Source: an uncultured Actinomycetes bacterium
GTDB taxonomy: Bacteria > Actinomycetota > UBA4738 > HRBIN12
Direction of reading: 5' to 3'
Assembly: GCA_963704885.1 (NCBI GenBank)
Contig: CAVPIB010000007.1
Span: forward strand, 192,001 to 256,000
Length of the DNA: 64,000 nt
A program made the translations under genes and the position numbers. Positions 1 through 64,000 of the stretch are shown one piece after another (within the stretch, counting starts at the first letter, position 1; every line of letters begins with the position of its first letter). The notes below the pieces were generated by a model, which made no database searches, had not been told where the DNA came from, and worked only from the letters and a program-made list of their open reading frames with translations.

Positions 1-936
1 CGCGCGCTCGGATCCTTCGATCTGGATGTCGAAGCGCCTCCACAGCTGATGCCAGGCCAGCTCGTGGGGTGAGCGGAGCTCGTCGAACCCACCCGCGCGC
101 ACCACCAGCCGGGCGGCGTCGGCGCCCGGCTCGTAGATCGCGTCCGTCCTCGAAGTGACGAGGCACGCCACCTTCTCGACGGTCAGGGCCTCGCCGGCCC
201 GCATGTCGACCGTCATCTCCTGGGCGATGAAGCCCTCTTCGCCGACCGTCCTCCGCTCGACATCGAGCGGCGCCTCGCCGTGAAACAGCCGCGTGCGCAC
301 GGCCTCCCCGATCCGGACGTGGGAGTCGCGGGTCTCCACCACCAGCCCGATCACGTCACCGGCGACCACATCGGTCGAGAGCGGGACGAGGTGATCGCCG
401 CGGAGGTTCCGGTAACGGGCCACGCCGGAGTTCGTGACCGTCCCGTCGAGCGCGGATCTGACAACGAGACGTCCGGACCAGTCTTCGGGGACGACGGTGA
501 CCTCTATCGCGGCGAGCCGCGGGTCGGCCATGCTCACGAGGCGGCGCTCGGTCACGGCGGTGGTCCGGCCGGCGGCATCCCGGTATCGGAACGAGCGGGT
601 CAGGACACCTGCGCGAAGATCGAGCTCCTGCCGGTACCTGAGGATCTCGGTACGGGCGAGGTCGAGCCAGTCGCCATCTTCCGGGCGGAACGTCAGGGGG
701 AGCCAGTTCGGGAGGTTCACGAGGTCCTCGTTCTCGACGACGCGCCCGGCGACCTCGGTCCGAAGGCGGTCGTAGAGGCCGGCGGCGTAGGTGCCCGGGT
801 AGTGGACGTCGTCGGCGACGGCCTCCGGCGCGGCGCCGCGCGTGGCGAAGACGCCGTTGCCCAGGGTGCAAAGGGCCTCGCGGAGCCCCTCTTCCTCCGG
901 GACGAAGTCGTCGAAGACGAGCGCCCACGCGCTCAC
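1..936 (-). CDS. Glycoside hydrolase family 65 (trehalose/maltose phosphorylase-like), N-terminal part; runs off the window
   Basis: Not in the ORF track because it is open at the edge. Manual translation from GTG 936 gives SAWALVFDDFVPEEEGLREALCTLGNGVFATRGAAPE...HYPGTYAAGLYDRL...NLPNWLPL, the GH65 N-terminal signature. GTGA overlap with the stop of the upstream gene. Confidence 0.9.
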   Translation of the reverse strand, partial: MSAWALVFDDFVPEEEGLREALCTLGNGVFATRGAAPEAVADDVHYPGTYAAGLYDRLRTEVAGRVVENEDLVNLPNWLPLTFRPEDGDWLDLARTEILRYRQELDLRAGVLTRSFRYRDAAGRTTAVTERRLVSMADPRLAAIEVTVVPEDWSGRLVVRSALDGTVTNSGVARYRNLRGDHLVPLSTDVVAGDVIGLVVETRDSHVRIGEAVRTRLFHGEAPLDVERRTVGEEGFIAQEMTVDMRAGEALTVEKVACLVTSRTDAIYEPGADAARLVVRAGGFDELRSPHELAWHQLWRRFDIQIEGSERA

Positions 937-2531
937 GCGGGATCGCCTTCCGACACCGCGTCGGCTATGAGTTCGAGGAACGCGCGTGCCTCCTCGGTGT
1001 CGCGAAGCGCGAGGCGCGCGACCGTCGGGCGATCGTCGTTCTCTCCACGAACCACGACTCCCAGGCCGTCGATCCGGACCGCCCTGAACGCGTCTTCGTC
1101 GGTCTCATCGTCGCCGACGTAGACGGGCAGGACGTCCGCGCCCGCGAGCCCCATCACCTCGAGGAGCCATCGCAAGGCTTCCCCTTTGTTCCAGTCGATG
1201 CCTGGCCGCAGCTCGAAGATCTTCTTCCCGCCGGTCCTTCGCAGGCGCGGGTGGGCGGTGGCGACCTCCTCCAACCTCGCCTCGACCTCGGTCACCCGTT
1301 CCGGATCAACCTGCCTGAAGTGCACGGCGATCGCGAACGCCTTCCTCTCGACCCGCGCTCCCGTGACGGACCTGAGCCGCGACTCGAGCTCTGCCTCGGC
1401 AGCGTCTAGCTCTGGGATGGACTCCCGTCCCTTCTGATGGGAGGCGCCGTCGGGAAGCACGAGGTCGAACCCGTGGCTCCCCGCGTAGGCGATCCGCTCC
1501 ACGCCGACCATCCGCCGCACGTCCCTGAGATCACGGCCGCTCAGGACCGCCACCGGGACGAGCCCGGCCAGCCGTTGGATCGCGGCTCTCGCCCCCGGCG
1601 ACAGCACCGCGTCCTCGGGCCGCTCCACGATCGGCGTGAGCGTTCCGTCATAGTCGAGGAAGACCGCGGGCGCCCGCCCGGCGAGCATCGCGCGGAGCTC
1701 CGCCACATGGTCGAGCGCCAAGGGGAGGCCGCCGACGCTCGGGAGGGGATCGTCGGGTGGCTGGAGTTGGATCTCGGCGAGGTCGTCAACGACGACGTCG
1801 GCGCCGGCTGCGACGAGCGCGTCCGGGTGTCCGGTGCGATCGACGCCGACGACCAATCCGAACCCACTGCGCCTGCCGGCCGCTACGCCTGCGAGCGCAT
1901 CCTCGAAGATCGCCGCGCGAGACGGGTCCACGCGCAGGCGGCGGGCGGCCTCCTCGAACATGGCGGGGTCGGGCTTCCCCCGCAGACCGAGCTCATCCGC
2001 GACCACACCATCGACCGTGGTATCGAACAGGTCGGCCACGCCGGCGGCGTCAAGCACGGCCGACATGTTCCTGCTCGCCGAGATCGCGGCGATCTTGATC
2101 CCGCGTCTGCGGAGCTCGCGCACGAGCTTGACCGTCGAGGGATAGGGTTTCGCCCCATGCTCCAGGAGGTGTTGCTGGTACTGGGCATTCTTCTGGTTCC
2201 CGAGACCGCACACCGACGGCCGGTCGGGAGGGTCAGTCGGATCGCCCCGCGGCAGCCGGATGTTCCGGGAAGCGAGGAAGCTCTGGACGCCGTCGTAGCG
2301 GGCCTTGCCGTCGACGTAGAGGCGGTAGTCACGGTCGATATCGAACGGGTCGAAAGGCTGGCCGATCCGGTCTGCTCGCTCGCGCAGGAACCCGTCGAAG
2401 ACCTTCTTCCAGACCGCCGCATGCACGGAAGCGGTATCTGTGATCACCCCATCCATGTCGAGGATCACGGCTTCGATGTGGGTCCCTTGCAGATCCAGAC
2501 CCTGGGGCCGCCGGCCCGCCGGGCCGGTCAC
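933..2531 (-). CDS. otsB: Beta-phosphoglucomutase-like HAD fused to trehalose-6-phosphate phosphatase
   Basis: Two HAD domains: DMDGVITDT...GKPDP...FEDA and FLDYDGTLTP...YVGDDETDEDAF. GTG 2531 start chosen; the ORF extends to 2642. Confidence 0.88.
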   Translation of the reverse strand: MTGPAGRRPQGLDLQGTHIEAVILDMDGVITDTASVHAAVWKKVFDGFLRERADRIGQPFDPFDIDRDYRLYVDGKARYDGVQSFLASRNIRLPRGDPTDPPDRPSVCGLGNQKNAQYQQHLLEHGAKPYPSTVKLVRELRRRGIKIAAISASRNMSAVLDAAGVADLFDTTVDGVVADELGLRGKPDPAMFEEAARRLRVDPSRAAIFEDALAGVAAGRRSGFGLVVGVDRTGHPDALVAAGADVVVDDLAEIQLQPPDDPLPSVGGLPLALDHVAELRAMLAGRAPAVFLDYDGTLTPIVERPEDAVLSPGARAAIQRLAGLVPVAVLSGRDLRDVRRMVGVERIAYAGSHGFDLVLPDGASHQKGRESIPELDAAEAELESRLRSVTGARVERKAFAIAVHFRQVDPERVTEVEARLEEVATAHPRLRRTGGKKIFELRPGIDWNKGEALRWLLEVMGLAGADVLPVYVGDDETDEDAFRAVRIDGLGVVVRGENDDRPTVARLALRDTEEARAFLELIADAVSEGDPA

Positions 2532-2822
2532 TTCACCGCGTGGAGCGTGAGCAGCACGAACCCCTCCTCGAACGTTGCCGGCACGGTCGTCGCTCCGGCG
2601 ATCGCCTCGGACATCGTCACCGACACCACGACCCGACCGCAAGCCATCTTCGGTCGGAGGTCTGGCGCCAGCAACTCGGGCGCTTGATCGGGGGGTGCTC
2701 CGACGCCCCTGCAGGGGAGTAGAACCCCAAGCACCCAGCGTCGAACGTCTCGTGATGGCCCCGGTGGCTGAGGTCCGGTCCTAGCCGTTCAGCTCCCGCC
2801 CTGGGTGAATGCGCCCTATAGG

Positions 2823-3416
2823 ATGTGGTCGTTGTCCGCCTATCTCGCGCTCTTCGCATCCTCGATCGGACCCGTGTCGCTGTTCCTGGCGTTGCTAGCC
2901 GTGCTCGCGCAGGTGAGCGTGCTCGTCGCCGTCGTGTTATGGGTGGCGGCGAGGTTCTCGGACGGTGCGGCCCGAACCAAGGCACGTCTCCTGGGCGCGA
3001 TCGGTCCATCGGCATCGTGGCTCGCCTGGGGGGTGGCACTCGTTTGCACCCTTGGCAGCCTCTACTACTCCGAGGTTGCCCACTTCGTTCCGTGCAAGCT
3101 CTGTTGGTACCAGCGGATCGCTATGTATCCGCTGGTGGTGGTGCTTGGCGTGGCGGCATGGCGCCAGCGAACCGAGATCGCTCGTGCCACCTTGCCTCTC
3201 GTCGCCATCGGCGCGGCGATCTCGACCTACCACTACCTGCTGGAGCGGTTCCCTTCGTTGGAGAGCGCTGCCAGTTGTGACCCCTCCGCGCCATGCACGG
3301 TGGTGTGGGTGTGGCGGTTCCACTACCTGTCGATCCCGGCCATGGCCCTGAGCGGCTTCGCGTTGATCGCCGTCCTCATCCTCATCGCGACCGACCCCGA
3401 CCCCGGAACGGAGTGA
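2823..3416 (+). CDS. dsbB: Disulfide bond formation protein DsbB/BdbC family
   Basis: [19 protein letters not shown] motif, a second Cys pair (SC...PC), several TM helices. Confidence 0.9.
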
Positions 3417-4075
3417 CCACGATGCCGTCAGCCAGCAAACGTCGAGCGATGGAGCGGGAGCACCGGCGACGTCAGATGCGCACCGTCGGTATCGCGGTGG
3501 CGGCTGTCGCCGCGGTCGCGATCGCGGCGATCGTGGTGAGCGCGCTCGGGGGTGAGGAGTCAACCGACCCCCGGGTCAGTCAGACAAGGCCCGTCACCGT
3601 AGCGGGCGAGCCGCTCCCGGCCTTCGGCGCGGAGCCAGATCCCGCCGTCGGGATGGCGGCGCCGGGCCTCGAAGGAGAGACGTTCGACGGTTCGCCGATC
3701 TCGATCACGCCAGGCCAGGGGCCGATGGCGATCTGGTTCGTGGCGCACTGGTGTCCGCACTGCCAAGCCGAGGTGCCCCGTATCGTCGCGCTCGCGGAAC
3801 AGGGCAAGCTCCCTGACGGTGTCCAGATCGCCGCGGTGTCCACGGGCGAAGATCCCGCCGGGCCCAACTACCCCCCGTCGGCCTGGCTCGAGGTCGAAGG
3901 GTGGCCCTTCCCCGTGCTGGCCGACGACGAGAACGGCACGGCCGCCACCGCATACGGGTTGGGGGGGTTCCCGTTCCTCGTACTGGTCGATGCCGACGGG
4001 AACGTCACGGCTCGCGCCTCAGGCGAATTGGGGGACGATGGCATCGTCGCCGCCCTGAACAGCCTGGCGGGCTAG
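3413..4075 (+). CDS. Membrane-anchored TlpA/DsbA-like thioredoxin (WCPHC)
   Basis: N-terminal TM anchor, AHWCPHC, GFP cis-Pro loop; GTGA overlap with the dsbB stop. Confidence 0.85.
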   Translation: MTTMPSASKRRAMEREHRRRQMRTVGIAVAAVAAVAIAAIVVSALGGEESTDPRVSQTRPVTVAGEPLPAFGAEPDPAVGMAAPGLEGETFDGSPISITPGQGPMAIWFVAHWCPHCQAEVPRIVALAEQGKLPDGVQIAAVSTGEDPAGPNYPPSAWLEVEGWPFPVLADDENGTAATAYGLGGFPFLVLVDADGNVTARASGELGDDGIVAALNSLAG

Positions 4076-4125
4076 ACCGGATGACGCAGCCTTCAGGCGT
4101 CGTCGGTGTGTGTGGGGAAGCTTGC

Positions 4126-4151
4126 GGAATAGACCCGGGCTTTCCGGTGTC
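4126..4151 (+). promoter_or_regulatory. ECF (SigR/SigH-like) promoter GGAATA-N16-TGTC
   Basis: Same spacing as four other copies in the cluster; ends 9 nt before GTG 4161. Confidence 0.55.
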
Positions 4152-4160
4152 CACACTGTT

Positions 4161-4733
4161 GTGAAGTCACCGCGGGCCTTCGCTGGCCTATCCTTGCTCG
4201 TCGGAGCCTTGGCCATGCTCGCGGCCGCGTGCTCGTCAGCGGCCGCTCCTATCGCCGATACGCCTTCGGCCACGAGAAGCACGCCGTCTCCTAGCGTAGC
4301 GGCCTCCGTCGCAGGTCCCGCCACGGTCCCCGAGGTGCTGGACTTCGAGGCTCCCGCTCTGGCCGGCGGGACCCTGAAGGGAGCCGACTACTCGGGCAAG
4401 GACCTCGCCATATGGTTCTGGGCGCCGTGGTGAACGACTTGTCAGGGGGAAGCCCCTGAAGTCGCGCGGGTCTCGCGCGCCTACGCAGGTCAGGTCGAGT
4501 TCCTCGGCATGGCGGGACGCGACTCGACCGACGCCATGCAGAGGTTCGTCGACAACTTCTCCCTGACGTTCCCGCAGGCTGTTTCCGAAGACGGCTCCTT
4601 ATGGGCGCGCTTCGGTGTCCCTTACCAGCCTGCCTGGGTCTTCGTGAACGACGACGGCCACGCTCAGGTCGTCTCCGGTGCGATCCCCGAGGACGATCTG
4701 AAGAAGATCCTCGATCAGCTGATCGCGGCTTAG
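4161..4733 (+). CDS. TlpA/peroxiredoxin-like thioredoxin-fold lipoprotein, selenoprotein (Sec at TGA 4431-4433, UxxC)
   Basis: ORFs 4110..4433 and 4509..4733 are in the same frame. Read-through gives WFWAPW-U-TTC-QGEAPEV...FGVPYQPAWVFV, a complete thioredoxin fold. Lipobox LAAAC. Hairpin immediately 3' of the UGA. Confidence 0.88.
4435..4464 (+). promoter_or_regulatory. Bacterial SECIS-like hairpin
   Basis: CGACT-(TG)-TCAGGGG-[GAAG]-CCCCTGA-AGTCG; the loop starts with G at +16 nt after the UGA. Confidence 0.8.
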
Positions 4734-4737
4734 CGTC

Positions 4738-5100
4738 CTACTCGGTCGACCCTCGGAACTCCAGGGCATAGGTCCACCGGGCTGGGTCTTCTGCGTGCTC
4801 GAAGCGCAGGAGCCTGCCCTCCTCGCCGCCGGGCAGGACGACGGGCAGTCCGACGTGCTCGTCCGTCGGCCACAACTCCTGCCTGACATCGTCCTCCAGC
4901 ACCAGGAGGGTCATCGGGTGTTCTCCATCTCGTTCGAGAGGTGGGTGCCAATCGTCGTCCTCGAGCCGCCGGACCCGGACGAAGCGGGGTACCGCGTGCA
5001 GGAGCACCGGCTCACCGGGAGACTTCCAGGCCTTACCGAAGAATCGCCAGCGCTCCCCATCCTTGGACGTCTCGATCACCCAACATTCCTCCGCACCCAT
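4738..5100 (-). CDS. Hypothetical protein (120 aa)
   Basis: ATG 5100 with an RBS-like GAAGGGAGG upstream, just after the ccdA stop; globular-looking sequence. Confidence 0.65.
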   Translation of the reverse strand: MGAEECWVIETSKDGERWRFFGKAWKSPGEPVLLHAVPRFVRVRRLEDDDWHPPLERDGEHPMTLLVLEDDVRQELWPTDEHVGLPVVLPGGEEGRLLRFEHAEDPARWTYALEFRGSTE

Positions 5101-5120
5101 GGGCCGCGGTCCTCCCTTCA

Positions 5121-5873
5121 TCACAGCGGGGGCTCGAAGTTGTTGACCAACCGAAGCACCGGCCCCATGACCTGGGTCCATAGACCAGAGATGAGCAACA
5201 CGCCGATCGAGACCATGATGACACCCGATACCAAGGAGATCGCCTCGTGGTGCCGCTTGAGTACGTCGAGGGCTCCCATCAGCCGGCCGACGCCCAGGCC
5301 GAGCAGGATGAACGGCAAGCCGAGGCCCATCGAGTACACGAACAGCAGCAACGATCCCCTTGCAGAGTTGCCCTGAACCGTGGCGAGCGCCAGCGTTCCG
5401 GCCAGGACCGGACCGATGCAAGGGGTCCATCCCGCGGCGAAGGCCATCCCCAAGGGATAGGCCGATGCGCGACCCGGGCGTAGCTTGGTCAGGAAGGGGC
5501 GCCTATCCGCATACAGCGCCGCCGTTCCGGCTCGGAGTCCCTGCAGGATCAAGATCATCCCGACGCCCGCCACCACGACTCCCGCGATCCGCTGCCCCGT
5601 CTGCGACCGAACGATGGGCACGAGCGTTCCCGCGAACGCACCCAGCGCGGTGAACACGGTGGCGAACCCCGCCACGAAGAACAGCATGGGTGCGATGTCG
5701 GGTCGCGTCGTCACACCGCTCGTTCCACCTACCGCCGCACGCGCTTGCGTGCCGGAGACGAACGAGAGATAGCCGGGCACGAGCGGCAACACGCATGGTG
5801 AGGCGAAAGAGACCACGCCCGCTGCGAACGCTATGAGTGGCGCCCACCAAGCCGTGAGATCGAAGACCGACAT
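5121..5873 (-). CDS. ccdA: CcdA/DsbD-family transmembrane thiol-disulfide transporter
   Basis: SFASPCVLPLVPGY and GWTPCIGP motifs; about 6 TM helices. Confidence 0.92.
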   Translation of the reverse strand: MSVFDLTAWWAPLIAFAAGVVSFASPCVLPLVPGYLSFVSGTQARAAVGGTSGVTTRPDIAPMLFFVAGFATVFTALGAFAGTLVPIVRSQTGQRIAGVVVAGVGMILILQGLRAGTAALYADRRPFLTKLRPGRASAYPLGMAFAAGWTPCIGPVLAGTLALATVQGNSARGSLLLFVYSMGLGLPFILLGLGVGRLMGALDVLKRHHEAISLVSGVIMVSIGVLLISGLWTQVMGPVLRLVNNFEPPL

Positions 5874-5876
5874 CGG

Positions 5877-6500
5877 TCAGGCTGTGACGCCGAGATCGGT
5901 TTCGATCAGCTGCTCCAGGGACGCGGCGTCCAACCCACCGACCCAGACCTCGGCGATCTCCCCTCCGGGACGGATGAAGATCGTGGTCGGCATCCCCACC
6001 CCACCTGAGGCATTGAAGAAGACCCCGCTGCGGTCGATCGCTGTCGGATAGGTGATCCCGGTCTCCTTGGCGAGCGCGATGCTGGCGCTCGCGGCATCGC
6101 TCTGTGAGATCCCAAGGAAGGCGACCTGGTCACCAAGCTTCTTATGTACCTGCTCGAAGTCCGGCATCTCACCGATGCAGTTGGGGCACCACGACGCGAA
6201 GAAGTTGATAACGAGCGGCTTGTCGGCCAGCGTCGAGTACTCGACCGTGCCGCCCCCTTCGAGCGCCGGCAACTCCAAACTCTCCAGGGTCCCGCCGGTC
6301 CGGATATCCCCCGCGTAGGCGACTCCGCCGGCGCCGTTGCGGATCAGGAGGAAACCGATCCCCACGACGGCGATCAAGACCACGGCTGCGATACCCGCCG
6401 AGCGCAGTCGGGCCTTGTGACGGGCGTGCTTCGCTCGCCTCTCACGAGCTGCTCGCGCCTGTACATTCCTCTCGCCTTTGCTCGCGGCGCGCTCAGCCAC
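5877..6500 (-). CDS. TlpA/ResA-family membrane-anchored thioredoxin (WCPNC)
   Basis: VINFFASWCPNCIGEMP, GMPTT; AGGAGG RBS before GTG 6500. Confidence 0.9.
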   Translation of the reverse strand: MAERAASKGERNVQARAARERRAKHARHKARLRSAGIAAVVLIAVVGIGFLLIRNGAGGVAYAGDIRTGGTLESLELPALEGGGTVEYSTLADKPLVINFFASWCPNCIGEMPDFEQVHKKLGDQVAFLGISQSDAASASIALAKETGITYPTAIDRSGVFFNASGGVGMPTTIFIRPGGEIAEVWVGGLDAASLEQLIETDLGVTA

Positions 6501-6564
6501 CCGTCCTCCTGTCGGTCGGGGTTTCCTCGCATGGCCGCGGTCACCCCGCGGCCTCAGCATGTCC

Positions 6565-6590
6565 GACGCCCGTGGACACCGCGCGATTCC
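6565..6590 (-). promoter_or_regulatory. ECF promoter GGAATC-N16-CGTC for the tlpA-ccdA operon
   Basis: Exact motif on the minus strand. Confidence 0.75.
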
Positions 6591-6600
6591 GCACCTAGGG

Positions 6601-6626
6601 GGAATCTTCGAACAGGGAGCGGCGTC
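6601..6626 (+). promoter_or_regulatory. ECF promoter GGAATC-N16-CGTC for the DUF3179 gene
   Basis: Exact motif, back-to-back with the divergent copy. Confidence 0.75.
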
Positions 6627-6663
6627 CCAAGAGAAAGATGTTCATGCCAGGGAGTCAGCGCCG

Positions 6664-7815
6664 ATGAGGATCGGGCGCATCGCCGCGCTGATAGCGGCGC
6701 TCGCGGTCTTCGCCGCAGCTTGCAGCGGCGGAGCCACCCGCTCGCCGGATGCCGGTGAAAGCGCCTCCGCATCCGATAGCTCGTCGGAGGGAGTGACGCC
6801 ACCGCTCATCGATCTCGACGACATCATCTCCGGCGGTCCTCCGCCCGACGGCATCCCGCCGATCGACGACCCGAAGTTCCTGGCGCCTGAAGACGTCACG
6901 TTCCTGGTTCCCCAGGAACCAGTGATCGCGGTCGAGGTCGAGGGTGTGGCGAAGGCGTACCCGATCCGCATCCTGATGTGGCACGAGATCGTGAACGACG
7001 TCTTCGACGGCACGCCCGTCGTAGTGACGTACTGCCCTCTATGTAACACGGGGATCGCATACCTCCGCCCAACCATCGACGGAGAGCTCCTCGACTTCGG
7101 GACCAGCGGAAAGCTCTACAACTCGAACCTGATCATGTACGACCGCCAGACCAACTCTTACTGGCCCCAGGCGATGGGTAAGGCGGTCGTCGGGCCACTC
7201 ACGGGTGAGGAGTTGGAGTTCGTGCCGGCTCGGATCCTGTCGTGGGGGGACTGGTTGCTGGCCTACCCCGACGGGTTCGTGCTCTCGACCGACACGGGGG
7301 TGTCTCGGACGTACGGGAGCAATCCGTACGCCGGGTACGACCACGAATCGGTCCCATTCCTGTTCGCCGGCGAAACCGACCCACGGCTTCGCGCTAAGGA
7401 GCACATCCTGGGGATCGCCGGCGAGGGCGGCGCGATCGCGTTCCCGTTTTCCGAGCTCGCGAGTCGGGCGACGGGTGGCGCGACCGTGGTTCAAGGTTCG
7501 TTCGGCGGCCCGCGCCTGGTGGTCTTCTGGCAGGCGGGAACGGTGTCCGCTCTTGACGCGGCAGAGATCCCCGAGTCAGAGGATGTGGGTGCCGCCGCTG
7601 CGTACGTCCCCGTCGTCGATGGGCAGCGCCTGACTTTCGAGGTGCAAGGCGGGCGCTTCGTAGACCAGCAGACGGGGTCGGTGTGGTCGATCGACGGCCG
7701 CGCGCTCACCGGTCAGCTGGCGGGTTCCCGGCTCGAGGTGGCCTTGGCTATCGATAGCTTCTGGTTCGACTGGGCAGCCTTCCATCCTGAAACGGAGATA
7801 TTCGGACAGGCGTGA
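6664..7815 (+). CDS. DUF3179 domain lipoprotein (Cys form, CPLC)
   Basis: Lipobox FAAAC; GGPPPDGIPPID, HEIVND, TYCPLCNTG, FGTSGKLYNSNLIMYDRQT, FWFDW motifs. Confidence 0.9.
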   Translation: MRIGRIAALIAALAVFAAACSGGATRSPDAGESASASDSSSEGVTPPLIDLDDIISGGPPPDGIPPIDDPKFLAPEDVTFLVPQEPVIAVEVEGVAKAYPIRILMWHEIVNDVFDGTPVVVTYCPLCNTGIAYLRPTIDGELLDFGTSGKLYNSNLIMYDRQTNSYWPQAMGKAVVGPLTGEELEFVPARILSWGDWLLAYPDGFVLSTDTGVSRTYGSNPYAGYDHESVPFLFAGETDPRLRAKEHILGIAGEGGAIAFPFSELASRATGGATVVQGSFGGPRLVVFWQAGTVSALDAAEIPESEDVGAAAAYVPVVDGQRLTFEVQGGRFVDQQTGSVWSIDGRALTGQLAGSRLEVALAIDSFWFDWAAFHPETEIFGQA

Positions 7816-7872
7816 ATGCGGTCATCCGGTTCGATGGTGGCGAGGTCACTCGCGTGGTTGTCGGCTCGCCCC

Positions 7873-8541
7873 TCAGCCGTCGATATCCAGGATCTGGTCG
7901 ACGACTTCGTCGAGATCGCGGCCGACCACGTCGGGGGGACCGACGAGAGGCGCCCACGTCTGGCCTGGGCGTGCGACGAACGCTGCCGCCCACCCCGCAC
8001 TCTTCGCCCCGATAACGTCCCAGTCGTGCGCCGCCACGAGCCGAAGCGCCTCCGGCGCGACACCCAACCGCTCCGAGGCCATCAGGTAGGCCTCGGGCGC
8101 CGGCTTGAATCGCCCAACGGTCTCTACGGAGAGCACGGGATCGAGCAGATCCTCCAGACCTGCGTGCGAGAGTTGAGCGTCGGCGACCGCGGCGGTGGAG
8201 TTCGTCAGAGCACAGGTGTGGAACCCGGCGCTCCGCAGCCGCCGGATGGCTGCGGGCACTTCGGGATGCGCGGGCAGCTCGCGCATCTTGCCGAGCAGCC
8301 GCTCCAGCGCGGGCCCGTCCAGATGTCGGCCGCGGCGGTCGGCGACCGCCAGGAGCGCGGCCCGACCCACCTGCCCGAAGTCGCTGTCCAGGCCCGTGAG
8401 CGTGGCCACGAGCGACAGGTGGAGCATGCGAGCGAACCACTCACGGAGTGCGTCGTCATCGCCGAGGGCTTCGGCGAACGGCTCTCGCATGACAGATAGG
8501 TCCAGCAGCGTCTGGTTCACGTCGAACACGATCGTCCTCAT
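7873..8541 (-). CDS. Haloacid dehalogenase type II (HAD)
   Basis: FDVNQTLLD, LTNS, FKPAPEAY, AAHDWD motifs. Confidence 0.88.
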   Translation of the reverse strand: MRTIVFDVNQTLLDLSVMREPFAEALGDDDALREWFARMLHLSLVATLTGLDSDFGQVGRAALLAVADRRGRHLDGPALERLLGKMRELPAHPEVPAAIRRLRSAGFHTCALTNSTAAVADAQLSHAGLEDLLDPVLSVETVGRFKPAPEAYLMASERLGVAPEALRLVAAHDWDVIGAKSAGWAAAFVARPGQTWAPLVGPPDVVGRDLDEVVDQILDIDG

Positions 8542-8585
8542 GGGATGCCTCCCGTGCGCTTCCTTCCAGACGATATGCAGGTCGG

Positions 8586-9794
8586 TCAGGCGCCGACCGC
8601 GGCGTCCGCCTTGTCCATGAAAGCCCGGATCTGCAGCGCCACCGCCGCACCTTCTCCAACCGCCGATGCGAGCTGCTTCGTCGATCCCGCTCGGACGTCG
8701 CCGGCCGCGAACACACCCCGCGCGGAAGTCATCAGCGTGGATGGATCGGTGACGACGAATCCCCACTGGTCGAGCTCGATCTGACCTCGCAGGAACTCGG
8801 TGTTCGGATCCAGCCCGACGAAGATGAACGCGGCAGCCGGATCGAACTCCTTGAGCGCTCCCGTCGCGCGATCTTCGACGATCACGGTCCCGAGCTTGCC
8901 TCCGTCCGTCGCCTTGAACTCCTTGACCGCGTGCGAAGTGAGGACGTCCATCCTCGGATGAGACCGCACCCGGTCCTGCAGGATCTTGGAAGCCTTCAGC
9001 GTGTCGGCGAACTCGATCACTGTCACGTGATCGGTGAACTGCGTGAGGAAGAGCCCCTCTTCTAGGCCCGAGTTACCGCCGCCGACCACCATCAGCTCCT
9101 TCGAGCCCTTGTAGAACGGCCCGTCACACGTCGAGCAGAAGTGGATGCCCCCGCCGATCAACTCTTCTTCTCCGGGGGCGCCTGTGCGCCGGTACGACGA
9201 CCCGGTCGCGACCAGCACGGCACGGGCTTCGTAGTGGTCGCCGGTAGCGGTCATCACAGCGAGGCAGGTCTCGTCGAGATGCGAGATCGACGTAACGCTC
9301 ACGGCCTGCAGCATCTCCACGCCGTAGCGCTCCGCCTGCTCGACGAACCGATCGGCGAGCTCCGCCCCCCCGATGCCCTCGGGGAAGCCCGGGTAGTTGT
9401 CCAGGCGCTCCGTTACGCCGGCCTGTCCGCCCAGGCCCTTGGAGTCGATGACCAGGGTCTCGAGGTCCTCGCGCGCCGAGTAGATGGAGGTGGTCAGGCC
9501 GGTCGGGCCCCCGCCGATGATGATCAGGTCGTAGATGTGCATGCTCGCGACCCGGGAGATCCCGAGCTTGTCCGCCAGCTCTTCGTTCGAAGGCTCTGAC
9601 AGATGGGACCCGTCCGGGAACACGATCGTTGGGATCACGTTGTTCCCGTCGTTGCGCTCCTGCACGATGCGCTGACCCTCGGGTTCGACGCCGATGTCGT
9701 GCCATTCGAACGGGACACGCTGGTCGGCCAGGAACTTCTTCGAACGCTTGCAGTCGGGGCACCAGTCGGCGCCGTAGAGCTTGATGTCGGCCAT
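8586..9794 (-). CDS. trxB: Glutaredoxin/NrdH-like domain fused to thioredoxin reductase
   Basis: N-terminal WCPDC redoxin; GGGPTG FAD motif, CSTC active site, GGGNSG, TS..GVFAAGD. Confidence 0.9.
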   Translation of the reverse strand: MADIKLYGADWCPDCKRSKKFLADQRVPFEWHDIGVEPEGQRIVQERNDGNNVIPTIVFPDGSHLSEPSNEELADKLGISRVASMHIYDLIIIGGGPTGLTTSIYSAREDLETLVIDSKGLGGQAGVTERLDNYPGFPEGIGGAELADRFVEQAERYGVEMLQAVSVTSISHLDETCLAVMTATGDHYEARAVLVATGSSYRRTGAPGEEELIGGGIHFCSTCDGPFYKGSKELMVVGGGNSGLEEGLFLTQFTDHVTVIEFADTLKASKILQDRVRSHPRMDVLTSHAVKEFKATDGGKLGTVIVEDRATGALKEFDPAAAFIFVGLDPNTEFLRGQIELDQWGFVVTDPSTLMTSARGVFAAGDVRAGSTKQLASAVGEGAAVALQIRAFMDKADAAVGA

Positions 9795-9849
9795 CGATGG
9801 ACTCCTTACCGTGGATGCGAGTGGGCGCGTCCGGTCTCGTACCTAGGGG

Positions 9850-9875
9850 AACGCTCAGCGATCACGTGCGATTCC
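9850..9875 (-). promoter_or_regulatory. ECF promoter GGAATC-N16-CGTT upstream of the redoxin-trxB gene
   Basis: Equals GGAAT-N18-GTT, the SigR/SigH consensus; overlaps the 3' end of the SRPBCC gene. Confidence 0.7.
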
Positions 9876-10460
9876 ATCGACGCGCCCCCGGCGTTGTGCC
9901 ATCTTCTCGGCCGACATCTGCAGGCCAGCCAGGGAGGTCTCCACGGTGCGCTCCCAGTGTCGGGCAACGACCCGTCCCCAAAGAGCGCCGATCGCCCAGC
10001 CGTCGGTTCCCATCTCACCCGTGTATTCGAGCTGCGTGCCGCTGCCGTCGTCGACCTCCGTCAGGACGAACCGCTCGGTCACGGACGGAACGGGGCCGCG
10101 GACCAGCCGGAACCCGATGCGCTCGGGGCGGTCGAACGAAACCGTCTCGACCGTGACCGCCGTCAGCCCGCCGGCCTTCGTGCGATGCGCGGCAAGCACC
10201 AGATCCGCGCCGGCGTCTAGGACCTCGACCTTCTCCCGTAGCGCTCGAGGCGGGTTCTTCGATAGATAGGGAACGGCGACGAGGTCGAAGACCGTCTCTC
10301 TCGGCGCTCCGATCTTCACGACCTGGGGCCCGAGCGGGCGGGTCCGTCGTCCGAGGCCCGTATCGAGCGTGAGCCTGCCTGTGGCAACGAGCACGAAGGT
10401 CACTCCGGCGGCGATCACCGCCAGGACGCCCAACAGGACGAGCGCGATGACCCAGCTCAT
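9855..10460 (-). CDS. SRPBCC/START-like domain protein with N-terminal TM
   Basis: IGAPRETVFDLV...FRLVRGP...GTQLEY...C-terminal helix; ATG 10460. Confidence 0.75.
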   Translation of the reverse strand: MSWVIALVLLGVLAVIAAGVTFVLVATGRLTLDTGLGRRTRPLGPQVVKIGAPRETVFDLVAVPYLSKNPPRALREKVEVLDAGADLVLAAHRTKAGGLTAVTVETVSFDRPERIGFRLVRGPVPSVTERFVLTEVDDGSGTQLEYTGEMGTDGWAIGALWGRVVARHWERTVETSLAGLQMSAEKMAQRRGRVDGIARDR

Positions 10461-10636
10461 CGGCCCCTCACGATGAACCAGATCCACAAGGGGACCGTGA
10501 GCAGCTGGAGCTTCTGTGCCCAACAGGTGTCACGCCACCAGGCCCGGAGCCCAGGCTCCCGCTCGGAAGTCGAGCACGACGAGGAACGGCGATCGTCGCG
10601 CGCCCGCGTTGCTCGGTCAGGTTCTTCGAGAGTCAT
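10457..10636 (-). CDS. Small hypothetical protein (59 aa) below the ORF-track cutoff
   Basis: MTLEEPDRATRARDDRRSSSCSTSEREPGLRAWWRDTCWAQKLQLLTVPLWIWFIVRGR*; ATGA overlap with the SRPBCC start. Confidence 0.55.
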   Translation of the reverse strand: MTLEEPDRATRARDDRRSSSCSTSEREPGLRAWWRDTCWAQKLQLLTVPLWIWFIVRGR

Positions 10637-10714
10637 GAGTTCAGCCTAAGGGACGCCGGGAGGTCGCCCGGATCTCCCACGTGATCACCATGCCCGGTTG
10701 ATCGGATGATGAAG

Positions 10715-10740
10715 GGAATCATCGCTGCCTTCGCTGCGTC
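10715..10740 (+). promoter_or_regulatory. Putative autoregulatory ECF promoter GGAATC-N16-CGTC
   Basis: Directly upstream of the sigma gene RBS (GGAGGAGG). Confidence 0.78.
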
Positions 10741-10759
10741 TTGTTGATGGAGGAGGCAG

Positions 10760-11287
10760 ATGGGTACCGAACACGACGCATTCCTGCGAGCCACGATGGG
10801 TTGTATGGACCTGGTCTACAACATCGCCAGGCGCATGGTCTTCTCGGCCGAGGATGCTGAGGACCTGGTGCAGGAGACCTATCTGGCGGCCTTCCGCGCC
10901 TGGGAGGACGAGCGCCGTCCGGACAAGGTGGAGCCGTGGATGGCGACGATCTGCCTGAATCTAGGGCGGTCTCTCTATCGGCGGCGTGCTCGTCGGCCCC
11001 AGGAGGTGCCCCTGGAAGCTCGCCTGCTGGTGTTGCCCGACCAGGCCGACCCGGAGCGCGAGGCGCTGGCGTCGCTCGATCGCGACGCGCTGCACAGAGC
11101 GATGTGGCAGCTCCCCGAGGAGCAGTGCACCGCGCTCACCCTGGTGGACCTCGGAGGTCTCAGCACGGCCGAGGCCGCGTCGGTGATGGCGACGCCCCGG
11201 GGAACCGTGCTCTCGCGCCTGCACCGAGGGCGCCGGGCCCTCGCGCTGCTATTGGCTGACGAAGTACCTGACCGGGAGGTGACGTGA
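10760..11287 (+). CDS. ECF RNA polymerase sigma-70 factor, SigR/SigH-like
   Basis: DAEDLVQETYL region 2; GTVLSRLHRGR region 4. Confidence 0.92.
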   Translation: MGTEHDAFLRATMGCMDLVYNIARRMVFSAEDAEDLVQETYLAAFRAWEDERRPDKVEPWMATICLNLGRSLYRRRARRPQEVPLEARLLVLPDQADPEREALASLDRDALHRAMWQLPEEQCTALTLVDLGGLSTAEAASVMATPRGTVLSRLHRGRRALALLLADEVPDREVT

Positions 11288-11610
11288 TGAGCCGAGACCG
11301 ATCCGACACCGAGGTCGACATCCGGCGTGCGCACGACCCTGACGTGAACGCCTCGGTCTACGTGGCAGGAGAACTGTCCCGCCGTGTCGCTCGATGGTTC
11401 GAGCATCATCTCCTCGAGTGCGACGACTGCTGGCGAGAGGTCTGGCTCGCTCGAAGAGGCCGGTTCGTCGCCGAGCACGCCCGCGAGCTCGCGCCCGCCT
11501 CGCTGAGGGACGCGGTGCGTGGAGCGATCCAGCTCTCGTCCGTAGCCTCCGAGGGAACGGGCCGTCGACGCTGGGCCTGGTTCCGTAGGCGCCCGACGGG
11601 ACGAGGATGA
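11284..11610 (+). CDS. Zinc-binding anti-sigma factor (ZAS/zf-HC2)
   Basis: H-x24-H-x3-C-x2-C (HLLECDDC); coupled to the sigma gene; no TM. Confidence 0.8.
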   Translation: MMSRDRSDTEVDIRRAHDPDVNASVYVAGELSRRVARWFEHHLLECDDCWREVWLARRGRFVAEHARELAPASLRDAVRGAIQLSSVASEGTGRRRWAWFRRRPTGRG

Positions 11611-11999
11611 CCCCGCCGGACGGCACCATGGGGATCGGATCGAGCGACGCGGTCGGCCACCAGATCGACGGTGGTCGCCCTCCGGTGATCGCCGGTCTCC
11701 TCGGCGGGGCGATCGGGGCGGTGTGCTGCATAGGTCCAGCCGTAGGGGTGGCCATCGGGGCGAGCTCAGGGTCCTTCCTGATAGGGCTGAGCCGGTATCG
11801 TCCGGCGACGTTCGCTCTGGGGGCGGTGTTCGCCGCAGGAGCGGTGTGGCTCCAACTCCGCAGGCGCAGGGCCTCGTGTCCGACGCCTCAGTCGTTCCGA
11901 GTGCTCAGGAGTCGCTGGATCGACGTTTCCTTACTGGCGTTCGTGCTGACCTATGCGATCGGCCGGTTCGTGGTGCCGCCGCTCATCGAGCGTCTGTGA
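11607..11999 (+). CDS. MerT-like small membrane protein
   Basis: AVCCIGP in TM1, YRP loop, three TMs, extra Cys in the loop; ATGA overlap. Confidence 0.65.
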   Translation: MTPPDGTMGIGSSDAVGHQIDGGRPPVIAGLLGGAIGAVCCIGPAVGVAIGASSGSFLIGLSRYRPATFALGAVFAAGAVWLQLRRRRASCPTPQSFRVLRSRWIDVSLLAFVLTYAIGRFVVPPLIERL

Positions 12000-12068
12000 A
12001 ACTCCGAGGCCGAGCGATCTCTTCGCCTTGGTTCCGCTACTTGGAGGTGACCGCGACTGCCATCGGTC

Positions 12069-12104
12069 GGGCAACAGCAGGGCATAGGGCAACAGCAGGG
12101 CATA
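12069..12104. repeat. 18-bp tandem duplication GGGCAACAGCAGGGCATA x2
   Basis: Exact direct repeat. Confidence 0.9.
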
Positions 12105-12220
12105 GAAGGACGAGCGCTATGGCGGCGGCTGCGACCAGCGAGCCCCGCGCAGCAGGCGATGATCGGCGCCATCGAACATGAGATCGCTGCGTCCTCGCGG
12201 GCTGCTCAGCAGCATGCAGG

Positions 12221-13351
12221 TCAGCCGGTGATTGCGACGCCGAGCAGACTACCGATGCCGTAGGTGAGCCCGGCGGCGGCGAGCCCGAGCACCGCCTGAC
12301 GGAGCCCCGAACGCCATGGGCCCCGGCCGGTCACGAGGGTGATGGCCGCCCCGGTTCCGAACAGGGCGAGGCTCGCCAGGGAGAGGCTGGTGAGCACCGC
12401 GGTGGCCCCGCTCGTGAATAGGAACGGGATCACGGGGATGATGGCGCCGAGGGCGAAGAGGACGAACGAGGCAGTGGCGGCTTCCCACGGGGAACCGCCC
12501 AGCTCGTCGGGGTCGATGCCGAGCTCCTCCCGTGCCAGGGTGTCGAGCGCCGTGTCGTGGTCGGCCATGACCCGGGCCGCCAACTGGCGGGCCTGGGCCT
12601 CGGGCAGCCCCTTGGCCTGGTAGATCAGGGCGAGCTCCTCTTCCTCCTCCTCGGGGAACTCCTCGATCTCGCGAGCTTCGATGTCGATCTGGCGTTGGTA
12701 CAGCTCGCGGGAGGATTGCACCGAGAGCCATTCGCCGAGGGCCATGGACGACGCCCCGGCGAGGAGGCCGGCGAACCCGGCGATCAGCACCGCCTGGTTC
12801 GAGATGTCGGCGCCGGCCACACCCATCACCAGAGCGAGGTTCGACACGAGCCCGTCGTTGGCGCCCAGCACGGCGGCACGTAGCGCGTTGCCGCCGATCG
12901 TCCGGTGGCGTCCCTCGAGCCTTGCCAACGCACCGCCCTCGACGCCGCCGTTACCGCTCGTGAGCGTGCGCAACAGTCGGGCGTGAGACCGTTCGTCGGC
13001 AGGCATCGAGGTGCCGTCGGTCTCGGGCTGGTCGTCGTACATGAACTGGCCCGTCTGCTCCTCCCTCGCCAACGTGGACGCCAGCACGCCCGGTCCGAGC
13101 CGGCGCGCGGACCAGGCCAGGATGCGGGCGCGTCGGGTCGGCGTCCGGGGCGGAACCGGTTGGCCTGCGGCGCGGATCTTGTCCTCCCAGAACGAGGCGT
13201 GTCGTTCTTCCGTGGCCGCGAGGCGCTCGTACAGCTCGGCCAGCTGCGGCTGGTCCTCGAGCTCGGCCAGCGCCCGGTACTGGAACGCCCCGTCGGTCTC
13301 TTCCTGGATGTTCTCGCGGTAGCGGGCGATGTCGTCGCGATCCGCCTTCAT
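12221..13351 (-). CDS. VIT1/CCC1 transporter with N-terminal rubrerythrin-like domain
   Basis: E..EERH ferritin-like domain; RAAVLGANDGLVSN, SMALGEWLS motifs. Confidence 0.9.
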   Translation of the reverse strand: MKADRDDIARYRENIQEETDGAFQYRALAELEDQPQLAELYERLAATEERHASFWEDKIRAAGQPVPPRTPTRRARILAWSARRLGPGVLASTLAREEQTGQFMYDDQPETDGTSMPADERSHARLLRTLTSGNGGVEGGALARLEGRHRTIGGNALRAAVLGANDGLVSNLALVMGVAGADISNQAVLIAGFAGLLAGASSMALGEWLSVQSSRELYQRQIDIEAREIEEFPEEEEEELALIYQAKGLPEAQARQLAARVMADHDTALDTLAREELGIDPDELGGSPWEAATASFVLFALGAIIPVIPFLFTSGATAVLTSLSLASLALFGTGAAITLVTGRGPWRSGLRQAVLGLAAAGLTYGIGSLLGVAITG

Positions 13352-13989
13352 CCCGTCGGTTCCTTCCTTCTGGTCGGGCGCCGGGCGGGTTGGGCCTGCC
13401 CGAACCCTCTTTCGAGGAGTCCCAAGCCCTCTTCCACCGTCGTGCGGGGGTCCGAGGCGCCGCCGGATCCCACCCACAGGCGCATCGCAGCGCGCAGCGC
13501 CCCGAGTGCGGCCCCGGCCACGACGCGAGGTCGTGGATCGAGGTCGGCGTCCACACCGAGACGTGTGGCGACCTCGCGGGCTATGGCGTCCTCGTAGGCC
13601 GCTTGCAGTTCGAGGCTCCTCGCCAACACCGAGGGCTCCGTGGAGACGATCCGGGCGCGAACCGATCCCTCGGCGGGGTCGGCCGCGACCTCACCCACCA
13701 TCGCCAACACCGCGCGGCGGACAGGTGCGGTGACCGGCTCGTCGGGTGGACCGGCTGCGAGCGCGTCGCGGATCGCCGCGAGGCGGCGCTCGTGGTCGGC
13801 TAGGGCCGCGTCCTCCTTCGTCGCGAAGTATCGGAAGAACGTGCGCGGTGAGACGTCGGCGGCCGCCGCGATCTCGTCGACCGTCGTCTCGCGGAAGCCG
13901 CGCTCGGCGAACAGACGGAGCGCGGCGGACGCGATCGCCTTGCGCGTTCGGAGCTTCTTCCGCTCCCGCAAGCCCTGCTCCGCGACCAT
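13348..13989 (-). CDS. TetR-family transcriptional regulator
   Basis: GLRERKK...GFRETTVDEIAAAADVSPRTFFRYFATKE. Confidence 0.93.
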   Translation of the reverse strand: MVAEQGLRERKKLRTRKAIASAALRLFAERGFRETTVDEIAAAADVSPRTFFRYFATKEDAALADHERRLAAIRDALAAGPPDEPVTAPVRRAVLAMVGEVAADPAEGSVRARIVSTEPSVLARSLELQAAYEDAIAREVATRLGVDADLDPRPRVVAGAALGALRAAMRLWVGSGGASDPRTTVEEGLGLLERGFGQAQPARRPTRRKEPTG

Positions 13990-14009
13990 GTGTCAAGCCT
14001 AGCAGTGAG

Positions 14010-14058
14010 TGGCGTCCAGTGTCAGATGGCGGAGGTTGTCAAATGACAGAAGCTGTCA
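14010..14058. promoter_or_regulatory. Three tandem putative TetR operators (TGRC-N7-GTCA), 17-bp period
   Basis: TGGCGTCCAGTGTCA, TGGCGGAGGTTGTCA, TGACAGAAGCTGTCA (the last has perfect inverted arms) in the divergent tetR-mmpL intergenic region. Confidence 0.7.
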
Positions 14059-14109
14059 GTATGCTGATCCCAAGTGACCCGAGTGGCCGCGAGAAGAAGG
14101 GAGCGCCAC

Positions 14110-16320
14110 ATGTCGTTGTCAGGGGCCCTTTACCGCCTGGGGCGAGGGTCGGTGCGTCGGCGTCGGCTCGTCGTGGCCGTCTGGATAGTGTCGGCGGTGG
14201 GGATGCTGCTTACCGGGCGTGCCCTGGGCGCGAGCTCGGTGGACGACTTCCGGGTGCCCGGGACTGAATCCCAGCAGGCGCTTGACCTGTTGAGGGAGCG
14301 GTTCCCCGCGGCCTCCGGCACCGAGGCCACCGTGGTGTTCCATATAGCCACGGGCACGGCACGCGACGCCCAGAACGTCGTGCTGATCGGCGAGACGCTC
14401 AGCCAGGTCGCGCGACTTCCGCACGTGCTTGGTGTGGAGAGCCCCGTGGCCGACTCCACCCCATCGGGTCGGGCGGGTGTGTCCGCAGACGGGACGATCG
14501 CCTTCGCGACGGTCCACTACGACTCCGACGCGTCGGCACTCGGTATCCGGGCCGTCGATGCGCTCGAGGAGGCCGTTGGCCCGGCTCGCGAAGCCGGGAT
14601 GCAGACGGAGCTCGGTGGCGCGCTGCTGCAATCGGTCGACCGGGCGGAACCGAAATCCTCAGAGCTGTTCGGCTTGGTGGCCGCGGTGCTGGTGTTGCTG
14701 CTGGCGTTCGGGTCAGTGGTCGCGATGGGGCTGCCGATCGGCACCGCGATCCTCGGCCTGCTCACCGGCATGTCGGTCGTGAAGCTCGTGAGCCTGTTCG
14801 TCGACATGCCCACTGTGGCGCCGACGCTCGCGACGATGATCGGGTTGGGCGTGGGGATCGACTACGCCCTGTTCATCGTCACACGACACCGCGAGTACCT
14901 CCATGCAGGACTCACGGTCGAGGAGGCCGCCGGTCGCGCGATCGCGACCTCGGGCCAGGCGGTCGTGGTCGCCGGTGCCACCGTTGTGATCGCGATCTTG
15001 GGCCTATGGATCTCGGGGATCCCGTTCGTCGGCCTCCTCGGAACCGCATCGGCGATCGTCGTGACCGTGGCGGTGCTCGCCGCCATCACGGCGCTGCCCG
15101 CGCTGCTCGGGTTCGCCGGGCAGGCGATCGATCGTCTCCGCGTCCCGCGGTTCGGCCGTCGGTCCTCCAACGCCGAAGCGTCGCCGGGTTGGCGGCGGTT
15201 CGGTCGCCACGTGGTCGACCAACCTTGGCGTCACCTGGCGCTCAGCCTCGCGATCCTCGGCGCGCTGGCGGTTCCCCTGTTCTCGATGCGGCTAGGCCAG
15301 GTGGACGCGGGGACGGCCTCGGCCGAGACTACCCAGCGCCGCGCCTTCGACCTCATGACGCAGGGCTTCGGACCGGGCTTCAACGGTCCACTGCTGTTGA
15401 CCGTCGAGGGCGCCGACGCGGCAACCCTGGGATCGATCGGCGTTGCTGTGGCTGCCGACCCCGACGTCGTCGCGGTGAAGCCGCCGATGGCGAGCCCCGA
15501 CGGAACGACCGCCGTCATCACCGTCGTCCCGGGGTCCTCGCCGCAGAGCGAGGCAACTACCGAGTTGGTGTCGCGCCTCCGCGATCAGGTGCTGCCCGGC
15601 GTCGTCGAGGGAACCGACGCGCAGGTCTTCGTCGGCGGCCAGACCGCCACCTATGTCGACCTGGCGGCGAAGGTCGGTGACGCCCTTCCGCTGTTCATCG
15701 GCGCGGTCGTGCTGCTTTCGTTCGTGTTGCTGACCGTGGTCTTCCGCTCGATCCTCGTGCCGCTCAAGGCCGCCCTGATGAACCTGCTGTCGATCGGCGC
15801 CGCATACGGCGTGGTCGTCGCTATCTTCCAGTGGGGGTGGGGCAAAGGTCTCGTCGGCCTCGAGGAGACGGTCCCGATCGTCTCGTTCGTGCCGATGATG
15901 ATGTTCGCGATCCTGTTCGGCCTCTCGATGGACTACGAGGTGTTCCTGCTCTCGCGGATCCGCGAGGAGTACGTGCAACGGCGCGACAACGCGGAGAGCA
16001 TCGTGACCGGGTTGGCATCGACAGCGAGGGTTATCACCTCGGCCGCCCTCATCATGATCGCCGTGTTCCTCTCCTTCCTGTTGAACGACGACCCGACCGT
16101 GAAGATGGTGGGCATCGGACTGGCGACCGCGGTGGCCGTGGATGCCACGATCGTCAGGATGATCTTGGTGCCCTCGACGATGGCGTTGCTCGGTGACGCG
16201 AACTGGTGGCTGCCCCGGTGGCTCGACCGCCTGCTACCGAGGATCGACATCGAGGGCGAGGCCGGACTTCCTCTTGGAAGCGAGGCACGGGTAACCGGAG
16301 CTACAGTCGAGGTCGTTTGA
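14110..16320 (+). CDS. MMPL-family RND transporter
   Basis: GLGVGIDYALF, GFGPGFNGPL, FGLSMDYEVFLLSR, DATIVR motifs. Confidence 0.93.
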   Translation: MSLSGALYRLGRGSVRRRRLVVAVWIVSAVGMLLTGRALGASSVDDFRVPGTESQQALDLLRERFPAASGTEATVVFHIATGTARDAQNVVLIGETLSQVARLPHVLGVESPVADSTPSGRAGVSADGTIAFATVHYDSDASALGIRAVDALEEAVGPAREAGMQTELGGALLQSVDRAEPKSSELFGLVAAVLVLLLAFGSVVAMGLPIGTAILGLLTGMSVVKLVSLFVDMPTVAPTLATMIGLGVGIDYALFIVTRHREYLHAGLTVEEAAGRAIATSGQAVVVAGATVVIAILGLWISGIPFVGLLGTASAIVVTVAVLAAITALPALLGFAGQAIDRLRVPRFGRRSSNAEASPGWRRFGRHVVDQPWRHLALSLAILGALAVPLFSMRLGQVDAGTASAETTQRRAFDLMTQGFGPGFNGPLLLTVEGADAATLGSIGVAVAADPDVVAVKPPMASPDGTTAVITVVPGSSPQSEATTELVSRLRDQVLPGVVEGTDAQVFVGGQTATYVDLAAKVGDALPLFIGAVVLLSFVLLTVVFRSILVPLKAALMNLLSIGAAYGVVVAIFQWGWGKGLVGLEETVPIVSFVPMMMFAILFGLSMDYEVFLLSRIREEYVQRRDNAESIVTGLASTARVITSAALIMIAVFLSFLLNDDPTVKMVGIGLATAVAVDATIVRMILVPSTMALLGDANWWLPRWLDRLLPRIDIEGEAGLPLGSEARVTGATVEVV

Positions 16321-16346
16321 CCTCTCGGCGTGAGGAGGTATGAGGG

Positions 16347-16751
16347 ATGGACCGACGGAACCGGGTGTTATGGATCATCCAATGGGTGTTCGGTGTCATA
16401 TTCATCTTGGTTGGCGTGATGCACTTCATCGTTCCGGACGGCCTTCCTGGACCGATGAGCTGGATGTACGACCTCAGCGATCCTCTCCACACGGTGGCCG
16501 GCATCGCGGAGATCCTCGGAGGACTCGGTCTGATCCTGCCGGGGCTCACCAAGATCAGCCCCGGACTGACCGTGTTCGCTGCCGTCGGCTTGATCTTCGT
16601 GATGGTGGGAGCCGCAGCCTGGCACCTGTCGCGCGGCGAGGTGCAAAACGTCGTGCAGAACCTGATCATCGCCGGCGCCCTGGCCTACCTGGCGTACGGC
16701 AGGTGGAAGCTGAGCCCGCTTCCGGCCAAGGGGGCGGGCAACGTCGCCTAG
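16347..16751 (+). CDS. DoxX-like membrane protein
   Basis: WIIQW...AEILGGLGLILP...MVGAAAWH; four TMs. Confidence 0.8.
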   Translation: MDRRNRVLWIIQWVFGVIFILVGVMHFIVPDGLPGPMSWMYDLSDPLHTVAGIAEILGGLGLILPGLTKISPGLTVFAAVGLIFVMVGAAAWHLSRGEVQNVVQNLIIAGALAYLAYGRWKLSPLPAKGAGNVA

Positions 16752-16776
16752 CGCTCAGCGGAGGGATGCGGCCGCG

Positions 16777-17181
16777 TCAGACGAGCTTCTCGACGGCGAG
16801 CTTGCCGTACTTGTGCCTGGCGTGCGCCCCGTGGCGGACGAGGATCTCGTCGGCGGCCGTGGTGAGTTCCTGGGTGGGGGCGTGCACGGCCAGCAGAGTG
16901 GCCCCCGCTTCGGCGGCTGACAGGTACTCGGCCTCGCGTTGACCCTCTTCGGAGGGGAGCTGCCGGAGCACCCGCCCCACCGGGCCGAGGCCCTCGGCGA
17001 TGCCGCGCGAGAGACGAACCGCCTCGTCGCCGGTCAGCACCTCGAGCTCGTCGAACCCCTCGTCGCGCAGCTCCGAGGCGGCGGCGTCGGCTTCGGCTCG
17101 CGCATGGAACCACGCTACGACGTACCCCGTGGGGTACGGTCGCCCAGCCAGCTTCCCAGGGAACGAGCTCTCGTCGGTCAT
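16777..17181 (-). CDS. Hypothetical protein
   Basis: ATG 17181; YPTGYVVAWF...GATLLAVHAP...GA alpha/beta pattern. Confidence 0.65.
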   Translation of the reverse strand: MTDESSFPGKLAGRPYPTGYVVAWFHARAEADAAASELRDEGFDELEVLTGDEAVRLSRGIAEGLGPVGRVLRQLPSEEGQREAEYLSAAEAGATLLAVHAPTQELTTAADEILVRHGAHARHKYGKLAVEKLV

Positions 17182-17270
17182 GGCAGCATCATATGGCCTC
17201 GTCCTCCGCCGTCGCCAGCCTGCCGCCCGAGGCGTCCGTGGCGAGAACCGATGAAGCAGGAGATAGGTGA

Positions 17271-18116
17271 CTACGGGAGCCGTCGGCCGACCAGCGTGGC
17301 GCGCGCGTGCCTGGCCACGCGGTCGCTCACTGATCCCAGGAGCGTCCGACTCACCGGACCGAGACCTCTCGAGCCGACGACCACCAGGTCGGCCTCCCCG
17401 GACTCCGCCTCCTGGAGGAGAGAGGCTGCCGGCGTTCCGACGACCACCGTAGGCTCCGCCTGGAACCCGGTCGATGACAGACGCTCGGCGGCGTGCTCGG
17501 CGACGCCCCACGTGAGCTCCTTCAGCTTGCGCAGGAGTTCCGGGTTGGGCGACAGGGTTCCCCCGAACGGGTTGAGGACCGAAGCCGGCGTCGGCACCTC
17601 CTCGACGCAGAGGATCTTGAGGACGGCGCGCGCGGGATCGGCGAACGCTACCAGCGTCTCCACGGCGAACTTCGCGTCGTCGGAGCCATCCACACCCACC
17701 AGGATCGGTGCGGGCACCCGGCTACCGGGTGGCTCGTGTGCCACCAGGACCGAGCTGGGCGCCGAATGGAGGACACGCATGCTGACGCTGCCGAGGAGTA
17801 GCCGACCGAGCCACCTCGTGCTCCCGGCGCCGACGGCTGTGAGGTCGTATCCGTCCTGCTCGACGATGCGCAGGATCTCCATCGCGGGGTGTCCTCGTTC
17901 GACCCGTGTCGCCACCTCGAACCCGGCATCAGCAAGGATCCTCGCGCCCAGTCCGGCGATCTCCTCCGTGGCGGAGCCGTCGGCTGCACCCGAACGGACG
18001 GGGGCGTCGATCGAGACGACCGTCACCTCGGTGCGCGTCGGATCGGCGATCTTCGCGATGATCTGACCGGCGGCATCGGCGGACGGTGACCCATCGGTGG
18101 CCCAGAGGATCCTCAT
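17271..18116 (-). CDS. Tandem-domain universal stress protein
   Basis: ATDGS / VGVDGS, LLGSVS twice, VVGSRG. Confidence 0.9.
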   Translation of the reverse strand: MRILWATDGSPSADAAGQIIAKIADPTRTEVTVVSIDAPVRSGAADGSATEEIAGLGARILADAGFEVATRVERGHPAMEILRIVEQDGYDLTAVGAGSTRWLGRLLLGSVSMRVLHSAPSSVLVAHEPPGSRVPAPILVGVDGSDDAKFAVETLVAFADPARAVLKILCVEEVPTPASVLNPFGGTLSPNPELLRKLKELTWGVAEHAAERLSSTGFQAEPTVVVGTPAASLLQEAESGEADLVVVGSRGLGPVSRTLLGSVSDRVARHARATLVGRRLP

Positions 18117-18318
18117 CACCTGCAGCTCCTTCCGTCTTGTCCATAGTGACACTACGTAACGGCATCCAAGCAGGCCCGTGACGTTCAGCTCGTTATGGGA
18201 AGGCCATCCGGTCCCGTCCTCGCTAGCGGCTCCTAGGCGCCTCTGGAACTACGCGGTTCCGAGGACCCTCTGGCCGATCTCCTGATCGAGCTGTCGGGTC
18301 CTCGGGCTGCGAAGCGCC

Positions 18319-18900
18319 TCAGACGAGACCAAGGAGACGCCAGACAGCGATGCCGATCGTCACGAGGATGAGGATCCCGATCGCGTCGAGGGGCGCGCCG
18401 ATACGGAAGATCTCGCGGACCGAGTACATCTTCGTCGAGTAGGCGAGCATCGTGGGCGGCGTCCCGATCACGAGGGCGAAGTCGATCGAGGAAGCGATCG
18501 CCACGACCACGACTAGGAGGACGGGATCCACGCCGATCACCGCCGCCAAGGGGATCGCCAGCGGGATCATCATCGCAGCCGAGGCCGTGTTCGACGCGAC
18601 GGCTGTTAGCAGCAGCGTCACCACAGCCATCACGGTCACGGCGAGCGGTGCAGGAACATCGGCGAGCCCACCGAGGCGCGTGGCCAGCCAATCGGCCGTT
18701 CCCGATCTGACCAGGAACACGCCGAGTGCGAGGCCGCCCCCGAAGATGATCAATACCGTCCAAGAGATCCGGCCGAGATCGGACGGGATCACCTTGCCGA
18801 GGACCGCCAGGACGACGACGCCGCCGATGGCGACGATCCCCGTATCGAGGCCGGTCGACACACACCCATAGGGCGGCGACGATCACGAGCTTCTGCGTCG
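18319..18900 (-). pseudogene. C-terminal fragment of a DASS/SLC13 transporter
   Basis: W..LIIFGGGLALG, SNTASAA, IGTPP motifs; only ~190 aa and no N-terminal half. Confidence 0.75.
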
Positions 18901-19057
18901 ACGTCACCGAGCAAGGTTGGTCGAGGGCATCCGCGGGCGCCTGCGGCCGTCCGCCCCGTCGCCGCAGAGGCGTGTGACCTCCCCACGGGCGCCGCTCTCG
19001 CCCGAGACTGTCGGGGCTTGGGTTAGGTTGGTTCGTCTCGATCGAGGGGTGGGGCGG

Positions 19058-20095
19058 TTGACGGAGGGCTTCGGGTTGTGGCACTGGATCGCGATCTTCC
19101 TCGTCTCGGCGGCAGCCCTCGTCTGGGCTGGCATCACGCTGGCGCGGGCCGGCGACGAGATCGCAACTCGGACCGGACTCGGCGGCCTTGTCGTCGGCAT
19201 GTTCCTCATGGCAGTAGCCACTTCCTTGCCGGAGATCGTGACCGACGTGAGCGCGGCTATCGCTCACGCGCCGGACCTCGCCGTCGGTGACCTCTTTGGG
19301 AGCAACATGGCGAACATGGCGATCTTGGCGGTCATCGACCTGATCGCGCAGCGGAAGGTCTGGCCTTCCGTGGAACTCGGGCACGCGCGTGTCGCTTCCG
19401 TCGCGATCGCCCTGACGACGCTCGCCGTCCTCGGGATCGTCACACCGGTAGGGGTCTCGATCGGCTGGGTGGGCCTCGACACGATCGGGATCGTCGCGGC
19501 CTACCTGCTCGCGGTGGCGTGGGTGCGGCGAACCCGGACCCACGCTCCAGCAAGCAGGATCGATCTGGGGGAGCTGCCGGTTGCCACAGGGTGGACCCGA
19601 TCGTCGCGCGCGCCCCGGCTGTTCCGAAGCGCCGCGGCGAGGTTCGGGCTGGCGGCCGCCGTCGTATTCGTGACCGGCCCGTTCGTGGCGATCGCGGGGA
19701 AGGGGATCGCCGATACCTCCGGTCTCGGTCAGACGTTCGTGGGGGTGGCGATGCTCGCGGTCGCGACGTCCCTCCCGGAACTCGTGGCCTCCGTGGCCGC
19801 GGTGCGGATCGGGGCGTTCGACTTGGCGGTCGGGAACTTGTTCGGGAGCAACGCGATCAACATGGCGATGCTCGTGGTCGTCGACGTGGCCTTCGCGCGC
19901 GGGCCCCTGTTGTCGGCCGTGACGGGTTCCGGCGTGGTCGTTGCGGGCGTCGGGGCCATCTTGCTCATGTCGATCGCCCTGGCGGCGGTCGTGCACGGTC
20001 AGGAGACCCGTATCAAGCGGCTCGAGCCCGATGCCGTCGTCCTGTTGCTTGCCTACATCGGCGCGCTGGCGGCGGTCGCAGCCGCCGCCATGTAG
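19058..20095 (+). CDS. Sodium:calcium antiporter (YrbG-like)
   Basis: Two ATSLPE alpha repeats, G.LFGSN twice; start approximate. Confidence 0.88.
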   Translation: MTEGFGLWHWIAIFLVSAAALVWAGITLARAGDEIATRTGLGGLVVGMFLMAVATSLPEIVTDVSAAIAHAPDLAVGDLFGSNMANMAILAVIDLIAQRKVWPSVELGHARVASVAIALTTLAVLGIVTPVGVSIGWVGLDTIGIVAAYLLAVAWVRRTRTHAPASRIDLGELPVATGWTRSSRAPRLFRSAAARFGLAAAVVFVTGPFVAIAGKGIADTSGLGQTFVGVAMLAVATSLPELVASVAAVRIGAFDLAVGNLFGSNAINMAMLVVVDVAFARGPLLSAVTGSGVVVAGVGAILLMSIALAAVVHGQETRIKRLEPDAVVLLLAYIGALAAVAAAAM

Positions 20096-20197
20096 CAGGG
20101 ACGAGCACCACCCGGCTCGGGGGGAGCGGGTCTTTCGGCCGGGCGAGACGCGGGATGACGGCGCCTAGGGTTGCTTCCAGGGCTGATGGGAGGTGCG

Positions 20198-21021
20198 GTG
20201 AAGATCTGTGTTCCCAGGGAGCGTGCTGCGGGTGAGCGGCGCGTTGCTCTGACGCCGCAGGGCGCCTCCGCCCTCGTCGTGCGCGGCTTCTCCGTGCTCG
20301 TCGAGCAGGGGCCGGGCTCGGAGCCGGCTTCACCGACGACGGATATGTGACGTCGGGCGCGTACGTCGTACCGGGTGCAGCGTCTGCATCTGCCGTCGAC
20401 ATCGTGCTGCGAGTGGGGCCCCCGCGACCCGAGGAGCTCGACCCGATCCCTCCGGGGACCGTCCTCGTCGGCTTCCTGGCTCTGTTCACCGACGGACCGC
20501 TTGTCCGACGCGTGGTCGAGCGGAGCTTGACCGCGCTCGCCCTCGAGGCGATGCCACGGAAGATGCTGGCCCAGAGTCTCGACGCCCTTTCCTCGCAGGC
20601 GAGCGCAGCGGGCAACGCGGCCGCCGTCTCGGCCGCGCGTGCATCTGGGCGGATCGTCCCGATGCTCACCACCGCTGCCGGCACGGTGCGGCCCGTGAAG
20701 GTGCTAGTTCGTCTCGGCCTACGACATCCGTCCGGAAACCAGGTTGAGATCGAGAGCCTCGGAGCCCGATTCGTCGAAGCGTCGGAGGCGGAGCGATCGG
20801 ACCTTCCCGACGGCGCCGAGGAGGTCACGGGCTGGATGGTTCGCAGTCGATCACCACGGCCCACTGCCAGAACTCGAACCCCTCCGTCAACGGGCGACCC
20901 CCGATCCGGTCGAGCCAACCTACCCGAGCCCTCACGGCGGTCTCCGCGCCGGGGTGTACCCCTTCCAGGGGCCACTCGCCTCATCCGTGGCGGGGCGGAC
21001 GGCCGAGGGCGCTGCGGTTAG
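20198..21021 (+). pseudogene. pntA: Degraded NAD(P) transhydrogenase subunit alpha
   Basis: KICVPRERAAGERRVALTP; AQSLDALSSQAS.AG..A; PMLTTAAGTVRP; IESLGARF; frameshifts and internal deletions; no pntB. Confidence 0.8.
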
Positions 21022-21040
21022 TTCCGTCTAACCTAGCTCT

Positions 21041-21655
21041 ATGACGACGACACAGACGCTCGGGATCATCGCCGCCCTGTGGGTGCTGATCGGTGTGACC
21101 GCCTCGATCGTGATGGGTCGGCGCGGACACAGCTCGTTCACCTGGCTGCTCCTCGGAGCGCTGCTCGGACCGCTGGTGATCCCCCTGGGACTGAGTGCCG
21201 TCAGGGCCGAGCGACGGGACCCCGGGACGCGGTCCAGGATCCTGCGCGAGGGCACGGCGCGTACCGGGACCGTGGATCTGCTCGTTGGGATCGACGGGTC
21301 GGTGCAGTCCGCCGCCGCGCTCCGTGCCGTGCTCAGCCTTTTCGCGGATCGCATCGGCCGCCTCACGCTTGCGAGCGTCATCGACTACGACAGCGCCATC
21401 TCGTCCCGGCCCTGGGATTCCGAGCGGCTGGCCGCGGAGCAACTCGGAAGTCTCGCGGCCACCGTGGAGGGCGCCCGGCCTACCACGATGGTGCTGGTGG
21501 GGCAGCCTTCTGCCGCGCTCGCGAAGCACGCGGCGGAGGACGGCTATGAACTGATCGTGGTCGGGCGTCGAGGCCACGGAGCGAGCAAGGCCCTGATCGG
21601 CAGCACGGCGATGCGTCTCGGGCACGGGGATGGTGCCCCGGTCCTCATCGTCTGA
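21041..21655 (+). CDS. Membrane-anchored universal stress protein
   Basis: Two TMs with MGRRGH, then VGIDGS...VGRRGHG..LIGS. Confidence 0.88.
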   Translation: MTTTQTLGIIAALWVLIGVTASIVMGRRGHSSFTWLLLGALLGPLVIPLGLSAVRAERRDPGTRSRILREGTARTGTVDLLVGIDGSVQSAAALRAVLSLFADRIGRLTLASVIDYDSAISSRPWDSERLAAEQLGSLAATVEGARPTTMVLVGQPSAALAKHAAEDGYELIVVGRRGHGASKALIGSTAMRLGHGDGAPVLIV

Positions 21656-21669
21656 TCGCAGAGAGGGGG

Positions 21670-22281
21670 ATGACCATGAACAGCACGCAGGTCGGGATCC
21701 TCATCGTGGCCGCATGGGTGTCGGTGGGCCTGGTCATCGGGCTCGTGATGGGCCGACGTGGACACAACACGCTCACATGGATGATCTTGGGTGTGGTGCT
21801 CGGTCCCTTGACCGTTCCCCTGACGTGGCGAGCGGTCCGCGACGAACGAACGTCGAGGTCCCACGAGCTGTCACAGGGCTCGCCCGGACCCGGAACCGCC
21901 GACGTGCTCGTCGGGATCGACGGCTCCGCTCAGTCCGAAGCCGCGCTCCGAACCGTCGTCGCACTCCTGGGCGGCCGGCTGGGCCGTCTCACATTGGCGG
22001 GCGTCGTCGACTTCGACAGCGTGGGATCAACGCCGCCGTGGGACAACGAGGCTCAGGTCCTTGAGGTCCTGGAGCGTCTACGAGGCTCCCTGCCGGACCT
22101 GAGCCCCGGGACCACGGTTCTCGGCGGGCATCCCGCGACCGCTCTCATGAAGGAAGCCGTGGAGGGTGGTTACGAGATGCTGGCTATCGGGCGACGGGGC
22201 CACGGAGCCGCGAAGGCCCTGATGGGGAGCACCGCGAACCGGCTCGCGCACGGCGCCAACATCCCCGTGCTCATCGTCTGA
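21670..22281 (+). CDS. Membrane-anchored universal stress protein (tandem paralog)
   Basis: Same architecture as the preceding gene. Confidence 0.88.
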   Translation: MTMNSTQVGILIVAAWVSVGLVIGLVMGRRGHNTLTWMILGVVLGPLTVPLTWRAVRDERTSRSHELSQGSPGPGTADVLVGIDGSAQSEAALRTVVALLGGRLGRLTLAGVVDFDSVGSTPPWDNEAQVLEVLERLRGSLPDLSPGTTVLGGHPATALMKEAVEGGYEMLAIGRRGHGAAKALMGSTANRLAHGANIPVLIV

Positions 22282-22297
22282 TCGGGGTGCCCTGCTT

Positions 22298-25174
22298 GTG
22301 AGCCTGGCCGGGTCGACGTCGTCGGCCAGCCTGGGGGACAGACGAGTGGCGACACGCGGTCAGGATCGAGGTGACTCCCGGCGACCGACATCCGGGCTCA
22401 CTCCGCATGTGTGCACGGTCGCCGAGATCGCGGCGGAGCTGGCCTGTGATCTGGATCGCGGCCTGACATCCGACGAGGCGCTGCGGAGGATCGCGCGTCA
22501 CGGGCCGAACGAACTCCCGGCCCCGGCCCCCCCTCTCCGCTGGCGCCGGTTCCTCGAGCAGTTCCGCGATCCACTGGTGTTGCTGCTGCTTGCGGCCACG
22601 GTCATCTCCTTCGCCGTCTGGCTCCTCGAGGGGGCCCACGGCATCCCGGTGGAGGCCCTCGTCATCGTGGGGATCGTGGTCTTCAACGCGACCCTGGGCT
22701 TCCTGCAGGAGGAACGCGCCGAACGAGCCGTCGCGGCCCTCCGGGTGATGACCGTCCCTACCGCGACCGTGATCCGTGATGGTGCGCGCTCACGTATCGC
22801 ATCTCGCGATGTGGTGCCCGGCGACCTGATGCTGATCGAGGAAGGGGATGCCGTCGCCGCCGACGGACGACTGTTCGAAATCACCTCGCTTCAACTCGCC
22901 GAAGCGGCTCTCACGGGCGAGAGCGAGGCGGTCGCGAAGAAGCTCGAGCCTGTCGACATCGATGCCGCTCTCGGCGACCGCACGAACATGGTGTTCACCG
23001 GGACGGTCGCGACGTTCGGGCGCGGTCGGGCGATCGTGACTGGGACCGGTGCGGACACGGAGATCGGGCGGATCGCCTCGATGCTCGTATCCACCCCCGA
23101 ACGACAGACGCCCCTGCAGCGCGAGATCGAACGGGTAGGACGCGCGCTCGGGATCGCGGTGCTCGTGGTCGCTGTGGTCGTCGTCGGCTCGAGCCTGCTC
23201 ACGAGTGAGATCCGAACGACGGCCGATGTCGTCGAGGTGCTCTTGTTGGGGGTCTCCCTCGCCGTGGCCGCCGTGCCCGAGGGCCTCGCGGCGGTCCTGA
23301 CCGTGGTGCTGGCTCTCGGAGTGGAGCGGATGGCGAAGCGGAACGCGATCGTGAAGAAACTGTCGGCGGTCGAGACGCTGGGGTCCGCGTCGGTGATCGG
23401 GTCGGACAAGACCGGCACGCTGACCAAGAACGAGATGGCGGTCCGAGCGGTGCTGAGCGCGAGCGGAAGATGCGAGCTATCGGGCGACGGTCGCGTGCGG
23501 CCGGATCCGGCTGTGTCGAACGAAGCTCCGTCGGACGACCGAACCCTGCGGGCTGAACTGGCGGCGCTTCTCGCCGCCGCTGCCACGGCGACGAACGCGG
23601 TCGTGGAGGAGGGCAAGGGCGGGCGGGTCATCCACGGCGACCCGACCGAGGCGGCGCTCATCGTCGCCGCCCGGAGCATCGATGCGCCGATCGAGGATCG
23701 TGCGGAACGGGTCGGCGAGGTGCCGTTCTCGTCGGAGCGCAAGCTGATGAGCGTCGTGCACGCCGACCCCCGGGACGCCGAGCACATGACGGTGTTCGTG
23801 AAGGGCGCGCCCGACGTCTTGTTGGAGCGGTGCACGCACGAGGTCGTCGGCTCGGCTGCCCGTCCGCTGACGGAGAGGCGCCGGTCGGAGATCGAGTCGA
23901 GCGTGGAGCAGATGGCGGCGACCGGTCTCCGAACGATCGGCGTGGCGCGGCGGTCCGTCATGAGGGACTCTTACACCGAGGCGACCGAAGACCTGGAGAG
24001 GGACCTCGCGTTCCTCGGCGTCGCCGGGATGAACGATCCGCCGCGGTCGGAGTCGCGCGAAGCGGCCGGGACGGCGCGTGCCGCCGGGATCAGGGTGATC
24101 ATGATCACCGGAGACCATCCCGCGACCGCTGCTGCGATCGCGTCCGAGATCGGCATCTCACAGGCCGGCGTCTCCGCGGCGGCGACGGGACAGGAGCTCG
24201 CGCGCCTGGACGACGACGGGTTCCTGGCGGTCGTGCGAAACACGGACGTCTTCGCCCGTGTTTCCCCCGAGCACAAGCTGCGGATCGTGGAGAGCCTTGA
24301 GCTCGACGGCCACGTGGTGGCGATGACCGGAGACGGGGTGAACGACGCGCCGGCGCTGAAGACGGCCGACATCGGCATCGCCATGGGGATCACAGGTACG
24401 GAGGTGGCGAAGCAGGCGGCGGACGTGATCCTGACGGATGACAACTTCGCCACCATCGTCGCCGCGGTCGAGGAGGGCCGCACGATCTACTCGAACATCA
24501 GGAAGTTCATCCGCTACCTGCTCTCGTCGAACGTAGGTGAGGTCTTCACGGTGTTCTTCGGAGTCGCCCTGGCGGACGTGATCGGTCTGACCGCCGTGGA
24601 CGGATCGTTCGTCGCGCCGCTCCTCGCTACTCAGATCCTTTGGATCAACCTGCTCACAGACGCGGCACCCGCGTTGGCGCTCGGGGTCGACCCGGCCAGC
24701 CCAGGGCTGATGGCGCGTCCTCCGAGGTCTTCCAAGGACCGGCTGATCGATGTCGAGATGTGGCTCGGGATCTTGGTCGTGGGCTCTGCGATGGCCATCG
24801 GGACGCTGCTCACGCTGGACCTGGCACTAGTGGGTGGCCTCATCGAAGGGGATCGCTCGCTCGACGAGGCTCGGACGATGGCGTTCACCGTTCTCGTCCT
24901 GGCGCAACTGTTCAACGTATTCAACTCGCGTTCGGACCGGTCGAGCGCCTTCCGCTCCGGCCCCGTGAACCGAAGCGTATGGGGCGCGGTCGGCATCTCG
25001 GTTGGCCTCCAGGTCCTGGTGGTCTACGTCCCCGGACTCGGTCGGGCGTTCGGCACCGTCGCGATCGGCGCGGCCGACTGGGGCATCTGCATCGCCATGG
25101 CGAGCCTCGTCCTGTGGGCCGATGAGGCGTGGAAGCTGGTGAAGCGCGGCAAGAGCTCGCCACAGGAGTCCTGA
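22298..25174 (+). CDS. P-type IIA cation (Ca2+-like) ATPase
   Basis: TGES, PEGL, DKTGTLT, KGAPD, TGDGVNDAPAL; start may be GTG 22346. Confidence 0.93.
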   Translation: MSLAGSTSSASLGDRRVATRGQDRGDSRRPTSGLTPHVCTVAEIAAELACDLDRGLTSDEALRRIARHGPNELPAPAPPLRWRRFLEQFRDPLVLLLLAATVISFAVWLLEGAHGIPVEALVIVGIVVFNATLGFLQEERAERAVAALRVMTVPTATVIRDGARSRIASRDVVPGDLMLIEEGDAVAADGRLFEITSLQLAEAALTGESEAVAKKLEPVDIDAALGDRTNMVFTGTVATFGRGRAIVTGTGADTEIGRIASMLVSTPERQTPLQREIERVGRALGIAVLVVAVVVVGSSLLTSEIRTTADVVEVLLLGVSLAVAAVPEGLAAVLTVVLALGVERMAKRNAIVKKLSAVETLGSASVIGSDKTGTLTKNEMAVRAVLSASGRCELSGDGRVRPDPAVSNEAPSDDRTLRAELAALLAAAATATNAVVEEGKGGRVIHGDPTEAALIVAARSIDAPIEDRAERVGEVPFSSERKLMSVVHADPRDAEHMTVFVKGAPDVLLERCTHEVVGSAARPLTERRRSEIESSVEQMAATGLRTIGVARRSVMRDSYTEATEDLERDLAFLGVAGMNDPPRSESREAAGTARAAGIRVIMITGDHPATAAAIASEIGISQAGVSAAATGQELARLDDDGFLAVVRNTDVFARVSPEHKLRIVESLELDGHVVAMTGDGVNDAPALKTADIGIAMGITGTEVAKQAADVILTDDNFATIVAAVEEGRTIYSNIRKFIRYLLSSNVGEVFTVFFGVALADVIGLTAVDGSFVAPLLATQILWINLLTDAAPALALGVDPASPGLMARPPRSSKDRLIDVEMWLGILVVGSAMAIGTLLTLDLALVGGLIEGDRSLDEARTMAFTVLVLAQLFNVFNSRSDRSSAFRSGPVNRSVWGAVGISVGLQVLVVYVPGLGRAFGTVAIGAADWGICIAMASLVLWADEAWKLVKRGKSSPQES

Positions 25175-25185
25175 GTTGGGTACCT

Positions 25186-25222
25186 GGGCCGAACTGCCCT
25201 CTGCGGCAGGGACGTTCGGCCC
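25186..25222. promoter_or_regulatory. Two DosR/DevR-like boxes (GGGCC-N4-TGCCC; GGGAC-N4-GGCCC)
   Basis: Resemble the GGGACnnnnGTCCC core; the region could alternatively fold as a hairpin. Confidence 0.45.
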
Positions 25223-25276
25223 GTCCAGATGTGTGCGAGTAGAGGGCTAGACTCCGTCCAGAAAGGGGGGATCGGG

Positions 25277-25846
25277 ATGTATGACCTCTCGAACCGCGAG
25301 TTCTGGACGGTGGTCCATGGGCTCGTTCTGGGAACGGTCTTCCTGCTCCTGTTCGGCGGGGGGCTCGCGGGATTATGGAGTCTTCGCCCCGGGTTCCTGA
25401 CGACCAAGGGCGTGCAAGAGCGCATGCGCCGTCTCTACGTGGGGATGTGGGCGATGGCGCTCACCGCCTGGGCGACGGTGATAACGGGCACGTGGATCGT
25501 CTATCCCTGGTACCGCGCTGCGTTGGCGGGCGACGACTACTCCGGCTGCGCCGGGGCGGTCGTGCCGACGTCGGGCTGCTCCCCACGTGACTTCTTGAAG
25601 TCCAACGTCTCGGGCAACACCGAGAGCTGGCATGGCTTCGGGATGGAGTGGAAGGAGCACATCACGTGGGCGGCGCCGATCCTGGCCACCGCGGCCGCGT
25701 TCATCGTTGCCTACTACGGGGCACGTCTGATCCAACGACCCTGGTTGCGGGTGGCAACCCTCGTGATGATCGTGGGGGCGTTCGGAGCGGCCGTCATCGG
25801 CGGCTTCTACGGGGCGTTCCTGAACAAGATCGCGCCGATCGTGTGA
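25277..25846 (+). CDS. Uncharacterised 4-TM membrane protein (HG..., YPWYRA, WH.FGMEWKEH)
   Basis: G-rich RBS-like tract; hydrophobic helices with His residues. Confidence 0.8.
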   Translation: MYDLSNREFWTVVHGLVLGTVFLLLFGGGLAGLWSLRPGFLTTKGVQERMRRLYVGMWAMALTAWATVITGTWIVYPWYRAALAGDDYSGCAGAVVPTSGCSPRDFLKSNVSGNTESWHGFGMEWKEHITWAAPILATAAAFIVAYYGARLIQRPWLRVATLVMIVGAFGAAVIGGFYGAFLNKIAPIV

Positions 25847-25857
25847 GGTGATATGAG

Positions 25858-26259
25858 ATGGCAACCAAGGAATGGAGCACGAAGGGCGATCCGATCGTGG
25901 ATGCGCCCGAATTGGAGCCCCTGAACCTGGAGGCTAAGCCCGACGGGCCGGGGGCGGCGGTGATGCTTTCGGCCGGCGTAGGGATCTTCATCCTGGGTCT
26001 CTTCACGGTCCTGTCTGAGGCCTCCGCCGGGATCCACGACTGGCTCGAGACGCTCGACTTCGACAAGGGTGTCGGGCCGCTGGCCGGCAAGACGATCCTG
26101 GCCTCGGTTGGCTTCTTCGCGAGCTGGCTGATCTTCGGGATCGCCCTCCGCGACAAGGAGGTCAACCTCCCGAAGTGGTTCTGGTGGAGCCTGGGCCTGG
26201 GCGTGCTGGGAGCGATCATGATGTTCCCGCCTGTCTTCACGGCCTTCGCGGCGGAGTAG
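25858..26259 (+). CDS. Uncharacterised 3-TM membrane protein (GPGAAVMLSAG, GPLAGKT)
   Basis: GAGGTG RBS; operonic spacing. Confidence 0.8.
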   Translation: MATKEWSTKGDPIVDAPELEPLNLEAKPDGPGAAVMLSAGVGIFILGLFTVLSEASAGIHDWLETLDFDKGVGPLAGKTILASVGFFASWLIFGIALRDKEVNLPKWFWWSLGLGVLGAIMMFPPVFTAFAAE

Positions 26260-26264
26260 GTGCG

Positions 26265-26510
26265 GTGAGGAGGATCATCGAGGCGACGACGGCCGATCGG
26301 GTGGCCGCCCGGGTCGTGGGCCTGGGAGTGGGCCTGATAGCCCTGATGGTGACCTGGCTCGTGGGCAACCGAGTGGCCGGGCTCATCTGGGCTGCGCCCG
26401 TCGGGCCCAAGGTTGCATTCGGGGCTGCGATCGCCGTCGGGGTCGTCGTGGCCGTCATCGCGGGGATCCGGTTGGATCGCTCTTTGAGGACCAACGCCTC
26501 CAAGGAGTAG
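26265..26510 (+). CDS. Small 2-TM membrane protein
   Basis: GTG 26265, 5 nt after the previous stop; followed by a strong hairpin. Confidence 0.65.
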   Translation: MRRIIEATTADRVAARVVGLGVGLIALMVTWLVGNRVAGLIWAAPVGPKVAFGAAIAVGVVVAVIAGIRLDRSLRTNASKE

Positions 26511-26534
26511 CAAGGGAGCAGCACCACCCTGGAA

Positions 26535-26567
26535 CGCAGGGTTCGGACCGCAGGTCCGAACCCTGCG
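26535..26567 (+). terminator. Perfect 15-bp stem-loop
   Basis: CGCAGGGTTCGGACC-gca-GGTCCGAACCCTGCG. Confidence 0.7.
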
Positions 26568-26583
26568 CTAGGCTCTGCGCCTA

Positions 26584-26720
26584 GACATCCACGACGCGTA
26601 CGACCTGGCAGACCGGATCAGCGTGATGCTCCAGGGGAAGCTGGGCGGCACGGTCAAGCAGGAAGACGTGACCGTGGACGAGGTCCTTGCCATGATCATC
26701 ATGGGGAAGGCCCGGCGAGC
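26584..26720 (+). pseudogene. C-terminal remnant of a sugar ABC transporter ATPase
   Basis: [42 protein letters not shown]; no upstream Walker motifs. Confidence 0.65.
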
Positions 26721-26879
26721 TGACTCCGACCGACATCGCCCAGCTCCACTGAAGCGCTCTCGCCGTGTTGGCCTGACGCCTCTGGATAGTTTCGGGTTTG
26801 GCAAGGATCGCGTTATCGGTCCGCAACCCGCCGCTCGTTAGCGTCATCGGCGTCCGGTATGTCGAGCTAAGGAGGATCC

Positions 26880-27239
26880 ATGCGGCGACGGGGGATCACT
26901 GTGATCGCGATGTCGGCGGTCTTGACGCTGTTCGGTGGGAGCGCCGCGCTGGCCGCGGTTCCCAGCACCATCTCGATCGGGTTCAACCAGGAAACCGAGC
27001 ACTTCCACGGCAAGGTGCGTTCCTCAGATGACGAATGCTCGGCAGGGCGGACCGTGAAGCTCTTCGAGAAGACGGCCGACGGGCGAACGCTCCAAGGCAA
27101 GGCCACCACCAACGCTAACGGCAAGTGGGACATCGAGCTCATGCAGGCTGAGGGCTTCTACTTCGCAGTGACGCCCAAGCAGAAGGCCATGCACGCCAAG
27201 TGCGGGCGAGCGGTCTCGCGCATGGTCGACGTGATGTAG
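26880..27239 (+). CDS. Secreted hypothetical protein
   Basis: AAGGAGG RBS, signal peptide ending ALA, two Cys. Confidence 0.8.
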   Translation: MRRRGITVIAMSAVLTLFGGSAALAAVPSTISIGFNQETEHFHGKVRSSDDECSAGRTVKLFEKTADGRTLQGKATTNANGKWDIELMQAEGFYFAVTPKQKAMHAKCGRAVSRMVDVM

Positions 27240-27256
27240 GGATCTGTCTCACGGAG

Positions 27257-27290
27257 ACGCCGGGCCGCCGCAGCGGGGCCCGGCGTTCTT
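27257..27290 (+). terminator. Intrinsic terminator
   Basis: ACGCCGGGCC...GGCCCGGCGT stem followed by TCTT. Confidence 0.65.
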
Positions 27291-27393
27291 CTGTCACGGG
27301 GTGACCGGTCGGACAGCGTCCGTGGAGAACAGCGCCATCGGAGCCCCCGCGTGGTCGAAGCGAGCGAGGAGACCGATCCGAACCAGGAGTACC

Positions 27394-28116
27394 GTGGCTC
27401 TGGTGTCGCCGCAACGACAGGAGCACGAGGTCTATCTGGAGGTGGCGACGAAGCGCGCCTTCGCCGGGGCGATCGGTTGGCCGGGGTGGTGTCGGAGCGG
27501 TCGTGACGCGGACGCCGCACTCGAGGCGCTGTTGGCGTATGGGTCCCGCTACGCGAATATCGTCCGTGGTCTGCGGCCTGCATTTCACTCGCCGATCGCC
27601 CTTGGGGACCTACGTGTGGTGGAGCGGCTGACCGGCGACGCCACCACCGAGTTCGGTGCGCCCTCCATCGCGCCATCCGCCGACGCACGCCCGATGGACG
27701 CGAAAGAGTTCGACCGGTCGCTGTCGGTGCTGCGATCGTGCTGGTCGGCCTTCGACCGAGCCGTCGCGACCGCTCGAGGTGTGGAACTCACGAAGGGTCC
27801 GCGTGGCGGGGGTCGTGGGCTAGACGCGATCGTCTCGCACGTGGTCAGCGCGGAAGCTAGCTATGTAGGCAAGCTAGGTATGAAGCGCCCGAGGGTCGAC
27901 GCTGACGAGACGGCACACGCTCGCGACGACGTCCGCATGGTGGTCCTTGAGGCCCTGTCGCGCGCGCTGACCGATGGGCTTCCCGAGGCCGGGCCTCGCG
28001 GCGGGAAGATGTGGACGCCGTCGTACTTCGTTCGCCGAGCCTCGTGGCACGTGACCGATCACCTGTGGGAGATACAGGACCGGTCCGGGACCGAAGCGTC
28101 AGCCGGTTCCTGCTGA
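27394..28116 (+). CDS. Conserved actinobacterial hypothetical protein (DinB-like C-terminus)
   Basis: WPGWCRSG, KGPRGGGR, HV..AE, RR..WH..DH motifs. Confidence 0.75.
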   Translation: MALVSPQRQEHEVYLEVATKRAFAGAIGWPGWCRSGRDADAALEALLAYGSRYANIVRGLRPAFHSPIALGDLRVVERLTGDATTEFGAPSIAPSADARPMDAKEFDRSLSVLRSCWSAFDRAVATARGVELTKGPRGGGRGLDAIVSHVVSAEASYVGKLGMKRPRVDADETAHARDDVRMVVLEALSRALTDGLPEAGPRGGKMWTPSYFVRRASWHVTDHLWEIQDRSGTEASAGSC

Positions 28117-28818
28117 AGTCGTCGCCCCGCCAACGATCGCTTCGTCCGCGAACGCCACCACCTGATCCATCAGTCCCGGGTTATCTCTGAACATCCCTGT
28201 CCCGTGTCCATCGCCGCTTACGACCACGGGCTCGATCCCAAGCGCATCGGCCAGCTGTCGAGCGTCTGAGTCGTAGGGTTCATTACCCTCGGCCACCGCC
28301 AGCATCACGGGCGTGGTGCGGGGCAGTTCGCCCGCGACCTGGAGCGCATCGAAGGAACTCGCCGGTGCAGAAAGGCCGACCACAGCGTCCACGGCCAGCT
28401 CTCGTGCCATCGCGATGGACAAAGAGCCGCCGAGGGACCCACCGACGAGCACGATCGCCGAGGCGCCGGAGTCGCGCGCATATCCCACAACTGCCCGCAG
28501 ATCCTCCTGGCGATCCAGGCCGCTTCCAGTGGAATCTCCGACCCCACGCGCGTCGTAGGCGATCACCCGCCAGCCGTGATCGGCGAACACTGTGGCCAGA
28601 TCGTAGAAGCCCTCCTTGGTGCCGGTGGCGCCGTGAGAGAGCACGGCGACCTGTTCGCCGTTCCCGAGCTCGATCGCATCGAGCTCGACGCCATCCGTCG
28701 TGCTGATCCGGATGCGCGACGCGCCCGTTGGGGGATCGGGCTGGTCGGCCTCGCATGCCGAGAGGACTACTCCGGCCAGAACCACGACGGTGAGGATAGG
28801 AAGGAGGTCTCGCCGCAT
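28099..28818 (-). CDS. Alpha/beta hydrolase lipoprotein
   Basis: Lipobox LSAC, HG oxyanion motif, GGSLGG nucleophile, GHG. Confidence 0.85.
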   Translation of the reverse strand: MRRDLLPILTVVVLAGVVLSACEADQPDPPTGASRIRISTTDGVELDAIELGNGEQVAVLSHGATGTKEGFYDLATVFADHGWRVIAYDARGVGDSTGSGLDRQEDLRAVVGYARDSGASAIVLVGGSLGGSLSIAMARELAVDAVVGLSAPASSFDALQVAGELPRTTPVMLAVAEGNEPYDSDARQLADALGIEPVVVSGDGHGTGMFRDNPGLMDQVVAFADEAIVGGATTSAGTG

Positions 28819-28925
28819 GGTACGACCGACGATAGGACCAGGGGGTGCTCCTGGTGTGGCGTGGGTGTGCTGATCCGGTGACGGTCGGGCACCCGTGGCT
28901 CCGATGGACGGTGTCGAACTCGGCC

Positions 28926-29372
28926 CTACGCGATCCGGATCTCACCGCGCATGCCGTATGCATAGTGGCCCGGCAGATGACATCCGAAGATGAGTCCGCC
29001 GACCTGTTCGGGGAACGGATAGGTCGTGACGACCGTCTCCCCGGCCGCGATCGAGATCTCCCCGGGCCTCGGCGTGTGGTGAGCCTCACTCCCGGTCTCG
29101 TGGACCTGCTGCATGTACTCGTCGCCTACGACGAATTCGTGGTCGATGGGATCGGCGTTCTCCACCACGAACCGGATCGTCTGGCCCGGTTCGACGTCGA
29201 TCTCCTGCGGCTCGAAGAGGGAGAAGTGGATCCGGATCTGGATCGTGCGAGTAGGAGCCGAGGCTGTCGATCGCTCTAGCCAACCCGACGCGAGCGCCGC
29301 GGTGGCTCCGACGAGTAGGAGTGCCAGGATGAGCACACCGATCCCCGCCGTGCGCGTGCCGCTGGTTCTCAT
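28926..29372 (-). CDS. Cupredoxin/plastocyanin-like copper-binding protein
   Basis: DHEF...CHLPGHYAYGM type-1 Cu ligands; N-terminal signal/TM; ATGA overlap. Confidence 0.88.
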   Translation of the reverse strand: MRTSGTRTAGIGVLILALLLVGATAALASGWLERSTASAPTRTIQIRIHFSLFEPQEIDVEPGQTIRFVVENADPIDHEFVVGDEYMQQVHETGSEAHHTPRPGEISIAAGETVVTTYPFPEQVGGLIFGCHLPGHYAYGMRGEIRIA

Positions 29373-30463
29373 CGTGCCGTTGCGTGCGACGTGGAACGAC
29401 GGCTGGTCAAGATCCCCACGCCGCCCAGCACCACCACGGACGCCAGTGCGACCCAAAGGATCGGCCACAGCGACGCGTTCGAGATCGGCAGGTGCGATGG
29501 TCGCAGCCCCGCCGCCGCCGGGCTCGGCTGGCCGAACCCGCTCGCGTCCACGGCGAGGTCGTGGGTGAGCGTACCGGCGGTGGCGTTGACGTTGATCTTG
29601 GTCAGCCACATCTGATCGGTGGGCATCCACTTCATGCCGCGATCCGAACGCAGATCGGCGAGCAGCGATGTCGAAGCGGGCTCGCTCACCTCCTGGATCA
29701 AGCCGCGCTGGTCCGGGTCACCGTTGGGACGAACGGCCAAGGGAAGGGTGGCCGGGCGAACGTCGGTCAGCAGGTAGACGTCGGCCTGAACCAGCTCGGC
29801 TTCTTGACGTCCAAGCGCCAAGATCCGCAGAGGGACCCAGGGGTTCGGCGTGGGGATCACCACGTGGACCGGCGTGCCCTGCCCCTGCTGGACACCTTGC
29901 TCGTTCGCGCGGCCCACGTCGAACTTCACTGCCATGAAGATCGGACTGCGTTGCGCGTAGAACTCCAGCACCTCTGGAGCATCCGGTGGCAGGAAGAAGC
30001 CGTGATCGCTCGCCCAGGTCCCCACGGCGACCGCGCCACCCTCCAAGACCGTGATGTCGAGCGCGTCGATCTGAGTCTCCAGGAGCACCGTCGCGGAGTC
30101 GGCGGCTCCGGCTTCCGCCGCCAGGGCGAAGGTCCGTTGTTCAGGAGGTTGTGTCTCGAGGATCAAGCGCTGCAGGGTCCAGTCGCCGCCTTTGATCACC
30201 TTGGTTGGCACGCCAGGCAGGGGAACGATCGACCCGACCTCGGTGGCATCCACGCCCGCGAACTCGAACGAAGTCACGTAGTGCTCGACCCCCGCGTGGT
30301 AGGCGGCGAGGGTCGTGGTGCGGACAAGGTTGACGGTTCCGTTCGGGGTCACCAAGCCTCCACACGCGAGCGCGCTCGCCGCGGGAACAACTACGGCGAG
30401 CGAGACGGTTGCGGCGAAGATGGTCCTGCGGGCGAGGCGGCGATGGGCCTTGCGGTGGGCCAT
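29369..30463 (-). CDS. DUF2330-like secreted, C-terminally anchored protein (ORF extends in frame to 30646 through the duplication)
   Basis: ALAC-GG after the signal peptide, IVPLPGVP, WVPLRIL, C-terminal TM. Confidence 0.75.
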   Translation of the reverse strand: MAHRKAHRRLARRTIFAATVSLAVVVPAASALACGGLVTPNGTVNLVRTTTLAAYHAGVEHYVTSFEFAGVDATEVGSIVPLPGVPTKVIKGGDWTLQRLILETQPPEQRTFALAAEAGAADSATVLLETQIDALDITVLEGGAVAVGTWASDHGFFLPPDAPEVLEFYAQRSPIFMAVKFDVGRANEQGVQQGQGTPVHVVIPTPNPWVPLRILALGRQEAELVQADVYLLTDVRPATLPLAVRPNGDPDQRGLIQEVSEPASTSLLADLRSDRGMKWMPTDQMWLTKINVNATAGTLTHDLAVDASGFGQPSPAAAGLRPSHLPISNASLWPILWVALASVVVLGGVGILTSRRSTSHATAR

Positions 30464-30494
30464 GGGGGGCTCCTCCTTCGCGAGATCGCGGTTG

Positions 30495-30520
30495 GACGGA
30501 AGAACCCGAGCCTCGGTTCC
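30495..30520 (-). promoter_or_regulatory. ECF promoter GGAACC-N16-CGTC (duplicated copy)
   Basis: Motif upstream of the AAGGAGG RBS. Confidence 0.6.
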
Positions 30521-30675
30521 CTCGTTCGGAGTCACCAGGCCTCCACACGCGAGCGCGCTCGCCGCGGGAACGAACACGGCGAGCGAGACGGTTGCGGCGA
30601 AGATCGTCCTGCGGGCGAGGCGGCGATGAGCCTTGCGGTGGGCCATGGGGCTCCTCCTTCGCGAGATCGCGGTTG

Positions 30676-30701
30676 GACGGAAGAACCCGAGCCTCGGTTC
30701 C
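30676..30701 (-). promoter_or_regulatory. ECF promoter GGAACC-N16-CGTC
   Basis: Motif upstream of the AAGGAGG RBS. Confidence 0.6.
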
Positions 30702-30703
30702 CT

Positions 30704-31810
30704 TTAGGCGGAAGGACCTGCCGGCGCCGGCGCCGCTACGTCCGCCGGGTAGGCGATGCCGGCCCGCTCGGGCCAGCCGATCGACAGCCGCTCGCCTGGA
30801 GCCCGTGGCTCCCGCAGTCGCAGTCGGCAGGATCCGATAGTGGTTGAGGTCAACACGTCGAAGTGCGAGCCGAAGAACGAACAGGTCTCCACGGAGCCCG
30901 TGAGCGCTCCTTCGCCATCGGCTCGGATCTCCAATTCCTCGGGGCGTAGAAGCACTTGCGCTCCGGCTCCGGGTCGTGCTCCGGCGTCGAGCGCTCTGAA
31001 CCGTCGTCCTGCCACTTCCACCTCCACGTTGCCCTCACCGGCGGATATGACGGTCGCCGGGAAGAACGAGCCGGCACCGATGAATCGCGCGGTGAACAAC
31101 GTCGCGGGCGAACGGTAGATGGTTTGCGGGTCGGCCATCTGTTCCAAGCGGCCCTGGTTCATCACGCCGACAAGCTGAGAGATGCTTAGGGCCTCGTCCT
31201 GGTCATGCGTCACGAACACGAAGGTAGTCCCGAGCTCCTGATGGATCCGGAGCAGCTCCTCTCGGAGCGCGAACCGAACGTTGCGGTCGAGCGCGCTGAG
31301 CGGCTCGTCCAAGAGCAACACGCGAGGACGGTTGATCAACGCACGCGCGACCGCCACCCGCTGCGCCTGCCCGCCCGAGAGCTCCGACGGGTAGCGTGCG
31401 CCCAATCCCTCCAGTCCTACTAGCTGAAGCATGTCGGCCACGCGCTGCGAACGCTCCGCCGCAGATGGTCGCGAGTTCTTCGACTGAGTGGTCAAACCGA
31501 ACCCGACGTTCTCGGTGATCGTCATGTGGGGGAAGAGTGCGTAGTGCTGGAACACCATGTTGAAGGGACGGCGCTCGGGCGGCCTCCGTGTGATGTCGGT
31601 CCCGTCGGTGAGGACCAGCCCACTATCCGGCGACTCCAGCCCAGCGACGATCCGCAGAAGCGTCGTCTTCCCACACCCGCTCGGCCCGAGCAGGCTGAAG
31701 AACGAGCCGGCCGGGATATCCAGATCGAGCGCGTGCAGCGCCACCACATCGCCGAACCGCTTCGACACCCCTTCGATCGAGATAGCGCCCTTAGGGCCGG
31801 CGCCCGTCAT
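30704..31810 (-). CDS. potA: Polyamine ABC transporter ATP-binding protein
   Basis: GPSGCGKT, LSGGQ, LLLDEPLSALD, TOBE tail; ATG 31810. Confidence 0.88.
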   Translation of the reverse strand: MTGAGPKGAISIEGVSKRFGDVVALHALDLDIPAGSFFSLLGPSGCGKTTLLRIVAGLESPDSGLVLTDGTDITRRPPERRPFNMVFQHYALFPHMTITENVGFGLTTQSKNSRPSAAERSQRVADMLQLVGLEGLGARYPSELSGGQAQRVAVARALINRPRVLLLDEPLSALDRNVRFALREELLRIHQELGTTFVFVTHDQDEALSISQLVGVMNQGRLEQMADPQTIYRSPATLFTARFIGAGSFFPATVISAGEGNVEVEVAGRRFRALDAGARPGAGAQVLLRPEELEIRADGEGALTGSVETCSFFGSHFDVLTSTTIGSCRLRLREPRAPGERLSIGWPERAGIAYPADVAAPAPAGPSA

Positions 31811-32628
31811 GCCACCCTCGCGAGCGCCTCGGCTTGGGAGCGCAAAGCGGATCGGGACGACCGTCGCCGCTGAATGGCGAACGACAACGCAACCGCCACC
31901 CATGGCACCACTAATAGGATCGTCGCGACCGCGTTGATGGACGGGTCGATCGTGCGTCGCAGGCGGGACAGAACGAAGAGCGGCAGCGTCACCCGCGTCC
32001 CGGATGTGAAGTTGGTGATCAGCACCTCGTCGAAGGAGATCGCGAACGCGATCATCATGGCGCCCAGTATCGAAGGGCCTATCAGAGGGAGCGTGATGCG
32101 GCGAAGGACCATCGCTGGACGGGCGCCCAGATCGCGGGCCGCCTGCTCGACGGCCAGGTCGTAGTTCCTCAGTCGGGCTCCCACGATGAGGATCACGAAC
32201 GGCGTCGTGACGATCACGTGCCCCGCCACGATCGTGTACATGGACGGGTCGATCGCGAAGGTCTTCAGTGCGGCGACGAGTGAGATGCCGATGAACAGAG
32301 GTGGCAGCATGATGGGCAGTCGCGACCCGCTCTCCAACCATCTGGTGGCCCGATTGATCCGCCGGGTTATCGCGAACGCGGCTGCGGTACCTACCACCCC
32401 CGCAACGACCGCCGTCGCGCTGGCCGCGGTCAAGCTTGTCTTCATGCCAGTGCGGAACTGCTGTTCGCTGAAGATCACGCGGAACCATCTGAGCGAGATC
32501 CCCTGGGGCGGCCAACTCAGATTCGACCCGGAGTTCAGCCCGTAGAGCACCACCACGATCAGCGGGAGATAGATGAAGACGACGAGGATCACGACGACCA
32601 CCGTGAGTAGACCCGGATGGCGCTTCAT
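31807..32628 (-). CDS. potC: Polyamine ABC transporter permease (PotC-like)
   Basis: EQAARDLGA, SFDE, TLP motifs. Confidence 0.85.
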   Translation of the reverse strand: MKRHPGLLTVVVVILVVFIYLPLIVVVLYGLNSGSNLSWPPQGISLRWFRVIFSEQQFRTGMKTSLTAASATAVVAGVVGTAAAFAITRRINRATRWLESGSRLPIMLPPLFIGISLVAALKTFAIDPSMYTIVAGHVIVTTPFVILIVGARLRNYDLAVEQAARDLGARPAMVLRRITLPLIGPSILGAMMIAFAISFDEVLITNFTSGTRVTLPLFVLSRLRRTIDPSINAVATILLVVPWVAVALSFAIQRRRSSRSALRSQAEALARVA

Positions 32629-33491
32629 CCGACGTGCCTGGGCAGGAGACCCGCACCGCGCATCGCGAGCCGAAGCAGGACAACCAGCCCAAGGAACAGG
32701 ACGAGCATGACGAACGCCATAGCGGCTCCGAGGGGGTAGTTGAGGGCCGTGGTCAGTTGATCGGCGATCAACGTGCCGAACATAGCGCTCGAGCCGATGC
32801 CCCCGAGGAAGACAGGCGTTATGTAATCACCGGCCGAGAGGAAGAACACGAACAGGGTGGCGCCGAACATGGCGTTTCCGGAGAGGGGCAGAACGATCCG
32901 GCGGAGGGTCATCCACCGTGACGCACCTAGGTCTCGCGCCGCGGGCTCCAGCTCAGACGAGATAGAAGACAGGCTGGAGTAAAGGACCAGCGCGGTGAAC
33001 GGGAGGAAGAAGTTCACCTCGGCTACGACGACCGCGACCCGGGAGAAGAGCAGTATATGGAGGGGCTTATCGGTGACGTTCAACGCCTGCAGCAAGGAGT
33101 TGAATATGCCGCTCTCGCCCGAGAGCGTGCGCCAGGAGTAGATCAATGCCAGATAGCTTCCCATCAGCGCGATCACGATCGCGATGAGGAGGAGCCCCTT
33201 GGATCGACGGGCGCGGAACGCCAGGAAGTACGCGAGTTGGTAACCGAATACCACGGAGATGAGGGCCGTTGGGCCGGCGATCAACAGCGTGTTGAGCGCA
33301 TACCGTCGGTATAGCTGCGTGGTCAGGACCCTTCGGTAGTTGTCGACCGTCGCGCCGGGCACGATCTCGAGCAGATGAACGTGGAAGAACGAGAACGCGA
33401 ACAGCATCGTGACCGGCACCAGCACGCCGAACAAGAGAAGCGCCCCCAAAGGGGTCGACAGGAGCGCAGCCAGGCGACGGGAGAGCGGCAA
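32625..33491 (-). CDS. potB: Polyamine ABC transporter permease (PotB-like)
   Basis: AARDLGA, GDYITP.FLGG, NYPLGAA. Confidence 0.85.
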   Translation of the reverse strand: MPLSRRLAALLSTPLGALLLFGVLVPVTMLFAFSFFHVHLLEIVPGATVDNYRRVLTTQLYRRYALNTLLIAGPTALISVVFGYQLAYFLAFRARRSKGLLLIAIVIALMGSYLALIYSWRTLSGESGIFNSLLQALNVTDKPLHILLFSRVAVVVAEVNFFLPFTALVLYSSLSSISSELEPAARDLGASRWMTLRRIVLPLSGNAMFGATLFVFFLSAGDYITPVFLGGIGSSAMFGTLIADQLTTALNYPLGAAMAFVMLVLFLGLVVLLRLAMRGAGLLPRHVG

Positions 33492-33511
33492 GACCTAGGA
33501 CGAGGGCCGGT

Positions 33512-34696
33512 TCAGGAGCCCTTGACCTCCTCCCACAACCCGATGACGTCGTCGTACGTGGCGCGGTCTCCGTCGGGCTCGTGCGGGAATCCTTGGTTGA
33601 ACGTCAGAGTGTTCGACAGGTAGTTGTCGATGTCATCGTACGGATAGAGAGCAGCGGCTTCCGGAGTCAAGAGCGGGATCGCCGCGGAAACCCCCGGCCC
33701 TTGCAGGAGGCTGCTGTTCGCGTCAGCGTTCACCTCCGGATCCAACAGGTGATTGACGAAGGCGTAGGCGTTCTGAGGATTGGGTGCCGTCGGAGTGATG
33801 AACGCCGAGTCCGCCCAACCGATGGCTCCTTCCGACGGGATCACCGTCTTCGTGGGGATGCCCTCATCGGCGGTGACCGAATCCATGAAGGCCAACCCGA
33901 CCACCATGTAGTCCACATCGCCGGCGATCAGCAGGGAGATGGAGTCGCCGATGGTCGGTGCGAGCGCCTTGATCTGCCCGACTAGGCTCGTCAGGTAGTC
34001 CTTGACTTCGCCGTTCAGCTGATCCGTGGTCAGCTCGTCCGGATCGATGCCCACCGCGATGGCCCCGAGCGCGACGTTGTTCAGGGCGCTGTCGATGGTG
34101 GAGACGCGTCCCTTGTACGCGGGGTCGAGGAGGTCGTGCCAGCTCTTCGGCTCGGGCACCCGATCGGTCCGATACGTCACGCCCGAGAAACCCCAGGTCC
34201 ATGGGGACGCGTTATAGGTGCCATCGTCGTTCTTGAACGGCGCGACCTGGAAGGCGGGCATCAGTCCGGCCAGACCCGGAACCTGATCGAGGGTCATCGG
34301 GCTGATCAGGCCCAGATCCACGTAGTCCAGGAGCACCACGTTGTCGCCATACGAGATGTCCCACTGATCACCGCCTGGACCCTTGAGGACCGTGGCCACC
34401 TCCTCGGGACCCGCGATGTACTTGACGTTCACCTCGATGTCGTTCTGCTTGAGCCACGGGGTCAGGTCGCCCGCCGTGTCGTATCCCTCCCACGTGTAGA
34501 GGTTGAGCGGTCCTCCCACCGGTGGGAGCGGGCTCGGCGACGGACTTCCCGCCGTGCCGGAGGTGGGGCTCGACTCCGAGTCGCCGGACAAGCCGCAGGA
34601 GGCGAGGAAGGCGGCGGCGGCCGCCGTTCCGGTGACCCTCAGGAACCGCCTGCGGTCCATCAAGAATCTCAGCTCACGGTCTTGTGCCTCGCCCAT
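33512..34696 (-). CDS. PotD/PotF-family substrate-binding lipoprotein with Tat signal
   Basis: DRRRFL Tat motif, LASC lipobox, YTWEGY, EGAIGWAD. Confidence 0.85.
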   Translation of the reverse strand: MGEAQDRELRFLMDRRRFLRVTGTAAAAAFLASCGLSGDSESSPTSGTAGSPSPSPLPPVGGPLNLYTWEGYDTAGDLTPWLKQNDIEVNVKYIAGPEEVATVLKGPGGDQWDISYGDNVVLLDYVDLGLISPMTLDQVPGLAGLMPAFQVAPFKNDDGTYNASPWTWGFSGVTYRTDRVPEPKSWHDLLDPAYKGRVSTIDSALNNVALGAIAVGIDPDELTTDQLNGEVKDYLTSLVGQIKALAPTIGDSISLLIAGDVDYMVVGLAFMDSVTADEGIPTKTVIPSEGAIGWADSAFITPTAPNPQNAYAFVNHLLDPEVNADANSSLLQGPGVSAAIPLLTPEAAALYPYDDIDNYLSNTLTFNQGFPHEPDGDRATYDDVIGLWEEVKGS

Positions 34697-34799
34697 CTCT
34701 CCCCCTCCACGAACTCATCACGGCCACCCTCGGTGGTCAGGTGGCATGATAACCTGCATACCCGCTGTCAAGTCAACGCCGTTCGGGCCAGGCGACCTC

Positions 34800-36098
34800 C
34801 TAAGAAGGCTCCAGGTAGCGGTCTCGCTCCCAGTCCGTCACGTGCTCACGGAAGGCCGCCTCTTCGCGGCGACCCAGGATCGAATAGGTTTCCACGAACA
34901 GCTCGCCGAACACGTCCTTGCAGAAGGCGCTCTGCTCGAAGATGTCGATCGCCGCTGCCAAGGTGCCGGGGATCCGCTCGAGCGAGTCGTCCTTGTATGC
35001 GTCGCCCTCGATCTCCGGCGGCGGCTGGAGCCCTCGGGCGATGCCATCGGCTCCGGAGGCGATGGCGCCCGCGAGGATGAGGTAAGGGTTGGCATCGGCC
35101 GAGGGCGTTCGGATCTCGAGCCGTCGCGCCTCTGGCTCGCCGGGCGGAATCCGCACAGCCGCGGTCCGGTTGTCGAGGGCCCACGACACGCGATTCGGCG
35201 CGAACGTGTAGTCCTTCAGTCGCTTGTAGGCGTTGACCGTTGGGAGGTTGATGGCGGTCGTATCGACCGTGTGCATCAGAACGCCGGCGAGGTACGCGTG
35301 CATGACCGACTCGTCGGTCGCGAACACGTTTTCCGTGGAGCCCTTGCGACGCAGGCTGTTATGGATGTGGTGGCCACTGCCTTCCATCCCCGTGAAGGGC
35401 ATCGGCATGAACGTGGCGCGCAGATCATGTCGTTCTGTGATGAGCTTGACGACGTACTTGAGGACGGCGGCGTTGTCCGCCGTCTCGATCGGCGACGCGG
35501 GCCCCACGTTGATCTCGAACTGCGCGGGCCCGCCCTCCGTCTGGCTGGACTCGATGGGGACTCCGGCCGCGAGCAGCATCGCCCGGATCTCACCGATGAC
35601 GGGCTCGTATTCCGCCCCGCGCGTCATCGACCAACAGCGGTGATCGTCGAAGGCGGGACGCCAATCTCGATCGCAGAGGTAGAACTCGAGCTCGGGAGCG
35701 ACCCACGCCTCGTAGCCCAGGTCCTCGAGCGACATGACCGATCGTCGAAGGATGCTCCTGGAGTCCAAGGGGTGCTCCGCGCCGCCTCGCGCAAGGACTG
35801 CGTCCATGAGACAGAAGGCGGTGCCCGCGGCCCAGGGTGCCGGACGGAGGGTGGACAGGTCCGGGAACACGTGCATGTTCGGGAAGCCGGTGTCGGCGTT
35901 GGCGTAAGGGGTCGGAGTGATGTCGCCGAGGATGCTCCATGTGAACGCAGCGTTGGGCATGCTCATCCCGCTTTCGGCGACATTCAGGAACGCGGCCGTC
36001 GGCATCCGACGCCCGACCAAGACGCCCCACGTGTCAGGGAAGCAGCATTCGACAGTATCTATCGTCGAAAGGAAGCGTTCGGTCTCCGCCAGATCCAC
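34800..36098 (-). CDS. Glutamine synthetase-like gamma-glutamylamine ligase (PuuA/GlnA3-like)
   Basis: PELEFY, EGGPAQFE, ATFMP.P, GSGHHIH, NRTAAVR, RLEIR; RBS before GTG 36098. Confidence 0.88.
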   Translation of the reverse strand: MDLAETERFLSTIDTVECCFPDTWGVLVGRRMPTAAFLNVAESGMSMPNAAFTWSILGDITPTPYANADTGFPNMHVFPDLSTLRPAPWAAGTAFCLMDAVLARGGAEHPLDSRSILRRSVMSLEDLGYEAWVAPELEFYLCDRDWRPAFDDHRCWSMTRGAEYEPVIGEIRAMLLAAGVPIESSQTEGGPAQFEINVGPASPIETADNAAVLKYVVKLITERHDLRATFMPMPFTGMEGSGHHIHNSLRRKGSTENVFATDESVMHAYLAGVLMHTVDTTAINLPTVNAYKRLKDYTFAPNRVSWALDNRTAAVRIPPGEPEARRLEIRTPSADANPYLILAGAIASGADGIARGLQPPPEIEGDAYKDDSLERIPGTLAAAIDIFEQSAFCKDVFGELFVETYSILGRREEAAFREHVTDWERDRYLEPS

Positions 36099-36224
36099 GC
36101 TGAGAGGCTCCTCCCTGGACGGTGGCCGGAGGATAGCACCCTGCAACGTTGCAGAAGAACCGTCCTGGCGACCCCTGATATCATCTGGTCTGCTCACCAT
36201 ACATCTAGGCGAGGAGCGGTGAGG

Positions 36225-36971
36225 ATGCAGGGGAACGAGGTCTTCGCCCGCCTCGATGGCCTCACGGGGTTGGTCACGGGTGCAGGGCGAGGGATCGGGG
36301 AGGCCTGCGCGATCGCTCTGGCCGGCCACGGTGCTCAGGTGCTGCTGGCCGATCTGGACGAGAAACGCCTGGTTGAGGTGGCGGCCAAGATCGAGTCCGA
36401 CGGCGGCCGCGCGACGACCTGCGTGACCGACGTTCGACAGTGGGCGAGCGTGCAAGCCATGGCCGACAGCTGCATCGAAGCGTTCGGCGGCATCGACTTC
36501 GCGATAGCCAACGCGGGGGTGGGCAGCTACTCATCGCTCGACACGGGCGATCCAGAGCTTTGGCGCCGTGTCGTCGAGACCAACCTGCTCGGCGTGCTGC
36601 ACACGGTCCGTGCCGTCTACCCGCAGATGAAGGAGCGACGAAGCGGACACATAGTCCTGATGGCTTCCATCGCCGGGCGCCAGACATGGGTGGGTGAGCC
36701 CGTCTACATCGCCACGAAGTGGGGTGTCGTGGGGCTCGGGTGGGCCCTGCGGAAGGAAGCCCTGCCGCACAAGGTGCGCGTGACGATGATCGAGCCCGGC
36801 ATGGTCGACACACCGCTCCTGCACGAGACCGAGGAGGGGATGAGCGAGCTCGAGCGTTTCGCGGCGCTCGACGTGAAGGATGTCGCTCGCGCCGTGGTCT
36901 TCGCGCTTTCCCAGCCTGAGGGAGTCGCGGTGAGCGAACTGATCATCACGCCCGTCGGTCCCGAGCTCTGA
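36225..36971 (+). CDS. SDR-family oxidoreductase
   Basis: TGAGRGIG, NAG, YIATK. Confidence 0.9.
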   Translation: MQGNEVFARLDGLTGLVTGAGRGIGEACAIALAGHGAQVLLADLDEKRLVEVAAKIESDGGRATTCVTDVRQWASVQAMADSCIEAFGGIDFAIANAGVGSYSSLDTGDPELWRRVVETNLLGVLHTVRAVYPQMKERRSGHIVLMASIAGRQTWVGEPVYIATKWGVVGLGWALRKEALPHKVRVTMIEPGMVDTPLLHETEEGMSELERFAALDVKDVARAVVFALSQPEGVAVSELIITPVGPEL

Positions 36972-36983
36972 CGAGCCAGCCCG

Positions 36984-38114
36984 ATGACCCGCGCCGGGAA
37001 TGACACTCGACCTGTGGGTCCGAAGGTGGAGCTGGCTGGAGTCGTTGGGAGACCGATCGAGGAGGTGGCGACGCCGGCGCTCGTACTGGACCTAGCCGCC
37101 GCCCGTCGCAACATCGCCGCCATGGCCGAACGGATGGCGGCGCTCCCGGCCGGCCTGCGACCTCACATCAAGGTGCACAAATGCGCGGAGCTGGCGCGGA
37201 TGCAGATCGCAGCGGGGGCTCTCGGCGTCACCGCCGCGACCGTGTCGGAGGCCGTGGCGATGGTGGATGCTGGCGTCACCGACGTGCTGGTCGCGAACCA
37301 GGTCGTATCTCCAGTATCGGTCGCCCGGCTGCTGGACGCGGCGGGCCGAGCCCGCGTGCTGGTGGCGATCGACGACCGGCGCAACCTGGAGATGCTTGGC
37401 CTCGCCGCGATCGGGGCGGGGGTCGAGCTGGGAGTGCTGATCGAGCTCGACGTCGGACTCGGACGCGGGGGCGTTCGGTCGGTGGATGAAGTCGTGCGTC
37501 TTGCCGGGCTCGCGACCGAGACGCCAGGCGTGATCTTCGACGGACTCATGGGGTACGAAGGCCATTGTGCCAGCGAACCCGATCCGAAGATCCGGACCGA
37601 GGCGGCCACGCGAAGCATGGAGCTGCTGGCGTCCGCGGCCGATCGCTGTCGTGACGCTCGGCTCGTGGTTTCAACCGTTTCAGCAGGAGCCACGGGGACG
37701 TTCGAGATCACGGCCAACGCCCGCGCCGTCACCGAGGTGCAAGCTGGTTCCTACGTCGTGATGGATCGCTTCCATGAGGCGCTCGTCTCTGGGTTCGAGA
37801 CCGCCCTGACCGTCATGGCCACCGTGACCGGGCGTCACGACGATCTGCTCGTGCTCGACGCCGGCCGCAAGTCGATCGATGTCAGCCTGCGTCCGCTCCA
37901 ACCCTCGGATCCGCGTGCCACGCTCGCATTCATCCATGAGGAACACGTGGGAATCCGCTACGAGGGACCGGCTCCGGGGTCCGTGGGTGATCGCGTGAGC
38001 TTCGTACCGGGATACGCTCCCACGACGGTCAACCTGTTCGGTGCCTACCACGTCGTCGAGGACGGCTACGTCGTAGACGTATGGCCGGTGCTAGCGCGAC
38101 ACGGGGCTCCGTGA
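36984..38114 (+). CDS. Fold-III PLP enzyme (D-threonine aldolase/D-serine dehydratase family)
   Basis: TPAL, RPHIKVHK, MGYEGH, EVQAGSYV.MD, EEH. Confidence 0.88.
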   Translation: MTRAGNDTRPVGPKVELAGVVGRPIEEVATPALVLDLAAARRNIAAMAERMAALPAGLRPHIKVHKCAELARMQIAAGALGVTAATVSEAVAMVDAGVTDVLVANQVVSPVSVARLLDAAGRARVLVAIDDRRNLEMLGLAAIGAGVELGVLIELDVGLGRGGVRSVDEVVRLAGLATETPGVIFDGLMGYEGHCASEPDPKIRTEAATRSMELLASAADRCRDARLVVSTVSAGATGTFEITANARAVTEVQAGSYVVMDRFHEALVSGFETALTVMATVTGRHDDLLVLDAGRKSIDVSLRPLQPSDPRATLAFIHEEHVGIRYEGPAPGSVGDRVSFVPGYAPTTVNLFGAYHVVEDGYVVDVWPVLARHGAP

Positions 38115-39760
38115 AGGCGGGGTGGTTCTCCGCCGAGCTCGAGGGCGCCGACCTGACGCAGCTCCGATGGGGTGGACTCGAGATCGCTTCGTCGATCCAG
38201 GTGACCGTGAGAGATGAGCGGTGGGGCACGCTCCGGCCGGCGTTAGTGACCGCCGAGGTGAGCGAGGACGCCGATCGGTTCTCGGTGAGTCTCGAGGCGA
38301 CACACGGCGACGACGTCTTGGCGTGGACCGGAACCATCCACGCCTCCGCCGACGGAACACTTGGATTCGACGTGAACGCGATCGCCAAGCGTGAGTTCGT
38401 GTACCGCCGGATGGGGATCTGCGTCCAGCATCCCTGGGCGTCGCATGTTGGCGCGCGGTACGAAGCCTCCGGCGTCGGCACTGCCGCGACCGGCACCTTC
38501 CCCTCGGATATCGCGCCCCAACCTTTGGTCGACGGACACCTCGCTCCCTTCGTACCCGCGTTCAAGGAACTCTCGATCCGGTTCCCCACGGGTGTTGACG
38601 CGGGCTACGTCTTCGAAGGTGAGGACGATGGGTTCGAGCTCGAGGACCAACGCAACTGGACCGACGCCTCGTTCAAGACCTATCCGACGCCGCTGAAACG
38701 GTCGCTCCCGAGGCGGCTCCAGCCGGCGATCGGTGGACCCAGAGGTTACGGCTCACCGTCAGAGGACCCGCTCCGGGGTCGGCGGCCACCGATGGGCCGG
38801 TAACGATCGAGATCGGCTCCCCAACGGGCGGCCACATGCCGTCGATCGGCGTAACGGCACGCGCCGGACCTGTCGATCCGGGCGCGCTCCGCAGGCTGCA
38901 GCCCGCTCATCTGCGCGTAACGGTAGAACCACCTGATCGTGATCGGGTCGTGCGGCGAGCCACTTCCCTCGCGAGGGAGATCGGCGTTCCGCTGGAGCTC
39001 GTTCTCCTGTTCGATGACGAACCCGAAGGGGCGGACCTGCTCGGCAAGGCCCTCGAGGACGCCCCCCTCGCCCGGGTCCTCGCTCTACGCCGAGACGGCG
39101 TCACGACCGACGGGCGTTTCGTTGCTAGGGCGCGGCCCGATCTTCCTTCGAACGGAGCGGGGTTCTTCGGTGGCACAGCCTCGCACTTCTCGGAGCTGAA
39201 TCGCTTGAGGCCTTCGCCCGATGGGATGGACGGGGTCGCGCTGGCGATGTCTCCACAGGCGCACACGATAGATGAGCGATCGATGGTGGAAACGCTCGAG
39301 ATTCAAGGGCAGATCGTGAGGCAGGTGAGCGGTTTCTCCCGTGGCCTGCCCGTTGCGGTCTCGCCGGTGACCCTGGCCGCCCGTGAACCTCCCCATGAGC
39401 AGGTTCCGATCGACCACCGCGTGGGCTCCTCGTTCGGCGCTGCTTGGACCGCGGGCTCGGTGGCGAACCTGCGGCCGCTGGCGTCTCGTCCGTGACGCTG
39501 CACGAGGCCGTCGATCGCACGTACTTGGGCTCTGCTCAACTCAGCCGCGTCTTCAGCGAGCTCGCAGCGAGGCGCGGTTCCACGCTGCACGAGGTCTCAT
39601 CGTCCGAGCCACGACGGGCCCTGGCGATCGCCGCAACCGGCGCACCTGTAATGCTCGTCAACCTGACGCCGGAGTCGTGCGAGGTCAGGCTCCGAGGCGT
39701 CGTGTCGGGGAGCGGACCCTCGCGCCCTACGAGGTGGCGGCGCTCGACCTGTCCCCGTGA
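38111..39760 (+). pseudogene. D-apionate lactonase (ApnL)-like protein, frameshifted
   Basis: VRDE.WGT, FELEDQRNWTDASFKTY, F.ELNR motifs; split over at least 3 frames. Confidence 0.65.
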
Positions 39761-40451
39761 TAGTGGGGATTCATCGACATGACGTGCTCGAGCATCCGCA
39801 GGCGGGCAAGCTCGCCGTCCCCGGAGGCGATCGCGTCGCGGATGCGTGTGTGCTGGTCCAGTTCCCAGTGTGCGTATCCCTCGGCGGTCTGATAGAGCTG
39901 CGGGCCAAGCTCGAAGGCCAACCTGAAGAACGGGCGGACGATGCTCGATAGGACCCGGTTCTTCGCGGCATCGGCAACCAGCAGGTGGAACTGCGAGGCC
40001 TCGACTATGGGCCGCTTCAACTCATCCGAGCGAGCGCGGTGTGGGTCCAGCACGTCCTGCATGGCGGTCGGGTCCGGATTCGTCCGGCGATCCGCAGCCA
40101 GGCGTGACAGCTCGGCCTCGATGAATCGCCGAGCCTCGAGGATCTCCGGTGTGATCACCTTCGGCTCGGCGTTCGTCTCGTCTTTCGAGATCGGCGGATG
40201 CTCCGCCACGAACACGCCCTGGCCGTGCCGGATCTCGATGACGCCGATCATGGCCAGTCCGTTCAACGCTTCGCGGACCGTCGATCGGACCGCACCCCAG
40301 TCGTTGCGTGAGCTCGCGTTCGGCCGGCAGGCGAGTGCCCGGAGAGAGGTCTTTGACGGCGTCTAGGATCTGCTGCGCGACCGTCTCGGCCAGCTTCTTG
40401 CGTGGAGCCTGGTTTGATCTGTAAGGCGGGGATCTCGTAGTTCACGGCCAT
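39727..40451 (-). pseudogene. GntR/FadR-family regulator, frameshifted
   Basis: VREALNGL..IGVIEIRHGQGVFV HTH end; FCD domain with FH...A.N; N-terminus in other frames. Confidence 0.75.
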
Positions 40452-40456
40452 CGAGT

Positions 40457-40934
40457 CTAGCCCGTTGCCCTGCTCGGTCCCAGGACGCGCCCGCTCGATG
40501 AACTCGGTCTGGGCGCCATCGGGATCGGACACGTAGGCGCCCTTCCCTCCCGCGTAGGCGCCAGGTCCATGTCGATAGGCTCCGCGGTGCGCGAACGCAC
40601 GCCGGCAGCCCGCAGCTTGGCCAAGGTGATCGTCAGATCGTCCACCAGGAGCGAGAGGTGTGACCGTCCCGGCTCGTTCTCTGCACCCGTCGGAAGGGAA
40701 GTCCCGACGGGACGCCGGTACTGCATCAGGTCGACGGAGGTGCCCCCAGGGATCTTCGGCTCAGCCCATTCGATCTTGGTTCGGTCCAAAGCGGCCGACC
40801 TGTCGATCTGGTCCCACTCGATGGCGCCGCGCCCAACCACTTCCAGGCCCAGGAGATAGCCAGAAGGTGAGCGAACGCTCGATGTCGCTCACCGTGGCGC
40901 CGAAGTGATCGACGCCCGTGACCCCACCCGCCAT
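40457..40934 (-). pseudogene. VOC/glyoxalase family protein, frameshifted
   Basis: DHFGATVSDIERSL.F, HLSLLVDD, YVSDPDG..E in different frames. Confidence 0.7.
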
Positions 40935-41011
40935 CGACCTGCCTCCTGACCCGTGACGCCGGTGACGTCTCAACAGAGCGGATGACCTGCTGAACTGTGA
41001 ACGATGCTACC

Positions 41012-41970
41012 ATGCGCCACATCGGTAAGACCGAGGCGCCGTCGCGCGCGGCAGCCTTCGAGCTTCTGGTGCTGATCCGCCGCTTCGAAGAGGCGGCGAG
41101 ACGCCTTTCTCTTTCCGCTTCGCTTCCGGGGGCTGTGCATCTCGCGACGGGGCGTGAGGCGGTGAGCGTTGGGGTCGGCTCGGGGATCGAACCTACGGAC
41201 TGGGTAGCTTGTGCCTATCGGGGTCACGGACACGCTCTGACAGCCGGAGTGACTCCGCGCGCCCTCATGGCGGAGCTACTCGGTCGAGAGACCGGCATCT
41301 ACGGTGGCCGTGCGGGATCGATGAACATCGTGGATCGCGAGCACCGATTGCTCGGTTCGATCGGGATGATCGGCGGAAGCATCGCTGGCGCAACGGGGGC
41401 CGGACTGTCGCTTCGCGGCGCGGGCGCGGCCGCGATCGCGATCTTCGGTGACGGGGCGGTGGATCAGGCGTACTTCCTCGAATGCCTCAATCTCAGCAGC
41501 GGTGCTGTCCCTCCCGGTTCTGTTCGTGTGCGAGAACGATCTGTACAGCGAGTGCACCCGCACCGATGTCGTCACCGGAGGCTCCGTCGCCGATCGCGCC
41601 AGGGCCATCGAAGTCGTCGCCGAGGTGGTGGACGGCATGGACGTGCGAGAAGTCGAAGCCGGGTAGCGAGCTCGCGCTCGAGGAGGTTCGGCGGGGTACC
41701 GGGCCCCGGTTCGTGGAGGCGAGACCTATCGGTTCGTGCCGCGCAGCCGAGCGATCCCGTTGCCTGCCAGCCTCCGACGAGGTCGAGCGATGGAAGGCGC
41801 GCGATCAGATCGATCAGGAGCGCGTCCGCCTGCTCGCCGAGGGCGCGGATGCAGGCGAGCTGGAATTGGCTGGCGCGATCGATCGATGAGCAGGTCAAGG
41901 CCGCGATCGCGGCCGCGTTCGAGGATCCGATCCCGGAGTGGGGTAACTCCTGGACGGAGAGTTCGTCTGA
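41012..41970 (+). pseudogene. TPP-dependent dehydrogenase E1 alpha (AcoA/PdhA-like), frameshifted
   Basis: IRRFEE, YRGHGH, GRAGSM, FGDGA, CEN motifs. Confidence 0.8.
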
Positions 41971-41981
41971 GCGCCGGATCG

Positions 41982-42960
41982 ATGTGGATCAGGGATGCCC
42001 TTCACGCCGCCCTCGCGGACGAGTTGTCCGCGGACGCGTCCGTAATCTTGTTGCGCGAAGACATCGGCATGGCCGGCGGCGTCTTCGCCGTCACGAGCGG
42101 TCTCATAGAGCGGTTCGGCCCGGAGCGGGTGATCGATGCGCCGATCTCCGAGCTGGCTCTGACCGGGGCAGGGAACGGCGCGCCGTGACCGGGTCGCGTC
42201 CGGTGGTGGAGATCATGTTCGGCGACTTCGTGGCGCTGGCGATGCGGTACACTCCTGGAACAGGCCGCGAAGTATGCGTTCGTCTCGAACGGGCAGGGCG
42301 GCGTACCGATAGTTGTCCGATGCGCCGTCGGAGGCGGGGCGCGCATCGAGGAGATGAACTCGCAGGTCCCTGCGTCGTGGTTCATGGGGCGTTCCAGGCC
42401 TGAAGATCATAGCTTCGAGCGATGCGGCGTCTGCCTACGTTCTGTTGCGGGCGTCGATCCGCGATGACAACTAGGTCGTCTTCATGGAGCGCGAGATGCT
42501 CTATTCGGAGAAGGGTTGGAGTTGGAACGACGAGCCGAATGCCGATCGAGCGCGCCGCGATCGATCGCGACGGGACGGACGTCACCATCGTCACAGCCAT
42601 GCGATGGACACTTGATGCCGTCGAGGCGGCCGGGCGGCTGAGCGCTCGAGAACGGGATCGAGGCGGCCGTGAATCGAGTCTCCGATTCCTTCGTCCTCTC
42701 GACATCGGGACGATCATGTCCTCGCTGTCGATCGCCGAACCGCGCGATGGTCGTGGAAGAGGGGCCGAAGACCGGAGGATCGACGAGTGAGGTCGTCGCT
42801 TCGATCGACGAGACCGCCTCGGGGTGAGCTGGAGGACCTCTGGCGCCTGACGTCGCCTGACCTGCCGACACCATTCAGCGCGCCGTTGGAGGACGACTTC
42901 CTGCCGCGGGTTGACGCGGTCGTCGGATCGATCCTGAGCACGCCTGACCGGTCAGCGGCG
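41982..42960 (+). pseudogene. TPP-dependent dehydrogenase E1 beta, frameshifted with an in-frame TAG
   Basis: EDIG..GGVF, RVIDAPISE, RPVVEIMFGDF, PFS.PLE; TAG at 42472. Confidence 0.8.
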
Positions 42961-43934
42961 AGCCGCGATCGCCTCTTCGGCGGCCGCCGACGCGGCGCCG
43001 GCCGTCAGGCCGTGCGTTTCGGCGACGTAGTCGTTGGTGCGAACGAGCAGAACTCGTCTCGCACGCCCACGCGGCCGCACGGGCGCCCCGACCCCTTCGC
43101 GCGCGAGCACCTCCGACACGCAAGAGAACGATCCGCCGATGGTCGAGTGGATCTCGGCCGTCACCAGCGCGCCCGTCTCGTGCGCGAGCGCGAGCAGCGC
43201 TGCGCCGTCGAACGGCTTGATGGTGGACATCTTCGACGCGGCGGCCGATACGCCCTGGTCTGCAAGCGCCGTCGCGGCATCGAGCGAGCGACGCACCATC
43301 ACGCCGCTGGTGACGATACCCACGTCGGTCCCCTCGTGCAGGATCTGCCCCTCACCGATCCATGAACGTGTGGCTTCCCTCTCCACGTATGGCGTCTCGC
43401 GGCCGAGCGGCTCGCGCAGGTGCACCGGACCCTCGAAGTAAACGAGCGCGTGCGTTGCCTCGGCCGTCTCGGCGTTGTCGCACGGGTCGATCACGGTCAT
43501 GTTCGGCAGCGCTCGCATGTGCGCCAGGTCGTAGAATTCCTGGTGCGTCGGGCCGAACGTCGGGTGGATTTCCGGAAGCGCGGCCACTATCTCACGTTCG
43601 CACGGTTCAGCGCACATTGGATGGCTATGAAGTCGAGAGCTCGGCGCGTGGCGAACACGGCGAACGTGGTGGCGACCGGTGTGAACCCTGCCTTCCACAG
43701 ACCCACCGCCACGCTGATCAGGTTCTCCTCGGCCATGCCGACGTTGATGAACCGATCCGGGAACGCCTGGGCGAACGGGTGTAGTCCCGTGACGCCGGCG
43801 ACGTCGGCGGAGAGCGTGACCACGTCTGGCCGGCGTTCGCCGATCTCCAGGATCGCGTGACCGAACGGGCCGGACTTCGCCAAGACGACCGGGTCGACCG
43901 GTGGATGGCCCAGTGCCGGCAGCGTGTCGCTCAC
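42952..43934 (-). pseudogene. Transketolase C-terminal subunit, frameshifted
   Basis: FPDRFINVGMAEEN, GPTHQ, STIKPFD motifs. Confidence 0.78.
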
Positions 43935-44770
43935 GTGGGTAGACTTCCAGCTGGCGCGTGACCGCGTCCCACTCGTCGTCGTCCACACGGACGAAGTGAT
44001 TGCGTTCGCGCTCCATGATCAAGCGGAACGCCACATCCGAGCGTGGTGCGACAGACCACGGCCTTCGGTCGACCGGTCACCTCACGCGCCCGATCGAACG
44101 CGCCCAGCAGCGCCGCGATGTCGTTGCCGTCGACCTCGTCCACCCACCAGCCGAACGCGCGCCACTTCTCAGCGTGCGGCTCGATCTCCAGGACCAGGTC
44201 GCCATCGGCCTGAACGCGATTGACGTCGAATTCGTTCACCAGGTTGTCAAGGCCTTGCGCCGCGGCGAACATCGCCGACTCCCAGGTGGAGCCCTCCTGG
44301 ACCTCTCCGTCGGACATGAAGTTGAAGACGCGCGCCGGGTGGCCCTTCAGGCGGAGCCCGATCGCCAGGCCCGCCGCCACACCAAGGCCGTGCGCGAGTG
44401 AGCCGCCCGTCATTTCGATTGAACGGAGGGTGCCCCTCGTACGTGGACATGATGAGCGTGGTGCCGTCGGCACCGTAGGTGTCAAGATCCTCGCCCCCCA
44501 AGTGGCCTGCCTCCGCGAGTGCGGCCCACAGTCCGATGGAGTAGTGGCCCGCCGAGTAGATCAGGCGATCGATATCGGGAGAGCGGTCGACCGGGTCGTA
44601 GCGCATCTCAGATAGGAGTAGGACGGCGAGGATGTCGGCCACGTCCAGTCCCTGACCCACGTATCCCTCACCTTTGCCGGCGGACATCCGCACGACGTTC
44701 TTGCGTATCTGCTTTGCTCGGGTACGGAGCTCGTCTATGGACGCGCCAGTTGATCTTCGCTTCGGTTGCA
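43928..44770 (-). pseudogene. Transketolase N-terminal subunit (AptA-like), frameshifted
   Basis: GEGYVGQGL.VADILAVL, GGSLAHGL, SDGEVQEGSTWE, QADG, W.AFGW, DGND. Confidence 0.78.
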
Positions 44771-44782
44771 GATGCCCTCCTA

Positions 44783-44811
44783 GTCAGAAGGTGAGCAGAT
44801 AACCTGCTGAC
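44783..44811. promoter_or_regulatory. Putative GntR/FadR operator
   Basis: GTCAGAAGGT...ACCTGCTGAC inverted repeat; the GATRACCTGC core recurs at 34748 and 40981. Confidence 0.5.
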
Positions 44812-44877
44812 TCTCAGTATACGATGGCTGGAGATCGGGGTCGACCGGGCCGGGACGCCCGGCCGTAGGCTTAGCCC

Positions 44878-45759
44878 GTGATCGTGCACCTGGTGGACGG
44901 GACGTACGAGCTGTTCCGCTACCACTTCGGGGTGCCGTCACACGTGACCGACGACGGCCGCGAGGTCGCCGCCACGCGAGGGGTGCTCGGCTCCATGCTC
45001 TCCATGCTCGAGGGCGGTGCTACCCACGTGGGTATCGCCACCGATCACGTCATCGAGTCGTTCCGCAACGCGTTGCTCGAGAGCTACAAGACGGGCGAGG
45101 GCGTCGATCCCGTGCTCCGCTCGCAGTTCGAGCTGCTCGAAGACACGCTGAGGGCAGTCGGGTTCTGCGTGTGGCCGATGGAGGACTACGAGGCCGACGA
45201 CGCACTCGGTTCGGCCGCGGCAGTGGCCGCTGCCGACATAAGGGTCGAGCGGGTGATCATCTGCACGCCCGACAAGGATCTGGGCCAGTGCGTCAGCGCC
45301 GACGGGCGGGTCGTGCAGTTCGACCGGCGGAAGGAGTCGCTGACCGACTTCGCCGGCGTCGTCGCGAAGTTCGGAGTGGAGCCTGAGAGCATCCCGGACT
45401 ATCTGGCTCTGGTCGGCGACACGGCCGATGGGATCCCCGGCGTGCCCGGCTGGGGGGCGAAGACCTCGGCCACGGTGCTGGCCCGCTACCGGCATCTGGA
45501 AGACATCCCGCTACAGGCGGGCCTCTGGGACATCTCCGTGCGGGGGAGGGCGAACCTGCTGCGAACGCTGGCCGATCGGTTCGAGGACGCGTTCCTCTAC
45601 CGGCGGCTGGCGACGATCGACACGAACGCGCCGACGATCAGTGACGTCGAGGAGCTCGAGTGGACGGGTCCGGCCGAGGGCTTCGAGGAGTCGCTGAGGG
45701 CGATCGACGCCGATGGGTCCATCGCGCGCATCATGAGGCTCACCGACACGCGCGGTTGA
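44878..45759 (+). CDS. 5'-3' exonuclease / flap endonuclease
   Basis: LVDG, EADD, DKD, ALVGDTADGIPGVPGWGAKT. Confidence 0.92.
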   Translation: MIVHLVDGTYELFRYHFGVPSHVTDDGREVAATRGVLGSMLSMLEGGATHVGIATDHVIESFRNALLESYKTGEGVDPVLRSQFELLEDTLRAVGFCVWPMEDYEADDALGSAAAVAAADIRVERVIICTPDKDLGQCVSADGRVVQFDRRKESLTDFAGVVAKFGVEPESIPDYLALVGDTADGIPGVPGWGAKTSATVLARYRHLEDIPLQAGLWDISVRGRANLLRTLADRFEDAFLYRRLATIDTNAPTISDVEELEWTGPAEGFEESLRAIDADGSIARIMRLTDTRG

Positions 45760-45847
45760 GCGATCGTCCTCCCGGGTCGGCGACGCTGTTTCCGACCGGG
45801 GGCCACGTCACGCTAGGCTCTTTGCCTTCGCCGGAGGGAGCCGAGAC

Positions 45848-46960
45848 ATGCCGACACGCCACACGCCATACCACCAGCGGTTCATGGAGCTCGGGGCTGA
45901 GATGGGGGACCGGATCGGGTTCGACGCGGCGGTCGTGTTCTCATCGACCGAGAAGGAGCACCTGGCCACGCGCGAAGGCGTGGGGCTGTACGACGTCTAC
46001 TACCAGGGGCCCATCGACATCAAAGGGCCGGACGCGCAGGCGCTCCTGGACCATGTGCTGGCGCGTGACGTGCCGCGGCGGTTGGCCACCGACGGTCAGG
46101 TGCTCTACTCCTCGGTCTGTAGCGCGGAGGGCGGGATGATCGACGACCTCACCGCTTACCGACTGGGACCTGAGCACTACTGGCTGATCGCCACGCCGGC
46201 CCGCGCCGAGATCGTCGGACTCACGTGACCGAGCACGCACGCGATCGCCGCGCCTTCGTGACCAACTGCATCTCGGGCACTGCGTATCTGTCCGTGCAGG
46301 GCCCGGGTTCGCGCGAGCTGCTCGCGCCGCTCGCGGAGGCGGATCTGTCGACCGACCGGCTCCCCTACTTCAGGTGTGTTCGAACCGTGGTCGCCGACGT
46401 GCCCACCCTCGTGTCGCGCACGGGCTACTCGGGCGAGCTGGGGTACGAGCTCTACTACCCGCGCGACTACGCGCTCCACATGTGGGACACGCTCACGAAC
46501 GCCGGCGCCACGCCGTGCGGGCTGGGGGCGCTGCGCAGCGTTCGCATGGAGAAGAAGTACCCGCTCTACGGCCTGGACGTTAGCGAGACCACGTCGCCGC
46601 TGGAGGCGGGTCTGGGATGGGCGGTCGACCTGGATGGGTCGGACTTCATGGGACGCGACGCGCTGATGCGTCAGCGCGATGAGGGGATCGCACGGCTCCT
46701 CACGGGGATCGAGTTCCCCGACCTGTCGTTCGTCCCGTCCGCTGGGGACGCCGTGGCGACCGCCGACGGCGAGCCGCTCGGCACGCTCACGTCCGCGGAC
46801 CGCGGCTGGTTCCTGGGCAAGGCGCTGGCGATGGGCTATCTGCCGTTCGACCTCGCCCGGTTCCACCGTCACGGTGACCTCGGCCGACGGCACCCGGGGC
46901 GAGGGCGTGACTTCGGATCGACCGTTCTACGACCCGGACGGAACGCGCGTCCGCGCTTAG
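45848..46960 (+). CDS. GcvT-family aminomethyltransferase (frameshifts near 46225 and 46860)
   Basis: EHLATR..VGLYD, GMIDDL, SVQGP, RTGYSGELGYE, RMEK, PFYDP. Confidence 0.8.
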
Positions 46961-46971
46961 GGTGCCTGGCG

Positions 46972-47662
46972 ATGAGCGCATGGAATGTTCTCGGCAGGCG
47001 CGCCCTGGTGACGGGCGGCAACCGTGGCATCGGCCTGGAGGTCGTGCGGCTCTTGGGTCCGCATTGGCTTGGAGGTCTTCCTAGGCTCGCGCGATCCGGA
47101 CGCGGGGGCGACCGCCGCCTCGGCGCTCGGATCGCCGGGTGTCACACCGGTTCGCATCGACGTAGCCGACCCCTCGAGCGTGATGGCCGCTCACGATTCA
47201 CTGGCGCCGGCCGGTATCGACGTGCTGGTCAACAACGCCGCGGTCAACCCACGAGGTCGGGTGACGCCGGAGGAGGCCGACCGGGCTTGGCAGGTGAACA
47301 CGCTGGGGTGTTGGCGCGTGACACAGGCGTTCCTGACGCCGATGCGTGAGCACGGCTGGGGCCGGATCGTGAACGTCTCTTCCGAGGTGGCCGCGAACGC
47401 GCATGAGCAGCGGGGTGGGGGCATCTACGCCGCGACGAAGATCGCTCTGAACGTCATGACTCGCGCGCTCGCAGAAGATCTAGAAGGGACCGGGATCTTG
47501 GTGAACGCGATCAGTCCGGGGTGGTGCCGATCGGACATGGGTGGGGCGAGTGCACCGCGATCGGTCGAGCAGGGTGCTGCGAGCATCGTCTGGGGTGTGA
47601 CGCTCCTCGACGACGGTCCGTCCGGAGGCTACTTCCAGGACGGCGAACCGTTCGCCTGGTAG
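46972..47662 (+). CDS. SDR-family oxidoreductase (frameshift near 47060)
   Basis: TGGNRGIG in one frame; NNA, YAATK, PGWCRSDMGG in another. Confidence 0.8.
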
Positions 47663-47678
47663 CGGCGAGCGCGAACCT

Positions 47679-47705
47679 TGTCGATATCCGCCGGGGCCCT
47701 TCGTC
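47679..47705 (+). promoter_or_regulatory. ECF42-like promoter TGTCGA-N17-CGTC
   Basis: Upstream of a YCII/DGPF-like gene. Confidence 0.5.
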
Positions 47706-47758
47706 GTAGAGGGTGACGGTCCCGCGCCGGGACCCGCGAACCGCAAGGAGGGGATGGC

Positions 47759-48073
47759 ATGGCGAAGTACCTGCTGCTCTACGGAGGCGGCCAGATGCCC
47801 GAAGGTGAGGCAGCTCAGGCCCAGGTCATGGCGGCTTGGGAGGCGTGGTTCACGGAGCTCGGCCCGGCGGTCGCCGACCCCGGTAACCCGTTCACGCCCG
47901 CCGCGAAGAAGATCGCGAGCGACGGCGCCGTGGGTGACACCCACCCCACAGCAAGTGGCTACTCGATCGTCGAGGCGGACTCGCTCGACATCGCGGCCAA
48001 GCTCGCCGCCGGATGCCCGGTCCTGCAGGGCGGTGCCGACATCACCGTCTTCGAGACCTTCAACGTGATGTAG
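47759..48073 (+). CDS. YCII-related domain protein
   Basis: KYLLLY, W.AW, GNPF, GYSIVEA.S, CP. Confidence 0.8.
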   Translation: MAKYLLLYGGGQMPEGEAAQAQVMAAWEAWFTELGPAVADPGNPFTPAAKKIASDGAVGDTHPTASGYSIVEADSLDIAAKLAAGCPVLQGGADITVFETFNVM

Positions 48074-48094
48074 GAACCTCCACGGGTATGTGAG

Positions 48095-48118
48095 CGCGGC
48101 GGCGTCCTCGCCGCCGCG
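48095..48118. terminator. Hairpin between convergent genes
   Basis: CGCGGCGGCG-tcct-CGCCGCCGCG. Confidence 0.65.
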
Positions 48119-48127
48119 TTCGCGTAT

Positions 48128-48541
48128 CTAGGCGCGGTCGAGGACGATCACCGGGATCGTTCGATGCCCGGCGGTCTTCTCCTCGTACTCGCCGAACTGT
48201 GGGAACTTCGCCACCTGCCGAGCGTAGAGTTCGTCGCGTTCTGGCCCCTCGCGGAGGATCTTCGCGTTCACGGGGACGCTTTCGATTCCCAGCTCGATCG
48301 TGGCGTGTGCATCGGCCTCCAGGTTGAGGAACCAGTGCGGGTGCGCGACGTGGCCGCCCTTCGACGCGAAGATGACCCACTGTTCGCCATCGGGCAGGTA
48401 CATCAATGGACACACGTGCTCGCCTCCGGTGCGGCGTCCTGTTGAGTGCAACAGAAGGAGAGGCGCCCCTTCGAACGTGCCGCCGACGCGACCCTCGTTC
48501 GATCGGAACTCCTCGATGACGTTCGTGTTCCAGTCGCTCAC
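48128..48541 (-). CDS. Deazaflavin (F420)-dependent nitroreductase family protein
   Basis: N..VIEEFR.N.G.VGG.F, TGRRTG, ASKGG..HP.W..NL, IPV. Confidence 0.9.
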   Translation of the reverse strand: MSDWNTNVIEEFRSNEGRVGGTFEGAPLLLLHSTGRRTGGEHVCPLMYLPDGEQWVIFASKGGHVAHPHWFLNLEADAHATIELGIESVPVNAKILREGPERDELYARQVAKFPQFGEYEEKTAGHRTIPVIVLDRA

Positions 48542-48614
48542 GCGTACTCCTTTTCAAGGTGTCGCGGGTGGAACCTGACGGAGCCGAGAAGCATTCCCGA
48601 ACGACCGGCCCTCT

Positions 48615-49838
48615 TCAGCTGCTTCCCGTGACCTTGGCACGAGGTCGCTCGAAGCGTCCGAAGATGGCGATCATGCCGAGGAGGATCATTCCCGGGACGA
48701 ACAACCATGGTGCGCGTTCCGCCCACCATCGTGCCGTGCTGTCCGTCTCGTGGCCGAATCCGAGCGGCCAGAGCAGGAGCACGGCAAGCAGGTAGGCGGT
48801 CATGTGCCAAAGGAACAGTGTCATGATCACGCCGTTCACGGCGATCGTGAACGTCCACGGCCGCCGGCGTTGGAGCCATCTAGAGAGCCGGGGCCGAAGC
48901 AGCATCACCGCGCCGATCGACCACACGCCGCCGAGCATGAAGCAGACCGTGGGTGGGTAGGCGTTCGACACGGCCTCGATGTCCGTGCCGAGCAGGCTCT
49001 TCGGGTAGGTGCCGATCCCTGGGAACCAGGAGTAACGGATGTCGCCGAACAGCTTCCACAGGGGAGGGTTCGTCAGAAGGATCAAGCCCGAGAGGCCCGC
49101 GACGACCATCGCCCAGAACGCCCTGCGGGGCCATCGCGTCATGCTCTCATCGCCGTAAGCGTGTCCTAGCTGATGTGGGAACAGCAGGACGAACGCCACG
49201 TTTGCCCAGCGAGCGAGGGGATGTCCGCCCATGAACCCGATCGCATCCGTGAGGAACGCTCCTGCGACCATCGCCGCCGGGACCCAGAGCCCGAAACGTC
49301 GGTGCAGGGCGATCGTCCACGGCGAGATGCAGACGACCACGACGTAGACGGCCAGGAACCAGAGGGGGCCGAACGGGATCGTCGCGCCCGGCGGGAGCAT
49401 TCCGCGCAGCAGTCTGGTGTCTCCCCAAAGAGGCGGTCCCGCGGTGGCGCCTATGTCGGCTAGGTGCAGCGCGATCTGTACGACGGCCCATACACCCAGG
49501 AACACGAGCGACGGGCGCAGGAGCCGTGCGAGACGGTCACGGACGAACGCGCCGGTCGACTTGCCTCGCTCCTGATAGGAATCGAACGCTACGAGGTTAG
49601 AGAAGCCACCCACGAAGAAGAAGATCGGCATCACCTGGAGGAACCAGGTCGCCAGCCAGAGCCACGACGTGAGGCCGATCGCACTGGTCGATCGGATGAA
49701 CCCGTGATCCCAAGCGATCATCGCGATCGTCCAGTGGCCGACCACGACACACAGGATGCTCACTGCACGCAGGAAGTCGACATAGCGATCCCGCGTTGCG
49801 GGGGTCCGATCGGCCAGCTCGCCGATGCTCGCCGTCAT
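48615..49838 (-). CDS. Acyltransferase family 3 membrane protein
   Basis: RDRYVDFLRA...VGHW, QVMPIFFFVGG, LWFL, MTLFLWH. Confidence 0.88.
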   Translation of the reverse strand: MTASIGELADRTPATRDRYVDFLRAVSILCVVVGHWTIAMIAWDHGFIRSTSAIGLTSWLWLATWFLQVMPIFFFVGGFSNLVAFDSYQERGKSTGAFVRDRLARLLRPSLVFLGVWAVVQIALHLADIGATAGPPLWGDTRLLRGMLPPGATIPFGPLWFLAVYVVVVCISPWTIALHRRFGLWVPAAMVAGAFLTDAIGFMGGHPLARWANVAFVLLFPHQLGHAYGDESMTRWPRRAFWAMVVAGLSGLILLTNPPLWKLFGDIRYSWFPGIGTYPKSLLGTDIEAVSNAYPPTVCFMLGGVWSIGAVMLLRPRLSRWLQRRRPWTFTIAVNGVIMTLFLWHMTAYLLAVLLLWPLGFGHETDSTARWWAERAPWLFVPGMILLGMIAIFGRFERPRAKVTGSS

Positions 49839-49847
49839 GGGTCAAGT

Positions 49848-50534
49848 TCACGCGTCTCGGCGCGTCAGGTCAAGGGGCGAGGGCCATCGACCGTGGGAGA
49901 GCGTGTGTGCGTATGCGACGAGCGCGACGGCCACCAGGATGTGCCAGATCGCATGCCACTGGAACAAGCTCTCGGGCCGGCAGAGCGGCGAGCCCGTCTG
50001 GCCCAACAGATATGCGACTCCACCCAGCGCGATCGCGGCCAGACCAACCTTGCGGGCGAGGGCTCCACGCCGGAGACCCTCGGACCGGCGGGTTCGGCGA
50101 TCGCCGGAGAGCGTCGTGACCTCGCCTAGGACCGCGCCCGCGGCCAAGGTGCCTGCGAACGGATCCGACGCGCCGTTGATGGCGGCAAGGCCCAGTCCGA
50201 TGGCGACGAGACCGATCGCGTAGCCACCCGCCTGTATGCCTGGACGCCACCCAAGGATGTGTCCGAACGCGCGGACCGCGATGAAGAGCAGGACGGCCAT
50301 GATCGCGGCGTCGTGCGCCCACTGCGCCCAAGAGGGATCGGGACCGTGAAGCGCGAAGCTCCCAACGCCGTTCGCGGCCACCGCGAGCGCGAGCACCAGC
50401 AGGGCGGTGCGCGTCGTGCCTTCGCGCCGGAACGCGAAGATCAGGATGCAGCCGGCGGCGACCAGGAACGCCATGCTAGATAGGGCGTTCGTGGGTTGGT
50501 GGAGGAAGCCCGAGACGATGAGTTCGCAGTCCAT
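49848..50534 (-). CDS. Ceramidase-like (CREST superfamily) membrane hydrolase
   Basis: DCE...QPTNALSS, S.ALH, HD, WHAIWH Zn-type motifs. Confidence 0.72.
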   Translation of the reverse strand: MDCELIVSGFLHQPTNALSSMAFLVAAGCILIFAFRREGTTRTALLVLALAVAANGVGSFALHGPDPSWAQWAHDAAIMAVLLFIAVRAFGHILGWRPGIQAGGYAIGLVAIGLGLAAINGASDPFAGTLAAGAVLGEVTTLSGDRRTRRSEGLRRGALARKVGLAAIALGGVAYLLGQTGSPLCRPESLFQWHAIWHILVAVALVAYAHTLSHGRWPSPLDLTRRDA

Positions 50535-50647
50535 GGCCGTTCAGTCATCATCGCACCCCGAGCGCCGTGGCTATCACTCGATCCCTCGCCAAGGATGGCT
50601 GGTTTCCCTGATGCTTTGGTCGACCCGACCTGTCAGACTCCCGACCG

Positions 50648-52039
50648 ATGGAGGGGCCGGCGCCAAGCGCGCCCGCTCGGTCGAGTGCCCTCGATCTAGC
50701 CTCCGCAACGCCCGCTACGCGGAACCGCTACGTCGACCTGATCCGTGTCGTCTCGATCGGGGTCGTCGTTCTGGGTCATTGGACGATGGCCGTCCTGGGT
50801 TACTCCGACGGCTCGTTTACAGGTAAGAACCTCCTGGAGATCGCACCCGGGTTGCAGATCCTCACCTGGATCTTCCAGGTGATGCCGCTCTTCTTCATAG
50901 TGGGAGGCTTCTCGAACGCGGCCTCGTGGGTATCGGCATCATCTCGCGGCGAGTCGTACGGTGACTGGCTTCGCGCCCGGTCGACCCGGTTGCTCAGGCC
51001 TTCGCTCTGGTTCGTTGGCTTCTGGACGTTGTTCCCGGTGGCCGCCGTCGCGTCAGGGCTGCTGTCGTCAGGCGTCGCCAGGGTCGGAGGGGGCGAGGTG
51101 GCTCTCCCGACGTGGTTCCTCGGCGTGTACCTGCTCGCGATCCCCGCGGTGCCCCCGCTGCTGGCTGCGCACCGCAGGTTCGGGGCTCGCGTCCTGATCC
51201 CGCTCGCAGGGGGAGCGCTCCTGGTCGACTCGCTTCGGTTCGGGCTCGACGTGACCGCTCTGGGGGTGGCGAACTTCGCGTTCGTATGGCTCGCGATGCT
51301 CGAGCTCGGGTTCCTGTGGAAGGACGGGGTCCTGCGTCGACCCCCATGGCTCCCGTGGGCCATGGCCGGGGGCGGGCTCGCTTCGCTCGGGTTGCTGGTC
51401 GGTTTCTTCGATTACCCGGTGTCGATGATCGGGCTCACACACGGCATCCGGTCGAACACGCTTCCACCGTCTTCGGCCCTGCTCGCGCTCGGCGTGTGGC
51501 AGTGCGGCGCGATGTTGCTCTTCGAGCACGCGGCCAACCGATGGCTAGCGAAGACGCGTCCGTGGGCGGCGGTGATCGTCGCGAACTCCATGGTGATGAC
51601 CTTCTACCTGTGGAACATGACCGCGGTCGTCCTGGCTGCGGTCATCTTGTTCCCGACGGGGCTGGCACCGCAGCCGAACCAACTCAGCACGCCATGGTGG
51701 TGGCTGCGTCCGGCATGGATCGTCGCCTGCGCGATCTGCCTGGTGCCGTTCCTGCTGGCGTTCCGGTGGGCTGAGCGACCGGTTGGGGCAAAGGGGCGAT
51801 ATCCCAGTGGTGCCGCGGGTGTGGCGCTCGCCCTGGTGGGAACGGCGGCGGCCGCCGCAGGGTTCACGATCCTGACGACCCAGGCCTTCCCGGTACCCGG
51901 CGAGGTCGTGTTGATGCCATCGATCGGCGTCGCCTGCGTCGTGCTGGGCGCCGTGCTGCTGAAGGTGGATCCGATCGCCCCTCTACGCGCGGAGCGACGA
52001 GCGAGTCACTCCGGCGGCGCCTCTTCCTCCGTCTCTTGA
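50648..52039 (+). CDS. Acyltransferase family 3 membrane protein (paralog)
   Basis: RNRYVDLIR...LGHW, QVMPLFFIVGG, SN.LPP. Confidence 0.88.
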   Translation: MEGPAPSAPARSSALDLASATPATRNRYVDLIRVVSIGVVVLGHWTMAVLGYSDGSFTGKNLLEIAPGLQILTWIFQVMPLFFIVGGFSNAASWVSASSRGESYGDWLRARSTRLLRPSLWFVGFWTLFPVAAVASGLLSSGVARVGGGEVALPTWFLGVYLLAIPAVPPLLAAHRRFGARVLIPLAGGALLVDSLRFGLDVTALGVANFAFVWLAMLELGFLWKDGVLRRPPWLPWAMAGGGLASLGLLVGFFDYPVSMIGLTHGIRSNTLPPSSALLALGVWQCGAMLLFEHAANRWLAKTRPWAAVIVANSMVMTFYLWNMTAVVLAAVILFPTGLAPQPNQLSTPWWWLRPAWIVACAICLVPFLLAFRWAERPVGAKGRYPSGAAGVALALVGTAAAAAGFTILTTQAFPVPGEVVLMPSIGVACVVLGAVLLKVDPIAPLRAERRASHSGGASSSVS

Positions 52040-52284
52040 TCAGGGGCGCCGGCGAGCTTGGCCTCTAGGGCCTGGATCTCCTCGACGAGTTGGTCCGCTT
52101 CGGCGCCCGCGGGATCGCCTCCGCTCCGCTCTCTGACGATCAGATATCCGAGCTTCTCGGCGAGGCCGTCCGCCTTCTTGCGGGTCTGCGAGTGCTCGAC
52201 CTTGCCTTGAACCTGTGCCGTTCCCTTCTTAGCTTCCTCAGCGACCTTGCCGGCCGCTGCCTTCGCCTTGTCGAGCAGGCCCAT
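52006..52284 (-). CDS. Hypothetical coiled-coil protein
   Basis: MGLLDKAK start with RBS. Confidence 0.7.
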   Translation of the reverse strand: MGLLDKAKAAAGKVAEEAKKGTAQVQGKVEHSQTRKKADGLAEKLGYLIVRERSGGDPAGAEADQLVEEIQALEAKLAGAPDQETEEEAPPE

Positions 52285-52327
52285 AGATCCATCTCCCTTC
52301 GGTCGAAACCCTACGTGCTCCGGTCTT

Positions 52328-52861
52328 CTAGAGGTATCGAGCGGTCGACATCGCCAGGACGGCGAGGAGGAGCAGACCAAGGCTCAGCCGGGCCAACTTC
52401 TTGAGACGGTCCTGGATCGCTCCGATCTCGGCGGCAACCTCGGGCGACGGCGGGCCGCCCGACTCCGCGACCTGACGTCCGAGGCCCAGGAGCCGCATCA
52501 CGTTCGGGCGGGTGCCGAAGGCGCCGATCGCAAGTGCTGTGATCGAGGCGATCATGCCCACCGTCATGGTCGCTCCGAACGACGAGGTGACCCAGTCGAC
52601 CAAGGTCCCGTTCAGGTGCCAGTCGCGCCAGTAGAGGAACAGGCCGCCCACCACTGAGGTGAGTCCGAGGGCGATGATCCGGTCGACCAGGCGCCGTTTG
52701 CCCAGCAGCTCCGCCATGAAGGGAGCCCCGGCGGGCGCTATGGCGGCCACGCTGGGCTGAACGTAGACCACTAACAGGAAGACCGATCCGACCCAAAGGA
52801 CTCCGGCCAGGATGTGCACGATCCTGAACACGACCATGTACGGGGCGATCGCGAGCGTCAC
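52328..52861 (-). CDS. Hypothetical 4-TM membrane protein
   Basis: R.VHILAGVLWVG...MSTARYL. Confidence 0.8.
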   Translation of the reverse strand: MTLAIAPYMVVFRIVHILAGVLWVGSVFLLVVYVQPSVAAIAPAGAPFMAELLGKRRLVDRIIALGLTSVVGGLFLYWRDWHLNGTLVDWVTSSFGATMTVGMIASITALAIGAFGTRPNVMRLLGLGRQVAESGGPPSPEVAAEIGAIQDRLKKLARLSLGLLLLAVLAMSTARYL

Positions 52862-52917
52862 GTACTCACTCCGGCCGGAATCCTTCTCACTTCGGCGCTA
52901 TCCGTCGATGGCGCGTG

Positions 52918-53202
52918 CTACTTCGCCATGATCTTGCGGACCTCGTCCCCTTCGAAGGCGCGCATCGTCTGCGAGCGTACGTTCCCCAGGGACGAGACCT
53001 TGGCCAGGAACGCGACGGCGGTCTCGTCGTTGGCGAACTCGGTGATCGCCACCAGATCGCACTGACCCATCGTCCAGTAGACCTGGAGCGAGCCCCCCAT
53101 ATCGGCGGCGAGCTTCTGCGCGGCCTCCGCACGATCAACGGACTGGGCGGCGCTCTTGGCCCCCTCGTCGGTCCAGTTCAGCAGGCTGACGTACTTCGAC
53201 AT
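52918..53202 (-). CDS. GYD domain protein
   Basis: W.MGQ.D, GNVRSQTMRAF. Confidence 0.85.
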   Translation of the reverse strand: MSKYVSLLNWTDEGAKSAAQSVDRAEAAQKLAADMGGSLQVYWTMGQCDLVAITEFANDETAVAFLAKVSSLGNVRSQTMRAFEGDEVRKIMAK

Positions 53203-53273
53203 GCCGACCTCCCTTCCTCGGTCGAACCCATCCTAGGACAGTCGGCGAACGCGTGCCCAGGGGCGACCGGCCC

Positions 53274-56200
53274 CTAACCGCCCAGCATCCTGAACGGCTC
53301 TGGTGTGTACTCGCCGAGTACGCGGACCCACTCCTGGCTGAGCAGGTCCCGGATCACCGGATCGTCCTTCGATAGCCAGGACAGGTGTCGCAGGCCATGC
53401 TCGATCACCTGGATCACGTCTATCCGCGCGGGCGCGCCGTGCGAGCTTCCACGTGCCAGCTCTGCACGCTCGACGTCGTCCTCGGTCCAACCGACCGCGG
53501 TCTCCGGCACGACCGCCAGATAGGTGAGCACGACGCGGTCGCCCTCGGTTCGCCACGATGTTGAGTGAACGGCGATCGGCTCGAGCCCGCGGGACGCGAG
53601 CTGCGCCAGAACCACATCGCCCGGCTGCCCGTCCGCGGTGCTCGCCACGCGAAGCGGGTGATCCTGGCCGGCCGCTCGCAACCAATGGAGCGCGGATCCG
53701 CGGAGCAGCACGGGGAAGACCTCGACGATGCCGTCCCCTCGGCCGCGTTGGGCCAGATGCTCGATCGTGCGGATGCTGGCCTGAGCGGATGCGGCCTCGG
53801 GCGGCATCGTCTCCAGAGCTGTAGCCATACCGGCGATCACCCGGTCCGTCGTTCGTGAACTCCCGGCCAGGAACGACGCGAACGCTTCCGCGCTGAAGAG
53901 CACGACCCTGGTCTCCGGGTCGGCCTCAGCCCGCCAGGGGGGATCTACTCCGGCGAGCGTCTCGACGCCGAACACCTCACCCGGCCCGACGCGGGCGATC
54001 AACGCCTCGCCTTCCAGCAGCCGAACGAGGCCGGCGTCCACGCTGATGACGACCTGACCGGTATCGACCGGCCCACCGTCGACCAGGTCTCTCGCGTCGC
54101 CCTGGTCGGAGACGGCGGTGAGCACCGCGGCGTCCAGATCGGCGAACCACGCGTCCATCGGCGGCGCCAGCAGCGAAGCGACCGCGGGACGCGCGATGTA
54201 GCTGGCGCGGGTCTCATCGTCGGGAGCGGTTGCGGCGATCGCGCGGGCGATCTCGGCGGCCCGCGCGCGCGCGGCGGCGGCGGCCGTCATGTGTCCGTGG
54301 GTGGAGAGCGCGTCCGCCTGGAGGGCGGACGCGCGCCACTGCAGCATCCGGTCGCCGCGGCGTGCCGCCGCGGCGACCACCCCCCGGGCCACTTCTTCGA
54401 CATCCCCGCCTTCGCGGGCATCGGCCAGAGCCCTACCGTAGACAGCCCAGTCGGCCAGACCCAGCGCGTCGTCCCCGGCTCCCTCGGCCAGGTGCTCGGC
54501 CGCCGTCCTGATCGAGTTCGGATCGCCGTGCTCTTCGGCGCCGAGAAGCTCGATCCACGAGTTCCAAACGACATCGAGCTCGACGCCCCCCGCTTCTCGC
54601 AGACCCTCCGCGAAGAGATCGGCGGCCTTCGCGGGGTCGCCATCCATCAACGCGAACCAGCCCTCCCAGGCGAACGAGCGCGGCCTGTAGAACGATCCGC
54701 CGAGTGATGCGGAGATCTCCTCACACGTATCCAGGTCCGCGTGCAGCCGGTCGACGGCTCCCAGCTCCGCCCACGCATGCATCCGGACGGAGCGCTGGGC
54801 CAGGTCCATCCGGGGCGTGCGCATGTCGGCGGCCAGTTCGATCGCGTGGGTTGGGTCGACGGCGGCCGCCCCCAGATCGCCGAGGACGAGGTGCGCCATC
54901 CCTCGGGACATGGCGAACCCCTCGTCGCGTCGGTTGCCCAGCTCGCGACAACCTTCGATGGACTCGTCGAAGGCGGCCAGGGCCGCGTGCAGCTCCCCGC
55001 GGAGCCAGTGGGCCCAAGCCACCATGTAGAGGTTGTGGAACACCATGGGCCGCTGGCCCAGCGTCCGGAACGCGCGGTCGGCCTCTAGTCCGTCGGCGAG
55101 CGAGCGGGAGAACGGCCCGAGGAAGAACCGCGTCTCGCACAACCCGTGCAGCGACATGGCCTCGCCGAGCGCGTCCCCGTGCTCGCGCGCGACGCGGATC
55201 GCCTCCTGATGGTGGGCGAGCGCCTCGTCGAAGTGCGCGCGACCGAACGCGAGCGTCCCCGCCGTGTAGAGAAGGTGCGCAACCAGATCGTTGGCGCCCG
55301 CCGCGCGCGCGTGCTCGAGGGCGTGAGCCAGCACGCCCTCCCCTTCGTCGTAGCGATCCTCCAGCCACAGCACGTGCGAGAGCGCCGCGAGCGCCCGCGC
55401 CTCGTCGGCCGGCAACCCGGCGCGACCGGCTGCATCGCGCGCGGCCTCGTAGTCGGCTTGCGCCTCCTCGAACCGACCCAGTTGTTCCCGAACCTCGCCC
55501 CGGGACAAAAGCAGGCGGGCCAGCACGTCGTCGGCTCCGACCTGCGATGCGAGCGGGACCGCTCGGTCGTAACGGTCGATCGCCAGCTCTGCGGCGAACG
55601 TCTTGCGCGCTCGGTCGCCGGCGCGCATGAGCGCCGCCAGCAGCGGCTCCCGCAGAGACGCTTCATCGTCGGTCCGCCCGAGCTCCACGGCCAGGTCGGC
55701 AGCGAGCACCAGGTGCTGGGCGGTCGCGTCGGCCAGATCCTCGCCGCCCGCGTGTTCGTTCAGCCACTCGGCCACAGCTCGATGCTTGGACATCCGGACG
55801 GCTCGCGGGATGCTCGCGTAGGCGACGTCCCGCACCATGACGTGCCAGAAAGCGAGCTCCCTCTCGTTCGCCATCGTCGAGGGCGTCGAGGGTCGCACCA
55901 GCTCCCTGCGGATCAAGTCGTCGATCATCGAACCGACCTGCGTGGCATCTCGATCCGCGAGCGACGCGAGTACCCCCGGCCAGAACGTTCGACCGACCAC
56001 CGCGGCGTCCTGGACGAGCGACTTCACATCCGGTGACAGGGTGTCGAGCCGCGCGGCGACCAACGCCTGAACGGTCGCCGGCACCGCTGTAGGATCCGCG
56101 GCGCTCTCGCCCTCACGAACCGACGCGGCCAGTTGCTCGGCGTAGAGCGGGCTGCCTCCCGCCCGTTCGAGGACGGCCGCGGTCATCTCGGGAGAGGCAT

Positions 56201-57578
56201 CCGGCAGCACGGTCGAGACGAGCGCGGCGACATCCCGGTCGGCCAGTGGCGGCAGGGACAGGACCGTGGAGCGGCGCGCGCGCGCGAACCACGACGGGTG
56301 TCGGTCCTCGACCGCGGGTCTGGCCGTCACGATCACCAGGAGCGGGAGCCCCGCGGTCCGATCGGCGACGTCGGCCAGGAACCCAACGAGAGCATCGTCG
56401 GCCCAGTGCAGGTCCTCGATCACCACGACCGCGGGGCCGTCCGCGGCGAGCGACTCCAGGAAGGTCCGCCATGCGGAGAACGTCTCCGCGCGATCCATGG
56501 CCGCCTCCGCGTCCAGACCGACCAGCGTCGCCAACCGCTCCTGGACCCACGGACGCCGGCCGGGCTCCACGCCGATCAACGCCTCCCGCAACTTGGTCTC
56601 CACCGCTTCCGGCGCATCGGTGTCCAAGATCCCTCCGTGCGCCTTCACGATCTGGGCGAGGGCCGCGAAACTGCCCCCGTCGCCGAACGGGAGGCAGCGA
56701 CCCTGACGCCAGACGGGGCCCGGCGCAGCCTCGGAAGTGGCACGAGCAAGCTCACGGACCAACCGCGACTTGCCCATCCCCGCGTCCGCCACGATCGTGA
56801 CGAAGCTAGTGGACGGATCTTCCGCCGCCCGTCGGTAGAGCTGGCTCAGCAGCCCAAGCTCAAGGTCCCGTCCGACCAGCGGACCGGCGTCCGAGACGTC
56901 CCCGCCAAGGGCGGATGTTCGCTCCCCGATCACCCGCCAGATCGGGACCGGGGCGGCCTTCCCCTTGACCGCCACGGGTTCCAGTGCCTCAAGCTCGAAG
57001 TCGCCGCGCGCGGCCCCGAACGTGGCCTCCCCGACGACGATCCCCATCTCGGGCGCGACACCCTGCAGCCGCGAGGCGGTGTTCACCGCGTCGCCGGTGA
57101 CGTAGCCCTCGCCGGCCTCGGGCCGCGCGTCCATGGCCACCAGAACCTCGCCCGTGTTGATGCCGATCCGCACGCGCAGGCCGTCGCCGGCCGTCCCGAG
57201 CGACCGCAGTATCGCAAGGCCCGCCCGGATCGCACGGTGCGGATCGTCCTCATGAGCGATCGGCGCGCCGAACACGGCCATCACGGCGTCCCCCACGAAC
57301 TTCTCGACGGTGCCGCCCAGCCGCTCGATCTCTCGGCGCAGTAGCTCGTGGTAGGGCTTCAGCAGCGATCGGACATCCTCAGGATCGGCCCCCTCGCTCG
57401 ATGCGGTGAACCCGACCAGATCGCAGAACAAGATCGTGACGACCTTGCGCTCGTCACCACGCGTCACCGGCTCCGTATCGGTCAGCCTCGAGCCGCAGCT
57501 GCCGCAGAAGCGGTTCCCGTCAGGGTTGGGTGCGCCGCACGAAGGGCAGCCGTCGGCCGAAGGTGGTCGATCCGTCAC
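53274..57578 (-). CDS. Zn-ribbon-adenylate/guanylate cyclase-STAND ATPase-TPR protein with cNMP-binding-like and extra C-terminal domains
   Basis: CPSC/CGSC, ERKVVTILFCDLVGFT, KFVGDAVM, VN.ASRL, AGMGKSRL, EDLHWAD, TPR-like repeats, GPGEVFG; start approximate (ORF extends to 57653). Confidence 0.9.
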   Translation of the reverse strand: MTDRPPSADGCPSCGAPNPDGNRFCGSCGSRLTDTEPVTRGDERKVVTILFCDLVGFTASSEGADPEDVRSLLKPYHELLRREIERLGGTVEKFVGDAVMAVFGAPIAHEDDPHRAIRAGLAILRSLGTAGDGLRVRIGINTGEVLVAMDARPEAGEGYVTGDAVNTASRLQGVAPEMGIVVGEATFGAARGDFELEALEPVAVKGKAAPVPIWRVIGERTSALGGDVSDAGPLVGRDLELGLLSQLYRRAAEDPSTSFVTIVADAGMGKSRLVRELARATSEAAPGPVWRQGRCLPFGDGGSFAALAQIVKAHGGILDTDAPEAVETKLREALIGVEPGRRPWVQERLATLVGLDAEAAMDRAETFSAWRTFLESLAADGPAVVVIEDLHWADDALVGFLADVADRTAGLPLLVIVTARPAVEDRHPSWFARARRSTVLSLPPLADRDVAALVSTVLPDASPEMTAAVLERAGGSPLYAEQLAASVREGESAADPTAVPATVQALVAARLDTLSPDVKSLVQDAAVVGRTFWPGVLASLADRDATQVGSMIDDLIRRELVRPSTPSTMANERELAFWHVMVRDVAYASIPRAVRMSKHRAVAEWLNEHAGGEDLADATAQHLVLAADLAVELGRTDDEASLREPLLAALMRAGDRARKTFAAELAIDRYDRAVPLASQVGADDVLARLLLSRGEVREQLGRFEEAQADYEAARDAAGRAGLPADEARALAALSHVLWLEDRYDEGEGVLAHALEHARAAGANDLVAHLLYTAGTLAFGRAHFDEALAHHQEAIRVAREHGDALGEAMSLHGLCETRFFLGPFSRSLADGLEADRAFRTLGQRPMVFHNLYMVAWAHWLRGELHAALAAFDESIEGCRELGNRRDEGFAMSRGMAHLVLGDLGAAAVDPTHAIELAADMRTPRMDLAQRSVRMHAWAELGAVDRLHADLDTCEEISASLGGSFYRPRSFAWEGWFALMDGDPAKAADLFAEGLREAGGVELDVVWNSWIELLGAEEHGDPNSIRTAAEHLAEGAGDDALGLADWAVYGRALADAREGGDVEEVARGVVAAAARRGDRMLQWRASALQADALSTHGHMTAAAAARARAAEIARAIAATAPDDETRASYIARPAVASLLAPPMDAWFADLDAAVLTAVSDQGDARDLVDGGPVDTGQVVISVDAGLVRLLEGEALIARVGPGEVFGVETLAGVDPPWRAEADPETRVVLFSAEAFASFLAGSSRTTDRVIAGMATALETMPPEAASAQASIRTIEHLAQRGRGDGIVEVFPVLLRGSALHWLRAAGQDHPLRVASTADGQPGDVVLAQLASRGLEPIAVHSTSWRTEGDRVVLTYLAVVPETAVGWTEDDVERAELARGSSHGAPARIDVIQVIEHGLRHLSWLSKDDPVIRDLLSQEWVRVLGEYTPEPFRMLGG

Positions 57579-57636
57579 GTTCGGGAGCCTAGCGACCGGG
57601 GGAGTGGAGCGTGAAGGACTCAGCTCTGGTCGGGGA

Positions 57637-58215
57637 TCACTCCACCGTGGCAAGGGCCTCGATCTGGGCGACCGTGCGGTCGAGCTCGTCGACCAGGCGG
57701 GATCCGAAACCGTCGAGCGAGCGATAGATGCCGACGAGCGTTCGGTAGTACCAGAGGGTCCCGTCCCTCCCGCCGGTGGATCGTTCGAACATCCCGACGC
57801 CTCCCGTGCGCAGATCCATCAGGATCGACCGCGCGTTGTGGACCTTGTCCGCCACCGAGACAAGGAGCGCGTCAGGTGGCGCGCTCGGCAGGTGCGCCAG
57901 GTAGGACTCCTTGCGCTGTCGCCATGGCGGCTTCGGCTCCTCCATCGTGTCGGTGCACGCCTCCACGATCTCGGCGACTTCTTGCCCGAATCGAACGCGG
58001 ATGTCCTCGAGCCGCGGAAGTCCACCCTGGTCCTCTACGGCGTCGTGCAGGAGCGCGGCGATGGCTTGGGTTTGGGTTCCACCCTCTTCGATCACCAGCG
58101 ACGCGACGCCCAGAAGGTGCGAGACGTAGGGGACCTCGCTCGCCTTCCGCGGCTGTGCTCGGTGGATGTCGGATGCGTAGATCAGCGCATCGTCGAAGTC
58201 CGATCCGAGCTTCAC
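57637..58215 (-). CDS. HD-domain hydrolase, RelA/SpoT (small alarmone hydrolase/Mesh1)-like
   Basis: H..Q.RK...PY..H, AALLHDAVED, ADK.HN. Confidence 0.85.
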   Translation of the reverse strand: MKLGSDFDDALIYASDIHRAQPRKASEVPYVSHLLGVASLVIEEGGTQTQAIAALLHDAVEDQGGLPRLEDIRVRFGQEVAEIVEACTDTMEEPKPPWRQRKESYLAHLPSAPPDALLVSVADKVHNARSILMDLRTGGVGMFERSTGGRDGTLWYYRTLVGIYRSLDGFGSRLVDELDRTVAQIEALATVE

Positions 58216-58237
58216 GACCGCAGACTATCCTTTGGCC

Positions 58238-59380
58238 ATGTCGACGTCCGTGCTCGTCCTCGGTGCCGGTTTCGGCGGACTCGAGCTGTCCACCCGGCTC
58301 TCGGAAGGGCTCGGCGACGAGGTCGAGATCACGTTGATCGATCGTGCGGACGCGTTCGTGTTCGGCTTCTCGAAGTTGGACCTGATGTTCGGCCGACGGA
58401 TGCCAGAAGCCGTCCGCCTGAGCTACAGCGACATCACGACGCCCCAGGTCAGGTTCCGACAGGAGACCATCAGCTCGATCGACGCCGATGCACGGCGCGT
58501 GGTGACAGATCTCGACACCTACGAGGCCGACATCCTGGTGGTGGCTCTCGGCGCCGACTACGACCTCGCGGCCACGCCCGGGCTGGCAGAGGCAGGCAAC
58601 GAGTTCTACTCGGTACCTGGCGCCGAGATCCTGCGCGGTGTGCTCCCGTCGTTCCGTGAGGGCACGGCGATCGTGGGCGTGTGCGGAGCCCCGTTCAAAT
58701 GCCCCCCGGCGCCCAGCGAGGCGGCGCTCCTCCTGGACGAGTTCCTGCGGGAGCGCGGCATCCGCGACGCTGTCCGGATCCAGGTCGTGATCCCTTTCGG
58801 CTCGCCGATCCCGCCGTCGCGCGCCACCTCGGAGGCGATCGTGGCTGTGTTCGCAGAACGAGATATCGAGTTCGTGCCCGATCGTCTGGTCGTTGCGCTC
58901 GACCCGAACACGAAGGAAGCCGTGCTGGACGACGGCAGACGCCTGCCTTACGACCTGTTCCTCGGCATCCCGGTGCACCGAGCGCCGGGGGTGGTCGTGG
59001 ACTCGGGTCTCACGGAGAACGGCTGGATCCCCGTGGACCCGTCCACGCTCGCCACACGGTTCCCGGACGTCTACGCCGTGGGTGACGTCACCAGCGTCGG
59101 CACCCCCAAGGCCGGGGTGTTCGCCGAAGGCGCGGCGCGAGTCGTGGCCGACCGACTGATCGCTCGGATCCGCGGGGCCGGCGAGGCTCCCGGCTACGAC
59201 GGCACGGGCTCCTGCTATGTCGAGTTCGGAGGCAAAGAGGTCGCGCGCGTCGACGTCGACTTCTTCTCCACGCCGGGACACCCGACCGGAACGTTCGTGG
59301 CGCCGTCTGCGGAGATGACCGCCGAGAAGGCCGAGTTCGGATCCAGCCGGCTCGCTCGCTGGTTCGGCGGCCGGCGCTGA
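58238..59380 (+). CDS. FAD-dependent oxidoreductase, sulfide:quinone oxidoreductase-like
   Basis: GAGFGG, KCPPAP.E, VYAVGD, PKAGVFA, CYVEFG. Confidence 0.85.
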   Translation: MSTSVLVLGAGFGGLELSTRLSEGLGDEVEITLIDRADAFVFGFSKLDLMFGRRMPEAVRLSYSDITTPQVRFRQETISSIDADARRVVTDLDTYEADILVVALGADYDLAATPGLAEAGNEFYSVPGAEILRGVLPSFREGTAIVGVCGAPFKCPPAPSEAALLLDEFLRERGIRDAVRIQVVIPFGSPIPPSRATSEAIVAVFAERDIEFVPDRLVVALDPNTKEAVLDDGRRLPYDLFLGIPVHRAPGVVVDSGLTENGWIPVDPSTLATRFPDVYAVGDVTSVGTPKAGVFAEGAARVVADRLIARIRGAGEAPGYDGTGSCYVEFGGKEVARVDVDFFSTPGHPTGTFVAPSAEMTAEKAEFGSSRLARWFGGRR

Positions 59381-59856
59381 TCACCTCTTGCGGTGGGCTC
59401 CGTTCGATGCGAACGCGAAGCCCGCTGGCGAATCGTAGGCGCCGACGAGCTGGGGGAGCTCCACGCGGATCGATCGTGTGTCCGGTCGCGAAGGCGGGGC
59501 GACATCACCGCCGGTCGAACGACCCAGCCGCTCGAGAGCTAAGCGCCGAAGCTCGGACTCGACGTCGGAGGCCGCCGGGACCACCGTCTCCGCGAGCCGG
59601 CGGCGGAGCCCATGGGTGAGGTCATCGAACGGGTTGCCTGCTGTCGATCGAGCCATGCGGTCCTCCTTGCCGTGGATCCCCCCGCTTGGCGACAACTCGT
59701 CCACGGTAGCGGGTCGGACTCCGTCGCCATAGAGGCTCTCGGTCATTCTTGGCTACGCCCAACGTCGCAGATCTTCTAGATCGAAAGCCTCAGCGGGACG
59801 CCCCTTCCACCGCGTAGCATCGACTCTCGTCGGACCGACCTGGGAGGGAGCTGAGG

Positions 59857-60546
59857 ATGGGTGAGGCGAGCCAGGCCGGCGACATGGGCGCTTCGGGCAT
59901 CGCGGTGCCCCGGGCGGAACCTCGCTGGCCCATGGCGGTCGCCGTGCTCGCCGCCATCCTGCTCCAGGTCGGCACCCCGCATCGGGGACGCGTTCAGGCT
60001 TGGTGGGTCTTCCCGTTGCTGGAGTTCGCGTTGCTGGTGGTCGTCGTCCTGCGCGATCCGGGCCGCATCGACCGGCGCAGCCGTGCGGCGCGGCGATCCA
60101 CGATCGTCCTGGTCACCGTGATGACCATCGGCACCATGGCGGGGGTCATCGTGCTGATCTACGACATCCTCGCGGGTATCAAGGGGATCAACGCTACGGA
60201 CCTGCTAGGCAGGGGCGCAGCGATCTGGTTCACGAACGTGATCGTCTTCAGCCTTTGGTACTGGGAGCTGGATCGAGGCGGACCCGCTGAGCGAGCAGCC
60301 GACTCGGGGAGGCCGCCGAGCTTCGCGTTCCCCGAGAACGCGATGCCCGAGTTCGCCGAGGAGGGTTGGCGCCCGAAGTACCCGGACTACCTGTACCTGG
60401 CATTCACCAACGCCACGGCGTTCAGTCCTACGGACACCCTTCCGGTGCGAACATGGGCGAAGATGACCATGCTCCTGCAATCCGTGGTTTCGCTGATCAC
60501 CGCGATCCTGGTGATCGCGAGGGCGATCAACGTCCTGCCGGGATAG
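59857..60546 (+). CDS. DUF1345-like membrane protein
   Basis: YWELDRGGP, DYLYLAFTNATAFSPTD. Confidence 0.82.
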   Translation: MGEASQAGDMGASGIAVPRAEPRWPMAVAVLAAILLQVGTPHRGRVQAWWVFPLLEFALLVVVVLRDPGRIDRRSRAARRSTIVLVTVMTIGTMAGVIVLIYDILAGIKGINATDLLGRGAAIWFTNVIVFSLWYWELDRGGPAERAADSGRPPSFAFPENAMPEFAEEGWRPKYPDYLYLAFTNATAFSPTDTLPVRTWAKMTMLLQSVVSLITAILVIARAINVLPG

Positions 60547-60549
60547 GAC

Positions 60550-61182
60550 ATGGCGGACGAGAAGCGACCGCGATGGGAAGCCCTCATCGAGATCGTTGAG
60601 GTGACCTTCCTCGCCATCGTGGCGATCGCGACCGCTTGGAGCGGCTATCAGGCGACGCAGTGGGGCGGCCTCCAGTCGGAGCGTTACGGGCAGGCGTCGA
60701 GCACCAGGTTCGCGGCGGATGCGCTCTCCACGCTCGGGGGCCAGGAGCTCGTGGCGGACTCCGCCGTGTTCACCGCGTGGCTCGAAGCTCATCAGAAGGG
60801 CGACGCGGCGCTCGAGGATCTGCTCGTCCGCCGCCTCAGCCCCGAGTTCGCCGAGGCGTTTCAGGAGTGGCTGAAGACGGATCCCTTCGAGGACCCGTCG
60901 GCGCCGCCGGGCCCCGGATACATGCCGGGGTTCACGACCAAGCATCTGGAGGAGGCCAAGGACCTGAACGATCAGGCGTCGGCGGCGTTCGCCGAGGGCA
61001 CCGAGGCTCGCGCCACGGCCAACAAGTACGTGCGCGACACGGTCCTGCTGGCTTCGGTCCTGTTCTGTGTGGCCATCGCGCAACGCTTCAAGATCCGTGG
61101 GGTGCGGATGGGGGCCAACGCCGTCGCGCTCACGCTGCTGATCTACACGCTGACGACGCTCGTCGTGCTTCCGCGGGCCTGA
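60550..61182 (+). CDS. Hypothetical membrane protein
   Basis: ATAWSGYQAT.W.G, C-terminal TM pair. Confidence 0.8.
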   Translation: MADEKRPRWEALIEIVEVTFLAIVAIATAWSGYQATQWGGLQSERYGQASSTRFAADALSTLGGQELVADSAVFTAWLEAHQKGDAALEDLLVRRLSPEFAEAFQEWLKTDPFEDPSAPPGPGYMPGFTTKHLEEAKDLNDQASAAFAEGTEARATANKYVRDTVLLASVLFCVAIAQRFKIRGVRMGANAVALTLLIYTLTTLVVLPRA

Positions 61183-61221
61183 GCGTCCGGGTCGACCGCC
61201 GGGTCCGGGGAAGGATCGCCT

Positions 61222-63423
61222 CTAGTCGAGCAGGGCGTCGAACGCCTTCTGAGTGTCGGTCAACCGTTCCGCCAGCGTCCCGGCGAGCCATCGGTGAAGC
61301 GCCGCTGCCAGCTCCGGCTCATCGGCCTCCAACCGCTCGATGGAGGCCCGGCTGAGCCTAAGGACCACGCTCGGCGTCTCGGCCACGACGTCGGCCGTGC
61401 GCGGAACACCCGTGTAGAGGGCGATCTCTCCGACCACCACCCCCGGTCGCACCGAGCGCAGGCGCATCCGCGTCCCCTCGGGCGTCACCATCTCGACGCT
61501 CAGGCGGCCCGACTCCAACACGAACACATCCTCGGGCGGCTCGTCTTGGCGTATCAGCACGGTCCCTTCCGCGAGCGACACGTGTTCGAGGTATGTCTCA
61601 AGACCCGCCGGCATGCCGGCGAGCGACTCGGTAGCGGCGACCCCCGCGAGCCGCTCGGCCTGGGCGTCTTGCAGCAGGACGTCCTCGCACCGCTGCAGGC
61701 CTCGATCCAGATCCGGCTCGAACCGCACGACCCCTTCAGAGGGGACCACGCCGCCGCGGGCCAGCTGCTCGCGCACGCGATCCGAGGCCCCCGCTAACAC
61801 CAGCTCGAACCCGCTCGCCTGGGCGAGGTGGGTCACCTTGACGAAGGACATCACCGCCGAGGCGTCCATGCCCGTCACCTGTCGCAGGTCCATCAGCAGG
61901 AACCGCGGCGCCGTCGTCTCCACCCGCTTGCGGATGCGTTCGAGCAGGCCGCTAGCCGAGCCGAAGAACACGAACCCGTGCACCCGCAGGATCTGAACCC
62001 GCTCGCCCATCTCGCGCAGGGATGCTCGCTCCGCGGGTGGACGGTCGACGTTGCTGCGGTAGGTGTCCCCGAACGCGACCTCGCGCACCAGTTCGATCCG
62101 ACCGTAGCTGACCGCGAACAAGACGACGGCCATCACCAGGCCGATCACCACGCCGGGCAGGAACCCCTTCGTGATGATGCCCGCGAGGATCACCAGGACG
62201 ACGGCGTACTCGACCTTCGGCAAGCTCCGCCGCTTGTCCCAGACCCACTCGACGATGAAGGCGAGGCCTAAGAACACCAGCACGCCGCCGACGATCATCC
62301 GCGGGATCAGCTCGATGACCGCCGCGCCGAACACGACGGCGGTGATCGGGACGAGCGAGGCGACGAGCCCGGCGGTCCGCGTGTTGACGCTCATGCGCTC
62401 CGCGAGCGCCGTCAGGCTGAGCGCGTGGTACCCGGGGATCCCACCGAGCGCCCCGGAGATGACGTTGAGGAAACCGGCGTCGCGGAGCTCCTGGTTCGTG
62501 TCTAGGTCCCGGTGAAGCACGATCTCGGTTCCGCTGATGTTGAACAAGATCGCGATGGACGGCGACGAGCACCGCGGCGCGATCTCCGTCCACTGTCCGA
62601 GCACCGCCGACCAATCGGCGCCCGTGATTGCGCGCAGGGTCCACGGTTGCCACAGCCGCACGGACTCGAACGGCCCGAGGAGCCATCTCCCCTCCTGCGC
62701 GGCGTCGATCGAGGAGCCGGTGACGAGCATGCCGATCACGAACAGGGCGAGCCCGATGCGCGAGCACGATCGGGATGACCAGAGGCTTCTTCACCAGCCG
62801 GACGGCGAGGAGCAAGATCACGCCGAACGCGAATGCTGGAAGCCAGTGCTTGAGCGTCTCCGAGTTGAGCATCAGTCCGACCGTGCGCAGGTGCACCTCC
62901 ACGCCCGAGGCGACATAGAGGCCGCCCTTCAAGAGCAGCCACCCGGTGCCGGCGAGGAAGCCGCCGACGACCGGGTACGGCACGAACCGGACCAGGTCGC
63001 CCAGCCGGAAGGTCCCGAGCGCCGAGAAGACGACACCGCAGAGGATCGTCACGACCAGGGTCGCGGCTATGACGGTGAGGAATACGTCGGGGGCTTCGTA
63101 GTTGCCCAGGGACCCTGCCGTGGCATCCCTCGCGATCGAAGCGGCCTTCGCCGCCGTGGTCGCTGCCACGACCGCGAGGACGGCCGCCGCCGCGTCCTGC
63201 ACGCTTCCCACCACCCCCGGCGACCCGCCCTCCAGGCCAAGATCCCCAGCGTCAGTGCGGCAGCCACGAGGTACAGGCCGATGCCATCGGCGAGGCGACC
63301 GACGAGGAGGCCGCCGAACACGAAGGCGGCGAACGCGATCGCGAGGACCGCCTCGACGACGCCGATGATCACGCCAGCGGCGAGCGAGGTGAGCATCCCC
63401 ACGGATCGTCGCTCCTCGGACAA
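61222..63423 (-). CDS. SulP-family anion transporter with STAS and cNMP-binding domains (frameshifted)
   Basis: RFVPYPVVGGFLAG, FVFFGSA, D...VTGMDASA, GVVVGE...PRTA; frame breaks near 63215, 62760 and 62570. Confidence 0.85.
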
Positions 63424-63442
63424 CGGCCTCCCCCTCGCAGTT

Positions 63443-64000
63443 CTAGTCGAAGAGGGCCACGACGGCCCTCTGAGTGTCGGTCAGCCGTTCCGCCAGCGTC
63501 CCGGCGAGCCATCGGTGAAGCGCCGCTGCCAGCTCCGGCTCTTCGGCCTCCATCCGCTCGATGGAGGCCCGGCTGAGCCTAAGGACCACGCTCGGCGTCT
63601 CGGCCACGACGTCGGCCGTGCGCGGGATACCCGTGTAGAGGGCGATCTCTCCGACCACCACGCCCGGGCGCACCGAGCGCAGGCGCATCGGCGTCCCCTC
63701 GGGCGTCACCATCTCGACGCTCAGCCGGCCCGACTCCAGCACGAACACGTCGTCGGGCGGCTCGTCCTGGCGGATCAGCACCGTGCCCTTCCGCCAGGGG
63801 CATGCGCTCGAGGTATGTCGAAAGACCCGGCGGCATGCCGGCGAGCGCCTCGCTCGACGCCGTCCTTTTCCCCGAGCCGCTCGGCCGGCGCCCTGGAGCA
63901 GAACGTCCTCGCACCGCTGCAGGCCTCGATCGAGATCCGGCTCGAACCGAGACGACCCCTTCAGAGGCCACCACGCCGCCGCGGGCCAGCTGCTCGCGCA
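63443..64000 (-). CDS. Second SulP-STAS-cNMP paralog, 3' end (partial, frameshifted)
   Basis: Closely similar to 61222-61770; runs off the window. Confidence 0.82.
   Translation of the reverse strand, partial: CASSWPAAAWWPLKGSSRFEPDLDRGLQRCEDVLLQGAGRAARGKGRRRARRSPACRRVFRHTSSACPWRKGTVLIRQDEPPDDVFVLESGRLSVEMVTPEGTPMRLRSVRPGVVVGEIALYTGIPRTADVVAETPSVVLRLSRASIERMEAEEPELAAALHRWLAGTLAERLTDTQRAVVALFD

What the first reader, a model, noticed from the sequence alone, without database searches (positions are those of the whole stretch)
4161..4733. Hidden selenoprotein: exported thioredoxin-fold lipoprotein with UxxC and a SECIS hairpin
Seen: the two ORF-track fragments share a frame, and the only interruption is TGA 4431. 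It falls exactly where the first Cys of CxxC belongs (WAPW-TGA-T-T-C; neighbouring paralogs have WCPHC and WCPNC). The 25 codons between the fragments are stop-free and fit the TlpA helix and strand. Directly 3' is a 12-bp bulged hairpin (4435-4464) with a G-initiated GAAG loop 16 nt from the UGA. Established: bacterial Sec insertion uses a UGA followed by a downstream SECIS with an apical G. Inference: this is a Sec-containing lipoprotein oxidoreductase of the cell envelope that standard gene callers would split or call a pseudogene. It would imply selABCD elsewhere in the genome.
Basis: partly seen in the sequence, partly recalled or inferred. Interest (0 to 1): 0.92.

Follow-up and report, generated by a model that had tools for sequence, protein, structure and literature searches.

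The report
Hidden selenocysteine DsbF-like lipoprotein gene

Summary
Window 4161-4733 (+) is one gene with a single in-frame TGA (4431-4433) at the first position of the CxxC motif (WFWAPW-U-TTC). The genome has tRNA-Sec, selA, selB, selD and a Sec-type formate dehydrogenase. In 43 of 223 genomes of the same family an ortholog is found, and every match that spans the site keeps the TGA. Homologs in other Actinomycetota have Cys there. The closest solved structures are the M. tuberculosis DsbF and MPT53/DsbE proteins. Public gene calls end at ...WFWAPW.

One correction concerns the SECIS. The likelier SelB-binding element is a second hairpin (H2, 4463-4479) with a GGUCU loop, the same loop as in this lineage's formate dehydrogenase SECIS. 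A GGU-loop hairpin occurs in 85 of 92 distinct Sec forms, at nt 30 with no H1 or at nt 39 always with H1. H1 therefore looks like an accessory spacer or pausing hairpin.

Some orthologs have UxxU. UxxC thioredoxin-fold selenoproteins are a known kind, so this is a new member. The SECIS architecture is the more novel part.

The parts
4161..4733 (+). Complete selenoprotein gene: 190 codons with TGA 4431 read as Sec, stop TAG 4731-4733. The start is GTG 4161 or possibly GTG 4110.
   Evidence: Ortholog G004 also begins ...VKHPS.... Pfam AhpC-TSA 46.8 bits, Redoxin 39.7 and Thioredoxin 38.1, all above their cut-offs.
4161..4232 (+). Signal peptide ending in a lipobox-type Cys24 (codon 4230-4232, ...LAAAC|SS). 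This predicts a lipoprotein anchored on the outer face of the membrane. Prediction is from sequence only.
   Evidence: A hydrophobic run followed by [AGS]C is found by regex in 27 of 31 genome orthologs (3 more have it after a Pro, read by eye; 1 lacks its N-terminus), and in 49 of 53 metagenome forms that have 95 or more upstream codons. Cys24 is nearly invariant in alignment A4. Residues 1-55 are modelled at pLDDT 51-61.
4431..4433 (+). UGA codon for Sec91, the N-terminal nucleophilic position of the UxxC active site.
   Evidence: It aligns with the invariant first Cys of CxxC in 20 Cys homologs and in DsbF and MPT53. TGA is kept in 43 of 44 match rows in 223 family genomes. It lies directly before helix 92-107 of the model.
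4440..4442 (+). TGT codon for Cys94, the resolving residue of UxxC.
   Evidence: Invariant C94 in A4. Replaced by a second TGA (UxxU) in G145, G146, G148 and in metagenome loci L180, L219.
4435..4464 (+). The core is 4443-4458 (6 bp, loop GAAG 4449-4452). The lower stem 4435-4439/4460-4464 is less conserved. Proposed role: accessory spacer and/or ribosome-pausing hairpin.
   Evidence: The core is 91% paired in A1, with compensatory AU<->GC (7) and GC<->CG/AU (6) changes. The lower stem is paired in only about 60-73% of cells. A stable hairpin in nt 10-31 is found in 45 of 45 type-B forms and in 7 of 38 type-A forms.
4463..4479 (+). Hairpin H2: a 6-bp G+C stem (4463-4468/4474-4479) with loop GGUCU (4469-4473). 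Proposed SelB-binding core of the SECIS.
   Evidence: H2 is 95-96% paired, with compensatory changes. G39, G40 and T41 are invariant in A2. The loop is the same pentaloop as in the FdhA SECIS of this genome and in 24 of 24 distinct relatives' FdhA sequences. Synonymous sites are frozen: GTC 30/31, GCG 30/31, GCG 28/28, and the rare CGA 24/31.
4629..4631 (+). CCT codon for Pro157, which aligns with the Pro of the cis-Pro loop of the thioredoxin fold (YQPAW).
   Evidence: Aligned with QQPAY of DsbF and WQPAF of MPT53. Q156 is invariant in A4.
2805..4075 (+). Context only: a DsbB-family membrane protein (2805-3416) and a membrane-anchored TlpA-like paralog with WCPHC (ORF 3293-4075) directly upstream on the same strand.
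   Evidence: This neighbourhood is not conserved: found beside the ortholog in 0 of 33 other Sec loci.
5121..6560 (-). Context only: CcdA/DsbD_TM (5121-5873) and a ResA/TlpA-like paralog with WCPNC (5877-6560) on the opposite strand.
   Evidence: Not conserved beside the orthologs.

Best explanation
Window 4161-4733 encodes a genuine selenoprotein. It is an exported, probably lipid-anchored, single-domain thioredoxin-fold thiol-disulfide oxidoreductase of the actinobacterial DsbF/MPT53(DsbE) type. The attacking Cys of CxxC is replaced by selenocysteine, giving U91-T-T-C94.

Shown: (1) the UGA aligns with the catalytic Cys of homologs; (2) it is conserved in orthologs, with protein-level conservation on both sides; (3) the genome has the full Sec machinery and a second selenoprotein, FdhA; (4) the RNA just 3' of the UGA carries two conserved, covarying hairpins under synonymous-site constraint.

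Inferred mechanism of decoding: SelB-GTP-Sec-tRNASec binds the second hairpin (H2, 4463-4479, loop GGUCU), whose loop is the same as in this lineage's FdhA SECIS. The first hairpin (H1, 4443-4458) is accessory. When folded it takes 16 nt out of the path. About 13 single-stranded nt then separate the UGA from H2, against 12 nt in FdhA. H1 also sits where a structure would meet the ribosome's mRNA entrance while UGA is in the A site.

Inferred mechanism of the protein: after Sec-pathway export and lipidation at Cys24, Sec91 attacks substrate disulfides or thiols and forms a selenenylsulfide with Cys94. By likeness to Mt-DsbF/DsbE, which act as oxidants in vitro, the most likely role is thiol-disulfide exchange or oxidative folding of envelope proteins, made faster by the selenolate. 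The direction (oxidant or reductant) and the redox partner are not settled.
For: Machinery: tRNA-Sec at C1:490477-490567 (70.9 bits against a 47-bit cut-off; ARAGORN SeC/tca). selA 493 bits, selB 321 bits (adjacent genes) and selD 373 bits, all above cut-off and without internal stops. FdhA carries CNRT-U-HAPS.

Conservation: 43 of 223 family genomes have an ortholog at E<=1e-28. Of 44 match rows, 43 have an in-frame TGA; the one without covers residues 94-189 only. The motif WFWAPW-U-xxC was read in 31 loci. Nucleotide diversity by codon position is 0.28/0.25/0.42 downstream and 0.28/0.21/0.44 upstream of the TGA.

Sec/Cys pairs: WFWAPW-C-xxC occurs in 17 DNA-level homologs and 20 database proteins.

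Fold: DsbF 3IOS E=1.8e-34 and MPT53 1LU4 E=1.3e-27 by sequence. The model has pLDDT 95-98 over residues 56-190. Foldseek gives 3IOS TM(target) 0.95, rmsd 1.1 A, and 1LU4 0.92.

Not an error: contigs of 4 runs from 4 studies cover the TGA with no listed difference.

SECIS: A1, A2 and A3 all exceed their shuffled and slid controls. 85 of 92 distinct Sec forms have a hairpin of 4 bp or more with GGU in its loop. The figure is 4.9% for shuffles and 2 of 17 for Cys forms. The FdhA loop GGUCU is invariant in 24 of 24 distinct sequences. Synonymous diversity is 0.25 in codons +1..+16 against 0.38 elsewhere (permutation p=0.023), with rare codons exactly where pairing needs them. H1 accompanies the distal H2 position in 45 of 45 forms.
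Against: There is no direct evidence of selenium incorporation or of expression. No RNA run holding this stretch was available.

Rfam models give no SECIS match in 4300-4600, even at E<=10. No NCBIfam selenoprotein model passes its cut-off.

The H2 loop lies 17 nt further from the UGA than the FdhA loop. G40-U41 of H2 are also the first two bases of a conserved Val codon, so part of the loop's conservation could be protein-level.

The type-B forms are related to one another. The perfect H1/H2 co-occurrence may therefore be one evolutionary event, not 45.

The gene neighbourhood is not conserved, so context gives no partner and no direction of the redox reaction.

Lipidation is predicted from sequence alone.
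Confidence: 0.85

Rival explanations
1. The gene is a selenoprotein, but the SelB-binding SECIS is the first hairpin (H1, 4435-4464, GAAG loop). H2 would then be conserved for other reasons, such as amino-acid sequence, G+C bias or mRNA stability.
For: The H1 loop lies at nt 19-22 from the U of UGA. That is close to the position of the FdhA loop in this genome (nt 22-26) and to the 15-31 minihelix described for E. coli (passages of PMC8659212). H1 covaries. In most sequences its loop starts with G.
Against: H1 loops vary (GAAG, GCNG, ACCG, UCCG, CACCGC and others) and lack the G-U of the lineage's FdhA loop. The 38 type-A Sec forms have no excess structure at nt 10-31 (mean -3.3 kcal/mol against -4.2 for shuffles), yet all have a GGUC hairpin. 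In UxxU type-B forms the second UGA lies 1-3 nt before H1, so H1 could not stay folded while that codon is in the A site (inference). H2 shows frozen synonymous sites and the rare CGA codon.
Confidence: 0.12
2. The TGA is a true stop. The locus would then be a pseudogene or two separate small genes: an N-terminal lipoprotein stub, and a C-terminal fragment starting at ATG 4509.
For: Standard gene calls treat it this way (P0028 and P0033). TGA is also the ordinary stop codon of most orthologs: 26 of 31 end in TGA.
Against: The TGA is kept at the same codon in 43 of 44 match rows across 9 genera and in 67 metagenome loci. The downstream half shows coding-type conservation: diversity at codon positions 1/2/3 is 0.28/0.25/0.42, and amino-acid identity to the window is 45-71%. 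The stop falls in the middle of one thioredoxin domain, and neither half could fold alone. The 25 codons between the fragments are conserved, and ATG 4509 is not a conserved start.
Confidence: 0.02
3. The UGA is read through without selenocysteine, for example by near-cognate Trp or Cys insertion, or the protein is made only at trace level by leaky termination.
For: Nothing in the sequence can prove which residue is inserted. No expression data were available.
Against: The full Sec machinery and a canonical Sec-FdhA are present. The site is the redox-active Cys position. The downstream hairpin carries the same loop as the FdhA SECIS. Cys forms of the family lack such hairpins: 2 of 17 have one.
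Confidence: 0.03
4. The TGA is a sequencing or assembly error for TGC/TGT.
For: The genome is a draft of 20 contigs with 4.5% estimated contamination.
Against: Contigs of 4 public runs from 4 studies cover 4431-4433 with no listed difference, although they differ at nearby positions. The same TGA is present in 42 other genomes.
Confidence: 0.005

Closest known systems
Mycobacterium tuberculosis DsbF (Rv1677, PDB 3IOS) and MPT53/DsbE (Rv2878c, PDB 1LU4)
   Same: Same single-domain thioredoxin fold with the extra N-terminal beta-hairpin region. By sequence, E=1.8e-34 and 1.3e-27. For the model, TM(target) 0.95 and 0.92, rmsd 1.1 A, 46% and 40% identity. The active-site context is nearly the same (WFWAPW-x-xxCQGEAP) and the cis-Pro loop is the same. 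Both are exported. Mt-DsbE and Mt-DsbF oxidatively fold hirudin in vitro and do not reduce insulin (passages of PMC3853704).
   Different: The first active-site Cys is Sec, encoded by UGA plus a SECIS. There is no conserved neighbourhood with a DsbD/CcdA-type partner. The organism is an environmental member of Actinomycetota. The activity of the Sec form is untested.
[quoted passage not shown]
   Same: Same fold class and the same UxxC (and UxxU) redox motif. Cys homologs are widespread. All were found by computation (table passages of PMC13188914, PMC1088965 and PMC1794560).
   Different: I could not see sequences of those families; accession numbers only, and supplements are closed. Identity with the cd02966 'isomerase-like' family cannot be excluded or shown. 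No paper found in my searches names DsbF/MPT53-type selenoproteins. No NCBIfam model covers this protein.
NCBIfam NF041054, ResA-like WAxxUGC motif-containing protein
   Same: A TlpA/ResA-like fold with Sec in the active-site region and a WA..U context.
   Different: Score 25.3 bits against a cut-off of 300. The profile is 354 positions long and the motif is UGC, not UxxC. The window's protein is not a member.
Bacterial SECIS of formate dehydrogenase (E. coli fdhF type)
   Same: A hairpin in the coding sequence just 3' of the UGA whose apical loop carries G-U. In E. coli, G23 and U24 and the bulged U17 are the conserved positions, with U17 and G23 named as the SelB-binding sites, and the minihelix sits 11 nt from the UGA (passages of PMC8659212). 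The FdhA of this genome has its loop GGUCU at nt 22-26. H2 carries the same pentaloop.
   Different: In the window the GGU loop is at nt 39-43, with an extra covarying hairpin (H1) between it and the UGA. A sister group of the same protein family has a single hairpin with its loop at nt 30-33. Rfam models do not detect either form in the window.

Membership tests
Bacterial selenoprotein gene | In-frame UGA aligned with Cys (or Sec) in homologs | tested here: met
   U91 aligns with the invariant first Cys of CxxC in 20 proteins, 17 DNA-level Cys forms, and DsbF and MPT53.
Bacterial selenoprotein gene | UGA and both flanks conserved among orthologs | tested here: met
   43 of 44 match rows in 223 family genomes carry the TGA. 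Coding-type conservation is seen downstream.
Bacterial selenoprotein gene | Conserved stem-loop (SECIS) shortly 3' of the UGA, with a G-containing apical loop | tested here: met
   H1 and H2 covary. A GGU-loop hairpin is found in 85 of 92 Sec forms, against 4.9% of shuffles. Which hairpin binds SelB is inferred, not tested.
Bacterial selenoprotein gene | selA, selB, selD and tRNA-Sec in the same genome | tested here: met
   all above the curated cut-offs. Sec-FdhA is also present.
Bacterial selenoprotein gene | Selenium actually incorporated at the UGA | not testable with these tools
   Needs 75Se labelling or mass spectrometry.
Rfam SECIS families | Match to a curated SECIS covariance model | tested here: not met
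   No SECIS family matched in 4300-4600 at E<=10.
DsbF/MPT53 (actinobacterial DsbE-type) TlpA-like thioredoxin-fold oxidoreductases | Thioredoxin fold with the N-terminal extension, closest to DsbF/MPT53 | tested here: met
   (TM 0.95 and 0.92, rmsd 1.1 A).
DsbF/MPT53 (actinobacterial DsbE-type) TlpA-like thioredoxin-fold oxidoreductases | CxxC active site at the N-terminus of helix 1, and the cis-Pro loop | tested here: met
   UxxC at residues 91-94 directly before helix 92-107. QP at 156-157 aligns with the QP of DsbF and MPT53. The first Cys is Sec, so this is a variant.
DsbF/MPT53 (actinobacterial DsbE-type) TlpA-like thioredoxin-fold oxidoreductases | Export signal (lipoprotein or secreted) | tested here: met
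   A hydrophobic N-terminus with a lipobox-type Cys is conserved. This is a sequence prediction only; no dedicated predictor was available.
DsbF/MPT53 (actinobacterial DsbE-type) TlpA-like thioredoxin-fold oxidoreductases | Oxidant activity (oxidative folding) in vitro | not testable with these tools
   [quoted passage not shown] Untested for the Sec form.
NCBIfam NF041054 ResA-like WAxxUGC selenoprotein | Score above the curated cut-off (300 bits) | tested here: not met
   25.3 bits.

The most novel reading that the evidence does not exclude
This protein family carries a bipartite bacterial SECIS. The SelB-binding GGUC hairpin has moved three codons downstream, from nt 30 to nt 39. A separate, covarying 'spacer' hairpin (H1) has evolved between it and the UGA. 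When folded, H1 restores the canonical single-stranded distance: about 12-13 nt, as in the lineage's FdhA. H1 may also pause the ribosome at the UGA. In the UxxU (diselenide) orthologs one such SECIS serves two UGA codons 9 nt apart. H1 would be folded for the first UGA and unwound by the ribosome for the second. The same RNA would thus present two working distances in turn.
Probability: 0.35. Interest if true: 0.7.

Novelty: new member of a known kind. Interest (0 to 1): 0.5.

Why it matters
This adds a widespread, unannotated selenoprotein to Actinomycetota. Its closest characterised relatives are the mycobacterial envelope oxidoreductases DsbF and DsbE.

It gives natural Cys, Sec (UxxC) and double-Sec (UxxU) versions of one extracytoplasmic disulfide enzyme. 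That is a ready-made series for asking what selenium buys in thiol-disulfide exchange outside the cytoplasm.

Annotation pipelines currently split or truncate the gene. No NCBIfam or Rfam model catches it, so a family model would repair many records.

One protein family has two SECIS layouts (loop at nt 30 alone, or loop at nt 39 with an intervening hairpin) and also UxxU forms. This makes the long-discussed spacing rule between the UGA and the SelB site directly testable.

Tried and rejected
1. Rfam scan of 4300-4600 at E<=10 gave only three chance-level matches (CC1840, nhaA-II, a lncRNA piece) and no SECIS family.

2. I ran two genome-wide scans of my own for further selenoprotein genes. 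One looked for a GGU-loop hairpin after an in-frame TGA and returned 531 candidates. The other used a GC3/GC2 frame filter and returned 33 candidates. Both were dominated by off-frame ORFs or by adjacent genes in the same frame in this high-G+C genome. The second did not even recover the two known cases. No conclusion is drawn from either. Of 5 AhpC-TSA matches in the genome, only the finding has a TGA.

3. Gene context as a clue to the partner or direction of the reaction led nowhere. The window's DsbB-like, TlpA-like, DUF7712 and CcdA neighbours were found beside the ortholog in 0 of 33 other Sec loci. The 26 'ResA' hits are cross-matches to the Sec gene itself. Ten neighbours in six other loci belong to unrelated families.

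4. An outer stem enclosing both hairpins appears in some single-sequence folds but not in the RNAalifold consensus, so I dropped it.

5. The promoter and terminator consensus scan of 3950-4950 found 0 of each. This is uninformative.

6. RNA evidence: no RNA holder was listed for this stretch. One run guessed to be RNA (X19) holds contigs of a relative under 90% alike. I make no statement on expression.

7. G020 (L052) gave a 29%-identity match with one TGA. I found no UxxC in a plausible frame there and did not resolve it.

8. The related-loci scan of genome contigs used peptide patterns with C at the Sec site, so it was biased towards Cys forms. Its Sec:Cys ratio means nothing.

9. The tree (quick method) places 28 of 31 Sec forms in one clade (SH-aLRT 89). 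It leaves L025+L099 and L054 unresolved among basal Cys forms. One origin of Sec is neither shown nor excluded. Rows left out of the tree: P0014, P0016-19, P0022, P0027 and P0034 (my regex did not find the motif), P0028 and P0033 (fragments), and P0001 (the same as the window).

10. Supplements of papers were closed. Lists of family members in the selenoproteome papers may already contain this family.

Unpublished genomes: G120 (L076) and G220 (L082) are among the Sec orthologs counted. G008 (L115) is among the FdhA loci. G059, G041, G049 and G034 enter only the tallies. No conclusion depends on them.
Full report
OBSERVATION. TGA at 4431-4433 is the only interruption between an N-terminal ORF (GTG 4110 or 4161 to 4433) and a C-terminal ORF (ATG 4509 to TAG 4733) in the same frame. 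Reading TGA through gives 190 residues with the local motif AIWFWAPW-U-TTCQGE. The two neighbouring paralogs carry WCPHC and WCPNC. Pfam AhpC-TSA (46.8 bits), Redoxin (39.7) and Thioredoxin (38.1) matches lie above their cut-offs and span both halves. A second hairpin with loop GGUCU (4469-4473) is also part of that fold.

SEC MACHINERY. The window is C7:192001-256000 of a 3.0-Mb, 20-contig genome, 97% complete with 4.5% contamination. The genome holds these Sec components:
- tRNA-Sec: 70.9 bits against a 47-bit cut-off; ARAGORN calls it SeC with anticodon tca.
- selA (493 bits) and selB (321 bits), adjacent on C1.
- selD: 373 bits, on two small contigs with equal scores.
- A formate dehydrogenase alpha subunit with one in-frame TGA at the canonical CNRT-U-HAPS site.
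The same Sec-FdhA was found in 24 of 24 other same-family genomes searched (25 of 25 with G000), and in 31 of all 41 genomes searched.

CONSERVATION OF THE UGA.
- Among 61 relatives, the six best orthologs (47-67% identity, five genera) all had one in-frame TGA.
- Across all 223 genomes held for the family, 43 had an ortholog at E<=1e-28.
- Of the 44 match rows, 40 had one TGA and 3 had two.
- The single row without a TGA is a contig-end fragment covering residues 94-189 only.
- Reading 33 loci, 31 showed WFWAPW-U-xxC at the same codon. The other two showed WFWAPW-U-ST-U.
- Nucleotide diversity by codon position downstream of the SECIS (0.28/0.25/0.42) is like that upstream (0.28/0.21/0.44). 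Amino-acid identity to the window downstream is 45-71%. The frame is therefore under protein-level selection past the UGA.
- TGA is also the normal stop of 26 of the 31 orthologs. The recoding is site-specific, not a change of genetic code.

SEC/CYS PAIRS AND IDENTITY OF THE PROTEIN.
- Homologs in other Actinomycetota have Cys at the site (WFWAPW-C-xxC). The record titles name Mycobacterium, Sporichthyaceae, Demequinaceae, Micromonosporaceae, Nanopelagicaceae and others. This covers 17 DNA-level cases and 20 database proteins of up to 53% identity.
- In alignment A4 the Sec position and C94 are invariant Cys columns, and the lipobox Cys24 is nearly invariant.
- The closest solved structures by sequence are M. 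tuberculosis DsbF (3IOS, E = 1.8e-34) and MPT53/DsbE (1LU4, E = 1.3e-27). ResA and CcmG types come far behind.
- An AlphaFold model has pLDDT 95-98 over residues 56-190 and places Sec91 directly before helix 92-107.
- The model superposes on 3IOS with TM(target) 0.95 and on 1LU4 with 0.92, both at 1.1 A.
- Residues 1-55 (signal peptide, lipobox ...LAAAC|SS, Pro/Ser/Thr/Ala-rich linker) are modelled at low confidence.
- A hydrophobic run ending in [AGS]C is found by regex in 27 of 31 genome orthologs. Three more have it after a Pro, and one lacks its N-terminus. It is also found in 49 of 53 metagenome forms with enough upstream sequence.

NOT AN ARTEFACT. Contigs of four public runs from four studies cover 4431-4433. 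No difference is listed there, while they differ at nearby positions such as 4439, 4442, 4450 and 4451; the last two lie in the H1 loop. Fifteen less-supported differences were not shown by the tool. Public gene calls of relatives end exactly at ...WFWAPW (P0028, P0033). This confirms that gene finders truncate the family.

THE SECIS.
- In 30 distinct orthologous 72-mers, aligned without gaps, both hairpins are conserved.
- The H1 core is 91% paired, with compensatory AU<->GC (7 sequences) and GC<->CG/AU (6) changes.
- H2 is 96% paired and nearly invariant.
- The covariation score is 0.143, against 0.062 for shuffles and at most 0.084 for slid controls.
- Synonymous diversity is lower in codons +1..+16 (0.25) than in the rest of the gene (0.38; permutation p = 0.023).
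- Rare codons sit exactly where pairing needs them: CCT 21/30, GAA 17/20, CGA 24/31. In H2 the synonymous choices are near-fixed: GTC 30/31, GCG 30/31, GCG 28/28.

The key comparison is with FdhA. In this genome its SECIS has a 6-bp upper stem capped by GGUCU at nt 22-26, counting the U of UGA as 1. In 30 relatives' loci (24 distinct sequences) that pentaloop is invariant, while the stem covaries between GUGGUC/GGCCAC and GUCGUC/GGCGAC. H2 of the window carries the same GGUCU loop, at nt 39-43. H1 loops have no conserved sequence.

Of these, 67 loci (62 distinct sequences) passed my filter for an open frame on both sides and C or U at the fourth position. The other 13 were dropped as chance matches or as having too little flank. 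Results on all 92 distinct Sec forms taken together:
- 85 have a hairpin of 4 bp or more with GGU in its loop.
- The first G of that GGU lies at nt 30 in 38 forms (type A), at nt 39 in 45 forms (type B, including the window), and at nt 25 in 2 forms.
- Shuffled sequences give 4.9%, and Cys-form homologs give 2 of 17.
- Type A is a single hairpin whose closing pair and tetraloop C-GGUC-G are invariant (38 of 38). It covaries strongly: 43 cells changed on both sides; score 0.467 against 0.131 for shuffles and at most 0.159 for slid controls.
- In type B (45 sequences), 5 pairs have changes on both sides, a count reached by 0 of 500 shuffles. The score is 0.157 against 0.069.
- A stable hairpin within nt 10-31 (H1) is present in 45 of 45 type-B forms (mean -11.9 kcal/mol; shuffled -6.3).
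- There is no excess structure at nt 10-31 in type A: mean -3.3 against -4.2 for shuffles, with 7 of 38 at or below -6.

From this I infer that the GGU(C)-loop hairpin is the SelB site, and that H1 is an accessory that goes with the distal position. In the window, 9 nt precede H1 and 4 nt separate it from H2. With H1 folded, about 13 single-stranded nt lie between the UGA and the H2 stem. The FdhA of this genome has 12, and E. coli has 11 (passage of PMC8659212). H1 also begins 9 nt after the UGA. From general knowledge of ribosome footprints, not from any call, that is about where a structure meets the mRNA entrance while UGA is in the A site. A pausing role is therefore equally possible. The type-B forms are kin, so the 45 of 45 co-occurrence is not 45 independent events.

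UxxU VARIANTS. In one genus, three of four orthologs have a second TGA in place of the resolving Cys: U-ST-U in G145 and G146, and U-HT-U in G148. The fourth, G130, has U-RT-C. Two type-A metagenome loci have U-PF-U. The two UGAs are 9 nt apart and are followed by one SECIS. The working distances to the GU of the loop are then about 21 and 30 nt in type A, and about 30 and 39 nt in type B. In type B, H1 starts 1-3 nt after the second UGA, so it cannot stay folded while that codon is decoded (inference). This argues against H1 as the SelB site.

CONTEXT. In the window the gene sits in a cluster of envelope redox genes:
- DsbB-family protein (2805-3416).
- TlpA-like WCPHC paralog (3293-4075).
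- The Sec gene (4161-4733).
- On the other strand, DUF7712, CcdA/DsbD_TM (5121-5873) and a ResA-like WCPNC paralog (5877-6560).
- Further on, DUF3179 and a glutaredoxin-thioredoxin-reductase fusion (8586-9794).
None of these neighbours lies beside the ortholog in 33 other loci, including a same-genus genome. Other loci have unrelated neighbours. The partner and the direction of electron flow remain open.

COMPARISON WITH WHAT IS KNOWN. UxxC and UxxU thioredoxin-fold selenoproteins are well known from computational surveys. [quoted passage not shown] I saw these in table passages of PMC13188914, PMC1794560 and PMC1088965. The kind is therefore known.

My searches found no paper naming a DsbF/MPT53-type selenoprotein. 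'selenocysteine' with 'DsbF' returned 0 papers. A 2026 paper on mycobacteria reports FDH as their single selenoprotein (passages of PMC13449736). No NCBIfam model passes its cut-off: the best selenoprotein model, NF041054, scores 25 bits against a cut-off of 300. I could not open supplements, so the family may already sit in someone's list. I did not find the two-hairpin layout described, but that was one search, not a survey of the SECIS literature.

VERDICT. This is a real, unannotated selenoprotein gene and a new member of a known kind. The SECIS architecture and the UxxU forms are the parts worth an experiment.

Noticed in passing
L100, L101 (G146, G145), L142 (G148); metagenome L180, L219: Orthologs with a second in-frame TGA in place of the resolving Cys (WFWAPW-U-xx-U). 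This is a predicted diselenide active site, served by a single downstream SECIS.
   Followed up: partly
L058:3096-3161 (Sporichthyaceae MAG, Cys form): A Cys-form homolog (WFWAPW-C-TIC) whose downstream RNA still folds into two hairpins, the second with a CGGGU loop at the type-B position (-25.9 kcal/mol). It could be a relic of a recent Sec-to-Cys change, or chance. L055 also has a weak 4-bp GGU hairpin.
   Followed up: no
G000 contigs C14/C20, C9/C11, C16/C18: Near-identical stretches occur on pairs of small contigs: selD on C14 and C20 with equal scores, and the same candidate sequences on C9/C11 and C16/C18. The assembly probably holds duplicated or strain-variant contigs, in line with the 4.5% contamination estimate.
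   Followed up: no
G000 C1:502016 and C1:503516: Two nearly identical stretches lie 1500 nt apart on contig C1, seen in the candidate list. This is a direct repeat of unknown nature.
   Followed up: no
window 2805-9794: A cluster of envelope and thiol redox genes: a DsbB-family protein, two CxxC TlpA/ResA-like paralogs, CcdA, DUF3179, and a glutaredoxin fused to a thioredoxin-reductase-like flavoprotein (8586-9794, -). ORFs 2805-3416 and 3293-4075 overlap by 124 nt as listed, so the true start of the second is probably later.
   Followed up: partly
L077-L095 (genus g19 orthologs), about 10-25 nt upstream of the start codon: The in-frame translation of the 5' leader is conserved (…YH[RG][VLPM]M…) across many g19 orthologs. 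This points to a conserved leader or ribosome-binding region, or to an earlier start.
   Followed up: no
G000 C1:490477-490567 and C1:361112-364324: tRNA-Sec lies about 126 kb from the selA-selB pair. This differs from the selC-selAB arrangement described for mycobacteria in PMC13449736.
   Followed up: no
L052 (G020:C132): A 29%-identity TlpA-like match with one in-frame TGA that I could not interpret. No UxxC was found in a plausible frame.
   Followed up: partly
The type-A forms come from many contigs whose record names mention marine, estuarine or sediment sources. The Sec form of this family seems common in the environment. Habitat was not analysed.
   Followed up: no
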